Shown here one piece after another: positions 1 through 64,000 of a DNA stretch of 64,000 nt; within the stretch, counting starts at the first letter, position 1, and each line of letters opens with the position of its first letter. The stretch is from positions 3,224,001-3,288,000 of the forward strand of contig NC_043018.1 in the NCBI RefSeq assembly GCF_006345805.1, read 5' to 3'. The notes below the pieces were generated by a model. It saw only the letters and a program-made list of their open reading frames with translations. It made no database searches and was not told the origin of the DNA. The stretch is from Octopus sinensis. Taxonomy: Eukaryota. The translations under genes and the position numbers were made by a program.

Positions 1-25
1 CTGATTCTAAAGTAGAAAACATTAG

Positions 26-100
26 CCCAAGGTGCCACGCAGTGCTACTGAACCCGGAACCATGTAGTTAGGAAGCAAGCTTCTTACCACACAGCCAGTC
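26..100 (-). mobile_element. 5' head fragment of tRNA-derived SINE family A
   Basis: Reverse complement of GGCTGTGTGGTAAGAAGCTTGCTTCC...GGTTCAGT...GTGGCACCTTGG, matching the full copies at 3651 and 48815. Confidence 0.75.
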
Positions 101-573
101 CGCAAGCACAAACACATACGCATACACATAGACATGCTAGAATTAGTTGTTTAAACCTTGAAGCTCGAAATTGATGAAGCTATACATAAAACCGTATAGA
201 CTATTTCGTTAAAGAACTCTTTGGACAAGTCGGAAAAGTTGGGAGCCACGGAGACCCCTGACGTTTTCTAACCAAACCGGTTTCAAGCCAACTATACTGC
301 GCGTTCTTATTTATATATTTACCTATTTCGCGTTAAAAATAAAATATTCTAGTTATTTCAAGCTCTCTAAAAGCTCACAGATTCACACGCGCGCGCGCGC
401 ACACACATACACATACACACATAAACAAAGAAACATATATATATTCACAACTGGGTGACTGAATACACAACGAGTCATCAAGGTCACACATGGGTACACC
501 GCCTTCTATAGACTCCAGATACAAACGAATTGCATGCATGCATGTGTGTTTGTGTATGTATATATATATATAT

Positions 574-770
574 ATAACGGGAAGGTTTACGAAAATAAAC
601 AAAACACGAAGACAGGTGGAGTACAAACAAACAAATGTATTAGTATGGCGCTCAGGAATAGAAATAGAACAAGTCTTTTACGTTTCGAGCCTACGCTTTT
701 CGACAGAAAGATACACAGAAAAGATAACAGAAAAGAAACAAGGAGAGAAAAAATGCGTTGTAGGAGCTAT
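574..770 (-). mobile_element. Short hammerhead-bearing insert (PLE pLTR/retrozyme-like) between (TA)n tracts
   Basis: Minus 674-711 reads UCUUU-CUGUCGA-A-AAGC-guag-GCUC-GAAAC-GUA/AAAGA. Homologous pieces lie at 24245-24372, 15619-15662 and 42960-43000. Confidence 0.6.
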
Positions 771-789
771 ATATATATAATAATATATA

Positions 790-858
<69 letters not shown>

Positions 859-900
859 TGTATGTATGTATGTATGTGTGTATGTATGTATGTATGTATG

Positions 901-1470
901 TATAGTCAATCCAAACAGGAACAAGCAAGAACATACAACAACACGAAAATGTGGTAAAGTGCTGAGTTATTGGACGCTCAGGAATGAAAAGAAAAGAAAG
1001 AGGATTTCACATTTCAAGTGGAGTTCTTCATCAGAAATATAGAAAAAGTCCAAAGAAGGGCAGACGGAGAAAGAAAATCGCCAACGATACACACGCGGTC
1101 ACATATTGAAATCAGCGGAAGAGAATGAGTGAAAAAAATGTTCTTTCGAAGGAAGGTGTTGGTGGAAGGAATGGAGGTGAGGCATGGTGAGAGGGTGTGA
1201 ATGTCGGTGTAGGTATTATTGGTGGTGACAAAAAGAGAAAGGTGGAATTAGAAAGAAGATAGGTGGAAGGAGGACGAGAAAAGTGGAAGAGTCACGGACA
1301 AATTGTGATGATTTCCAATCAAGATTAGATTGGCGTAATCCGAATGAATGTGACCTTAATCCGCAGGTATAAGAATTCCAGGAATTGGTACTCCAAAGTC
1401 AGTCATAAGGCCGGGGTCCGTGTGAGCGTGCGGTATATAGTCAATCCAAACATGAACAAGCAATGTGAGG
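901..1470 (-). mobile_element. Hammerhead-bearing insert with direct terminal repeat, between (TATG)n and (CATA)n tracts
   Basis: TATAGTCAATCCAAACA(G/T)GAACAAGCAA occurs at 901 and ~1436. Minus 1004-1038 is a decayed HHR, AUUU-CUGAUGA-AGAACuccACUU-GAAAUGUG-AAAU. It shares the CGCTCAGGAA motif with the 574 and 2453 inserts. Confidence 0.5.
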
Positions 1471-1545
1471 GCACTCCAAACGAATTGCATGTATGCAGTA
1501 TATATACATACATACATACATACATACATACATACATACATACAA

Positions 1546-1577
<32 letters not shown>

Positions 1578-1985
1578 CTTTTACTCTTTACTCTTTTACT
1601 TGTTTCAGTCATTTGACTGCGGCCATGCTGGAGCACCGCTTTAATCGAGCAACTCGACCCCGGGACTTATTGTTTTGTAAGCCCAGTACTTATTCTATCA
1701 GTCTCTTTTATCGAACCGCTAAGTAACGGGGACATCGGTTGTCAAGCAATGCTAGGGGGACAAACACAGACACACAAACACACACACACGCATATATATA
1801 TATATACGACATATATACGACGGGGTTCTTTCAGTTTCCATCTACCAAATCCACTCACAAGGCTTTGGTTGGCCCGAGGCTATAGTAGAAGACACTTGCC
1901 TAAGTGGTTGTGTGGTAAGTAGCTTGTGGGAGAACCCGGAACCATGTGGTTGGTAAACAAGCTACTTACCACACAACCACTATGC

Positions 1986-1988
<3 letters not shown>
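1578..1988 (-). mobile_element. tRNA-derived SINE family A, near full length, with internal microsatellite
   Basis: Head at ~1988-1935, body GGCAAGTGTCTTCTACTATAGCCTCGGGCC, internal (TA)/(TG) tract, and (AAGAGTAA)n tail at 1578-1600. Confidence 0.85.
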
Positions 1989-2015
<27 letters not shown>

Positions 2016-2022
<7 letters not shown>

Positions 2023-2430
2023 TAAATATTAGGGAATAAATCCAAATTTACAGGGAAAAAATCAGATTTAGGATTAATCGATTTTATAGTAAAATATTAT
2101 AAAATATATTCGAGACAAAACCACTATTTTGCAAAACAAACAAGGAAAGACTTAATCAATACATAAATTTAATAAATAGTCAAAAAACCGCCACTACAAT
2201 CTTTTCTTGTCTTGATCGACAATCTTCAGGTGGACTTCCAATAATTCAGTGTCAAATTATGAAGTCATAATTTGACACTGAATTATTGGAAGTCCACCTG
2301 AAGATTGTCGATCAAGACAAGAAACGATTGTAGTGGCGGTTTTTGACTATTTATTAAAATTTATGTATTGATTAAGTCTTTCCTTGTTTGTTTTGCAAAA
2401 TAGTGGTTTTGTCTCGAATAATATTTTTTA
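2016..2430. mobile_element. Fold-back element (~160-bp arms, 2-nt loop) in (TA)n carrying a hammerhead ribozyme
   Basis: 2101-2262 is the near-perfect reverse complement of 2265-2428; the left arm has an ~85-nt unpaired extension. Confidence 0.85.
2294..2336 (+). ncRNA. Minimal type I hammerhead ribozyme motif
   Basis: CCAC-CUGAAGA-UUGUC gaucaa GACAA-GAAAC-gauu-GUA/GUGG: 4-bp stem I, 5-bp stem II, canonical core, predicted cut after 2332. Confidence 0.8.
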
Positions 2431-2452
2431 TATATATATATATACATATATA

Positions 2453-2998
2453 AGGTTAATCCAAACGGGAAAACAGAAAAAACAACAACACGTGGAACAA
2501 TTAAAGTATTATTATTATTAGGCGCTCAGGAAAATGGGAAGAAGGAGGGTATGACGTTTCGAGCGGAGCTCTTCGTCGGAAACATAAGAGAAGAAGAAGA
2601 AAGAAAGACAGAAAGAAAGATCCCGATGTGGGCGAACACGAGGAGGGAAAAAACGCGACTGGTTTTTACGAAGTAAACATGCTGAAAGGCCGGAAGTTTG
2701 GATAACAGTGGTTGGTTTTTAAAGACAAAAGAGCGGAGACAGGAAGGTTGGGTAACAACTCGATGAAACGAGGGAATGATGTGTATGTATGTGTGAGTGG
2801 GTACGTGTGCGTGGGTGTATGTGTGTGTGAGGCGAGATAAAAAATATGTATATGTTAGTGCGTGGTCTGTTGTATGTAAGTGTGTGTACGTAGGGCGAAA
2901 AGTAGTTGACATAGCAGTCTCAAGTGAGTGGTCAGTGGTAAAAGGAGGAAGGAGGGAATGGGTGGGGGGCGTATGTAACGTGCCAGTGGTGTGTTGAG
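2453..2998 (-). mobile_element. Hammerhead-bearing insert in (TA)n, related to the 901 insert
   Basis: Minus 2549-2583 reads GUUU-CCGACGA-A-GAGC ucc GCUC-GAAAC-GUC/AUAC; its terminus (GTTAATCCAAAC) resembles that at 901. Confidence 0.55.
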
Positions 2999-3005
2999 TG
3001 ATATA

Positions 3006-3056
<51 letters not shown>

Positions 3057-3098
3057 TATATTAGTATATATATATATTATATATAAGTATATGTATAT

Positions 3099-3189
<91 letters not shown>

Positions 3190-3195
<6 letters not shown>

Positions 3196-3550
3196 CTGCG
3201 ACGAAGAGGTTCCAGTTGATCTGATCAACGGAACAGCCTACTTCTGAAGATAACGAAGAAGAAGTGGTTGAGCACCCCACAAACAGTTGCGCCCTTAACC
3301 TCATTCTCATGGAAATTCAGCATGACATACAGTGTGGCGAATTCGACCGTTCGAAAAACATGTAGTACTCATTATTGCCAGCTGAATGGACTGGAGCAAT
3401 GTGAAATGAAGTGTCTTGCTGAAGAACACAGCGCACTACCAGGAATTGAACTTATTACCTTACGATCGATTGCTTCTTTTTATTGCCCACAAGGGGTCAT
3501 ATTACCTTACGATGCTAAGCCGAATAACCTAACTTGAAGCAGCTTCACGC
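3190..3550 (-). mobile_element. tRNA-derived SINE family C (decayed)
   Basis: Contains GCCAGCTGAATGGACTGGAGCAATGTGAAATGAAGTGTCTTGCT, shared with 18300-18500 and with the 25953 SINE head. Confidence 0.6.
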
Positions 3551-3559
3551 TATTACCCT

Positions 3560-3814
3560 TGAAACAGTGCAGCGGGATGAGCTACAGGGATAGGGTCAGA
3601 AAACTGCAACCTTACTCCATGGAGCAAAGGCGTGAGAGATATGCCATAAGGCTTAGGAATGGCTGTGTGGTAAGTAGCTTGCTTACCAACCACATGGTTC
3701 CGGGTTCAGTCCCACTGCGTGGCACCTTGGGCAAGTGTCTTCTACTGTAGCTTCGGGCCGACCAAAGCCTTGTGAGTGGATTTGGTAGACGGAAACTGAA
3801 AGAAGCCCGTCGTA

Positions 3815-3866
<52 letters not shown>

Positions 3867-4520
3867 ATATATGCGTGTGTATGTTTGTGCGTCTATATTT
3901 GTCCCCCTAGCATTGCTTGACAACCGATGCTGGTGTGTTTATGTCCCCGTTACTTAACGGTTCGGCAAAAGTGACCGATAGAATAAGTACTGGGCTTACA
4001 AAAGAATAAGTCCTGGGGTCGAGTTGCTCGATAAAAGGCGGTGCTCCAGCAAATGACTGAAACAAGTAAAAGAGTAAAAGAGTAAAAGAGAATATGGAAA
4101 ATTCTAGAAGGGGTAGTGCCTAATTTTCGGCATTGAGAGATGTACAAATACCAGAACCGGCCGCCATTGTATTGTACCTAAGGAACCATCCACTCCACCT
4201 AAATTCATGAGCAGGCACTGCAATAGTCTAGGGTTCAAAGGGTCTCAGCTCTTCAATACCATGCCACAAAAATTAAGAAATTTGGTTAAGGTGAATGTAG
4301 ATGTCTTCAAAAAGGAGCCAGACATCCTCCTCTCCAAAATACCGGATGAACTAACAGTCCTACGAGGGCAGCGGAATCAAACTCCCTTATACACCAAATG
4401 GGCGAACAGCTGCTACAAAGGCGCGTACAGGAGTAGTGATGTGAAACCAGAATGACGAAATTAAACTGACCACATTGGTGCTCCAGCATGACCACAGCCG
4501 CATGGATGAAACATGTTAAA
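3560..4520 (+). mobile_element. CR1/L2-like LINE 3' RT fragment interrupted by a SINE
   Basis: Reads MSYRDRVRKLQPYSMEQRRERYAI ... WKILEGVVPNF ... FKGSQLFNTMPQKLRNL..DVFKKEPDILLSKIPDE, typical of a CR1-type C-terminus. Confidence 0.65.
3651..4090 (+). mobile_element. tRNA-derived SINE family A, full length
   Basis: A box TGGCTGTGTGG, B box GGTTCAGTCCC, internal (TA)n, tail (AAGAGTAA)n. Confidence 0.9.
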
Positions 4521-4653
4521 GAATATAAGACTAAAATTATATACACATATACAAACACACACACACACACACACACATACATATGTGTGTATTTATGTAT
4601 ATATGTATGTGTGTATGTATGTATAAGCATATACTAACGTCTCTATCTTTCCC

Positions 4654-4684
<31 letters not shown>

Positions 4685-4739
4685 TATTATATTTGAGTGG
4701 TGATTGATTAGAAAGTCACGAGTGACATCATTCTAATAT

Positions 4740-6870
4740 GTCCGGCCATTGGATCGCGTGTATTGTTGGAATTAAACCATCTTAGCAACATAAAAGTAGC
4801 AAAATTATATATTCTCTCTTTAGGGAGCAGTTCGGTTTCACATGAAAAATAAGACCTAATTGCACGGTAAAATTCGTCTCAAAGGTCGCACTATATTTTT
4901 GTAGCTTTCTTCAATGAATGGCAGAATTTTTTTTTTCTTTAATGTTCTATTCAGATCGTCTGCGTGATTGCTTCCATTAAGATTATATGGAATAACCTAG
5001 TTTGACCAATATTGTTGTTCTGTTCAGTGCACAAACAACATAACATCACATGTCAGAAAATGAGACCCTCAGATGCTACGTCACTAAAGCTGGGGCCCTA
5101 AATAGGATTATATTTTGCAGGTAACGCATTACAATGTTTTTTATCCCAACTGAATATACAAGCATAAACGAAAATTTCATGTTTTCTCTTATGATTTCAA
5201 GTAAGTGTCCCTAACAGTTCTATCGATAGAAGATTATCACTGAAATTGTAACTGAGATGCTCAAATTCTTGCCTAGACTTGCTATTGCTGGCATGAGAAG
5301 TTTGGAAAAATCAAAGTTTCAATTCTATACACAAGATTTATTCATCACACATTCTTGTATAGCTTTTCACAGAAACTAAATACTAAGTTTTTAGATCTAA
5401 TATAGTAATATTATGGAATCACTTCCGTATGACCCAAAAGCTTATGTAAACCTGTCACTCCTGTGAATCAGCTGCAATGTTATGCTTGCCAGATGCATCG
5501 ACTGTGCAAAGAATAGATCGATACTTTGTTTGCAACAACAAAGAAACAAAGAATCGTTTCTTTCTCATTTCCTTCGTTTTCCTATTTTGATTAAATATGA
5601 TTTGTGACCGTCTTCTGATCAGTGCGTACTGTAATATAACCATCGATTAAAAAAAACATGGCTCTTTCCTAATACTTTATTATAATTACCACATCATCCG
5701 TTTACATTTATTTATTTATTTTTCGTTTTTTCTGTTCTTTCTTTTTATTTTGTTCAACACTTGCAAGAATTCTATCACCAAAAAGCAAAATGTTTATTAC
5801 ATTATGAAAGAACCACTGAAATAGCAGACCTGGAATCATAAATATCAACAGGCTGTGGAAATGCAATGTATTAGAATTTTAAGTTTTCAGCAAGAGGATT
5901 AACAACATCAAAGTGTCGCTTTTTCAACGGAAAATAGGATTTCGATGAGGTTGCTTAAGTTTTCAGAAAGGGGAAACCCATTTCGAATAATAGCTAAACA
6001 AACTTAAATGTTATTGATGTTGTTTACTACTGTTGGGAGTCGATCAGCACACAAGAGACTTCGATCTTTCCGGATCAGTTTGTAGAAAATGGATTTCTAC
6101 TTTCTATCCTCAGTGACAAATTGATATTTAACGAAGACATGTGTTCCATGTAATGCTGAGTCTCTAAGCAACTGAAATATATTAAACCAGGTTCCCACCG
6201 TGATCCTCAATAATTTTACCAACGACAATAACATCGTCCAGATAGGCGTGAATTCCTTTGTTAACAATAATTATACAATCCATCACTCTTTGAAAAGCAC
6301 TTACAACATTAGTAACGCCAAAGTTTATCTTCGCAAACTCCAATAAGCGTCTATCATTTATAAATTCAATACAGCTCATGTGGTCACTGTGGAATGGAAT
6401 ATTATCGTATGCTGTTTTCAGGTCCGTTTCTGGAAAGGAGACACACGGAATGTTCATTACGATGTGGACGGACTTTTGTCGAAAGTCGCAGTTATTTATA
6501 AAACACAAGACACCAATATCCAGGTATTGTTTGCTACTAATTCTTGCTACACAGTACGTCATCATTGTAGAGGGTAAATAATATTATTACTGGCTGAATA
6601 ACACGCTGATGGTGTAGACTACTCATCATTGAAGCTACTACAAGAGCAGTAGGAAGTTTGGTTACACCAATGCTTGGAGCGTCGATTGTACCTAGGTTGG
6701 GAGAGTGCCTGTTGCTGCTATATAACGCTAGAGGATTTGAAAATTTTCCAGACTGTCAGAAGCTTTCTGTTTTCTCTCTTTTTACCTTCTTCGATATTAG
6801 AACGCTTCAAGCGAACTACAACGTGATTGAGAAAATTTGCTTGGCAACCATTTGGCTTCGGATTTAGTCA
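4740..6870 (-). mobile_element. Decayed Ty3/Gypsy LTR retrotransposon pol remnant
   Basis: ORF 6182-6565 has DLKTAYDNIP...FGVTNVVSAFQRVMD...AYLDDVIVVG (RT YLDD). An RNase H-like TVDASG lies downstream at ~5490. Boundaries are approximate. Confidence 0.7.
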
Positions 6871-6977
6871 CATTGCGGAACACCTTGGGCAAGTGGCTTC
6901 TATTGTGACTGCATGAGGATCGATGCTTCGTGAGTGATTGTGTGGCTTACTTTCTTTGACACCCTCCTAGGGATGAT

Positions 6978-7018
6978 TAAGATGCTGCTGCCACTGCTGC
7001 TGCTGCTGCTGCTGCAGC

Positions 7019-7055
<37 letters not shown>

Positions 7056-7490
7056 GTGGTGATGATGATGAGGATGATGATGATGATGATGAAGTGGTGA
7101 TGATGATGATAATGATGATGATGAAGAAATGATGATGGTGATGATGATGATGATGATGATGATGAAGTGGTGATGATGATGATGATGATGATGATCGTGG
7201 TGGTGATGATGATGATGAATGATGATGACGATGATGATGATAACTGTGATGACAACGACGACGTCGGTGACAATGGTGTTAAGAAGGAGGAGAAGGTTGA
7301 CGATGAAGATGATATTAATGATGAAAATGAGGTTGATGAAGACGGTGGTGGCGGTGGCGATGCCGGGGGGTGCTGGTGCTGATGCTGGTGGTGCTGGTGG
7401 TGCTTGTGATGCTGGTGACGACCACGACCTCGACCAAGACTACCACGTCGACCTCGACGACTGCGCTGACCACGACGATCACAACGGCTG
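6978..7490. repeat. Compound trinucleotide low-complexity tract (GCT/GAT/GGT/GAC)
   Basis: Direct reading of the sequence. Confidence 0.9.
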
Positions 7491-7883
7491 TGCTGTCAAA
7501 CTTCGGTGAAATTTTAACTTGAAAAGGAATTAAATATTGCAAGAAATTTAGCTTGTTAAAAACATAAAATAAATAATATCTACCAATTCTGCTCATCTAT
7601 TACAGTCTTGCCAATATAAATTCACACTATTTTCGATACGATACGAGCGAGGGTTATTGGCCATGAAAGAACGAGAATACATATTGGCGTGTTATTGTAA
7701 AAGCTGCGACAAGGGTGAAAAGTAATTTGTTAAAGTGGAATTTTTACATTCATTTAATCTGAATGCAAAAAAAAAAATATTTAGAGACATCGTTGCAACT
7801 AAACAATAACCGTACACATACACTCATACACACATACACACAAACTTCTCATATGCACATATACACACACACATCACATTCTA

Positions 7884-7935
<52 letters not shown>

Positions 7936-7966
7936 TACAACACATATATTTATGTGTGCGGGTATG

Positions 7967-8004
<38 letters not shown>

Positions 8005-8687
8005 ACATTTATACATAAAAGCCGTACATATATAGTCTTTCAAAGCAACATACATGCTTTATCATAATAAATTCATATCGTTTAAAATCATATGCGAGGC
8101 TCTGTATGAACAAATACAGTGAGATGAATACACAAATATATATAGGCACACAAACAATCACACACATAGGACACACTCACATACAATCGCACACACATAC
8201 ACACACTGAGACACACACATACACACGCACACAGTGACACACACAACACATACATACACACACGCATGCAAACATACTTCAAATACATGTATGTGTGTGT
8301 GAATGGCGTACTACTTTTAAACCTAGATCGATATATGATATCCTGATTGATATCGATCGATTTTGTTATCATAATGTATATAACCATATATATATATATA
8401 TATGCGTGTGTGTGGGGGGGGTGTATTAAGATAGACGCATACATTTATTCATACATCCATGCATACTTAATTACAAAACCTATAGAACCCATAGAATATG
8501 TAATATTCTAAAAGAACCCATAGAATATGTAATACGCACACATACGCGCACACGCATATACACACAAACACACACACACACACACATATATGCAGATATA
8601 TATATACACACATGTCTTCTTGTTTGAGCATGTATGTATTTATATTTGTATATATAAATCTATCTATGTATATAGTGTATATATATA

Positions 8688-8744
<57 letters not shown>

Positions 8745-8973
8745 TATATATATTTATATTTGTATATATAAATCTATCTATGTATATATGTATATATATA
8801 TATGTGGGTGTGTATATATATATATATCTATATATATACATTATATATATTATATTTGTATATATAAATCTATCTATGTATATATATGATCTATATATAG
8901 TGTGTGTGTGGTGTATATATATATATATATATATTAATATATATTTATATAAGCATACACACCACACACATAT

Positions 8974-9032
<59 letters not shown>

Positions 9033-9575
9033 AAATATATAGGCATGTATGTATGTGTGTATATGAATAGACAATTGTACAGAATTCATATATTTGAGTT
9101 CGTGTAAGTTACCTTCATTCAAATCGAATGTCTCGGTATCCATTACACAAAGTTTCTATTGTTTAGCAGTCTCACAAATTCCATTTAAATAAAAAAAAAA
9201 GATTGAAAAAGACAGAAAGAAAGAAAGAAAGAAAGAAAGAAGAAAACATGTTAGTGAGTCATATCATTTAGCTGTGCAAGAGAATGCGATGAATATTTCA
9301 TTCACCGTGTAGATTATTGTGAATTCCTGTCACATCGTGAATACTCCATTTAATTTACCTAAATTAACACGTGTTACGTATGTATGCTTCTGCCATTTTA
9401 TCTTCCTTTCTGTCTACATGGTTCTACCCACTTGTCTACTATTTTTGGTTTTTTAGTTTCACCTCGTCTTAACTCCATCATCATCGCAATCTATGCTAAC
9501 ATACTAATACACTTTAAGCACTATACTAATATATATGTATGTATATATATATATATATTATGTGTGTGTGTGTGT

Positions 9576-9606
<31 letters not shown>

Positions 9607-9994
9607 GTGTGTGTGTGTATAATAATACACTTTAAGCTATTGAATAGGTATAGGAGATTTATAAGAATCTCAGTCCTAGATAAATTCTTGAAAAAAACAC
9701 ATTTTAAGGTAATGTATACATACATACATACGTACGTACATATATATGTACGTGTCTGTGTGTGTGTGAGGGTGTGAGTGTGTGTGTATGTATATACGTA
9801 TATATAGAAACATTATTATTTCTAAATCTCTCAACGAGAGACATTCAGTAACAGTACTCCAAAGTAAAGATTATCTACCAACGTAATGTGACAGACCCGG
9901 TAACATTCGTCCCAACGGGTACTGCCACATTATGTCGGCAAATACTCATATATATATATATATATATATTGGCCAATAAGATCTCTATCATGTA

Positions 9995-10820
9995 GTAAAC
10001 TGAAGGCAATTTGGCTGCTACTTTTAGTAACTCGAGTGAACATCTAGTGGTCTCCTTGTTGACTCGTTACTGTGTTTGAGAGAAGTGTATCAACAATTTT
10101 ACTTATAAAATAATCTATATATCTGTTACCATTTACTCTCTTCTTTCATTGTTTCAACTTCAAACTCGCATGGTGTTCGATCAATCTTCTAGTCGTAATT
10201 GATATCCGTTGCTTCCGACTTTGTCCGTCTCTTGGTCATCTATCTGAGTCCGGACTGCAGAACCCTATAATCAAAACACCGTTCCATTGATGAAACATCC
10301 AGTCATTTTTTTTTCTTTTCTGGGTCGGGAAAGTTTGATTTGAAGGAAATTTGACAGCTATTTCTAACGAGCCAATTGATCATGTAGATATATTTTAGCT
10401 GGTTCGAATTTATCTAAATAATTTTACTGGGACTGTTCCACTACAGAAAAGACCCGCCGTAACCTTTCAAATAACATTAAAATTAAGTTTAGCAGTTGCT
10501 GTGCAGAAATTCTTTACATATCGTCTTTGTTGTTCTTAATGGTATATTTGTCTGCTATTTCTAGGAAATAAAATGACCACGTAAAGATTCACTTTTTCGC
10601 TTGATGCTGTTATCATTACTATTTAACCTCAGATCAGTAGACATCGTGTAGACATTAAGACATAACACTCGTCTTTCAAAAGCTAGTGGAGTTATGAATA
10701 AATTATGCAAAGATCTCTTTAATTAATACAACATGAAGGAATTTGAAAGAAATGTGGTTGCTATTATTAGCGGATCTAACGTCCACTCAGCGTCTTCGTT
10801 CTTTGTTTCGTTATTACGCT
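9995..10820. repeat. Several degenerate copies of an old interspersed repeat
   Basis: The motif ATTTG(G)CTGCTATTTCTAG...GACCACGTA recurs at ~10010, 10350, 10546 and 10752. Confidence 0.4.
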
Positions 10821-11837
10821 TAGTCGTTGACATAATTTAGTTATAAAGTGAATCTAAAAAGAGGAAATTGTTTTGATCTTTTTTTCTCTGCTTCAAACAT
10901 TACGTAAAGTCTATGGTGCATATTTTTTTTCTTTTCTTTTCATCTTCTCTTCAACGGGAAACAACGCTTCTCTAGCAGAATTTTTAAAAGTCAAATTTAT
11001 ACGCTAAAGCATCTCTGGTATGTCAATTGACAAAGAGAATAAAAGAAGGAGACAAAAAAAAAAATAAGGAATCCTTGGTCTAATATGGCTGATATATCAA
11101 AAGTGTCAAAGTAATTCACAGAGTTTGCTTATATTAGACAACCGCAATCCCTGCCACTACCACCGCCATTAATGTTGCGCCATACAATCTTTATTTGAGC
11201 ATTTCTTTGGTTATTAAATGGATACTCTTTAACTTTCACTTTCGCTATCATCATTTTCTCCTTTTACACTCAAATTTCCTTCTCTCCACCGCAAACAACT
11301 TCTTCACTTTTTCTTTCTGAATACTTTATTTTTTTCTTTTTACATTATCAGTATTTCGCATCCCCGCACACGTTATGATCGCAAATATAATCGTTTTTGT
11401 GTATGAGATTAAAGTTCCAATTGAATTTATTGATATGTCTTACAGCGAATGTGACAACTTTGATCAAGGAAATGCTTTTGTTTCTGATCTCCTTCTTTTT
11501 GATCTTTTTAGACGAATGATTCCCAGCTGACCGAAATCGATATGTTTATATCCTGAAAGCGATAGCGTGTTATAACCAACGGCCAATGGCCAATGAGAAA
11601 ATTGTCTATGCGGTCGATAGACATATTAGAAATAACATCATTTACCTCACTTTACATCCTATCGTCTTACAAATAGGAAGGACATACTAAATCATCGTCT
11701 TAGATAATTCTGAAAGACAGAATTGTCGCTGTTGCGGGGCCTTTGATCAGAATTGTGCTCGGTGTTACGTGTTATGGATCTTGATAAAAACACGAAAAGA
11801 GAAAGACAATTATTTCAGCTCCAGGTTCTCACTGCTG

Positions 11838-11877
<40 letters not shown>

Positions 11878-12411
11878 ACAACCACGCACACACATACACA
11901 CATCTATAGAGTAAGCGCAAGGAGATGACATAAATGTGTGAGTACGTATGTGAATATATGTGACAGTGTGTGAATGTCGGTGTGTGTGTGTGTGTGTGTG
12001 TGTGCACAATTTGAATCAATCGTTTGTTTCAGAAATCCTTTCGCACAGAAGAGTATATCTATAAATTTTAGCCAATGTGGAATCTTACAGAAAGATATAC
12101 AATGCATTGCTTCCATATACAATATGTTCATAATGATACGAACAGGGATCATCTATTCACAATACCAAGTTTAGAAACGGCATCTCCGAACAACGAAAGC
12201 CGATGGCCACCAATGGAAGCTCAGGAATGGCTTGAAATTTATCCGTAAATACATACATTTTTTTTCTCACCCACAAAAAATTTCGTGTATAGAGAAAATG
12301 TTTTTGTAACCAGATATTCTATAGCATTTCCACAACAATTTATAGATATGAAGTAATACAGAACAGCATATATCTATCTGTCTTCTTATATCGATCTACC
12401 TATGTGTGTGT

Positions 12412-12447
<36 letters not shown>

Positions 12448-12562
12448 ACGTGCTTGTGTTTGTGCATCTGTTTATCTGTGTATTTATGTACGTATATATA
12501 TATAAATAATTAGAGAGATAGGTTGACATACAAAAAAATAGAAAGATCCGAGATAGAGAAAA

Positions 12563-12600
<38 letters not shown>

Positions 12601-12622
12601 AAAGACAGACAGACAGACAGAC

Positions 12623-12682
<60 letters not shown>

Positions 12683-12704
12683 GATAGATAGATAGATAGT
12701 ATCT

Positions 12705-12754
<50 letters not shown>

Positions 12755-12821
12755 CATATATATATATATATATGAAAAACCAAGTCAAAAATAGAAAATG
12801 CTAAAATAATTTTATAGTGAA

Positions 12822-12869
12822 CATTTCAGTACCGGTTTCGGTCATTTTGAGACCTTTTCAACTGTAACG
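12822..12869 (-). ncRNA. Hammerhead ribozyme motif, U3-A8 variant (minus-strand copy)
   Basis: Exact reverse complement of 13891-13938. Confidence 0.7.
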
Positions 12870-13574
12870 ATTAAATAATTAAATTTAGAAAAATTAGAAG
12901 AAAAGTTTTTTTAAAAAGAATATTTCTATAGTAGTGTTCAGATTTAAGTGGCATTCTGCCTTTCTCTGACTCCCTTGTTTGCACTTGTGTGTCGGAGGTC
13001 GTTGTGAGTTCTTGGAAGGGTAGTAGAGGAAGAAGGCTGGTGGGGAAAGGGGGATGGGAGAATCTGGGAGTGCCCTGATGGTCGTTGGCAGTCTCAGTTC
13101 AATTCAGGAGAATATTTATATTGACAGGCTTGTTTATAGAATTAGCGTAGGTGTTATACTAAAAAACATTAGTGACAAAGTTAAGGGGTAGGGGTGGAGA
13201 AGTAGAAGAAGAAGAAGAAGAAGAAGAAGAAGAAGAAGAAGAAGGAGAAGGAGAAGATGACGATGATGGTGGTGGTGGTGATGATTATGACGACGATGAT
13301 GATGATAATGATGATGATGAAGAAGAAGAAGAAGAAGAAGAAGGAGGAGAAGGAGAAGATGGTGGTGATGATGGTGGTGATGATGATGACGACGATGATG
13401 ATGATAATGATGATGATGAAGAAGAAGAGAAGAAGAAGAAGAGAAAAACAGAGAGGGGGAATATGAATGGGTGTAAGTATAGCTATGAAGGGGCTGATTA
13501 GTAATGGATTCTATGGAGTGTAATATTTGTGTGTGTATATATATATTTTTCTTTTATTCTAAAGTTGAGGTATA

Positions 13575-13673
13575 TTAATTGTTTGTCGTAGACCCGTTTA
13601 GAAGTGGCTTGTATTTTGTAATAAAGAGATTTTCTTTACTTATTCGTTGTCTCGAGGTTGTATCGTCCCTAAA
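13575..13673 (-). pseudogene. C-terminal fragment of a Penelope-type GIY-YIG endonuclease
   Basis: Manual translation FRDDTTSRQRISKENLFITKYKPLLNGSTTNN* fits the R-xx-KE-xx-FI-xx-YKP-xLN end of GIY-YIG domains. Confidence 0.65.
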
Positions 13674-13890
13674 ATACGACCATCAGGGCACTCCCAGATT
13701 CTCCCATCCCCCTTTCCCCACCAGCCTTCTTCCTCTACTACCCTTCCAAGAACTCACAACGACCTCCGACACACAAGTGCAAACAAGGGAGTCAGAGAAA
13801 GGCAGAACCCACTTAAATCTGAACACTACTATAGAAATATTCTTTTTAAAAAAACTTTTCTTCTAATTTTTCTAAATTTAATTATTTAAT

Positions 13891-13938
13891 CGTTACAGTT
13901 GAAAAGGTCTCAAAATGACCGAAACCGGTACTGAAATG
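13891..13938 (+). ncRNA. Hammerhead ribozyme motif, U3-A8 variant
   Basis: CGUUACAG-UUGAAAA-GGUC ucaaaau GACC-GAAAC-cg-GUA/CUGAAAUG: stem I 7 of 8 pairs, 4-bp stem II, palindromic ACCGGU stem III. Confidence 0.7.
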
Positions 13939-14021
13939 TTCACTATAAAATTATTTTAGCATTTTCTATTTTTGACTTGTTTTTTCATATATTCAACTCG
14001 TGTGTTCCTTTTCACCCTTAT

Positions 14022-14097
<76 letters not shown>

Positions 14098-15340
14098 TCT
14101 ATCTATCTATTTATCTGTCTACCTATAAATAGATAGATAGATTGATAGATAATTAGATAAATAGATAGATAGACGCTGGTCGGTGTTACAGAGTATATTT
14201 GTAGACTGTAGACATGATGTGAATGTATTTTCTCTTAGTGTACGTGTGTCTTAAAAATATTGTTAAATCCGCAAATTTTAGAGTAGCAATTGTTATGGCT
14301 TCATCTTCCGAATTATCAAGTTCCAACGATTAAATCATAACAATTGTAATCATAAAAAATTCGTCATTAATAAATGTTTATATTGCCTCCATTACAAATA
14401 TCTTTATAAGAATTCCCTGCTACTTTTGCAAAAGTACGATCATTTTACTGTATGTGTAAAGATATGAATGTATGTATGTTTATGCATATATATGTGTGTG
14501 TGTATGTGTATCTTTGTGCGTGTATGAGTGTGGGCGAGTGTGTGTGTCTATAAACATACATGTATTTATATATATGTATCTTTGTAAATATATCAACATA
14601 TGAATATATATATATAAACAAAAGTTACATATATATACATATATATATACATACTTTCATACATACATATATATGTAAATGAGTATTTATATATGTGTAT
14701 ATATATATATATAAATATAAATATATATATATATATTTAAACATACATACATACATACATATACATGGGCATATCGCTTACATATATGTATACATGCGTA
14801 TATATACATACGTATATACACATATACACATATACATATACACACACACACATATATATATATGTATATATATTTACATTTATATATATGTATCCATGCA
14901 TGCACTTCGGTATACATGCATAGACCCATGTATATATAAGTGTGTGTTTGTGTGTATGTGTCTATGTGCATGCGTATGTGAGAAACGAAGAACATATCTC
15001 GTGATATGCGCTACTTAACTCAATCGTACCACTCGCATTCTATCAAAAATCCTATTTTATCTTATTATAATATCACCTCATTTATGGTAAATACCTTCTG
15101 CTGAATATTACCTCCCGCAATCGAGTTATCAAACAAATTAGTATTTTTTTTTCAACCATAAGTATTACTGATTTATTGTGAGCTGTATATTAAATTTCCT
15201 ATCTCTAACACATCCAATTTCCTTTTAGACATTTCTTAACTTCTTTATTTATTTATCAATTTTTCCTCGTTTGCTGTCTTCCGTCCTGTCTCTCTTTTCC
15301 TCTCTGTCTCCCATCTCTCTCCTATATATATTTATATATG

Positions 15341-15398
<58 letters not shown>

Positions 15399-15851
15399 TA
15401 CGTGTGTGTGAGTATATGTTTTATATTATATATATATATATATATAATATATATATATATTTACATATGCTTATATATATATATGTATATATATATATGC
15501 TTATATATTATATATAATATATGTAGGTGTGTATACACCACACACATATATATATATATACGTGCTATATAAATATACACAAATGTGTATATATATATAT
15601 ATTATATATATTATATATGGTACTCTCGTCTTTTGTTTATTTTCATAAAGCTTCCCGTTATATATATATATATATTTGCATGAACGTATATATATATATA
15701 AATATTCATATAGAAACTGTGAGACAGAGCCAGATGTGATGTCTTTCTGATGGAATTGGGGAAACAGATTGTCATAACTTCAACTACGATCATCACAAAA
15801 CACAGAAGTACACATATTCAGTGTGTGTGTGTTAATGTGTGTATGTGTATT

Positions 15852-15888
<37 letters not shown>

Positions 15889-15892
15889 AAGA

Positions 15893-15923
<31 letters not shown>

Positions 15924-16045
15924 AAGTGAACCACCGAAACCTCAAATTCAATATTAATAAGCTTACATTATTATTACTATTCTTCTTCTTCTTCTTCTTC
16001 TTCTTCTTCTTCTTCTTCTTCTTCTTCTTCTTCTTCTGCTCTTCT

Positions 16046-16077
<32 letters not shown>

Positions 16078-16109
16078 TTCTTCTCTTCTTCTTCTTCTTC
16101 TTCTTTTCC

Positions 16110-16153
<44 letters not shown>

Positions 16154-16628
16154 TATTATTATTATTATTATTATTATTCAGTAGTTTTATTTTTATAGCG
16201 TGCTTTCAATTCACTACCGAGCGTAGCTCTGTGTGCCTTGGGTATGTGCTGTGATTTGTTGTGATGCTCTGATGGTTATTGTATGGAAAGTGTTTTGCGT
16301 AGGATGTGTGCAGTGCCTAGTAGTGCAATTTTCTGTATGTTATATGTGTTTGTAAGTCCTGGTGTTTTTGTTATGTATTTGTCTGAATATTTTTTTATCA
16401 TGCCTAATGCACCTACTATGATAGGAATTGTTTCTGTTTTCAGGTTCCACATTCTAGTTATCTCTATTTCCAGGTCTTTGTATTTTGAGAGTTTCTCCAT
16501 TTCTTTTAGAGACACGTTGTCATCTGCCGGTATTGATACATCAATTAGAAAGCATTTTTTTTCTTCATGATCTCTGATAACTATATCTGGTCTGTTGGCC
16601 TTAATTTCTCTATCTGTGTGTATCGGCA
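16110..16628 (-). mobile_element. R4/Dong-clade LINE 3' end (restriction-like endonuclease) ending in (TAA)n
   Basis: ANRPDIVIRDHEEKKCFLIDVSIPADDN...EKLSKYKDL...IPIIVGALG...LLGTAHILRKTL*, followed by a short 3' UTR and (TAA)n. Confidence 0.85.
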
Positions 16629-16699
16629 GTAGTCGACAAAACAAAGGACTTGATCGGAACAAGCAGAGCTTTCAATCAAATGACTTACATTGCAAACAT

Positions 16700-18290
16700 G
16701 GCGTTTATATTAATCTTACAAATATTTAAATTCTAAACCAAGAAGAACTTCACTGTTTTAAAGGCAAAGAGGTCGCATGGTTCGTCTGGTTGTCAGGTCC
16801 TTCACATATCATATTTGTGATTCCAACACAAAATACCAGCCAACGCTAAATGCAAGGTGGTTTAACCTTCTAAAATTAGGACGGAATAACAAGTAACCCT
16901 ATCCTAGACAATATCACTTCTCATGTATCAGCAACACTATTAACTGGGTTCTCGACGTTGAGAATAGGACAGCCAATAATTTTGCCTAAGTTCATATCGG
17001 GTTTTCTATCCTAATTTATTTAAATCTCTACCTCTGTAAGCTTTGGCATCGACTGAGAATTCTCTTGAAAAATTAACTCCATATTAAAATGAGTCGCTAT
17101 TATCCTATAATGATTCAGACTGGCCAAATAGATGACCCACATTTTCAGATAATTACAAGGAGCAACGGTGGAATTGATATCACAGACTGAGATAAATAAT
17201 TGCCCTTGGCTCCTTCACGAAGAGTATATTTCTCACAGCTCAACTGCGTGCTGAAGCAACACCCAGCGAATTCATGGCACCTCAGATATCTTTCATAACT
17301 TCGGATAAATCTTGGAAGAGTTCAACTGAAATATTTTTTAACATCCACCTACGCGTACTCAACTCTAATCCCGAAGATTTAGAAGGAAGAAAATAACATT
17401 GCTAAATTGTATGGTTAACCTGTATGTAACATATATAGCCAAGAACTTTGATCTTTAATTGGGAAATAGTTCTGAAGCAGACATATTACCGCAAAATTTT
17501 AATGTGCGTGATATCGGTTTAAGATTTTGGCACAAGGACAATAATCTCGAGGGAGGAGTCGATTACATTGCCTACAGTGATCAACTATTCGAACGAAAAA
17601 CGGCAATGCATTTTGTCCGGCGCGGTAATAATTCTGTCAGCTCTCTGCCCTGTAATGGGCGTCAATTAAGATTAGTTAAATTGACTTTGACAATCAAAAT
17701 TCCATTGTTACACTCTAAAGCAAAGAAAAACAATCTATGCAACTAGCAACTAATCTGCTTTTGTCCCAAGCAACTATCCACAACTGCTGATTGCCACAAG
17801 TTTATTGAGATTTTGTTTTGCCAAGTTTTGGCCTACGAGCCTACAGGGTTGCACAGAAATAACATCCAAAGCTTTCAAAGGAAACCTCAGTTTGTATATG
17901 TATTAATTTAAGTCTAGGGGCCAAAAGATTACTAGAGCTTCTGCAATCAAGGAAATGATCTCTCAATCATAACATGAAACATACTCGGTAAGATCCTTCA
18001 TTACTCTCTTGGGCAAGTAACTATCGACATACCCAAGGTGGGGTATTTCATATGTTGCAGCAGCCTGTTTTATACTTCAACATGAACACTGAATTGCCGA
18101 CAGCTTTCTACTGGCCTACCGGATAATTTTAGCAATTTCTTCTTAATACTATCCTAATATCATCTCAACTAATATACTAATTTTGAAATTTTTCAGTCGT
18201 ACATTCCTTTAAATTTTCTTGTGGCTGATTCTCTGAAGTCTTTTTATTAGAGTTAATATTCTTTTTCCAGAAATTTTGAATTTCGGGATG
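16700..18290 (-). mobile_element. Highly decayed RLE-type LINE (R2/NeSL-like) remnant
   Basis: Broken minus-strand motifs NVGHLFGQ (zinc-knuckle-like, ~17160) and RKPD (~17005) with many stops; a SINE piece is inserted at ~17515-17650. Confidence 0.3.
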
Positions 18291-18299
18291 GTTCACAAG

Positions 18300-18500
18300 C
18301 ACATGATGAGGAGGGTTCCAGATGATTTCATCAACAGAACAGCCTAATTGTGGAATGAACATGCACATGGCTGAGTACTCACAGAAACGCCTATCCTTGG
18401 CCTGGCTCTCGGGGAGATTTAGTGTGACACAGAATGTGACAAAAATGGCCCCTTTGAAATACAGTTACAATAAAGTTTTGACAGCTGAGTGGACTGGCGA
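18300..18500 (-). mobile_element. SINE family C fragment
   Basis: Homologous to 3200-3400 (GGTTCCAG.TGAT...ATCAAC.GAACAGCCTA; CAGCTGAGTGGACTGG). Confidence 0.6.
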
Positions 18501-18570
18501 GTGTAAGGATTGCCGCGAGCAATCGAACTCTCTCTCACAATCGCTCTCTCTCTCTCTCTCACATTCGCTC

Positions 18571-18601
<31 letters not shown>

Positions 18602-18626
18602 TTATATATATATATATATATATACA

Positions 18627-18916
18627 CATATATTAAAGAATGGAGTTGAACGACGAATTAACAAAATTCCTTTATTTTGAAGGCTGCATATTCCTATGCA
18701 TAGTGACTCATTTTCACTATGGGCTCCGTGTGAGCAGTCATCTAAAAGTTTTTTGTGCATCTTGATGTTGACATAAGTTCATTGCTTTTCCTGATGAGAA
18801 AGCGGCATAATATACTCCTTATTCCTTCGCAATTAGGAATATGCAGCCTTCGAAACATATGTCAAAAATAAAGGAATTTTGTTAATTCGTCGGTCAACTC
18901 CATTCTTTAATATATT
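18627..18916 (+). mobile_element. Inverted-repeat insert with hammerhead motif next to (TA)n
   Basis: Arms 18627-18696 / 18834-18916; 18786-18868 reads CUGAUGA-long stem II-GAAAC-auau-GUC. Confidence 0.65.
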
Positions 18917-20567
18917 TATCATTTTAAAAAAACATACAAATTTCCACACGAAAGCAAGTAACTTCAAACGTGTCTTCTCTGGTGTGAATTTGCTACCCAG
19001 GTATCGGTTAACCCAATTATCCATAACGAGATAATCCATTCAACTACTCAAATATATACAGAGACATGATTAGGCGATTAGATTAAAGAATGCTCGATGA
19101 CGGACATCATAATCTTCTTTATCTACGTGCCATTATTATCTCTACCGTGGATCTTCCTACCTTATTAAACTATCTATATGCACATATCATCTCAACATAC
19201 ATGAATATATATATATATATGAGTGTTTGTGCGCATGCGCGTATGTGTGTATCTATGTGCGAGCACAATCTTCTATGTGTGTGTATGTGAGAGTGTGTGC
19301 GTATGTGTATGTATATGTATGTGATGTGTGATGAAATAACACGTTGTGAGAAGCTCTCAGAAACGACTGAGTGAACGATCAGCTTTAAACTAATAAATAT
19401 ACTCGACTGCATGCGTGGATTATTTCCCATCCACTTCAATTGCTCAAACATATATATATATATATATTTATAAATGTGCGCGGGAGGATGTATGTGTGGG
19501 TGTACGTATGTATGTATATATGTATATATATTTATATATATATACACATATATATGTTATTTCTGTTGTTGTTTTTTGTGTGTATGTATATATATGTGTG
19601 TGTATGTGTGTGTGTTTGGATATATTTATTGTGGTGCCTACGTGCATATATGTGTGTATGTATGCAAGTGCGACTTCTGTTAGATTAGTCGAGAACTATC
19701 AGGAGCTAAAATGAGAAAGACGAATCTAAATTATATTTCTCACTCCTTCTAATAACATCTTCGCAACATAAAAGCTAGCAAGGCCAACAACATAATTGAT
19801 TCCTTGTGGTTTTCTCAGCAGATTTGACAATATAACTCTGATCTCAGATATATCATCGAATTACTATCAAGTAGTTTTTAATTCTTTTTCCTGCCCTGTA
19901 GCCTTCTTGTACGTATGGTATATTTGGAGAGATAAAGTCAGAGAGTAGAATGCTGTGTGTAGTTGATTGGAATATCGATAGATGTGGTACACGATAATCA
20001 GCTTCTATGCTTATTGGTTCCAGTGTTCCAATAGGTGTTGAAATTGAATATGTCCGAGCCCAATGCCGGGCATCAATGGATTTCTATGAGTAGATTAGCT
20101 TAATATCAACAGATCGGTTATTGGTCTAATATTTATCTCTCCACTGTGCTGTTCTTCCCTTAGTAATCGCGTTTACTGTTACCGTGGGAACTGTTGCTGT
20201 GGGACCTGTTGTTGTGGGGTAAATTGCTGTGGGAGCTGTTGCTGTGGGAGCTCTGACTGTGGAGCAGTTGCCGTGGGAGCTGTGGCTGTGGGAGCTGTGG
20301 CTGTTGGACAGTTGCCATGAGAGTTTTTGCTGTGGAAGCTGTCGCTGTGGGAGCAGTTGCTTTAGGAGCTGTTGCTGTGGGGGCAGTTGCCGTGGGAACT
20401 GTAACTGTGGGAATTGTTGTCGTTGAGGCTGCTGCTGTGAGAACTGTTGCTTTTGTTGTTGCTATGTTGTTGTTCTTGTGTTATTATTACGGTTGTTGTT
20501 TTAAGCCTTTATTCTTGTGTGTCTTATTCATTGTCCTTGGTGTTGTAATCCTTGTTACGGTTGTTCT

Positions 20568-20605
20568 GTAGTAATAGTAGTGGTAGTAGCAGTAGCCGCA
20601 GCAGC

Positions 20606-20636
<31 letters not shown>

Positions 20637-20687
20637 ATAGTAGTAGTAGTAGTAGTAGTAGTAGTGGCAGTAGCAGTAGTAGTAGTG

Positions 20688-20718
<31 letters not shown>

Positions 20719-20742
20719 TAGCAGCAGTAGTAGTAGTAGTAA

Positions 20743-20787
<45 letters not shown>

Positions 20788-20807
20788 CAGTAGCAGTAGT
20801 AGTAGTG

Positions 20808-20838
<31 letters not shown>

Positions 20839-20845
20839 TAGCAGC

Positions 20846-20892
<47 letters not shown>

Positions 20893-20974
20893 CAGTAGCA
20901 GTAGTAGCAGCAGCATTAGCAGCAGCAGCAGTAGTAGTAGTAGCAGTAGTAACAGCAGCAGCAGCAGCAGTAGC

Positions 20975-21005
<31 letters not shown>

Positions 21006-21082
21006 CCAGCAGTAGCAGTAGTAGTAGTAGTAGTAGTAGCAGCAGCAGCAGCAGCAGTAGCAGCAGTAGTAGTAGTAGTAGC
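20568..21082. repeat. (AGT)n/(AGC)n microsatellite
   Basis: Direct reading of the sequence. Confidence 0.95.
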
Positions 21083-21469
21083 AATTGGTGTTTTTTGTTG
21101 TTGTTGTTATTGTCGTTGTACTTGGTTTTATCAATGTTGTCTTTGCTCTTCTCCTCGTTGCTTGGAGTCTTCCTCCTCATGTCGATGCTGTTGTTGTTGC
21201 TGTTGTTTTCGGTGCCGTTGTTGTTTTTTGATTTTTGTTGTTCTTGTAATTCTTTGTGCTCGTTTCCATTTTGTTCTTATTAAACTCCTTTTTTTTGTGA
21301 TGCTTGTCCTTTTTTTGTTTTCATTTTTATTTCTTCTCTCGTCCCTCTACCTGCTGTTTTCGTTGTTATTTTCCTCATTATCCTTCTTCGCGTGGTTTTT
21401 GCTTTCTTCATCACCGTTCTTTATTGTTCGAGTAATAATATTTTACAGACATTTTGTCATTGTTTAACA

Positions 21470-22655
21470 CTGACTGTGGGGCAGCTGCCGTGGGAGCTGT
21501 TGCTGTGGGAGCTGTGGCTGTGGGGCAGTTGCCATGAGAGTTGTTGCTGTGGGAGCTGTCGCTGTGGGGCAGTTGCCATGAGAGTTGTTGCTGTGGGAGC
21601 TGTGGCTGTGGGGCAGTTGCCATGAGAGTTGTTGCTGTGGGAGCTGTCGCTGTGGGGCAGTTGCCATGAGAGTTGTTGCTGTGGGAGCTGTCGCTGTGGG
21701 GCAGTTGCCATGAGAGTTGTTGCTGTGGGAGCTGTGGCTGTGGGGCAGTTGCCATGAGAGTTGTTGCTGTGGGAGCTGTGGCTGTGGGGCAGTTGCCATG
21801 AGAGTTGTTGCTGTGGGAGCTGTGGCTGTGGGGCAGTTGCCATGAGAGTTGTTGCTGTGGGAGCTGTCGCTGTGGGGCAGTTGCCATGAGAGTTGTTGCT
21901 GTGGGAGCTGTGGCTGTGGGGCAGTTGCCATGAGAGTTGTTGCTGTGGGAGCTGTGGCTGTGGGGCAGTTGCCATGAGAGTTGTTGTTGTGGGAGCTGTG
22001 GATGTGGGGCAGTTGCCATGAGAGTTGTTGCTGTGGGAGCTGTGGCTGTGGGGCAGTTGCCATGAGAGTTGTTGCTGTGGGAGCTGTGGCTGTGGGGCAG
22101 TTGCCATGAGAGTTGTTGCTGTGGGAGCTGTGGCTGTGGGGCAGTTGCCATGAGAGTTGTTGCTGTGGGAGCTGTCGCTGTGGGGCAGTTGCCATGAGAG
22201 TTGTTGCTGTGGGAGCTGTGGCTGTGGGGCAGTTGCCATGAGAGTTGTTGCTGTGGGAGATGTGGCTGTGGGGCAGTTGCCATGAGAGTTGTTGCTGTGG
22301 GAGCTGTGGCTGTGGGGCAGTTGCCATGAGAGTTGTTGCTGTGGGAGCTGTGGCTGTGGGGCAGTTGCCATGAGAGTTGTTGCTGTGGGAGCTGTGGCTG
22401 TGGGGCAGTTGCCATGAGAGTTGTTGCTGTGGGAGCTGTGGCTGTGGGGCAGTTGCCATGAGAGTTGTTGCTGTGGGAGCTGTGGCTGTGGGGCAGTTGC
22501 CATGAGAGTTGTTGCTGTGGGAACTGTCGCTCTGGGAGCAGTTGCCATGAGAGTTGTTGCTGTGGGAGCTGTGGCTGTGGGGCAGTTGCCATGAGAGTTG
22601 TTGCTTTGGGAGCTGTCGCTCTGGGAGCAGTTGCTTTAGGAGCTGTTGCTGTGGG
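21470..22655. repeat. 44-bp minisatellite, about 25 near-identical copies
   Basis: Unit GCTGTGGGGCAGTTGCCATGAGAGTTGTTGCTGTGGGAGCTGT(G/C); the 44-aa period in the ORF track equals three units. Confidence 0.95.
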
Positions 22656-22954
22656 AACAACGGCACCGAAAACAACAGCAACAACAACAACATCGACATG
22701 AGGAGGAAGACTACAGCAACGAGGAGAAGAGCAAAGACAACATTGATAGAACCAAGTAAAACGACAATAACAATAACAACAAAAGCACCAATTACTACTA
22801 CTGCTACTACTACTACTACTCTACTACTACTACTACTACTACTACTGCTACTACTACTACTCAGCAACAGCTCCCACAGCAATTTAACACATGGCATTGT
22901 CCGATCGAACAAACTCTGTCCAATGTTATTTAATCCATGATTGACATAAGTTCA

Positions 22955-23285
22955 GGCGTGGCTGTGTGTTCGTTTCCCAACCACATGGATCCCTCTTCAT
23001 TCCCACAGCGTGGCACCTTGCTCAAGTGTCTGTTACTATAACCTCGGACCGAGTAACGCTTTGTCAATGGAGTTGGTAGACAGAAACTAATAGAAGCCCG
23101 TCCACCTCTTGACAACCGGTGTTCGAGTGTCTACATTCTAACAATTTTGCTGTTCGGCAAAATAGACCTATAAAATACATACCATGTTAAAAGAAAATAA
23201 GTATTAGAAGCGGTATCTTTGACTAAAATTCTTCAAAGAGTTGCACCAGCATGGTCGCCGTCTAATGACTGAAAAGATGAAAAGA
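22955..23285 (+). mobile_element. SINE family A (diverged)
   Basis: GGCGTGGCTGTGTG...GTGGCACCTTG...GGTAGACAGAAACT...CCAGCATGG...ATGACTGAAA. Confidence 0.7.
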
Positions 23286-23421
23286 AATAATCGATGAAAC
23301 ATATCAAATATGTATAGAACTGTGAATTCTGATGAACCATAACCTGGTACAGTACCAAAAGTTTATCTGGAGCTTTTCACTAATCTAAGTAAAATTGCCT
23401 GGAACGATAATCCCTCACCAT

Positions 23422-23474
<53 letters not shown>

Positions 23475-24051
23475 CAAATAGGGAAGGGTTATCAATCCAG
23501 GTAAAATACTTCATAAGTTCTTTGTTGGCACACCGGTCTAACAATATTAATTAGTGAAGAACTCCAGGTAATCTGTCTGTGTGGTAAGAAGCCAGCTTCC
23601 CAACCACATATTTCCAGATTCAGTCGGAGAGCTAACGATTCTGTCAGCACACCACCTTGAGCATTGAAGAAATATTTCCATCATTTACTGATGGCCATTT
23701 GCCTTTTGAGTTCTCATCTTATATAGATTCGCCAATGTAGATTTCCGAATCGTACTAGGCCAGAACAATGAAATAGCTATCAGGCAAGGTATTTAGGACA
23801 AATTTTGACTACTAAAACAGAGTTGCAGTTTAGACTGAAGTCAGTGACTAATATTCATTTTCGTTAGTTTGGCAGCCAATAAAAGAAACGACCACAGATG
23901 CGGTCTGGTTTTTAATATGACCTCATCAGCGAAGCGAAAACTTGACTGTATTTAGTAAAGTACTGTTCAGGTATTCATTGAGTAACTATAGAATGTTTTA
24001 CATTACTTGCCTTAAAAAGAAGCTAGAAGTTTCTATCTTTTTATCTTTTAT

Positions 24052-24202
24052 TTTTTATTTGTTTCACTGATTAGACACCACATCGAATAATTATTTATTG
24101 GTCTCTTTTGCCGAATCACAAAGTTACAGGCGTGTAAACACACACCGGTCTTCAAGTGGTGGTAGGGGACAAACAAGGACACAAAAGCATACACATTATA
24201 TG

Positions 24203-24234
<32 letters not shown>

Positions 24235-24590
24235 CAGAGAGGGGGAGAATTCATGAAAAAAAACAAAAGACGAAGAGAGGTGGTGTAGAAAACAAACAGA
24301 TGTATTAGTATAACGCTCAGGAATTGAAAAAGTCTTTTACGTTTCGAGCCTACGCTCTTCTACAGAAAGGAATATATATGCATATACATACATAAGTATA
24401 TATACATATATATATATATATACATACACACGATGGGCTTCTTTCAGTTTCCTTCATCCAGGTCCACTTACAAAGCTTTGGTCGGCGCGAAGCCATAGTT
24501 GATGACACTTGCCCTGGTACCACGCGGTGGGAATGAACCCGGAACAACGTAGTTTGGAAGCAAACCTCTTAGCACAGAATGACGCCTACG
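24052..24590 (-). mobile_element. SINE family A with a nested hammerhead-bearing insert (24245-24372) in its internal microsatellite
   Basis: SINE halves at 24052-24190 and 24430-24590; the insert is homologous to 574-711, and minus 24334-24369 reads CUUU-CUGUAGA-A-GAGC guag GCUC-GAAAC-GUA/AAAG. Confidence 0.7.
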
Positions 24591-24594
24591 CATA

Positions 24595-25150
24595 TAAACG
24601 AATACCTAGTTTTACTACGCAACAGCTATCTACTTCAGTATCTCGAATGGATGCCTGAAATCCCATTTTCCCCTACACATATTTTCTAAGCAGTGTTCTT
24701 TGCCGGCGTTCACGCTTCCCTAAATCTCCTTTTTCATTCTCCTGAAAGCAACAACATTTTACAACTTTCATTTTACCGCTCAAGTACATCTTTAAACAAA
24801 TATCTCATTCACACTTTCCTTAAACTGTTCGTACCCTAACGAACGACTATTGCTAAAAAAAAAATTCTACATTTATAGACATCTCCGCTTAGCGCTGTCA
24901 CGCCGTATTTTATTGACGGTGAGCCACCGAACAGCGCAAACAGACATTGAATGATGATGAGAATTTCATAAGAGAGATACTGCCATTCGTGTCAGCTCGC
25001 AGCGCTGTCTTGTCGGTTTCTATGGCTGATGAGGCGATAGCCTCTCCGAAATGCATGCGTCCCAGTCAGGCCAGATATAGCTGTGAGCTGACTCAAAGTA
25101 TTTACACCCACGTGTTAACATCAAGAAATTTTCTCCGTGATAAAACACAC
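24595..25150 (+). mobile_element. Decayed Penelope-like 3' end with hammerhead motif
   Basis: Frameshifted EYL.FTTQQLSTSVS (YIG-like) and VRTLTNDYC*KKKF; HHR at 25023-25064 reads UGG-CUGAUGA-GGcGA uagcc UCUCC-GAAAU-gcaugc-GUC/CCA. Confidence 0.5.
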
Positions 25151-25767
25151 TAAATACCTTTCTAACGGGTTCAAATATGCCTCAAACAACACATTTGAAG
25201 TGGAAACAAGTTTGTATTTATATATATCAATGATTAATTGTCACCCCACATATATAAAGTATACAGACAATTGATAGGCCAGTTAGTACAATATTTGTCA
25301 TGGAATAACATCTCTCATAAACATGCTGTGTTAAATATATAATAAATATTAGAAAGAGGGACAATAATACATACGATAGTTATTTTAATTAAACAGTGTC
25401 TCATTTGCGCTAATCGAATGCTTTAAATCACAATGCCAACGAATGTTTTGTTCACATTTTTAATATACGTGAGACGACAAATCAAATTCTCGTCCAAACA
25501 TGTAACTGGCGTCAAGCAAACTCTGTTGAATAGTCCACAGAGGACAGGAATATATTTGGTTCTGAGACGAATTTGGTATTCTCTTTCGAGTTTATTCTGT
25601 TTTAGCATAGCCATTCCATAAAAGATGATATCAAAGAAAACATACTGCAGTTAATGGCATATCGACAGCGTGCATATTTAAGTACGATGCATGGATGTCT
25701 ATTTTAAATACTGCTTCGATTGCCTATACTGGACATATATTTATATATATATATATATATATATACA

Positions 25768-25826
<59 letters not shown>

Positions 25827-25833
25827 TGATAGA

Positions 25834-26200
<367 letters not shown>

Positions 26201-26205
26201 TTTTA

Positions 26206-27010
26206 CAGGTTGTGATGGGTAAATTGTCGCCAATTTATATATTTAATTTCGTGCATGCCCATCGTTAGTTTTTGATTTTGTCTACTACATAGTATAGTAG
26301 CGTCAGTTGGACACCCTCTGTGAGAGAAGCAGCACCATGACGCAATTCTCTCTACTAGAAATTTGGAAACGGCGAGCTTAACTGCGGGACATCCACGCCA
26401 GAAGCTCCAATACGAATATTTCGGGGTCTTTGGATGTCAATCCGAGGACATGTACCAAGAGTGTTATGATCACTAGTGATGGCGACGTTATGCCTCCATT
26501 CATCCTCCCACACAGATCCACACTCATCACAGAGGCCTACATCACGTGACTGGGAGGGGTAGTGTTGTCCTGGGTCAAGATGGTGGCTGCTGGAAGACCT
26601 TATATCTGGCAACAGGACTCTGCACCATTCCACACAAACAGGAGAGTCCAATCACCCCTAACAACTGGCTATCTAACTCCCCAGATTGCAACCCCTATTG
26701 ATTATTATATGTGGGGTGCAGTTGAGCGAGAGACCAACAAAACTCTTTGTAACTTCAAAGATGTACTGAAGGCAAGGATTATGGCAGCATTCACCAACTT
26801 AAACAAGGAGACCGTCCAGACGAGTTGCACGAGATATGGAAGTCGTCTGGCTGGTGTGGGTGAAGCCAATGATGATTTTATTGAATAAATTTACTCTTTA
26901 GTTTTTCAAGATATTTTTATGTAATTTTGGTAAATATATCTGTTAAAATGAGAAGCCAGTGATATTTCTATTTTGCGTATTTTAGGCGAGAGCTTATTCA
27001 CCGCACCGTG
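26206..27010 (+). mobile_element. Internally deleted Tc1/mariner element (maT/DD37D-like)
   Basis: Imperfect TIRs CAGGTTGTGATGGGTAAATTGTCGCC / GGCGAGAGCTTATTCACCGCACCGTG with TA flanks; transposase motifs WQQDSAPFH and DYYMWGAVERETN. Confidence 0.85.
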
Positions 27011-27013
27011 TAC

Positions 27014-27060
<47 letters not shown>

Positions 27061-27420
27061 GGCCTGCGTGCGTGTATGTGTGTGTCTGTGTCTCTGTGTA
27101 TGTATGTATGCATGTATGTATGTATGTATGTATGTATGTATGTATGTATGTATAAAGAATTTAATAAGCGGTAGGCATTCAATTTTTACAGGATCTCACT
27201 GCAATCCCCGTCCGGATAAGTTTTTATATATTGGGAAGCAGTATATTTCATAGAGATCTAAAGCTATGAAATAGTGGGATGGGAAGGACTAAGGCATGGT
27301 GCCCTAGTTGATCATGAGACACAACATGGTCAGGAAAGAGTCATTCGACATACAGAAAAACAGTGATATTAAAAACAGATTCTCATAACAACGAATCGAA
27401 AAAGACATTTCCTCACATTC

Positions 27421-27625
<205 letters not shown>

Positions 27626-27653
27626 ATGTAAATATATATATACATATATATTA

Positions 27654-27702
<49 letters not shown>

Positions 27703-27766
27703 TATATATATATATATATACACATATATACATATAATTATGATTATACGAGTGTATGCATGTATA

Positions 27767-27797
<31 letters not shown>

Positions 27798-28543
27798 TCT
27801 ATCTATCTATATATATATATACATATATATATTTATACATGCATAAGCTTATATATATATATATGTATGTATGTATGCATGCATGTATGTATGTATGTAT
27901 GCATGTATGTATGTATGCATGTATGTATGTATGCATGCATGTATGTATGTATGTATGTATGTATGTATGTATGTATGTATGTATGTATGTATGTATGTAT
28001 GTATGCAAGTATTTATACATATAGCCCGGCCTGACATTTCGAATACAAATACACAATTTCAGTTCACATTAATTGAAATAGAAAGATTGATAGCTGTAGG
28101 CTATATTGTATGAAACGTTGGAGGCTGTTGAACGTTGATAAATAATTTTCGTATTTTGGGACCGTCTAATAGTCTGGAACAAATTATCGAATTATAATTT
28201 GACAGCTTATAAAGAAAACATCTCGGTGCTAGACGGAATATTTATGCAATTTAAGCATACGATTTGGCAGTTTTAGATTTAAAGAGAAAAAAACTAACGG
28301 CTTGAGTATTAATGGTGTTGGTTATGTATGTGAGAGTTGATACTAGTTTACAAGTTTATATTTTTCCTTACAAATATATGTGTTAAAGGACGTATGTGTG
28401 TATATGCTTGAGCATGGATAAATGTATGTACATTTATATATATATATATATTTATAAAGATATGAGGGTTCTAGTTCACTGGTGATTTAAACAATATATA
28501 TACACGTATGCATATATAAATACATACAAATATACATATATAA

Positions 28544-28598
<55 letters not shown>

Positions 28599-28624
28599 TA
28601 CATGCATATATATATATATATATG

Positions 28625-28659
<35 letters not shown>

Positions 28660-28682
28660 GCATATGTATATATGTATGTATG

Positions 28683-28724
<42 letters not shown>

Positions 28725-29542
28725 ATATGATCAAGGGAGTGACGAGCGGGGTGACTGGGAAATATTAGGATGAATGTGTGTACATGTGTGTGTGTGTGTG
28801 TGTGTGTGCCTGTGTACGTGTGTGTGTTGATTATGTGGTAGCTGCTCCCGTTGCTACCTTCCTTCCATCTTTCCTTCTTCCCTCCTTTCCATTAGTATTT
28901 ATGGGTCCTGGAACGAGTCATAAGCACAGCCTTCTCCCCTCCTGATGAAAAAGTGAGTGAAAAAATCCCCAAAAGTCACGTTTTCAATGTTCCAAACCTT
29001 TATCAAACTTACAAATATAATGGAACCAGACAGCCACATATTTTAACCGTATCAGGCTTCGACTGCGGACATCTGTCTCTCTCACACACCACCCACGCAC
29101 ACAGACACACACACACGCACATGATTATATCTCTCAGTCACTCTCGTGATCACTTTTTCTTTCTGGTTGTATACATACATACATACATACATACATACAT
29201 ACATACATACATACATACATACATACATACATACATGTATGACACATATATTTCAAGTAACCCAAATTTTGCCCATACCTAAACATTGCTTTGCGCCTAT
29301 GCTCCATTAATTTCATCGGGCGATCTACTACTGCAAATCAGTCAACGTCTGAATTATATATAAAGCAATAGCGTTATTAAATTCGATCAGAGTTGCATCA
29401 CTTAGGTACAAGAGTCAAAAAACTCGAAACATCGATGTCTGAGATCCCCGAGAGATGGAATCACTGAGCGAATTGGGTGTTTTCACACCGGATTTCTCAC
29501 CGGTTGACTTCAGTGTATATATATATATACATACATGCACAC

Positions 29543-29595
<53 letters not shown>

Positions 29596-29722
29596 ATATA
29601 TATATCGTGAAGTAAACCAGGCAGTAGTATTTTTGGGTGGATAACTGAAGAAGTATTAGGGTTCTAGTGTCTGTCTTACGCGTGCATTTCCATATATATG
29701 TATATCTATGTGCGTGTGTGTG

Positions 29723-29753
<31 letters not shown>

Positions 29754-29761
29754 ATGTATGT

Positions 29762-29849
<88 letters not shown>

Positions 29850-29961
29850 GTACATATAGTTTATATGTTAGATATATGTGTTCTTTAGATATAGAAACAC
29901 TTCGAAATGCTCAAGCCAAGATTTTGGACCGTTAGGTACGTAAAACAACGAGAACAAAGTC

Positions 29962-30376
29962 GGTACGTCTATTTGAATATAAAGATACATTAAATCGCAA
30001 AGAAAAATGTAAATGTTTGCGGATATTAAGAATACATAGTTCAACTTACAAACAAAATGATATCACAAATCAGATAGGTAAAATTTTTAAAGTCCTACGG
30101 CCGTTTCAGCGGCTTGGTGGTCCCTAACCCTAACCCTAATTTGACAGATATTAGGGTCCGTTATTGGATGGCCTTGCCTTCTTCTTCAGGGGAAAAAAAA
30201 TTGCATTAAAATTTTACATTTGAAATGTTGGCCTGATGGACTTTTAAAGCTCTACCTATCATATTTGTAACATCATTTGTATGTGTAAGCTGAACTATAT
30301 ATTCTTAATATCCACACACAATTACGTTTTCCTTTTCGATTGGTTGTATCTTTATTTATGTCTAAATAGACGTACC
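29962..30376 (-). mobile_element. Old fold-back insert with a decayed hammerhead motif
   Basis: Diverged ~135-bp arms (29962-30095 / 30238-30376); minus 30092-30192 reads CUGAAGA...GAAAC-ggcc-GUA/GG. Confidence 0.55.
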
Positions 30377-30449
30377 TAGTTTGCTTGTTACTTTACTTAT
30401 ATATGTACATACCTAATTATAGTTATATCTATATATGCATATATATATT

Positions 30450-30692
30450 ACACCAGGACACGTCAAAACAGAAACTGACCACACAAAATTCAAGAAGTCT
30501 TTGGACAAATTCCTTCAAACAGTCCCGGACAAACCACCCACACCCGGATATGTCTCCGCAAACAATAACTCTCTGCTCGAATGGGCCTCGGTGCCCAAAT
30601 CCTGAATTGAAAGACTTCGCCAGGTGGTGCTATTAAGTTAGACATGGCCTGGGCCAATACTGGCCAAAACCTTTCTAAGTTATTCTAAGTTA
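30450..30692 (+). mobile_element. CR1-like LINE 3' terminus
   Basis: KFKKSLDKFLQTVPDKPPTPGY...NSLLEW...*, a short UTR hairpin and a (TTCTAAGTTA)2 tail. Confidence 0.7.
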
Positions 30693-30701
30693 TATGTATA
30701 T

Positions 30702-30740
<39 letters not shown>

Positions 30741-31060
30741 GTTATATATATATGCACATGTATATGTAAAACTATACAGTAACTCTTTGTCTTCTTATTA
30801 GAATTATATTTTACGCTTTGCAAAGTCCTCATAACGGATTTACAGTCGTGAAACCGGAATTTCGGTATAAGTCTGAAATCCGACCTTGTTGATATCTCAA
30901 AAGTTGATTTCAAGGCTTCATGGAAAATACTCTACCTTTATACCGTACCGGAACACCAAACATTCCATTGTATTCTTTACACGAAACCGACTGGTAAGAT
31001 CTGCCATGATGGATATTTAATACATTTCGGATTACATGTGTCCGCGAGTGTGTGTGTGTA

Positions 31061-31114
<54 letters not shown>

Positions 31115-31699
31115 TGTCTGTGTGTGTGTGTGTGTGTGTAAATATGTAAATATACATGCGAAAATGAACTAAGTAAATTCCCCCTACAAACATCAGCTTC
31201 TTTATACGAAATAATTTCGAAATCCCTTTACGAAAGACTTCAAGCTCGTTATCATCAGGTCAGTAAAATAGACACACACACACAGGGGTGTATGTACGCA
31301 TTCCTGACAGTATCACACGCAAGTAAATGCCAGTTGATGCCAACTATTGTCTAAACAGTTGAAACATAGAGATTAAAATTCAGCATGTAGATAAATATAC
31401 GCACGCACACTCATACATACACACATACACACATGTAAATCTGAGTGTGTCTGCATATAAATATATATGCATATTCATATGTGCGTGTGTCTGGGTGTTA
31501 GTGTGTCTGTGTATGTGTATGATTAAGGGAAAAATATAACTTACACCACTTTAGCTGACGAGTCATGTGTTGGCAAAACTTCAAGTTTCTGATTTGATTA
31601 TATAACTTTTAGATATATTGAAACTATGAATGATATGTATGATATGTAATTACATGTAAAATGATGTGTTCATGTGTGTGTTTAGATACCGGGATAGGT

Positions 31700-32061
<362 letters not shown>

Positions 32062-32489
32062 TTAGGTGTGATTATGTACACAGTCGAATGTTTGGTCTCG
32101 TGCCATTCGGAAATATATCAAATTTTCCGTTTCGTGCTGTGTTACTATATCTGTATGAATTTCTATTGACCTTCTATTCATCATGTACAAATGTAAGCAT
32201 AAACATGTCTACGACTATATTTTCTACGTGATTTTTTTGGTGTGTTTGTGTGTCTGTGTGTGTGTGTGTATGTGTATGTGTGTGTGTTCGTGTTTTCGTA
32301 TGTGCGCGAGTGTTTGTGTACATCGGCACGTGCTCGCAGCAACATACAAGATACTGTCTCTGAGCATGTGAAAGAAGTGCGTGTGTATTGTGCGGGCGTC
32401 CACACACAGACACACACACAAACAAATATATATATATATATATACCGGGGAAGGTATGCATGTGTGTATACATACATACATTTATATTT

Positions 32490-33974
<1,485 letters not shown>

Positions 33975-33992
33975 ATATATATATATTATATA

Positions 33993-34031
<39 letters not shown>

Positions 34032-34032
<1 letters not shown>

Positions 34033-34260
34033 TTTATTTAAAGCAGCAGAAAATTCAACAAGACCTGTTATTCTGAGTTTCCCGTTGCCGTTCATTGGAC
34101 AGTTTTTGCTGGAATAAACTGTCCGATGAACGGCAACGGGAAACTCAGAGTAACAGGTTTTGTTGAATTTTCTGCTGCTTTAAATAAAGCATATTACTCT
34201 ACCACTGATATTTGAGTACTCTTTTTTCCACTTTGTTTCACATTTATGTGTTTACTCCGG
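34032..34260 (+). mobile_element. Fold-back insert with hammerhead motif in (TA)n
   Basis: ~74-bp arms around a 10-nt loop plus a ~70-nt tail; 34119-34156 reads CUGU-CCGAUGA-aCG gcaa CGg-GAAAC-ucaga-GUA/ACAG. Confidence 0.7.
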
Positions 34261-34269
34261 TATATATAT

Positions 34270-34328
<59 letters not shown>

Positions 34329-34650
34329 GCATATAGGTATGTACGTATGTATACATCTATGTATGTATATAATGCATAGGTATACAAATACAGCTCACTT
34401 GCACACACATATAAATGTTCGATCTGTATATTTGTTTGCATGTGTGTGCGTATACATACACAAACACACATCGCTGTTGATTTTATTGCTTTTATATTGT
34501 AATCATATGTTTTTATTTTGACGTTTATTTATTTATTTATATCAATCTCCCCAAATATTCTAATGAAATTCTTCGCAATCATGAAGCAATGCCAAGTGTG
34601 CAGTACTGAAAACATTTCATCCAAACTTAGAAGTTATTATTCTAAAACTT

Positions 34651-34706
<56 letters not shown>

Positions 34707-34859
34707 TGTTGTTGTTGTTGTTGTAGCAGCAGCAGCGACAGTTGCTCAGAGTGGGTCAGCTCCGATCGAACAGACCAACGGTCATAGGTCATAACTTGTC
34801 TTATTGTTTGTTTTCTTTTACTTCCTCTGTCACAGCCTACCGTGGAATACATTAACCTA

Positions 34860-35085
34860 TTTCTTTATTACCCACAAGGGGCTAAACATAGAGGGGACAA
34901 ACAAGGGCAGACATAGGTATTAAGTCGATTACATCGACCCCAGTGCGTAACTGGTACTTAATTTATTGACCCCGATAGGATGAAAGGCAAAGTCGACCTC
35001 GGCGGAATTTGAACTCACAACGTAACGACACGAAATATGGCTACGCATTTCGCCCGGCGTGCTAACGTTTCTGCCAGCTCGCCAG
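34860..35085 (-). mobile_element. tRNA-derived SINE family B
   Basis: Minus GGCGAGCTGGCAGAAACGTTAGC...GAGTTCAAATTCCGCCGAGGTCGACTTTGCCTTTCATCC. Confidence 0.85.
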
Positions 35086-36412
35086 CTCGTGGAATACATT
35101 AACCAACATACCAAACCCCTCTAAAAAAAACTTTGATCACAAATTTTGTAACTCTCTCTGCTCCTATTTCTAGCACATCGACCAACACTCGTCACAAAAT
35201 CTTAGTCACTGGCACGCGTGACAAATAATCAGAAATCTTTTTATATTTTCCGAGTTTTTCTCTTTTTCTTTTTATGTTTCATAGAAATGAATTTGTTTGT
35301 ATTCTTTTGTTATTTTGTGTTTTGTATTTCAACTTTATTTATTTGTTTCTCGCCAGGCATACAGCCATATTATGTTGTGTACATGACTTGAATCAGCTTA
35401 GCGTGTTGTGAGCGATAGAACATAGAAGATTGGCAATGACGGTGCCGGAAATTGAATCAAAGTTTTTGTGCCAACTGTTAAATATTACTGAGTACAGGGA
35501 GCGAGAGAGAAAACCCCGCCATGTTTAACGAGGCAATTGTTGTGGAGTTAGTAAAGTTGGGCTCCTGGAAATCGTGACTCTGTGTAGCAAATGTTTTATC
35601 GCTGGTTGTCTGCAACCAGCGTTATGGTTTGCTCCGTCCACAGCGTGCGTTTGCCGTTGAAACCTTCTCCCGTTTTGAAAATGTGTGAGGTATTGTGCCA
35701 CACGTTGTTGTTGTTATTGTTGTTGTGGGTGGTGGCGTCAGCGACATCGCCTGCGGTGACATCGGTGGTGGCGGTGGCGGGTGTGGCGGTGATGGCTGTT
35801 CTATGTTCTATGGTTACGGTGGCGGCGGTGGTGGTTGCGACGCCGTCGGTCGTGGTGGCGGCTGCTGTGGTGGTGGTGGTGGTAGTGGTGGTGGAGGAGA
35901 TTGAAGAGGAGGAGGAGGAGGCGGCGGCGATGGTGGTTGCGACGCCGTCGGTCGTGGTGGCGGCTGCTGTGGTGGTGACCGTGGTGGTGGAGGAGGTGGA
36001 GGAGGAGGTAGTAGTGGTGATGATGGTGGTGCAGGTGGTTGTGGTGGTGGTGGTGGAAGAGGAGGAGGCGGCGGTGATGGTGGTAACATTCCTGGTGGTG
36101 GTAATGGTGACGAGAATGTTGCTGTTGTTGTAAATGTTTGTGTTTTGCTCGCTGTAAGCTTGACTGATCAAACCTGTAACGAAACGTTTTTTCATATTCC
36201 TTCTGTACACCAACGACTACATCGGCCAATGATTCTCCCCGGTTTAATTAGAATATTATGTTATTTGACAGAATTTCGTTGTTATTTTTCGCAGTTACGA
36301 AACCACGTAAAAACTTCCTCGTAAACTCATATAAAAACTGAACCGTACATTGTTGTACATATTTTAGTGCCTAGTCTCAGATCAGAATCAGATAATGCTA
36401 GCATACAACAAC

Positions 36413-36447
<35 letters not shown>

Positions 36448-36477
36448 TATTAGTAATAATAATAATAGTGCTTACTA

Positions 36478-36678
36478 CTATAGGAACAGGGCTTGAAATT
36501 TGGGTGGGGTGTCGATTATATTGCCCCCAGGTTTCCACTGGTACTTATTTCATCAACCCCGAAAAGTTGAAAGGCAAAGTGGACCTCGACGGAACTTGAA
36601 CTCAGAACGTAAAGACGAAAGAAATGTCGCTGAGTATTTTGGCCCGACCTGCTATCGATTCTGCCAACACGCCGTCCT
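36478..36678 (-). mobile_element. SINE family B
   Basis: Same motifs as 34860, with an adjoining (AAT)n tract. Confidence 0.75.
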
Positions 36679-37332
36679 GAATATTATTAAGGATAAGAAA
36701 AAAAGTAATTTTAGTCAGAACTTCCTTCTTACAAGGTGACATTACCCTACCATTCATATGTAGCACCAGTACTAACACCAAAATTTGGGATAATTAACTG
36801 GCTAATAGATGAAACGGGACATTAAGATCTTAAGAATCTTGACATCAACTGCAAGCTTTTATAAAAACAGAAATATTGACAGAATCTATCGCAAGAAAAC
36901 AAAAGGGGGGAATGCGGCTAAGGATCAGTGCAAACAGCGCTTGACTGTTGTATTATATCGTTCAGATAGCATCTACTGAGCAACAGCAGAAAATATATCA
37001 ACCAAGCGCAAAGGAAAGAAGTAAATAAAAATCCTGTGGACCGGTAGCAAAATCCTTACGGAGTTCTCCTTTCCCGATAACCACCTGGGTATATCTAGAA
37101 GAGCTGGACTAGTCTTACTTAGCAAAGAGGTGGAAGAAAAACACACTGCTTGCTACGAAATGGTTATGCATGGGCGTGTTACCGAAAAATTAAAGACGAT
37201 TATAATATTGGCCTCAAAATTTGCCATAAGGCCAGCAATTTTGAGAGGCGAGTGAAGTCGATTACATAGACCCCCGTTACCTACAGGTACTTATTTTATC
37301 AACCCCGAAAGGATGAAAGGCAATGTCTACCT

Positions 37333-40300
37333 TGTGTTATATCCTTATGGATAAACAAATACACTGCAACAGAGTAGTAACAATACAAGCGAAACAAACG
37401 GCAGTAACCACACGGAACGTAACGACAATGTTTTAAGAACCAGCAATCCAACTCCAACTGTAAACTTTAAACTACCAAAACACGAACTGTGGAACTAGCA
37501 CAAGGGTTAAAAAAGATGGGTGGACAACACATGGGGTCGGGTACTTATCGAATGATATTACATATATGAATAAATACATTATAATTTCGGATGAACATGA
37601 AAAAATGAATGGACGCGGAATGGGTTTGACCCCACTAACCACATTCCAGCGTTGAACCGGTTACTTTGTCCTTGTTTTTTACTCCGTTTAACTGGGCACT
37701 TACCCAACATTTGAACTACTTCCTTCCATCTTCTTCCGTACGTCAGGCATTTCTTCTCCAGACATACTTTCCCTCTTAGGTGATATCAAAAGAGGTTAAC
37801 CAAAGCATGCCCGGAGATGAAATTGCCTGAAGCGATACCACTTCCACGCGTCTTCCACATCAACTCTTTCTCAATAGCTATTACGGCTAGAAAGCAGAAT
37901 TTCTCTTCTCCTATTAGAGGAGACGGCGGAACGATTTTAATAATCTGTGTCAGTATCCGTTCGGTAGAAACCCACATGTCCGAGAGACTCGGACACTTTA
38001 TGATTGCATGCAGAACAGTTTCGTTGCTCTGCCCGCAATGTGGGCACGCAGGCGAAACCGTAACACCGTGCATCGCGAGTTTATCTGAAACTGGCAAGGC
38101 ACTTCGGAAGCACAGCCAAGCCAGGGACCTTTGTCTTTAGGTCCCGGGCCGAACGTCCTTCGATGCAGGTTGGCAAGCTGACTTTCATCGAAACCCAGAG
38201 TCTCCCCCGGGCCATCATCACACTTGTCCTCTACCAGCCCCCTATAGTACGCCGAGGTAATACCCCTCCATCGGCATTGCTCGTTCGGGAGAAATGCCGG
38301 CTCAAGCGCCTGTCGATACTCTGCGTGCCAAGCCCCCAGCCGTGGTGTACTCCTGAACCAGAATTCCGGTTCACCAAATGAGGAAATATCTCGCCATGAA
38401 CGGAGACCACACCCACTCACTGTCCAGGTACAGCCAGAGATGCCTCAACATCATCGCATGCCTGCGCATCTTTAACCACCGCATCCCTAACCTACCGTTT
38501 AGCGGTTGTTGGCAGCTGATATAGTGCCTTACAAGAGGCCGCCTGCCCCCCCTCCCCAGAAGTCGAAGCGCCTGTGTTCCATCTTGCTTAGCCACGAATC
38601 GGGGGACGGCACGACTGTTAGGCGGTAAGTAATGACAGATGCGATAAACACATTTACCGATGGTCTACCCTATCAAAAGCTTTGGATTGGGGTAAATAGA
38701 CCAATAGAGGTTTGCCAGGAAACCTCTTTACCCTTTCTAATGTATAGCGTATAAGGTGGAGAGTATCGTATATGTTCCTGCCGGGGATGGCGCAGATTTC
38801 CACCTCCCCGACGATACCATCCATGACTTTCGCCAAACTTTTTGCTAAGTAGAGTGTTAAGCAGAGTGATGGGCCTAAAGTTGTCAATTACGTCCTCATT
38901 ATTTGGGTCCTTTCTTATCAGTACCACCACTCCCTGGCTCACAGCCGCGGGAATACAGTCCGGTGAAATGGTCTTGTAAGGCCGTACACATCTCCTCGCG
39001 TTGAGTTACCGTTTGTCCCTGTTGGTTCGTCAGATACAATGTGGCATTATTGCCACGCTGAGACCCACGTGCCCATCCCGCGGAGTTGATACCCACCCAT
39101 GACCCATTGCACGTATCTTCGCTCTTAATCTGCAAACCTTGTACTTAACCTTGAGGTGATGGCTGAGCGCTGTTCTGACGGTCAACACTCGAGAAGCATA
39201 GCCAGATCTCATTGTCTCCTCTAATGCATTAGCTAAGGCCCTTTCTACACTATTTCTATTCTTAGCTAACTCTCTACTAAATTTAATCGAGTTTATTTTA
39301 TGGCTCTTTTGAGAGCATACCACCATTTGCTGTTAATAATCGACCCTGTCAATCCCCTAATCACTATCTGTCCAATCCGACTACTGTAGGCTTCACAGGA
39401 CAATAGCGACTCGTTTAGCTTCCAGTAGTCGCATCCCTGTCTACTCATGCTATCTACGTCCAGCTTACAGGTCACCAGTTTGTGATCACTGTAGCTGACA
39501 ATGGTTAATTGCTGACAACTAGCTATATTCTTATCCTCAATCCTAATTAATCTTCTGTCTAGGTAAGATTTAGATGGACCATCTTTTCTTGACCATGTCC
39601 ACTGTAGAACATCCGGGGCTTTTCTGTAGAACATTGTATCGATCTGCCAGCTGGAAACGTCTGAGCAAATCTTTCAGGCAAGAGCTTACCTTCCTGAAAC
39701 GATTTGAACCAGCATAATCTACGCGTGCATCGCAGATTGTATTTTGAGTCGCCTAAGACCACTAACGTGTGTGACGTACTCAGAAGGTTTCCCAGGTTTT
39801 TGAAGAAGTCAGGCTGCCCAGTTTCCACCGGGTCATAGACCACCACCAACCTGAAGGTCTTACCACAACTGAGTGTCACATCTAGGACGACCAGCCCGCC
39901 TTCCGGATCGATAAAGGTTGTTCTAGTTTCTAGTTTGAGCGCCTTCGTAAGTAGAACTACGACTCCCCTCGCAGATCTCGGTTGACATGGAGAAATGACT
40001 TTCTCGTAGTCGTTAAGGAGTAGTGCAAAGTCCTGCAGTGCCCTCAGTCTGATGTGACCTGAGATGGTTTAGGAGACAACTTACTTCCAATCCGATTTCA
40101 GGCCACGCACATTTTTATACACCCTAAATTAAGCGAGTTATTAATAACCGTTATGGCCGTGTGTGGTGGGAGGGTTGCGGTTTGTGTATCCTGCAGCTGT
40201 GTTTGCATTCAGCCCTCATGTGCACTTTTGGCCACATTTATAACACCTGGGCTTCCTTCCTTCCACGTTTGCTCTCAACTTCGTCTCCTCCACCGAAATT

Positions 40301-41358
40301 ATATCAATAATATTTTCTAAATCCTCTAGGGCGACCTGAATTATCAACTGTTCTACCCAGTTTTGTTTTTGGTACATGCAAGCTTGAAAGATAGGTATTT
40401 TATCCTCCAAGCCAATTAATATTGCATCAATAAGCCAGGAAACATCAATTTCCGGTTGTATTCCCTCCACCCTTAACTTGGAAGTTTGTCTATCAAAGTA
40501 TGAGCCACCTCGGCTGTTTTCAACTAGTTCGTTGAATGTTGCCTGGCTTTTTCTTCGGCACGGAAACGCACCTCCACCGTATCGCTTTCCCATGGTTATG
40601 TAAATAACATCCATCTAAATGGGGCGAAAACATTTCTCCACTGCTTCTTCAGTCACCTGCTCTATTCTTTTTGTTTTGTTTGACACTGTTTTGTAAGTCA
40701 CAGTTTTCCTTGCTGCATTCTGTATAATGTCACCGGGAGGTGAAACTTTCTCCCCGTTACACTCTCTACGTAATCTATTCTTATAGCTGCCCGGTTCAAA
40801 GCAGACGATTTCTTTTGCCACGGTAGCAGCCGACGCAAAGTTTACGTTTTACTCCGCGTTTTCTTCTTTTCCGCTCTGGTCTGCTTTCTTCTGCCTTTCT
40901 TTCTCTTGTCGTCTGCATTCTGCGCCGTTTTCTTCCAGACAACTCGCCATTAGCGTTTACTCGTCGCTTGACAAGCTGTTCATGTTTCACTCAAAAAATG
41001 TTTAACCTTGAAATTCTACCTCCCTCTTCCAGGAAGAGGGAATGTGTCTCTTGTCTGCGACACGGCAGAAATGCAATCTTTTTCTAAACAAATTCAATTG
41101 GAATTAATTCTAAAACATTAGCTGCATACACTTACTTCAGATTTTATTTTTTCCTCTCCGCTTCCAAATTCTTCACACCTTCATTAACAAGCTCGTGGCG
41201 ATATTTAACAGCCGTTCTTTCAACCCTTCCACTGCAAAAAAAATAAATAAATAAAAGGAAATAGCTCAAATTCCCTTACTTAGTTAGACCGCTACTATTT
41301 ATATGTAGTGGCCCAGTCCATTCTCGCCAGCGGGGCACCGTGCTCTCACACAACATCA
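37333..41358 (-). mobile_element. Tx1/L1-clade LINE, internally deleted and frameshifted
   Basis: ORF1 zinc knuckle PRCYKCGQK; APE motifs LVVVYDP, VVLGD, SYLDR, SDHKLV, YWKLN; RT motifs NFRPITLLNT and KAFDRVDH; C-terminal CPHCGQSNETVLHAIIKC. Confidence 0.85.
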
Positions 41359-42126
41359 CGGCAGAATTTGAACTCAGAACGTAAAGACGGACGAAATGCC
41401 GCTGAGAATTGTGGCAAGTAGGCAAACGATTCTACTATCTCACCGCCTCGAGGGAGATGGTAATATTGGTTTCAAGTTTTCAAATTGGTGGGAAGCGATA
41501 AATCGATGATATCAATCCATGTGCTTAACTGATTGATATTTTATCCCCCTCGAAACGATGAAAGGCAAAGCCGACACCAGCGTCATTTCATCTCAGGATT
41601 TTAAGACGGACAACATGCTTCTAAGCATTTTGACTGGCGTGCTAATGGTTTGGTCAGCTCGCCGCCGTAAAGACATTAATAACACTACGTCGAAATTTTG
41701 GTACGCGGTCAGAAGTCTCCAAGGAAGGAGACGTCAATTATATCGACCTCAGCGCCCAACTGTTACTTATTTTATCGATACCGAAAGATTGAAAGACAAA
41801 GTTGACCTCGGAGGAATTTGAACTCAGAACGTGAAGACGGACGAAATTCCCCTAAGCATTTTCCTCAACGTGATAACGATTCTGCCAGATCACCGCTTTA
41901 AAGACGAAATATTGTTTCTACTACAGGCACAATGACTGATATTTCGAGTGGAGTGGACTATTCGATTACATTGATCCCAGTGTTTAACTGGTACTTATTT
42001 CATCGACTCTGAAAGGACAAAAGGCAAAGTCGACCTCGGCGGAATTTGAACTCAGATCGCAAAGACGGACAAAATGCCGCCAAACATTTTTCCCGGGCAT
42101 GCTAATGATTTTATCATCTCGCCGCG
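41359..42126 (-). mobile_element. Head-to-tail cluster of four SINE family B copies
   Basis: AAAGGCAAAGTCGACCTCGGCGGAATTTGAACTCAG variants at ~41360, 41560, 41790 and 42020. Confidence 0.8.
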
Positions 42127-42239
42127 TTAAGGTAGATGATAATATTAACAACAAGTCTAACCGCTCCTTAACTCGTAAGTGTTAAAACACGTCACATCGC
42201 CGAAGGTTACGCCATTGTTATCCAAGAGCAGGAAATATC

Positions 42240-42890
42240 AATGAAATATTTCATGAGCAAAGGGTGGAGTGAAGCCATTAAACTCCCAAGATGCAAACGC
42301 AAATGTCGATTATGTCATTCTTCTGTGGAAGACATAAAACATACATCTGTTGCCCAAAAACGTCATCTGGTTTCTATTTAATACTCTGACATGGTGCTGT
42401 GGTTAAAACAATATACAATGCCATCGGTAGCAAAGCGCGCCCTTGGGAAGGAGAAACAATTCAGACAAGGAATCCATACATGTCAGTGAATAAGGAATAT
42501 ATGTGGAACATTCACGTCAAAACTACTACCAAGTGCAGATACAACAGGAATGGTATAGTAATTTAGGGGAACAATGTCAGAATTAAGCATCGTTGCCATA
42601 CTAATGTTTTTTAAGGCCTTACAGATGAGATTATCATTTCCAGGATCACGAAGAAGCAGAATGTATATGGACAACAATTTAGAAGCTTGCAACACGTTTG
42701 CTCTCGTTTTGAATTCGTGTTTATATCAATAATCATTGCAGCCCTTGGTTAAACTAGTAAATATCTAAGTTACCATTTGAAAAAAAAAACTAGATATTTC
42801 TCGTAAAGTAACAGACCGTCGAAAATGCACATTCGGAAGATATAAACAGTAAATATACGCAAGCCTTTCCGTAAGATCAACAATGATAAA
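42240..42890 (+). mobile_element. Decayed R4/Dong-like LINE 3' fragment
   Basis: KCRLCHSSVEDIKH zinc finger and EYMWNIHVKTTTKCRYNR. Confidence 0.55.
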
Positions 42891-43004
42891 ATTCTGTCAG
42901 AGAAGAATTTCATAAAAAATAATTAGTGTGGGTGTGTATATTGTATATATGTATGTATATATTCATACACCTGTCTCCGTCCTTTGTTATTCTATAAATT
43001 ATAG

Positions 43005-43067
<63 letters not shown>

Positions 43068-43399
43068 ATACATGTGCGTGTGTGTGTGTGTGTGTGGTGT
43101 GTGTGTGTGTTACGGTTTGGGGCGTAAATACACCAGCATCGGTTGTCAAGCGATGGGGTGAGGAAACACAGACACACTCACACATAATTATATACATACA
43201 TACATACATACATACATTTATATATATATACATGCATATATATATACGATGGGCTATAAGATGTTACTCGTCCACTAAACTATGAGTCCACTGTATCTTA
43301 TAGCAGAAACAGCTGTAAGACATTCTATCTATGTATGTTCTAAAATCTACACACCCTTGGTTTTTATCTCATTACCAAAAAAATTATATATATATATTC

Positions 43400-43760
43400 A
43401 TTTACTCTTGTACTTATTTCAGTCATTTGAGTGCGGCCATGCTGCAGCACCGCCTTTAGTTATACAAATCGACCACATGACTTTTTCCTTGTAGGCCTAG
43501 TACTTATTCTATCGGTAATTTTTGGGCCGAACCGCTAAGTTACGCTTGTCATGTGATAGGGGGGGCACAAACACAGACACGCACACACACACATATATGA
43601 CGGGCTACTTTCAGTTTCCGTCTACCAAACCGACTCACAAGTTTTGGTCGGCCCGCGCTATAGTAGAAGAGACTTGCCCAAAGTGGTATGCAGTGAGACT
43701 GAACCAGGGACCATGTGGTAGGGAAGCTAGCTTCTTACCACTCAGCCATACCTACACCTA
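43400..43760 (-). mobile_element. SINE family A (a second partial copy lies at 43120-43255)
   Basis: Homologous to 1578-1988. Confidence 0.8.
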
Positions 43761-43824
43761 AAAGAAATAGAGCTACGGATGATTTTATCTGGGGTGCTAA
43801 AGGTTCCAGCAGCTCGCCTTGTAT

Positions 43825-44366
43825 ATTTTTTGTCAACTTATTTTTCCCGAGGCACCCGAGGATAGCGTAAAAACCTATTTTCAGCCATAGCTTTTAGCCA
43901 TAAAAAATATCAGCCATAGATTTTTGACGGCGTCTAACAAAAAAGGATAAAGAAAAGTGGAAGAACGAAAGACACAGTGAGAGAGGGAGAGAGAGAATAA
44001 GTGACGACGTTCATAAAATATAAAATGTAAAATGTTTTTTTTTCTTAAACTCGATATATAGTGTTCAAATTCAGGATGATTTTGAAAGACACTATATTTT
44101 ATAATCATAGTATATATACTTTCTAACACAACAATTACAATATACTTATTTTAAATCATTTATTATTTTTCAAATCGTTCATCTTTCTCCTCCTCCTCTC
44201 TCTCTCACACATTACTTCGTGTGCGAAAGAGTTTTGTTTTTCTTTTACGCCGAGTAAAAAAGTGTTTTGTTGAGAGACGATATTACTTAGTTTGGTTTGA
44301 AATAAATAACTTGATTAGCTTAATAATCGTAACTTAATCCCGAGCAAGGCTGGGTTATACTGCTAG
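43825..44366 (+). mobile_element. Non-autonomous Helitron-like element, copy retaining the 3' end
   Basis: Subterminal hairpin CCCGAGC-AAG-GCTGGG followed by CTAG|T at 44363-44367. Confidence 0.65.
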
Positions 44367-44630
44367 TATATATATATATTTATATATATATGTATAAGAA
44401 AATGAGATGACAATGTAATAAATGATTATCTTATGAACTTCATCAGCTTACAGCTGTTTCTGCTATGAGATGCAGTGAACTCATTATTTTGTGGCCGAGT
44501 AACACTTTATAGATTCACTAGGGTGTTAAACATGAAGTGCAATATATTTGGGAAAATCGTGTATACTTTCATACACACACATATACACACAGACATATAC
44601 ACACACACATATATAAGTTTGCATGTATGT

Positions 44631-45281
44631 AATTATTCAGTTCATTTCAGATTTCTTGACAATAGAGAAAGAACCACTTTCTAACCTAGATCCAAGACTC
44701 CTTCATTGGCATTTCAGCATTAGTATCAGGGTATTTTTGTTTGTATGTATGTATGTATGTATGTATGTATGTATGTATGTATGTATGTATGTTTGTATGT
44801 ATGTATGTATGTATGTATGTATGTATGTATGTATGTATGTGCAGATTTGTATGTTTTATGTATGTATTCTCATGCATATAGTTGCATATCTAGACATGCT
44901 CATATATATTTAAATGATAAACTTCTGGAAAGTTTTACAGATTTTTACAGTTCCAGTGATGGATTCGAGCTGTAGTCTTCGAATCAGCTTTTTCCTTTCT
45001 AGTCTTGAGAAACTTAATTTCTCAAGGTTGATATTTAGGTGGTTTGTTACATATCCCAGGACCCCAATAATTACAGGTATAAACCTAAACTTGTATTCTG
45101 GATAGAATAACTGCAGATTTCTCAATAGTTCAGCATAGGTGTTTTCTTTTTCACTGATATTCAGCTTAATGTTTTAACATCTGCTGAGTAGCAAATTTCC
45201 ACAGCTGTGCACAGTTTCTCTTCTCTATCCCAAATCCTTATATCAGGTTTGTTGTGCTTACATATTATTGAGGTCTTCACT
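44631..45281 (-). mobile_element. R4/Dong-like LINE 3' end embedded in (CATA)n
   Basis: KHNKPDIRIWDREEKLCTAVEI...FIPVIIGVLG...ITGTVKICKTFQKF*. Confidence 0.8.
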
Positions 45282-45849
45282 GTATGTATGTATGTATGTA
45301 TGTATGTATGTATGTATGTATGTATGTATGTATGTATGTATATATGCACGTGTACATATACAGGTACATACTGATATGTCTCTATATGTGCGATTGTGTA
45401 TTATTATTATATTATTCGTGATATAAGGGCTTGTGAAGAATTTGTATGTTTTGGGGCATCACTGTGTCGGTGTAGTGCGTGCGTGTGTGTTCTCGTGTAT
45501 GCTTGTGTGTTTATACTTGTGCGTGTGTGTGTGTTTTATATTATGTTGCTCTGTGTGTGTGTGTGTGTGTATTTCAGTGTGTGTGTGTGTGCGTGTGTGC
45601 GTGTGTGTGTGTGCTTGCTTGTTTGTACAGTGCTGATTGTCATATGGAAGCATAAAAGTTTCGCTTTGAAGTCAATTCTTTCTAATCAAATACATCTTCA
45701 CTTTGTCCTCCTCCGTCTCCGTTTCACCTCACCCCATCTCCCTTTTGAACAGCCTCACGCTTTCTTTCTCCTTGCACTCTTTTGCAATTACACTTCGTCT
45801 CTTTTGCCCCATCCCTCTTTCTTTCTCATACATATATATATGTGCGTGT

Positions 45850-45886
<37 letters not shown>

Positions 45887-46066
45887 GCTTGTGCCATTCC
45901 CATTTTCCTCTATTTTCCCGTCACTCTCTCTCTCTCTCTCTCTCTCTCTTCCTTTTCTCCAATTACAATATTTCTTTTGAATACAAGTTTGTGCTGCTCT
46001 TTACGTGATATCCTTCTACGCTTCAACCACTTGATGCACATACACCATACCGCACACACACACACG

Positions 46067-46165
<99 letters not shown>

Positions 46166-46221
46166 AGACACGTTCGCACACAACAGACACATTTACATAA
46201 ACCCTCTCTTTCACTCTTGTA

Positions 46222-46260
<39 letters not shown>

Positions 46261-47852
46261 ACGCTTTCCCTCCCATTCTCTTCCTCTCCACTTCCTTCTT
46301 ACACATTTCATTGTCCTGCACTGATACACGTTTGTCTTTTTTCCTTTGACCAATTACTGCATTTCGTTCGTAATACAAACACACCTGTACACATACACTC
46401 ACACACACACACACATACACACACATAGTAGCACACAAATACACTAATACACATATGTAGATGCACACTCCAATACACACACACACACACAAATATGCAG
46501 CAGCTTGAGTATCGAACTGGAGAAGAAAACGGAGCGAAAACAACGGTTTTAAGAGCTGCTAGCAATGAAAGCTCTAGATTGCTACAACCCGACGGTAATT
46601 AGCGAAGCAAATCCACTATATTTTTATGATGAGCACAAGACATTAAATTCATCTTTACAACACCATCATCATTAAGTGCTCACTCGGCTTGATGAGGACA
46701 TAGGCCAAGCACACCAACACCTGGCCAGATATTACGAAGTGCGTTACGACAGCTATTGCAATCAGCGAGAATAATACACTATTACACACATGGCTTGCAC
46801 TGAGGGTCATTCCCCTCAGCGTCTGTCAGCTGGAAGTAATACGATGCCAGCAAGTCACGACAGTATCGGTGTCTCTCCAGTGGTACAGAGCGGTTGTCAC
46901 ATCACTCAGAAATGCTCCGATTCATTTACCCCGACACTTTAGCACATTCCCCTGTCCGTATTCATTCCTTTCTCTTTCTCTTATCCATACAACAATCTCA
47001 CCCAACCAGACACGGCAGCAATAATTTGCGTTGCTAAATTGATGAGAATAAGATCTTTTCGACTTCTTATGCTCTGTGCCATCCCACTGCTCGGCACTTC
47101 CTACTACAGCCCTGAGTCGAATAATGCCTCGTCAGTAATATATGCAGACGGAAAATGTGCAGAAGCACATTGTATATGTATACATGTGTGTATAGGTGTG
47201 TGTGATTATGTATATGTATGGGTGAGTGCTTGTGTTTGTCCCTTCAAGCACTGGATAACGAGTATTCATTTGCTGATGTCCCCATAACTCGCAGATTTGG
47301 TAAAACAGGCCAATAGAATAAGTACCAGTTTGCAAAATAGCTATCAGCATCGTTTTGTTGGTGCGAAAACATGGCCGGAGATCAATAACTCAGACAACTA
47401 AATGATAACACTTACTAGAATTGATGTATAGGGTGATCCATTGTGGCCTCAATTTTCTGGAAATGTGCTTGTTTTAGAAACGACTATTATTACTAATATT
47501 ACTCAGTATATCCAACAAAACCTAATGAAGTGGAATATTTGGCTTCACATGACCGAGGCAGTAGCTTAAATGTTGTCCTCCTGTAATCCTTTCAGTAGAC
47601 ACAATAAATAATGGTTACTGGTAGCTACTACTGCCAATTAGCGGACAGTTCGTTTCACTGGCTGAGAATTTAATACAACCGAATAATATGTTTATCAGGT
47701 TAGTATATGCATTCATGCATGCATACATACATACATACATACATGCATACATAAATACATACATATATGCGTACATACATGCATACATACTTACATTCAT
47801 TCATAAATGTTTATATATGAGCGCATATATGTACATATAATATATATATACA

Positions 47853-47916
<64 letters not shown>

Positions 47917-48484
47917 CACCTATAGATAAATGTTGCTTATATACATACATACGTACATACATACATACATGCTTACATACATTCATAAATATACGCACAC
48001 ACATATATGTACATATATATATATTCACATATCATAATTGTATATATGTGCGCATATATGTACATATATAATATATATATATACATATATACATACACAC
48101 ACATATATATAATATACATATACATGTATATTCATATATACTTTCACACATGTGTGTATATGTATGTTGTGTGTATGTGAGTTGTGTGTGCTTGTATGTG
48201 TGTGTATGTATATGTGTTGTGTATATATCTGTGTGAGTGTTGTACGTGTACGTGTGTGTATGTATGTGTGCGTGTGTGTGTACAGGTGAGTGCAAGTCTG
48301 CATCGGCGAAATTTAATCCATAACCATTCGGAGATAAATATATAATACAGTGAATCAATTTATTGTTAGGAATGGTAATTCCAACTTTTGGTACATTTGA
48401 CTTTGAAACTTCAGCCGATTAAATATAATAAAATAAACATATACTAATGTATCGAGTCCTACTTATCGTGTACGTTCTACAAAG

Positions 48485-48522
<38 letters not shown>

Positions 48523-48712
48523 AAATTCAAGTGTTACTATACATGAATTTCTGTATATTTATTTCTATGCGTATGATCTTATGAAGATCGTCGTATGATT
48601 TCATCAAGAAGCAATGTTTTGTTGTTAATGAGAATTCTTACTTTCATTCCATATGAAATGCATCGATAAATACAGGCACCGCGAAGAAAGTTAGCGTTTT
48701 ACAACAGAAGTA

Positions 48713-49038
48713 CAGTAATCCCTCGACTATCGCGGATGTTACGTTCGAAACGCCAACCCCGCGATTGGTGAAAATCCGCGAAGTAGAAACAGTACTGAGC
48801 TGTATGTATTTATTACTCTTTACTCTTTTTTCTCTTTTACTTGTTTCAGTCATTTGACTGCGGCCATGCTGGAGCACCGCCTTTAGTCGAGTAAATCGAC
48901 ACCGGGACTTATTCTTTGTAAGCCCAGTACTTATTCTATCGGTCTTTTTTGCCGAACCGCTAAGTGACGGGGACATAAGCACACCAGTATCGGTTGTCAA
49001 GCAATGCTAGAGGGACAAACACAGGCACACAAACATAT

Positions 49039-49099
<61 letters not shown>

Positions 49100-49327
49100 T
49101 ACGACAGGCTTCTTTCAGTTTCCGTCTACCAGATCCACTCACAAGTCTTTGGTCGGCGGTTGGTTAGCAAGCTACTTACCACACAGCCACTCCCGCGCCT
49201 ATTATTATTTTTTTTATAGTTGGTATTATATAATTATTATAAATGCAAAACAGCCCCACGGGGGAATCGAAGGAAGCTTAAATAATAAACTGCGTTAGAT
49301 GAACCGTGATATGGTGGGGGGTTACTG
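48713..49327. mobile_element. Tigger/pogo-like MITE containing a nested SINE A
   Basis: TA-CAGTAATCCCTCGACTATCGCGG ... CCGTGATATGGTGGGGGGTTACTG-TA. Confidence 0.65.
48815..49200 (-). mobile_element. SINE family A (young, with an internal deletion)
   Basis: Very similar to 3651-4090 in reverse complement. Confidence 0.9.
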
Positions 49328-49344
49328 TAATGGTTTCTGATGTG

Positions 49345-50085
49345 GGTACAAGCCCAGCAAATTTGATGGGTAGAGGCTAGGGAATTCCATTGAATCCGGC
49401 ACAAGACTGTTAATATATTTCATCGACTTTGCAGGGTTAAAAATCGAAGTTCACTCCAGTGACATTTGAATTCAGAACGTAAAGTTACGGACGAACGATT
49501 GTCGGAGAATTTCTTAGACGTTCCGCTCGAACGAGTCAGCTGCTCATGCGAGAACAATAACATCAACAGTAAAACAATTTGTTTCCCTCCAAAGAACAAA
49601 ACACCACCAACAACAACAATAATAATAATAATTACAGACAGAGGTAGGTACAAGCCAAGTCATTTTGAGAAGTGATTAGTCCAGGCACCGACCAGTACCT
49701 TCTTTCAACTTATCGGCCCAGGAGGGTGAAAGGCAGAGATGACCTTAGAAAACTTTGAACTCTGAATATAAAGAGCCGGGACATGCAACGTAAATCATTT
49801 GGCCAACAATGTATGGCTCTGCCTATTCCCTAGTTTCTAATAAACCATTTTAATATAAGCACAAGGCTAGTAATTTTAAAAGGGGTAAGTCGGTTGATAG
49901 CATTTTCCCAGTACATTATTCATAATTCATTTTCACCGACCCAGGACGTGTGAAAAACAACATTGCACTTAGTCGGATTTGAACTCAGAACGTAGAGAGC
50001 AAGAAAAAACAAAACAAATTCCACAAAGGGTAGTTATATGTTTTGTTTGTTGGTTTTTTTTACCGACGCTCTAATTGTCTGCCAG
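49345..50085 (-). mobile_element. Cluster of three decayed SINE family B copies
   Basis: TTTGAA(C/T)TC(A/T)GAA motifs at ~49465, 49755 and 49980. Confidence 0.55.
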
Positions 50086-50427
50086 AATAATGCTTTATCA
50101 AAAAAATAATTAAAAAAGTACAAGAAAGAAACAAAATCAAATACAAAACAATACCAAAACAAAATGGAAGACAAAAGCCCAGGATGTCTTTGCTCTCAGC
50201 TTTGCTATGAATTAATTATTACCAAGACACTGTCTGGTGAATCCATTTCAGTTGTGTATTATTCAACGTTCACTGACTTTATCCTCTGTTCGCCATTTTC
50301 CATTCGATATGCTATCATTATCAACTGTCTGACGATTCTTGCCGAGTTTTGATATTTTGGATGAGAAGTCTACATACACATGCATACACACGCATGTAGA
50401 TTCACATAGACACACTAAAAACGCATG

Positions 50428-50481
<54 letters not shown>

Positions 50482-50818
50482 TATATCATGTATGTATATA
50501 TACATATAATATATATGCATATACACACACACACACACACATATATATACATATATATCATGAATCGTATATTCATACAAAATAAGCACGCGAATACGCA
50601 AGCACACATATACACTCACAGACATATATGGAAAGAAATTGTGTATGGCGTCTCTCTTTCGCTCTGTCAGTATGTGCATTTGTATACTTGTGTGAGAGTT
50701 CTACTGTGTGTGTGTGTGTGTCCATGTGTATACCAGTGTGTGCATATGTGTATATATATATATGTGTATAGATATATATGTGTATATATATGTGTGTATA
50801 TATATTTGTGTATATATG

Positions 50819-50854
<36 letters not shown>

Positions 50855-51734
50855 CACATATATATACAAGTATATATATATATATGGATATATGTGCATG
50901 TGTATGTATATATTCATGTATACATATATATGGACATACATACGCTCAACCACAAACGCATGCACACATACATATACATATATGCATACACTTTGTGTAT
51001 ATATGTGTGTATGTGTATGTGCGTGTATTTTTATGTGTATATGTATGTATATGTATATGAATGTGTGTATACATATAGATGTGTGTGTGTGTGTATGCAT
51101 TTGTATATATGCGTATGATTGTATGCATTACTTACAGAACGATAGCCGTGGACGATAGAAAAAACGAGATAAAAACCTACCGATAATGTTCTTTAATGCA
51201 GAACAGTTCTGTATGATTACATCCCACTGGTAAATTTACACAAATCTCATTGCGCTTACAGCTCAGATATTCTTATATTCTTATATTCTATTTCTTTAAC
51301 TTACAGTGGAGACCGAAAAAGCCATTCTTCCATTCTTTTGAAACTGTCAAAAGTTCCTATTGTATTATCCCCGTGTATAAAAAAATGTCAGATCTTTTAT
51401 TAAGGAGATAAAAAGGAAAACAGAAAGATTTAGATGGCATAGAAATTCTATTTACATATTATATATTTGTGTAGTGGTACTTTTATTGCTAAAGGTATCT
51501 ACATATATTATATGTACTTTCTTACACTCATTCATGGTGGGGGTCATAAGGAATTACACGTAACAACGACGCGATTTCGATTCCAGGCGTCACCCCTGGT
51601 TCCTTGGGCAAGCGCAATCGTAGTACAGCTTCGGACTGTCCAATAGATTGTGAAATAAATCGATAAGGAAAACTGAGAGCCCGCCGTGTACACATGTTCA
51701 CACATAGAGACACACACATACACATACACGCACG

Positions 51735-51770
<36 letters not shown>

Positions 51771-51814
51771 CATACATACAAATATATGTAAGCACATAAA
51801 CAGACAGGCAGATG

Positions 51815-51909
<95 letters not shown>

Positions 51910-51989
51910 GTATATAAAGAGTTTGAATCAATTCCACATGACAAACGTGCTTGGTCACGAGGGAACATCTGATGAGAATCCTTTGTCCC

Positions 51990-52275
51990 ACACGCCCACA
52001 AAACTTCCGGTAATGTGGAGCTGAGTAACCCGTACGAAATATGTTGAGTCTTACTTTCTGTCCTTTGTTCGTATGTCTCTTTTAGTTTTTAATCATTATA
52101 AATCTTCCAGTGAGTCAGTTTCCAACAAAGATACAAAACTCCGTCTTTGGGATGTAGTTAACACAGATAAATTCACATTTGGAACTTGAGAAAAGTCTTG
52201 CATATTTTTACTGTTCTACTAACAGATTGCACTTGTAATGTACGAATCAACCGGTCACTTTCTCTTTGCAAGGAT
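51990..52275 (-). mobile_element. R4/Dong-like LINE extreme 3' end
   Basis: KESDRLIRTLQVQSVSRTVKICKTFLKF, homologous to the 44910 C-terminus and next to a TATG-like tract. Confidence 0.6.
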
Positions 52276-52429
52276 TTATGTATGTATGCAGGTATGTGTG
52301 TATGCATGCATGTATGTATTTATGTATGTGTGTGTATATATGTATTATGTATTGTTTCCCTGCAGTTCAATTTAAGGCTTACTACTGAGTCCAGCGCTGT
52401 CTGTATATTCTGCAGCTAATCTAGAGATT

Positions 52430-54060
52430 CAGCGAACAGTACCATGCCACGTTCGAATCGGTGGTGTGTTAGTAGTCCCATTTAGTCAATGTCTCTGCTG
52501 ATCATTTCTAGAGAGGCAGTGAAGTGATTTGTAGAGATGCTTTCTCCTTCTATGAAGCCCTTCCCAACCAGAACTCATACCGCTTGCGATATTAGTTCTG
52601 CGTCAGACGTGTTCCCATCCCTGAGTACTCTGATGCATTGCATTCAACATGTATTTTCTGAAATTTCAGCACTGGTTCAAGTTAACGCCGTTTTGTAGTC
52701 GACAAAAGCGATCTACGCAGACAGCTTGTGTTCTTTCGCTCGTTATCTGTGTGTTGGAGTGAATGCATGATCTATTCTACTGTATTTGTTAAGGAAACCT
52801 TCTTGCACCGTCGGCTGGTGGTCAGCGAGATGTTTCGATAGACTGGTGAATAAAAAATTTGTAAACGGCTTCGAGAGCTGAAACAAGAACTATAAGTGCA
52901 GATAGTCTGTTAAATCTTCTTTATCATCCTTCTTAGGAACCATGATGTTATTCGATTCTTTCCACAGCAAACGTACTTTCTCTTCCTTGAGAAAGAGATT
53001 GAAGCGGAGAATGAATATTTTTCACCGGCTTCACCACCGTCTCTTAACATTTCTGTTGTTATGTCATCTTTTCCAGGAGCTCCATCTACCACTAACTAGA
53101 ATAGGTGGGACTCCTTTCAGCATTTGCAACGATATTGGCTCAACTTTAACTGTTAATTGAAAAAAGTTGGTTTCGATTTTCTATGCTTCTTTTATTTTCC
53201 CTCAGTCTATGGCCGTGAGCTGTCCCTTTTCCTTTACCCATCACTCTCCTGACGCATATTTTCACTCTTCATCTTTCCTTTGCAACATATTCTCCTTCTT
53301 CTCTAATTTATAATCATCCAAGTCATTTTCTAACTTTTATCCGATCGCTTTGCAAAGAAATAAATAATTGAGGTGATCTTTCCTATTCCTCTTCATATTT
53401 TTTTCCGCTTCTCTTGCAGTTTCTTCATCGTTTCTGTTCCTTTTCTTCGAGATCCTTCTCGCCTTAAAGAGGTAGCTTTTAATTTTGTGGGTGAGTGACT
53501 TTTAGTCTTCATCCAACGTCTTGAAATTGACGCCAATCTTTCCTCTTCGTAGCATCATGAAATTACATCCCATCGAAGACACATTAATTCTCCAATGAGA
53601 TGTGCATAGTCTGCTTCCTTCTGATTTTGTTGACCACAATCCAATAATCACTGAAGCATTCGAATGGCGTTATCATCAAGACGCCCTGAAAAATGCGGTG
53701 TCGTTTGTCAACCAGGATGTAGTCAATATTATTTTTTTAGCGAGAGTTTGTGGTAAACCAGGTTTGTCTCTTTCCAGATTGTTCCCTGAATAGAATTTCT
53801 TAACGTTAAGTCTTCTTGCTTTACTTTCTCTCTCCGATTCAAATATTCCAACCTATTTCTCACATTTCCTTCTTTTTCCAAACTTTGCATTGAAATCCCC
53901 CATCATTACCGTGCAAGTGGTTTTCTGAGGTAGTATTATATTTTGCCCTTGGTAGACTGCTTCCGCTAGCATAAGCCTGGATGGTCCTCAATGTGGCATT
54001 TCGTGAAAGACGTACATTTAGTAATCTGTTGCGTAAAGACAAATGTCAGGAGATGATTAT
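52430..54060 (-). mobile_element. Decayed RTE-clade LINE (APE to RT)
   Basis: Motifs LRTIQAYA, MGDFNAK, APGKDDITTEMLRDGG, QEGF and IAFVDYK. Confidence 0.7.
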
Positions 54061-54359
54061 GAGAGCGGCTGTCTTCTTATCTCCAGAGATAAGTCTTTCC
54101 TTTTCTTCAATGGCCTACCAACTTGGAGAATTCTGAAGTTTTGAAATTACCTTCATTTCTCATATTGACTTGCACTAAATTACCAGATGCTAAGTGTACC
54201 AGAGATAATATCGATAAATCAAACATTTATTTGTATGGTATTTTATATACCTGCATTTGTATATATTACTCATATGCATGCCACTGACAACTGAGTTATT
54301 TCCCTTAAATAATTTATGATGAATATATAAGCACCTACAGAGCAAGCAAAATAATTAGG

Positions 54360-54730
54360 AAGCCGGAGGAAATGCTTAGCGGTAAGTTCAAATTCCGCCG
54401 AGTTCGACCTTGCTTTTCGTCCTTTGGGGCTCGATCAAATAGGTATCAGTTGAGTACTGGGGTCGATATAATCGACTTACACCTACCCACGAAGTTACTG
54501 GCCTTCAGCCAAAATTTGCAATCAGTATATAAGCACATACAAGGTGGTGAGCTAGCAGAAACGTTAGCACGCCTGGCGAAATGCTTAGTGGTATTTCGTC
54601 TGTCTTTATGTTCTGAGTTCAAATTCCACCATGGTCGACTTTGCCTTTCATCCTTTAGGTACTGGGATCGATCTAATCGACTGGCCCCCTAGCTCAAAAT
54701 TCCGGTCCTTGTGCCAAGAGTAGAAAAGAA
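54360..54730 (+). mobile_element. Two tandem SINE family B copies
   Basis: GTTCAAATTCC...TCGAC.TTGC.TTTC.TCCTTT occurs twice. Confidence 0.75.
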
Positions 54731-55540
54731 TATATAAGCACATACACAAATATATATTTTTATTTTATTTTTCTTGTGACATCAAATTCATAAGACCAGT
54801 TACCCGGTTTACTTGGCGCATAATTCTCCGACATCACAGTAATCACTTGAACAGGAAGCCATTTTCTTTGCAGGGTTCAAGGCTACTAATTTTGGAATAG
54901 AGAGATGAGTTGATTCCATCGATCTGAGCATTTTATAGGTGCTTTATTTAATTCCTTCGAAGGGCTAAAAGGTAAAGTTGACCACATTGATATTAGAACG
55001 CGTACGTAAAATGCTAAAACATACACACAAAAGGACGTTTTCCCCTCCTCTTGGCCGACACTGTAACCGTTATTCCAAGGCACAGTCTTAACAACATACG
55101 CAGATCATAAATAAATGCCAGGATTACCAGTTGGTGGTTATTCCGTAGATCTGCAAATCTTTTTGAAATCCCATACCCTTTGTATTTATCTCGGCCTAAT
55201 AGCATTGCCTTTACATTTGATCTTTTTATGCTCTAAAGGTGAAGATCTTACAGACATCGAATCTTTTTGAGGAGAAGAATTATCAGGAACTTCATCATCC
55301 GTGTGTACCCCGGTTTATGTATGTATTATGTATGTATGTATGTATGTATGTATGTATGTATGTATGTATGTATGTATGTATGTATGTTTGTATGTATGTA
55401 TGTATGTATGTATTTGAAACTACACACACAAACAGAGAAACATATACACACATATATAGACATAAACATGAAGTTATATGTATTTGCATTTTATACCTAT
55501 ACGCACGAATGGATATGTATACGTGTACATATACATGGGT

Positions 55541-55573
<33 letters not shown>

Positions 55574-55988
55574 AATATATATATATATACATATATATAC
55601 ACACATATATATACATGTATATATATACATATATATACACACATATATATATATACATATATAAATATATATATACACACACATATATATATATATATAT
55701 ATGTATGTATATATGTATGTATATATCGCGTGATATATGTGTATTTGTAATAATTACCATTGTTATTTTTAAAATGAATTACCGGTCTCTTATGTCCTAC
55801 ATATGTACATATGCATACATACACACACTATTCTATATGTACGCACACACACACACAACACAAATACACACACACACATATCTGTACTAGCACTAAGTGG
55901 GTGTACGTTCTCGAGTGTATGTATAATGATGTCGGCAAAAGCTAAAGACAGTTTCATACCATCAGTCACCAGCATTAAAGTGTAAGGT

Positions 55989-56047
<59 letters not shown>

Positions 56048-56051
56048 CATC

Positions 56052-56265
56052 CTTCCTACTAAATGCACATGGCCTGAAGTTTGCGGGGAGGGGGACTCGT
56101 CGGGGTTACATCGACCCCAGTGTTTCGCTGGTATTCGATTTATCGACCCCGAAAAGATGAAAGGCAAAGTCGACCTCGGCGGAATTTGAACTCAGAATGT
56201 AAAGATGGACGGAATGCCACTCGCCATTTCGTCCGGCGTGCTACCGATTCTATCAGCTGACCGCC

Positions 56266-56266
<1 letters not shown>
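56052..56266 (-). mobile_element. SINE family B between (AGT)n and (AAT)n
   Basis: GAAAGGCAAAGTCGACCTCGGCGGAATTTGAACTCAG. Confidence 0.8.
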
Positions 56267-56315
<49 letters not shown>

Positions 56316-56382
56316 TATAATAATAATAATACTAATAATACTAATAATACTAATGATAATACTAATAATACTAATAATGATA

Positions 56383-56435
<53 letters not shown>

Positions 56436-56455
56436 ATTGATGATGATGATGATAT

Positions 56456-56509
<54 letters not shown>

Positions 56510-56780
56510 GGAGGAGGAGGAGGAGGAGGAGAAGGAGAAGAAGAGAAGAAGAAGAAGGGAAGAAAGAAAGAGAAGAAGAAGAAGAGAAGAAGAAGAAGAA
56601 GAAGAAGAAGAAGAAGAAGAAGAAGAATGTTAATGATGATGGTGATAGTGGTGGTGACCACGGTGATGATCACGGTGGTCTTCAGCGATGAAGACAACGA
56701 CGATGACAATGATAATGATGTTGGTGGTGGTGATGATGGTGGTGCTTGCAGTGGCGATGACGATGATGATGATGATAATT
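56267..56780. repeat. Compound (AAT)n-(GAT)n-(GAG)n-(GAA)n microsatellite
   Basis: Direct reading of the sequence. Confidence 0.95.
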
Positions 56781-56920
56781 CGCTAAATCAATTGCTTTTG
56801 ATTTTATCAATATTAACACTAACCACATATCTATGAAGTTATCTATTAAACTTGGCCTTCTGTTTTTTTTTTTTACGTCTTCCTTGACAGATTATCGTTA
56901 ACTTCCTTTCATCTATATCA

Positions 56921-57145
56921 TATCTTTATTAACGTAGACACATAAGAAAACCTCATTGAAGTTGTCGTCTGCTTTCTCCCACAAATACAGCCGATTGTCA
57001 TTTTTTTCCCCCTCTCGTCCTCTATTTCTCTATCTTTATTAACGTAGACACATAAGGAAACCTCATTGAAGTTGTCGTCTGCCTTCTCCCACAAATACAG
57101 CCGATTGTCATTTTTTTCCCTCTCGTTCTCTATTTCTCTATCTTT
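56921..57145. repeat. 110-bp direct tandem duplication
   Basis: 56921-57030 is repeated at 57031-57138 with few differences. Confidence 0.9.
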
Positions 57146-57570
57146 CTCAAATCTTTCTCAAATCTTTCTCCTTCTTCTGCCAACTCCCTTGTCTGTCACC
57201 ATTTTTACTTGTCCTCTTGTCTTTGATCTATAACTGTCTCCAGCTTATTTCTAAGCTTGTATCAATTTCTCTGAGTAAGTTTTCGCCTTTTCTTTTCTTA
57301 ATAGCATTCTCGTTGTGTCTCTAATTTATACATATAGTTATACAGGATTATTTATGTGAATCTCTCTCCATCTCTCTATTTCTCTTTATCTTTTTCTCTC
57401 TGACACATTCTTCCTGTCTCTCGCTTTCTACATTTTTCTCTCTCTTACTTTATATATAAGTATGTTCGTGCGTATGTATGTGTGTGTGTATGTATATATG
57501 TGTACATCTCTTTATTTTTCTCTATATAGAAAGAGATAGCAGATAGAAAGATAGATAGATAGATACAGCC

Positions 57571-57603
<33 letters not shown>

Positions 57604-57778
57604 GTGTGTTCGTGTGTGTGCGTGTGTGTATATATATATATATATATAGATAAGTGTATATATATAATATATATACACATATATATATATATATGTATGT
57701 ATATACATATATATATATATGTACATACATGTATATATGTATATATGTATACATATATACATATATTTATACATATAT

Positions 57779-57845
<67 letters not shown>

Positions 57846-58089
57846 TATATTTACAAGTGTACACATGTGTTTCGCAGCAGACAACTCACCTCGACCAAAG
57901 CAGCACGAAAGTAATTATATTTCTTTCAAAGTAATGAAGAAATAATTCAAAATAAATTAGTACTTTAGTAAAATTGTGGCTATTGAAGAAATGGAATAAA
58001 AAGCGAAAATCAGGAACGTAGTATACACAATATTTACTCACAAAAACATATACATATACATACACACATACATACATACATAGAACTTG

Positions 58090-58350
58090 GCTTCCCATCT
58101 ATATGGTTCCTAGTTCAGTACCATTGCGTAGTATCTTCGGTAAAAGTCTTGTGTTATAGCTACAGGTTGACTAAAGCCTTCCTAGAAATGGTAGACCGAA
58201 ACTGAAAGTTGCCCTTGATATATGCGTATGTGTGGGTGTGTGTATCTGTTATGTGTGTGTGTAGATGTCTTTGGGTTTTGGATTATACTGCCACCAACGC
58301 TTGAAAACAGGTGTTAGTTTGTTTATGACCCTGTAACTTATCAGTTATCA
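58090..58350 (+). mobile_element. SINE family A (diverged)
   Basis: ATGGTTCCTAGTTCAGTACCATTGCGT...GGTAGACCGAAACTGAAAG. Confidence 0.6.
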
Positions 58351-58404
58351 GTTACACACACACACGCAGAAAATTCAAATGGCGTGTAAAAATTACAAGT
58401 GTTT

Positions 58405-58850
58405 CAGTAAAAGCGGTGTCATTGTATGGAGCTGAGACATGGCGAACAACGGTTAAGTCAAATAAGCAAATACAATCATTCATCAACAGATGCTTGCGTA
58501 GTATACTTAAAATTAGATGGCATGAACACATAAGCAATATGGAGCTATGGTAAAGAACAAATCAAGTTTCGATTAGGGAGCAAATATTTAGGGAAAAGTG
58601 GAAGTGGATTGGTAGCACAATTAGAAAAGACACACTAAATGTAGCGAAAGGTGATTTACAGTGGAATCCGGATGGATATAGAAAGAAAGGTAAGACTAAG
58701 AAGTCGCGGCGTAGATCAACACAAAAGGAATTAGAGAAAGGGGGACATTCATGGCAGAGTATAAGTAGAGAAGCCAAAGATTATGCGACATGGAATTCAA
58801 CTATAAGTGGCCTATACTCCACGTTTGCAGGTTAAAGGCAGAAAAAATAA
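58405..58850 (+). mobile_element. RTE-clade LINE 3' fragment
   Basis: Manual translation VKAVSLYGAETW...FINRCLRSILKIRW..ISNMELW*RTNQ...KWKWIG..IRK...LQWNPDGYRKKGK. Confidence 0.85.
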
Positions 58851-59101
58851 TTCATAGTTAACATTATAGCATATAAGCCATCATCCTCAGGTTAAATTTT
58901 AAAGCGGTGATATTTTATACATTGAACATGACGAATTCAATATACTTAGATAAGTAGGGTCTTTCAAGCATAACATTCGATTCATATGGAAATTAGAAAA
59001 TATGGCTTGAACAGGCATGCGACACGGACACAGATATATTATTTAAATTAGTCTGTAGCTACGGAAGCCATTATATATATATGTATGTATATGTATATGT
59101 G

Positions 59102-59212
<111 letters not shown>

Positions 59213-59238
59213 AAAAATACACGCATCTACATATATGT

Positions 59239-59275
<37 letters not shown>

Positions 59276-59825
59276 CAGGGTTATTCATAATGAATGAACC
59301 GATTCATTACGCAATATTTTAATAAGGAAGAGCAATAGAAAACTCCCGCGAAGTCACAAGTATTTACTCACAATCAATTTTTATTTCCTGTCTTACAACT
59401 GTTGAATGTGGCCACAACCTACCGCAAAGGCAACATCAATGCGATAAGAAAATTCCTCCCAGGCGCATATCAGCATATCAAGATCCACTGAGTTGATCGC
59501 TGTTGTTATTCGATGTTTAAGTTCATCGAGATCAGTGGGTAGCGATGGAACATAAACGCGATATTTTACAAATCCCCACAAGAAAAAAATCACATAACAG
59601 CGATCAACTCAATGGAGCGTGATATGATGATACGCGTCGAGAAAGAATTTTCTTACCGCATTGATGTTGCCCTTGCTGCAGGTGGTGGCCACATTGAACA
59701 CTTGTAAGACAGGAAACAGAGGTTGTTTGTGAGTAAATACTCGTGACTTAGCTGGAGTTTTCTATTGCTTTACCCTATCAAAATATTGCGTAAGGAAATC
59801 TGTTCACTCTCTTTTGAATAACCCT

Positions 59826-59827
<2 letters not shown>
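59276..59827. mobile_element. Fold-back Tc1/mariner derivative made of two 3' ends
   Basis: ~235-bp diverged inverted arms; the minus strand reads FFLWGFVKYRVYVP...DELKHRITTAI...GHIQQL*, and the right arm repeats this C-terminus on the plus strand. Confidence 0.8.
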
Positions 59828-59867
<40 letters not shown>

Positions 59868-59937
59868 CTGACTTCCTATGCGTTAACGCGCTTAGGTTAT
59901 AGTATTAAAAATAGTATAGTATTAAAAGTATTATTAA

Positions 59938-60026
59938 TAGGCGAAGGCGTGGCCGTGTGGTAAGAAGCTTGCTTCCCAGCCACATGGTTCTGGGTTCAGT
60001 TTCACTGTGTAGCACCTTGAGCAAGT
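59938..60026 (+). mobile_element. SINE family A head
   Basis: GGCGTGGCCGTGTGGTAAGAAGCTTGCTTCCC...GGGTTCAGT. Confidence 0.75.
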
Positions 60027-60054
60027 GAGAAAGAGAGAGAGAGAGAGAGAATGT

Positions 60055-60131
<77 letters not shown>

Positions 60132-60134
60132 TAT

Positions 60135-60177
<43 letters not shown>

Positions 60178-60178
<1 letters not shown>

Positions 60179-60378
60179 ATGGGTTAGCAACTAAGTTCAC
60201 GTCGGTTTTTCTAAATAAATTTTTTTTTGGTTTAATAAAAATTAACAACTAATTAATCAATAATGTATTCACCCTTGTTGTTTACAACTTCTTCCCAACG
60301 TTCAACAAGATTTCCAGTACCTCTTTGGTAGAAATCTCCGTATTTCAACTCGAAAATTTGATCCAACCAAGCTCTCAG
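60178..60378 (-). mobile_element. mariner (DD34D-like) 3' end fragment
   Basis: LRAWLDQIFELKYGDFYQRGTGNLVERWEEVVNNKGEYIID*, followed by a TIR-like end. Confidence 0.8.
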
Positions 60379-61040
60379 GTGAATTGAGGTGGTAGGCAGT
60401 TGAAAATGAGGTACTTATATATATATATATCCCTAGGCCTCGTCAGAGATTATAAAGTACAATCAAAAATATAAATTATACATGAAACAAGTTACACGCA
60501 CAATTTAATATATAAATATATATATATATATATACATAAGCACATATATGCACATATACGTGTACATAAATATATAGACATAATTATACATACATACAAG
60601 CATATAGACAATTAATTATATATAGTTTCAACTGCCTACCTCCTCAATGTACTTGACTTATATAGGCACTATGAGATACTATTTTCCATAGGCTGAAACA
60701 GATGTAAATGATTTTAATAATTTATATTCATGTTTTTTAATAACAATTTGTATTCTTATCTTATATGCATTGAATTTTATACTGTATATATATGTATGTC
60801 ACTATGGTTGTCGTTTTCATAAATAAATCAGTCAACTAATGTGCTTCTCCATTTTCTTATTTGTAATATAAATTAATGGTAAAATATTTCTTTACATTCA
60901 CCCATTTAATACAATAAGTAGGTTTATTGCATTGCAATTAAAAACACTTCTGTATTAATAACTAGGTATTATACCAACAGTATATTGGATCAGTATTATC
61001 CCTTAGTGAGTTGGATCCACAACCCCAACTTACTTGGTGT

Positions 61041-61114
<74 letters not shown>

Positions 61115-62402
61115 ATATTGTTAACATAGTCACTACTCTCAACTGTATTTGAGATTTTACAACTAGCTATTTTGCTTATATATGTATACATGTGTATATG
61201 TATTAGAAATTGTGGTGGCATGGTTGTAGTGATGATGATGATGATGTTGTTGTTGGGGGTGACATCCTATCTTTCTATCCAATCAAGGAAAGCAATGTTT
61301 TCCCCTCTGTTTTCATACCATTTAATCTTAGATTCTTTTTGTCGGGGTCAGAGATGGTATTTCCGCATAGAGAATTAGAAATACTTATTTTACATTGCTA
61401 CCGAGTAACTACAGCATGTAAAATATGTGTGTAGATGGCGACTGTGTTGGTTATTCTGTGCTGTAGTTTAGCTTCATTTTTAGAAGGAATAAATCCTTAT
61501 TTAAAATTAGCCCCACCGCCCTGTTCCAATATGTCTGAACGATAGGAAAATTACGAACTCCTATAAGTTAAAGCATTGTTGAATATTACGTAAGAAAAAA
61601 TATCATACACCTTCATGTGTACATATATATTTCTAAATAACGTGTATAAGTGCAAAGACTGTGTGTGAAAGTGTGATGTGTGTGTGCGTCTGTGCGTGTG
61701 CGTTTATGTGTGTGTGTGTATGATGTGTGTGTGCGTGTGTGCGTGTGCGTGTATGTGTGTGTGTGTGTGTGTGTGTGCGTGTGCGTGTGTGTGTGTATGT
61801 GTTAGCGACCCGACACCAATTGCGTCACAGCTCATTGCTGTTAAACGCAATATCACATCGCTAATCACAAATCTCCATCGACCAAAACAAAAAGGATAAC
61901 ATCAATGACTTCGACAACAACAACAACAACAACAGCAACAACCGGCGGAACATGAGAAAACATTTTGAAATAGACTTAAAAAGGCAGCGTTACCTCACAC
62001 ACCATTACACCAGAAGAACGCAAAACTACGCCATAATCCCAATAACAACACTAAAGTTAAAAAGTATGATTTATATTTCGTACCACTCGCTCTATGTTGT
62101 CTACTCACGTACAAACATCGCTCATACTGCACTAAACAAGATATTGAGAGTGAGAGATAGAGAGGGAGAGAGAGAGAGAGGGAGAGAGAGAGATAGAGAG
62201 AGAAACAGACAGGGAGACAGACAGACAGATAGAGAAGGGGTGGAAAATAGATTTGGAGATTTTGAATTGCAAAGTGTGAGAAAAAATGAGCTCTGAACAT
62301 ACGAATGATTATATACATACATACATATATATATATAATTATGTAATATATATAATATATATATGCATACATATATATATAATATATATATATATATGTG
62401 TG

Positions 62403-62479
<77 letters not shown>

Positions 62480-62506
62480 GCATATATATATGTGCATATA
62501 TATATT

Positions 62507-62543
<37 letters not shown>

Positions 62544-62564
62544 ATATATATATATATATATATA

Positions 62565-62647
<83 letters not shown>

Positions 62648-62806
62648 CCTTTATAAATATATTTGTATGACATAGGGCGTGTGGGGTGTGCTGCGTTTAG
62701 TAAGGATACAGCGAGATAGAATCAGAGAGAGATGCAGAAAGAGTGAGCAGTAGTGAAAGTTACAAAAACTAATGTGAAGAGAAAAGTAGGAAAACAAGGT
62801 TAGAGA

Positions 62807-62855
<49 letters not shown>

Positions 62856-63179
62856 CGGAGGGACCATCAGACAAACAGACAGACAGAGACAGGGATACAG
62901 AGAGAAGCAGTGGAAGACTGAACTAAATTTGAATGGCAAATGTCCAAAAATGCCAATGTATTTTCTTCAAAGTGAAAAAAACAATTCAAAAAATGAAATC
63001 AATCGAATTTACCGTTTGATGATGTTCTTTGAAATATTATTGTTATCATTGTTAGTAATATTATTTTTTATTGCCTTATTATTGTTATCATTATTCATAT
63101 TTTTTATATTCGTTCTCTTGTATTTATTGTTATTTTTCTACCGTTATTTGTTTTGTTACATATGAGAGATTTCTGTAGT

Positions 63180-63615
63180 CGTGTTATTATTGTTGTTGTC
63201 TTCGCTGTTGTTATTGTTGTTGTTGTTGTTGTTGTTGTTGTTTTTTCTTCTTCTTCTTCTTCTTCTTCTTCTTCTCCTTCTCCTTCTTCTTCTTTTTCTT
63301 CTCCTTCTTATTATTCTCCTCCTCCTTCTTCTTCTCCTCCTTCTCATTCTTCTCCTTATCCTACTCCTCCTCCGTCTTCTTCTTCTCCTTCTTCTCCTTC
63401 TTCTTCTTCTTCTCCTCCTCCTCTTCCTTCTTCTTCTTCTTCTCCTCCTCCTCTTCCTTCTTCTTCTCCTTCTTCTCCTCCTCTTCCTCTTCCTTCTTTT
63501 TTTTCTTCTTCTTCTTCTTCTCATTCTTCTCCTTATCCTCCTCCTCCCCCTTCTTCTTCTTCTTCTTCTCTTTCTCCTTCTCCTCTTCTTCTTCCTCCTC
63601 CTCCTTCTTCTTCCT
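63180..63615. repeat. (TTG)n then (TTC/TCC)n polypyrimidine tract
   Basis: Direct reading of the sequence. Confidence 0.95.
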
Positions 63616-64000
63616 GTGGTGCTGTTGGTGTTTTTTTGTTATTCAGCGTTTTTTTGTTGTTGTTGTTATTGTTAAAGTCCTTGTATTTGATATATTTGTA
63701 ACGATATTGTTGTTACTATTGTTGTTGTTTGCTCTTTTTTTTCTCGTCGGTTCTCTTCTTGCTGGCCTTGACTTCATTCTGGTCGCCCTTGTTATTGTTG
63801 TTCTTCTTATGGCTGCCGTCATTATTGTAAACTGCCGCTGCTGCTGTTTAATGTTTCATACATGCTTTCTACCGAGACAGTTTTTTGTCCCGACGATCCC
63901 AATTGTACGTATTAATACTCTTGTTGTTCTTATTATTGTTGCCCATTCCATCAGTGTTGTTACTGTTGTTTGGCTTCCATATTTGTCATGAGACCTTGCT

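What the first reader, a model, noticed from the sequence alone, without database searches (positions are those of the whole stretch)
12769..14020. Young Penelope-like insertion whose hammerhead has a U3-A8 covariant core
Seen: ~316-bp almost identical inverted arms, a GIY-YIG-like C-terminus (13575-13673, minus) in the spacer, a ~28-nt unpaired tail, and in both arms a hammerhead with core UUGAAAA instead of CUGANGA. Established: C3-G8 is a Watson-Crick pair in the active hammerhead fold, and U3-A8 is a tolerated compensatory variant. Inference: the double change argues for selection on catalysis and would be missed by standard CUGANGA searches. This copy links the HHR fold-backs directly to PLEs.
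Basis: partly seen in the sequence, partly recalled or inferred. Interest (0 to 1): 0.8.

Follow-up and report, generated by a model that had tools for sequence, protein, structure and literature searches.

The report
Neptune retrotransposon fragment with variant hammerhead
This is a short, folded-back leftover of a common jumping gene (a Penelope-like retrotransposon) whose ends carry a predicted self-cutting RNA motif with a swapped base pair; the swap is real and shared by the whole family, but it has been described before, so the copy is ordinary.

Summary
Window 12769-14024 is a head-to-head, 5'-truncated insertion of a young Neptune-type Penelope-like element (PLE) in (TA)n. The arms align over 317 nt with 2 mismatches and 1 indel. 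One arm has the PLE tail. The 32-aa peptide is identical to the end of siblings' RT + zinc-linker + GIY-YIG frame. Both arms hold a type I minimal hammerhead with U3-A8. U3-A8 is the family state (2007 motifs; C3-A8 8, U3-G8 3, C3-G8 0) and also that of an older subfamily. Between the two, the ribozyme changed only by one compensating stem II pair (2/31 columns vs 30/133 flank, p=0.03). Across related PLEs positions 3 and 8 always pair (34 motif clusters: C-G 18, U-A 13, A-U 2, U-G 1), and U3-A8 switches at least 4 times on the RT tree. Selection on the pair is therefore supported, but by comparison across families, not by this copy. U3-A8 in nature (2011) and in PLE hammerheads (2014), tails and inverted copies are all published. 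This copy encodes no enzyme and its ribozyme would be buried in the hairpin. Verdict: new member of a known kind; low interest.

The parts
12769..13673 (-). Long, tailless 5'-truncated copy of the element's 3' end (ORF end, 3' UTR with GAA/GAT tracts, pseudo-LTR with hammerhead)
   Evidence: Collinear with siblings over the whole length; private 22-nt deletion at 13085/13086
13575..13673 (-). Last 32 codons and stop of the RT-GIY-YIG frame
   Evidence: 32/32 identical to residues 717-748 of L034:4673-6916, which hits RVT_1 (E 5.5e-8) and GIY-YIG (E 2.7e-4, just under the Pfam cut-off)
12827..12864 (-). Type I minimal hammerhead, U3 = 12861, A8 = 12856, predicted cut after 12830
   Evidence: Motif scan; position mapping
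13671..13673 (.). Head-to-head junction, 3-nt AAA microhomology shared by both copies
   Evidence: Long copy matches the sibling ORF up to 13673 and the short copy from 13671
13671..13992 (+). Short inverted 5'-truncated copy (pseudo-LTR part)
   Evidence: 98.6% to sibling L044 over 354 columns including the tail
13896..13933 (+). Type I minimal hammerhead: stem I 13896-98/13931-33, core 13899-13905 (U3 13899, A8 13904), stem II 13906-09/13917-20, GAAA 13921-24, palindromic stem III 13925-28, UH 13929-30
   Evidence: dimer fold with 6-bp intermolecular ACCGGU helix III predicted
13993..14024 (+). PLE tail (28-34 nt), present on one arm only; in tandem siblings it runs on towards the ORF1 start codon
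12752..12768 (.). Left (TA)n target flank; with 14025 onward a possible target-site duplication of CACA(TA)n
   Evidence: Direct reading; edges blurred by the microsatellite, so only suggestive
14025..14095 (.). Right (TA)n target flank

Best explanation
This is a 5'-truncated, head-to-head double copy of the 3' end of a young Neptune-type Penelope-like retrotransposon in a TA microsatellite, and both arms inherited the family's hammerhead motif, whose U3-A8 pair likely does the job of the usual C3-G8 pair and is likely kept by selection in the active master elements, not in this copy. Shown: the parent unit is about 4.3 kb (hammerhead, tail, ORF1 of 411 aa, T-TTT-TTA overlap into a -1 frame with RT, CX4CX2C linker and GIY-YIG, then 3' UTR and hammerhead again). 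Inferred, from the published in vitro work on a lizard PLE: the element's protein nicks both strands of the (TA)n target and starts cDNA at two fixed sites 28-34 nt apart on the RNA. One cDNA carries the tail and one does not, each stops at a random length, and they are joined head to head through a few matching bases. Inferred: in master transcripts the hammerhead folds as a dimer through palindromic ACCGGU, perhaps with protein help, and cuts after A17. In this copy a transcript through both arms would bury it in a 317-bp hairpin, with only one ribozyme per strand.
For: Sibling frames with RT and GIY-YIG (homologues). Tandem siblings show hammerhead-tail-ATG and a 4325-nt unit. Linker spacing CxxC-to-C is 24 aa (motif, sequence), like the Neptune rows (25-27) and unlike the Nematis rows (about 7-8) of Fig. 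S2 of PMC8557442 (counted by eye). Exactly one tail in 29 of 32 head-to-head pairs; 2 are tandem continuations and 1 is a regex miss that BLAST shows tailed. 67 of 75 ends are followed by at least 8 nt of alternating TA, 4 by tandem element, 4 by other DNA. U3-A8 2007 vs C3-A8 8, U3-G8 3, U3-U8 2, U3-C8 1, C3-G8 0. An older subfamily (982 motifs; RT pieces about 70-89% identical in the best segments) keeps U3-A8. Majority letters differ at 2 of 31 ribozyme columns (G10.1-C11.1 to A-U, compensating) vs 30 of 133 flank columns, p=0.029 (29 vs 29 copies). In 91 loci of related PLEs, 82 hammerhead hits, all with pairing 3/8 letters, 0 in the reversed control; 34 clusters; 0/500 shuffles reach the pairing. 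U3-A8 needs 5 changes, at least 4 forced. Literature.
Against: No cleavage was measured and no transcription shown. Within each subfamily the ribozyme columns decay as fast as the flanks (0.56% vs 0.52%; 4.9% vs 5.6%), as expected for dead copies. The core alone (0 of 11 changed) is not significant (p=0.069). The monomer fold is no more stable than shuffles (z -0.63). U3 can mispair with A17 in the predicted folds, and none of 13 related U3-A8 clusters has A17, so this ribozyme may be weak. In the lizard PLE, hammerhead mutants still inserted in vitro and no reads ended at the cut site. Many of the relatives come from one assembly series and the tree is the quick one. The direction of the change on this lineage is unresolved: closer relatives include both C3-G8 (L247, L249, L318) and U3-A8 (L245, L322).
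Confidence: 0.85

Rival explanations
1. Same element, but the hammerhead is kept as a folded RNA signal (protein-binding or priming scaffold next to the reverse-transcription start sites), and self-cleavage is weak or irrelevant.
For: Hammerhead mutants of the lizard PLE still insert in vitro and need protein to cleave. PLE minimal hammerheads cleave poorly. U3-A17 mispairing is predicted. The older subfamily tolerates A10.1-U11.1.
Against: The 3-8 pair is a tertiary contact of the catalytic fold, and it covaries through four letter pairs across PLE families. The GAAA and UH letters are kept across the two subfamilies. A pure scaffold would not obviously need them.
Confidence: 0.25
2. U3-A8 is neutral drift towards AT in an AT-rich family whose ribozyme is dead, carried along by one successful master copy.
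For: No C3-G8 sister lineage in this genome; core-only test not significant; both changes go towards A/T.
Against: Two subfamilies about 23% apart in the flanks keep it, with a compensating stem II change. 0 of 34 related clusters carry a non-pairing 3/8 combination, though 31% would be expected if independent (ignores relatedness).
Confidence: 0.07
3. The fold-back arose by self-priming or template switching of one cDNA on an antisense template rather than by two primed cDNAs.
For: Proposed for rotifer PLEs with palindromes at the junction (PMC3846280). The other fold-back family in the window has a fixed palindromic junction.
Against: Here junction positions and arm lengths vary freely, either arm can be the longer, and the window's junction has only a 3-nt match and no palindrome. 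The one-tail rule matches the two start sites and two-strand extension seen in vitro.
Confidence: 0.25
4. The inverted repeat is an assembly artefact of long reads.
For: Sibling copies show many single-base indels.
Against: The arms differ in private changes and in the tail, the same one-tail layout recurs in 29 of 32 pairs, and it is the published PLE layout.
Confidence: 0.02

Closest known systems
Neptune clade of endonuclease-positive Penelope-like elements (PMC8557442: passages and part 54 of the supplement read)
   Same: C-terminal GIY-YIG after RT, CX2-5CxxC linker with long spacer, (TA)n targets, partial tandems, inverted 5'-truncated copy, tail on one end, hammerhead near the 3' end; an ORF1 set off by a frameshift is listed for PLEs in the Fig. 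1 legend (the legend does not say which clade and the figure was not seen).
   Different: This window holds only a truncated double 3' end. No strong hairpin follows the slippery site (MFE -2.1), whereas the legend mentions a pseudoknot. Family not matched to a named Repbase entry (not testable here).
Minimal type I PLE hammerheads, including the U3-A8 variant of Schistosoma Cercyon elements (PMC4209133: parts 1-2 of 4 of the text read; 2 supplementary files searched, 1 not searchable)
   Same: Located in the pseudo-LTR, short palindromic stem III implying dimers, G10.1-C11.1, U3-A8 core.
   Different: No extra base between positions 9 and 10.1, 4-bp stem II, A at position 17, and high copy conservation in a young family (like the D. 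virilis case in that paper).
Natural U3-A8 hammerheads (PMC3088659: passages read)
   Same: Same covariation, stated there to be active in vitro citing Przybilski and Hammann 2007 (that paper was not held; not read).
   Different: The passages read do not tie those examples to PLEs.
PAc Poseidon element of Anolis (PMC11167929: parts 1-2 of 4 read)
   Same: Two reverse-transcription start sites define the tail; both target strands cut and extended; AT-rich target; hammerhead just upstream.
   Different: PAc has C3-G8, its ORF starts inside the hammerhead and it starts at sites without target homology. Here the ORF1 ATG lies 155 nt after the core and both element ends fall in alternating AT that matches the (TA)n target.
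Non-LTR retrozymes (bioRxiv 10.64898/2026.07.22.740005: part 1 of 5 read)
   Same: Type I hammerhead related to PLE pseudo-LTRs.
   Different: Retrozymes are tandem head-to-tail repeats without coding DNA; this copy is inverted and keeps the ORF end.

Membership tests
Endonuclease-positive Penelope-like element | RT domain followed by C-terminal GIY-YIG endonuclease | tested here: met
   Sibling L034: RVT_1 227-414, GIY-YIG 652-739 (21.6 bits vs cut-off 22.6); DKG, YLDD, IY..YIG motifs; window peptide identical to its end
Endonuclease-positive Penelope-like element | Pseudo-LTRs from partial tandems, inverted 5'-truncated copy, 30-40 nt tail on one end | tested here: met
   Tandems in L003, L008, L035, L125; one tail in 29 of 32 head-to-head pairs
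Endonuclease-positive Penelope-like element | Spliceosomal intron in or near the pseudo-LTR (optional) | tested here: inconclusive
   TTACAG just before the core resembles an acceptor as in D. virilis, but no spliced joint appeared in contigs of 4 runs whose RNA status is only guessed or unknown
Neptune clade | CX2-5CxxC linker with long spacer between RT and a C-terminal EN | tested here: met
   CGRPNCGIC at 614; 24-aa spacer vs 25-27 in Neptune and about 7-8 in Nematis rows of Fig. S2 (by eye)
Neptune clade | Placement in the RT tree with reference Neptune elements | not testable with these tools
   No named reference PLE proteins were available from the tools; the tree holds unnamed relatives only
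Neptune clade | (TA)n insertion preference | tested here: met
   67 of 75 ends flanked by at least 8 nt of alternating TA; flanks printed for 18 fold-backs
Type I minimal hammerhead ribozyme | Core NUGANNA / GAAA / UH with three stems and a paired 3-8 contact | tested here: met
   U3-A8 pair; covariation across relatives
Type I minimal hammerhead ribozyme | Palindromic stem III able to form a dimer helix | tested here: met
   ACCGGU duplex -10.3 kcal/mol; dimer -27.1 vs monomer -9.8; prediction only
Type I minimal hammerhead ribozyme | Self-cleavage after H17 | not testable with these tools
   Needs an assay; contigs cannot show RNA ends
Rfam hammerhead families | Reaches the gathering score | tested here: not met
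   0 matches in the window; this bears on Rfam's models, not on the fold
Non-LTR retrozyme | Head-to-tail tandem non-coding repeats each with a hammerhead | tested here: not met
   Inverted layout with ORF remnant

The most novel reading that the evidence does not exclude
Every fold-back of this family is made by twin priming: the two nicked strands of a (TA)n target each anneal to one of two short AU-alternating stretches on element RNA just downstream of the hammerhead. This one rule would explain the (TA)n targeting of Neptune elements, the tail on exactly one arm and the inverted repeats, and the U3-A8/A17 hammerhead would be a deliberately damped ribozyme that leaves these priming sites attached.
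Probability: 0.3. Interest if true: 0.55.

Novelty: new member of a known kind. Interest (0 to 1): 0.24.

Why it matters
The copy itself changes nothing known. The family is a handy test bed: about 2000 near-identical ends plus an older subfamily allow clean counts of the one-tail rule and of selection on a PLE hammerhead. The survey of relatives suggests non-CUGANGA cores are common, not rare, among these PLE hammerheads (16 of 34 motif clusters), including A3-U8 and U3-G8, so core-restricted searches undercount them. If twin priming through AU stretches is right, it would settle how PLE tails and inverted repeats form.

Tried and rejected
Rfam scan: no match. Three C3-G8 copies (L106, L107, L110) first looked like an ancestral sister lineage; full counts showed the older subfamily is U3-A8, the three are scattered on the tree and one has a U3-A8 partner arm: rejected. 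The idea that the two arms came from different family alleles: the arm differences are private, so untestable here. The first subfamily comparison was biased by motif selection and was redone on copies found by DNA similarity. Sequencing runs: no RNA holder listed on record; contigs of 4 runs showed no intron-like joint and no variant at core positions 3 or 8 among the rows shown, 100 rows hidden: no evidence either way. No pseudoknot-like hairpin after the slippery site (a plain fold cannot show a pseudoknot). No PDB relative of the RT frame. No Pfam identity for ORF1 or for three possible host exons, so host-gene context is unresolved. No hammerhead found downstream of L243, L244, L248, L254, L260, L319. 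Tree: quick method; 11 of 91 loci were dropped for short matches, 40 of 45 rows without a hammerhead were left out, and L303 was relabelled by hand to its nearest motif. Papers not held: Przybilski and Hammann 2007, Lunse et al. 2017, Arkhipova et al. 2017; they, and the unsearchable supplement file of PMC4209133, may already report A3-U8 or U3-G8 PLE cores and the frameshift in Neptune. Earlier findings of this scan: none returned.

Full report
Observation. The region reads as described. Arms 12768-13085 and 13676-13992 align over 317 columns with 2 mismatches and one indel. Each holds CAG-TTGAAAA-GGTC(TCAAAAT)GACC-GAAA-CCGG-TA-CTG, a type I hammerhead layout with U3 and A8; the predicted cut is after 13930 (+) and 12830 (-). 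Rfam finds nothing in the window. The exact pattern has 2007 matches in the 2.7-Gb genome and 0 for its reversed control.

What the DNA is. A search with the right arm gave siblings mostly at 97-99% (44 matches among 40 scored of 2382 candidates). In them the minus-strand peptide extends into a frame with RT and GIY-YIG; L034 hits RVT_1 and, just under the cut-off, GIY-YIG, and the window's 32 residues are identical to its end. The frame has a CX4CX2C linker followed by a 24-aa spacer, like the Neptune rows and unlike the Nematis rows in Fig. S2 of PMC8557442 (by eye). Tandem siblings show the full order: hammerhead, 62 nt, tail, ORF1 start; the unit is 4325 nt with a 411-aa ORF1 in L125. ORF1 overlaps the RT frame at an in-frame T-TTT-TTA in 11 of 11 distinct loci that hold the junction (13 rows, 2 duplicates), and the same heptamer is in phase in 4 of 20 relatives examined, many of the rest being too short. 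The best 120 of 469 homologous proteins are 557-803 aa long, in line with a separate RT frame. A frameshifted ORF1 is already listed for PLEs.

Anatomy of this copy. The 'spacer' is the continuation of the left arm: 12769-13673 is one tailless 907-nt 3' fragment on the minus strand, and 13671-14024 is a second, tailed fragment on the plus strand, joined at a 3-nt AAA overlap. The left copy has a private 22-nt deletion that sets the apparent arm edge. In 32 head-to-head pairs, 29 have exactly one tail; 2 are tandem continuations and 1 was a pattern miss. Loci L118-L134 were picked without regard to tails and show the same; L002-L030 were picked with a tailed query. Either arm can be the longer. 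67 of 75 ends run into (TA)n. This is the layout described for PLEs (PMC8557442; PMC3846280), and PMC11167929 ties the tail to two reverse-transcription start sites and shows both target strands cut and extended. I infer two primed cDNAs joined head to head; self-priming is the rival. Both element ends fall in alternating AT stretches of the element itself, which suggests annealing to the target; this is untested and differs from the lizard element.

Is U3-A8 the family state? Yes: 2007 U3-A8, 8 C3-A8, 3 U3-G8, 2 U3-U8, 1 U3-C8, 0 C3-G8 in the same context (A3 and G3 were not counted). An older subfamily with a shorter loop II has 982 motifs, of which 45 have G8 and 21 have C3, with 3 having both. 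That is 3 against 0.96 expected (p=0.067); the three are scattered and one has a U3-A8 partner arm. So no C3-G8 sister lineage was found in this genome, and the double change is older than both subfamilies.

Is there selection? Between subfamilies (29 vs 29 copies found by DNA similarity), 2 of 31 constrained ribozyme columns differ, and they are the two sides of pair 10.1-11.1; 30 of 133 flank columns differ by substitution (p=0.029); the core alone is 0 of 11 (p=0.069). Within subfamilies the ribozyme decays like the flanks. In 91 loci of related PLEs from metagenome and MAG contigs, a scan with free letters at 3 and 8 gave 82 hits, 81 on the coding strand: C-G 41, U-A 29, U-G 7, A-U 5, none non-pairing, and 0 in reversed sequence. 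They fall into 34 clusters (18, 13, 1, 2), against 69% pairing expected if independent; a hand-picked alignment of 21 distinct rows is 100% paired, 0/500 shuffles. On a quick RT tree of 40 rows, U3-A8 needs 5 changes, at least 4 forced by strong branches. Caveats: many rows come from one assembly series, and shuffles ignore relatedness. The pair is thus under selection across PLEs, and U3-A8 is a frequent, recurrent state.

How the ribozyme would work. Stem III is 2 bp and palindromic; two copies are predicted to form a 6-bp ACCGGU helix (-10.3 kcal/mol; dimer -27.1 vs monomer -9.8), the dimer mode described for PLE hammerheads. Predicted folds pair U3 with A17; A17 is fixed in both subfamilies but absent from the 13 related U3-A8 clusters, so activity may be low. 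In this copy a read-through transcript of either strand folds the hammerhead into the long hairpin. Nothing here shows transcription or cleavage (searches were uninformative).

Prior art. PMC3088659 reports natural U3-A8 covariation and cites its activity in vitro (passages). PMC4209133 reports U3-A8 in PLE hammerheads, missed by its first descriptor, with about 1,300 hits. A text search for U3-A8 or C3-G8 spellings returned 2 papers; I found no statement on A3-U8 in PLEs, but three key papers were not held.

Verdict. New member of a known kind; interest 0.24.

Noticed in passing
window about 2020-2440: A second, different fold-back family in (TA)n with a canonical CUGAAGA hammerhead (2298 +), about 170-nt arms, a palindromic junction near 2262 that recurs at the same place in many copies, and one longer tailed arm. 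71 matches among 40 scored candidates, mostly 95-98%; no RT link of its own in 20 loci. Likely a non-autonomous PLE derivative copied as a unit.
   Followed up: partly
L292:5252, L294:2688, L317:3051, L272:1969: PLE relatives whose hammerhead has an A3-U8 core (ATGATTA, ATGAGTA), repeated in tandem pseudo-LTRs; not found in the papers I could search.
   Followed up: partly
L276:7496, L280, L281, L283:9626: A PLE family with a fixed U3-G8 wobble core (7 hits).
   Followed up: partly
L125 (minus strand, near 3998), L034:4590-4600, L243, L244, L245, L248: Conserved in-frame T-TTT-TTA between ORF1 and the RT frame, a candidate programmed -1 frameshift without an obvious downstream hairpin.
   Followed up: partly
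window 13865-13898 (+): CTAAT ... TTACAG directly before the core looks like a branch point and splice acceptor overlapping stem I, as described for D. virilis Penelope; no spliced joint seen.
   Followed up: partly
L085-L114: 120 canonical hammerhead-like motifs (CUGANGA, RGUC..GACY, GAAAC) across the genome, most of those viewed diverged and solitary, without RT nearby.
   Followed up: no
L065-L079: A CUGACGAGAGGC hammerhead family in tandem and inverted copies about 355 nt apart, retrozyme-like.
   Followed up: no
window 59303-59797: Older inverted repeat (202-nt arms, 85%) between TA runs, no hammerhead hit and no match to fetched loci.
   Followed up: no
window 12072-12245 (+): Possible host exon (AG...GT, 58 open codons) 520 nt upstream; no Pfam identity. 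If real, the insertion may be intronic.
   Followed up: partly
L318-L333: PLE RT genes, several with hammerheads, sit in contigs filed under bacterial MAGs, probably host contamination.
   Followed up: no
window 21343-22654: 44-nt tandem array of about 25 or more units at 97-98%.
   Followed up: no
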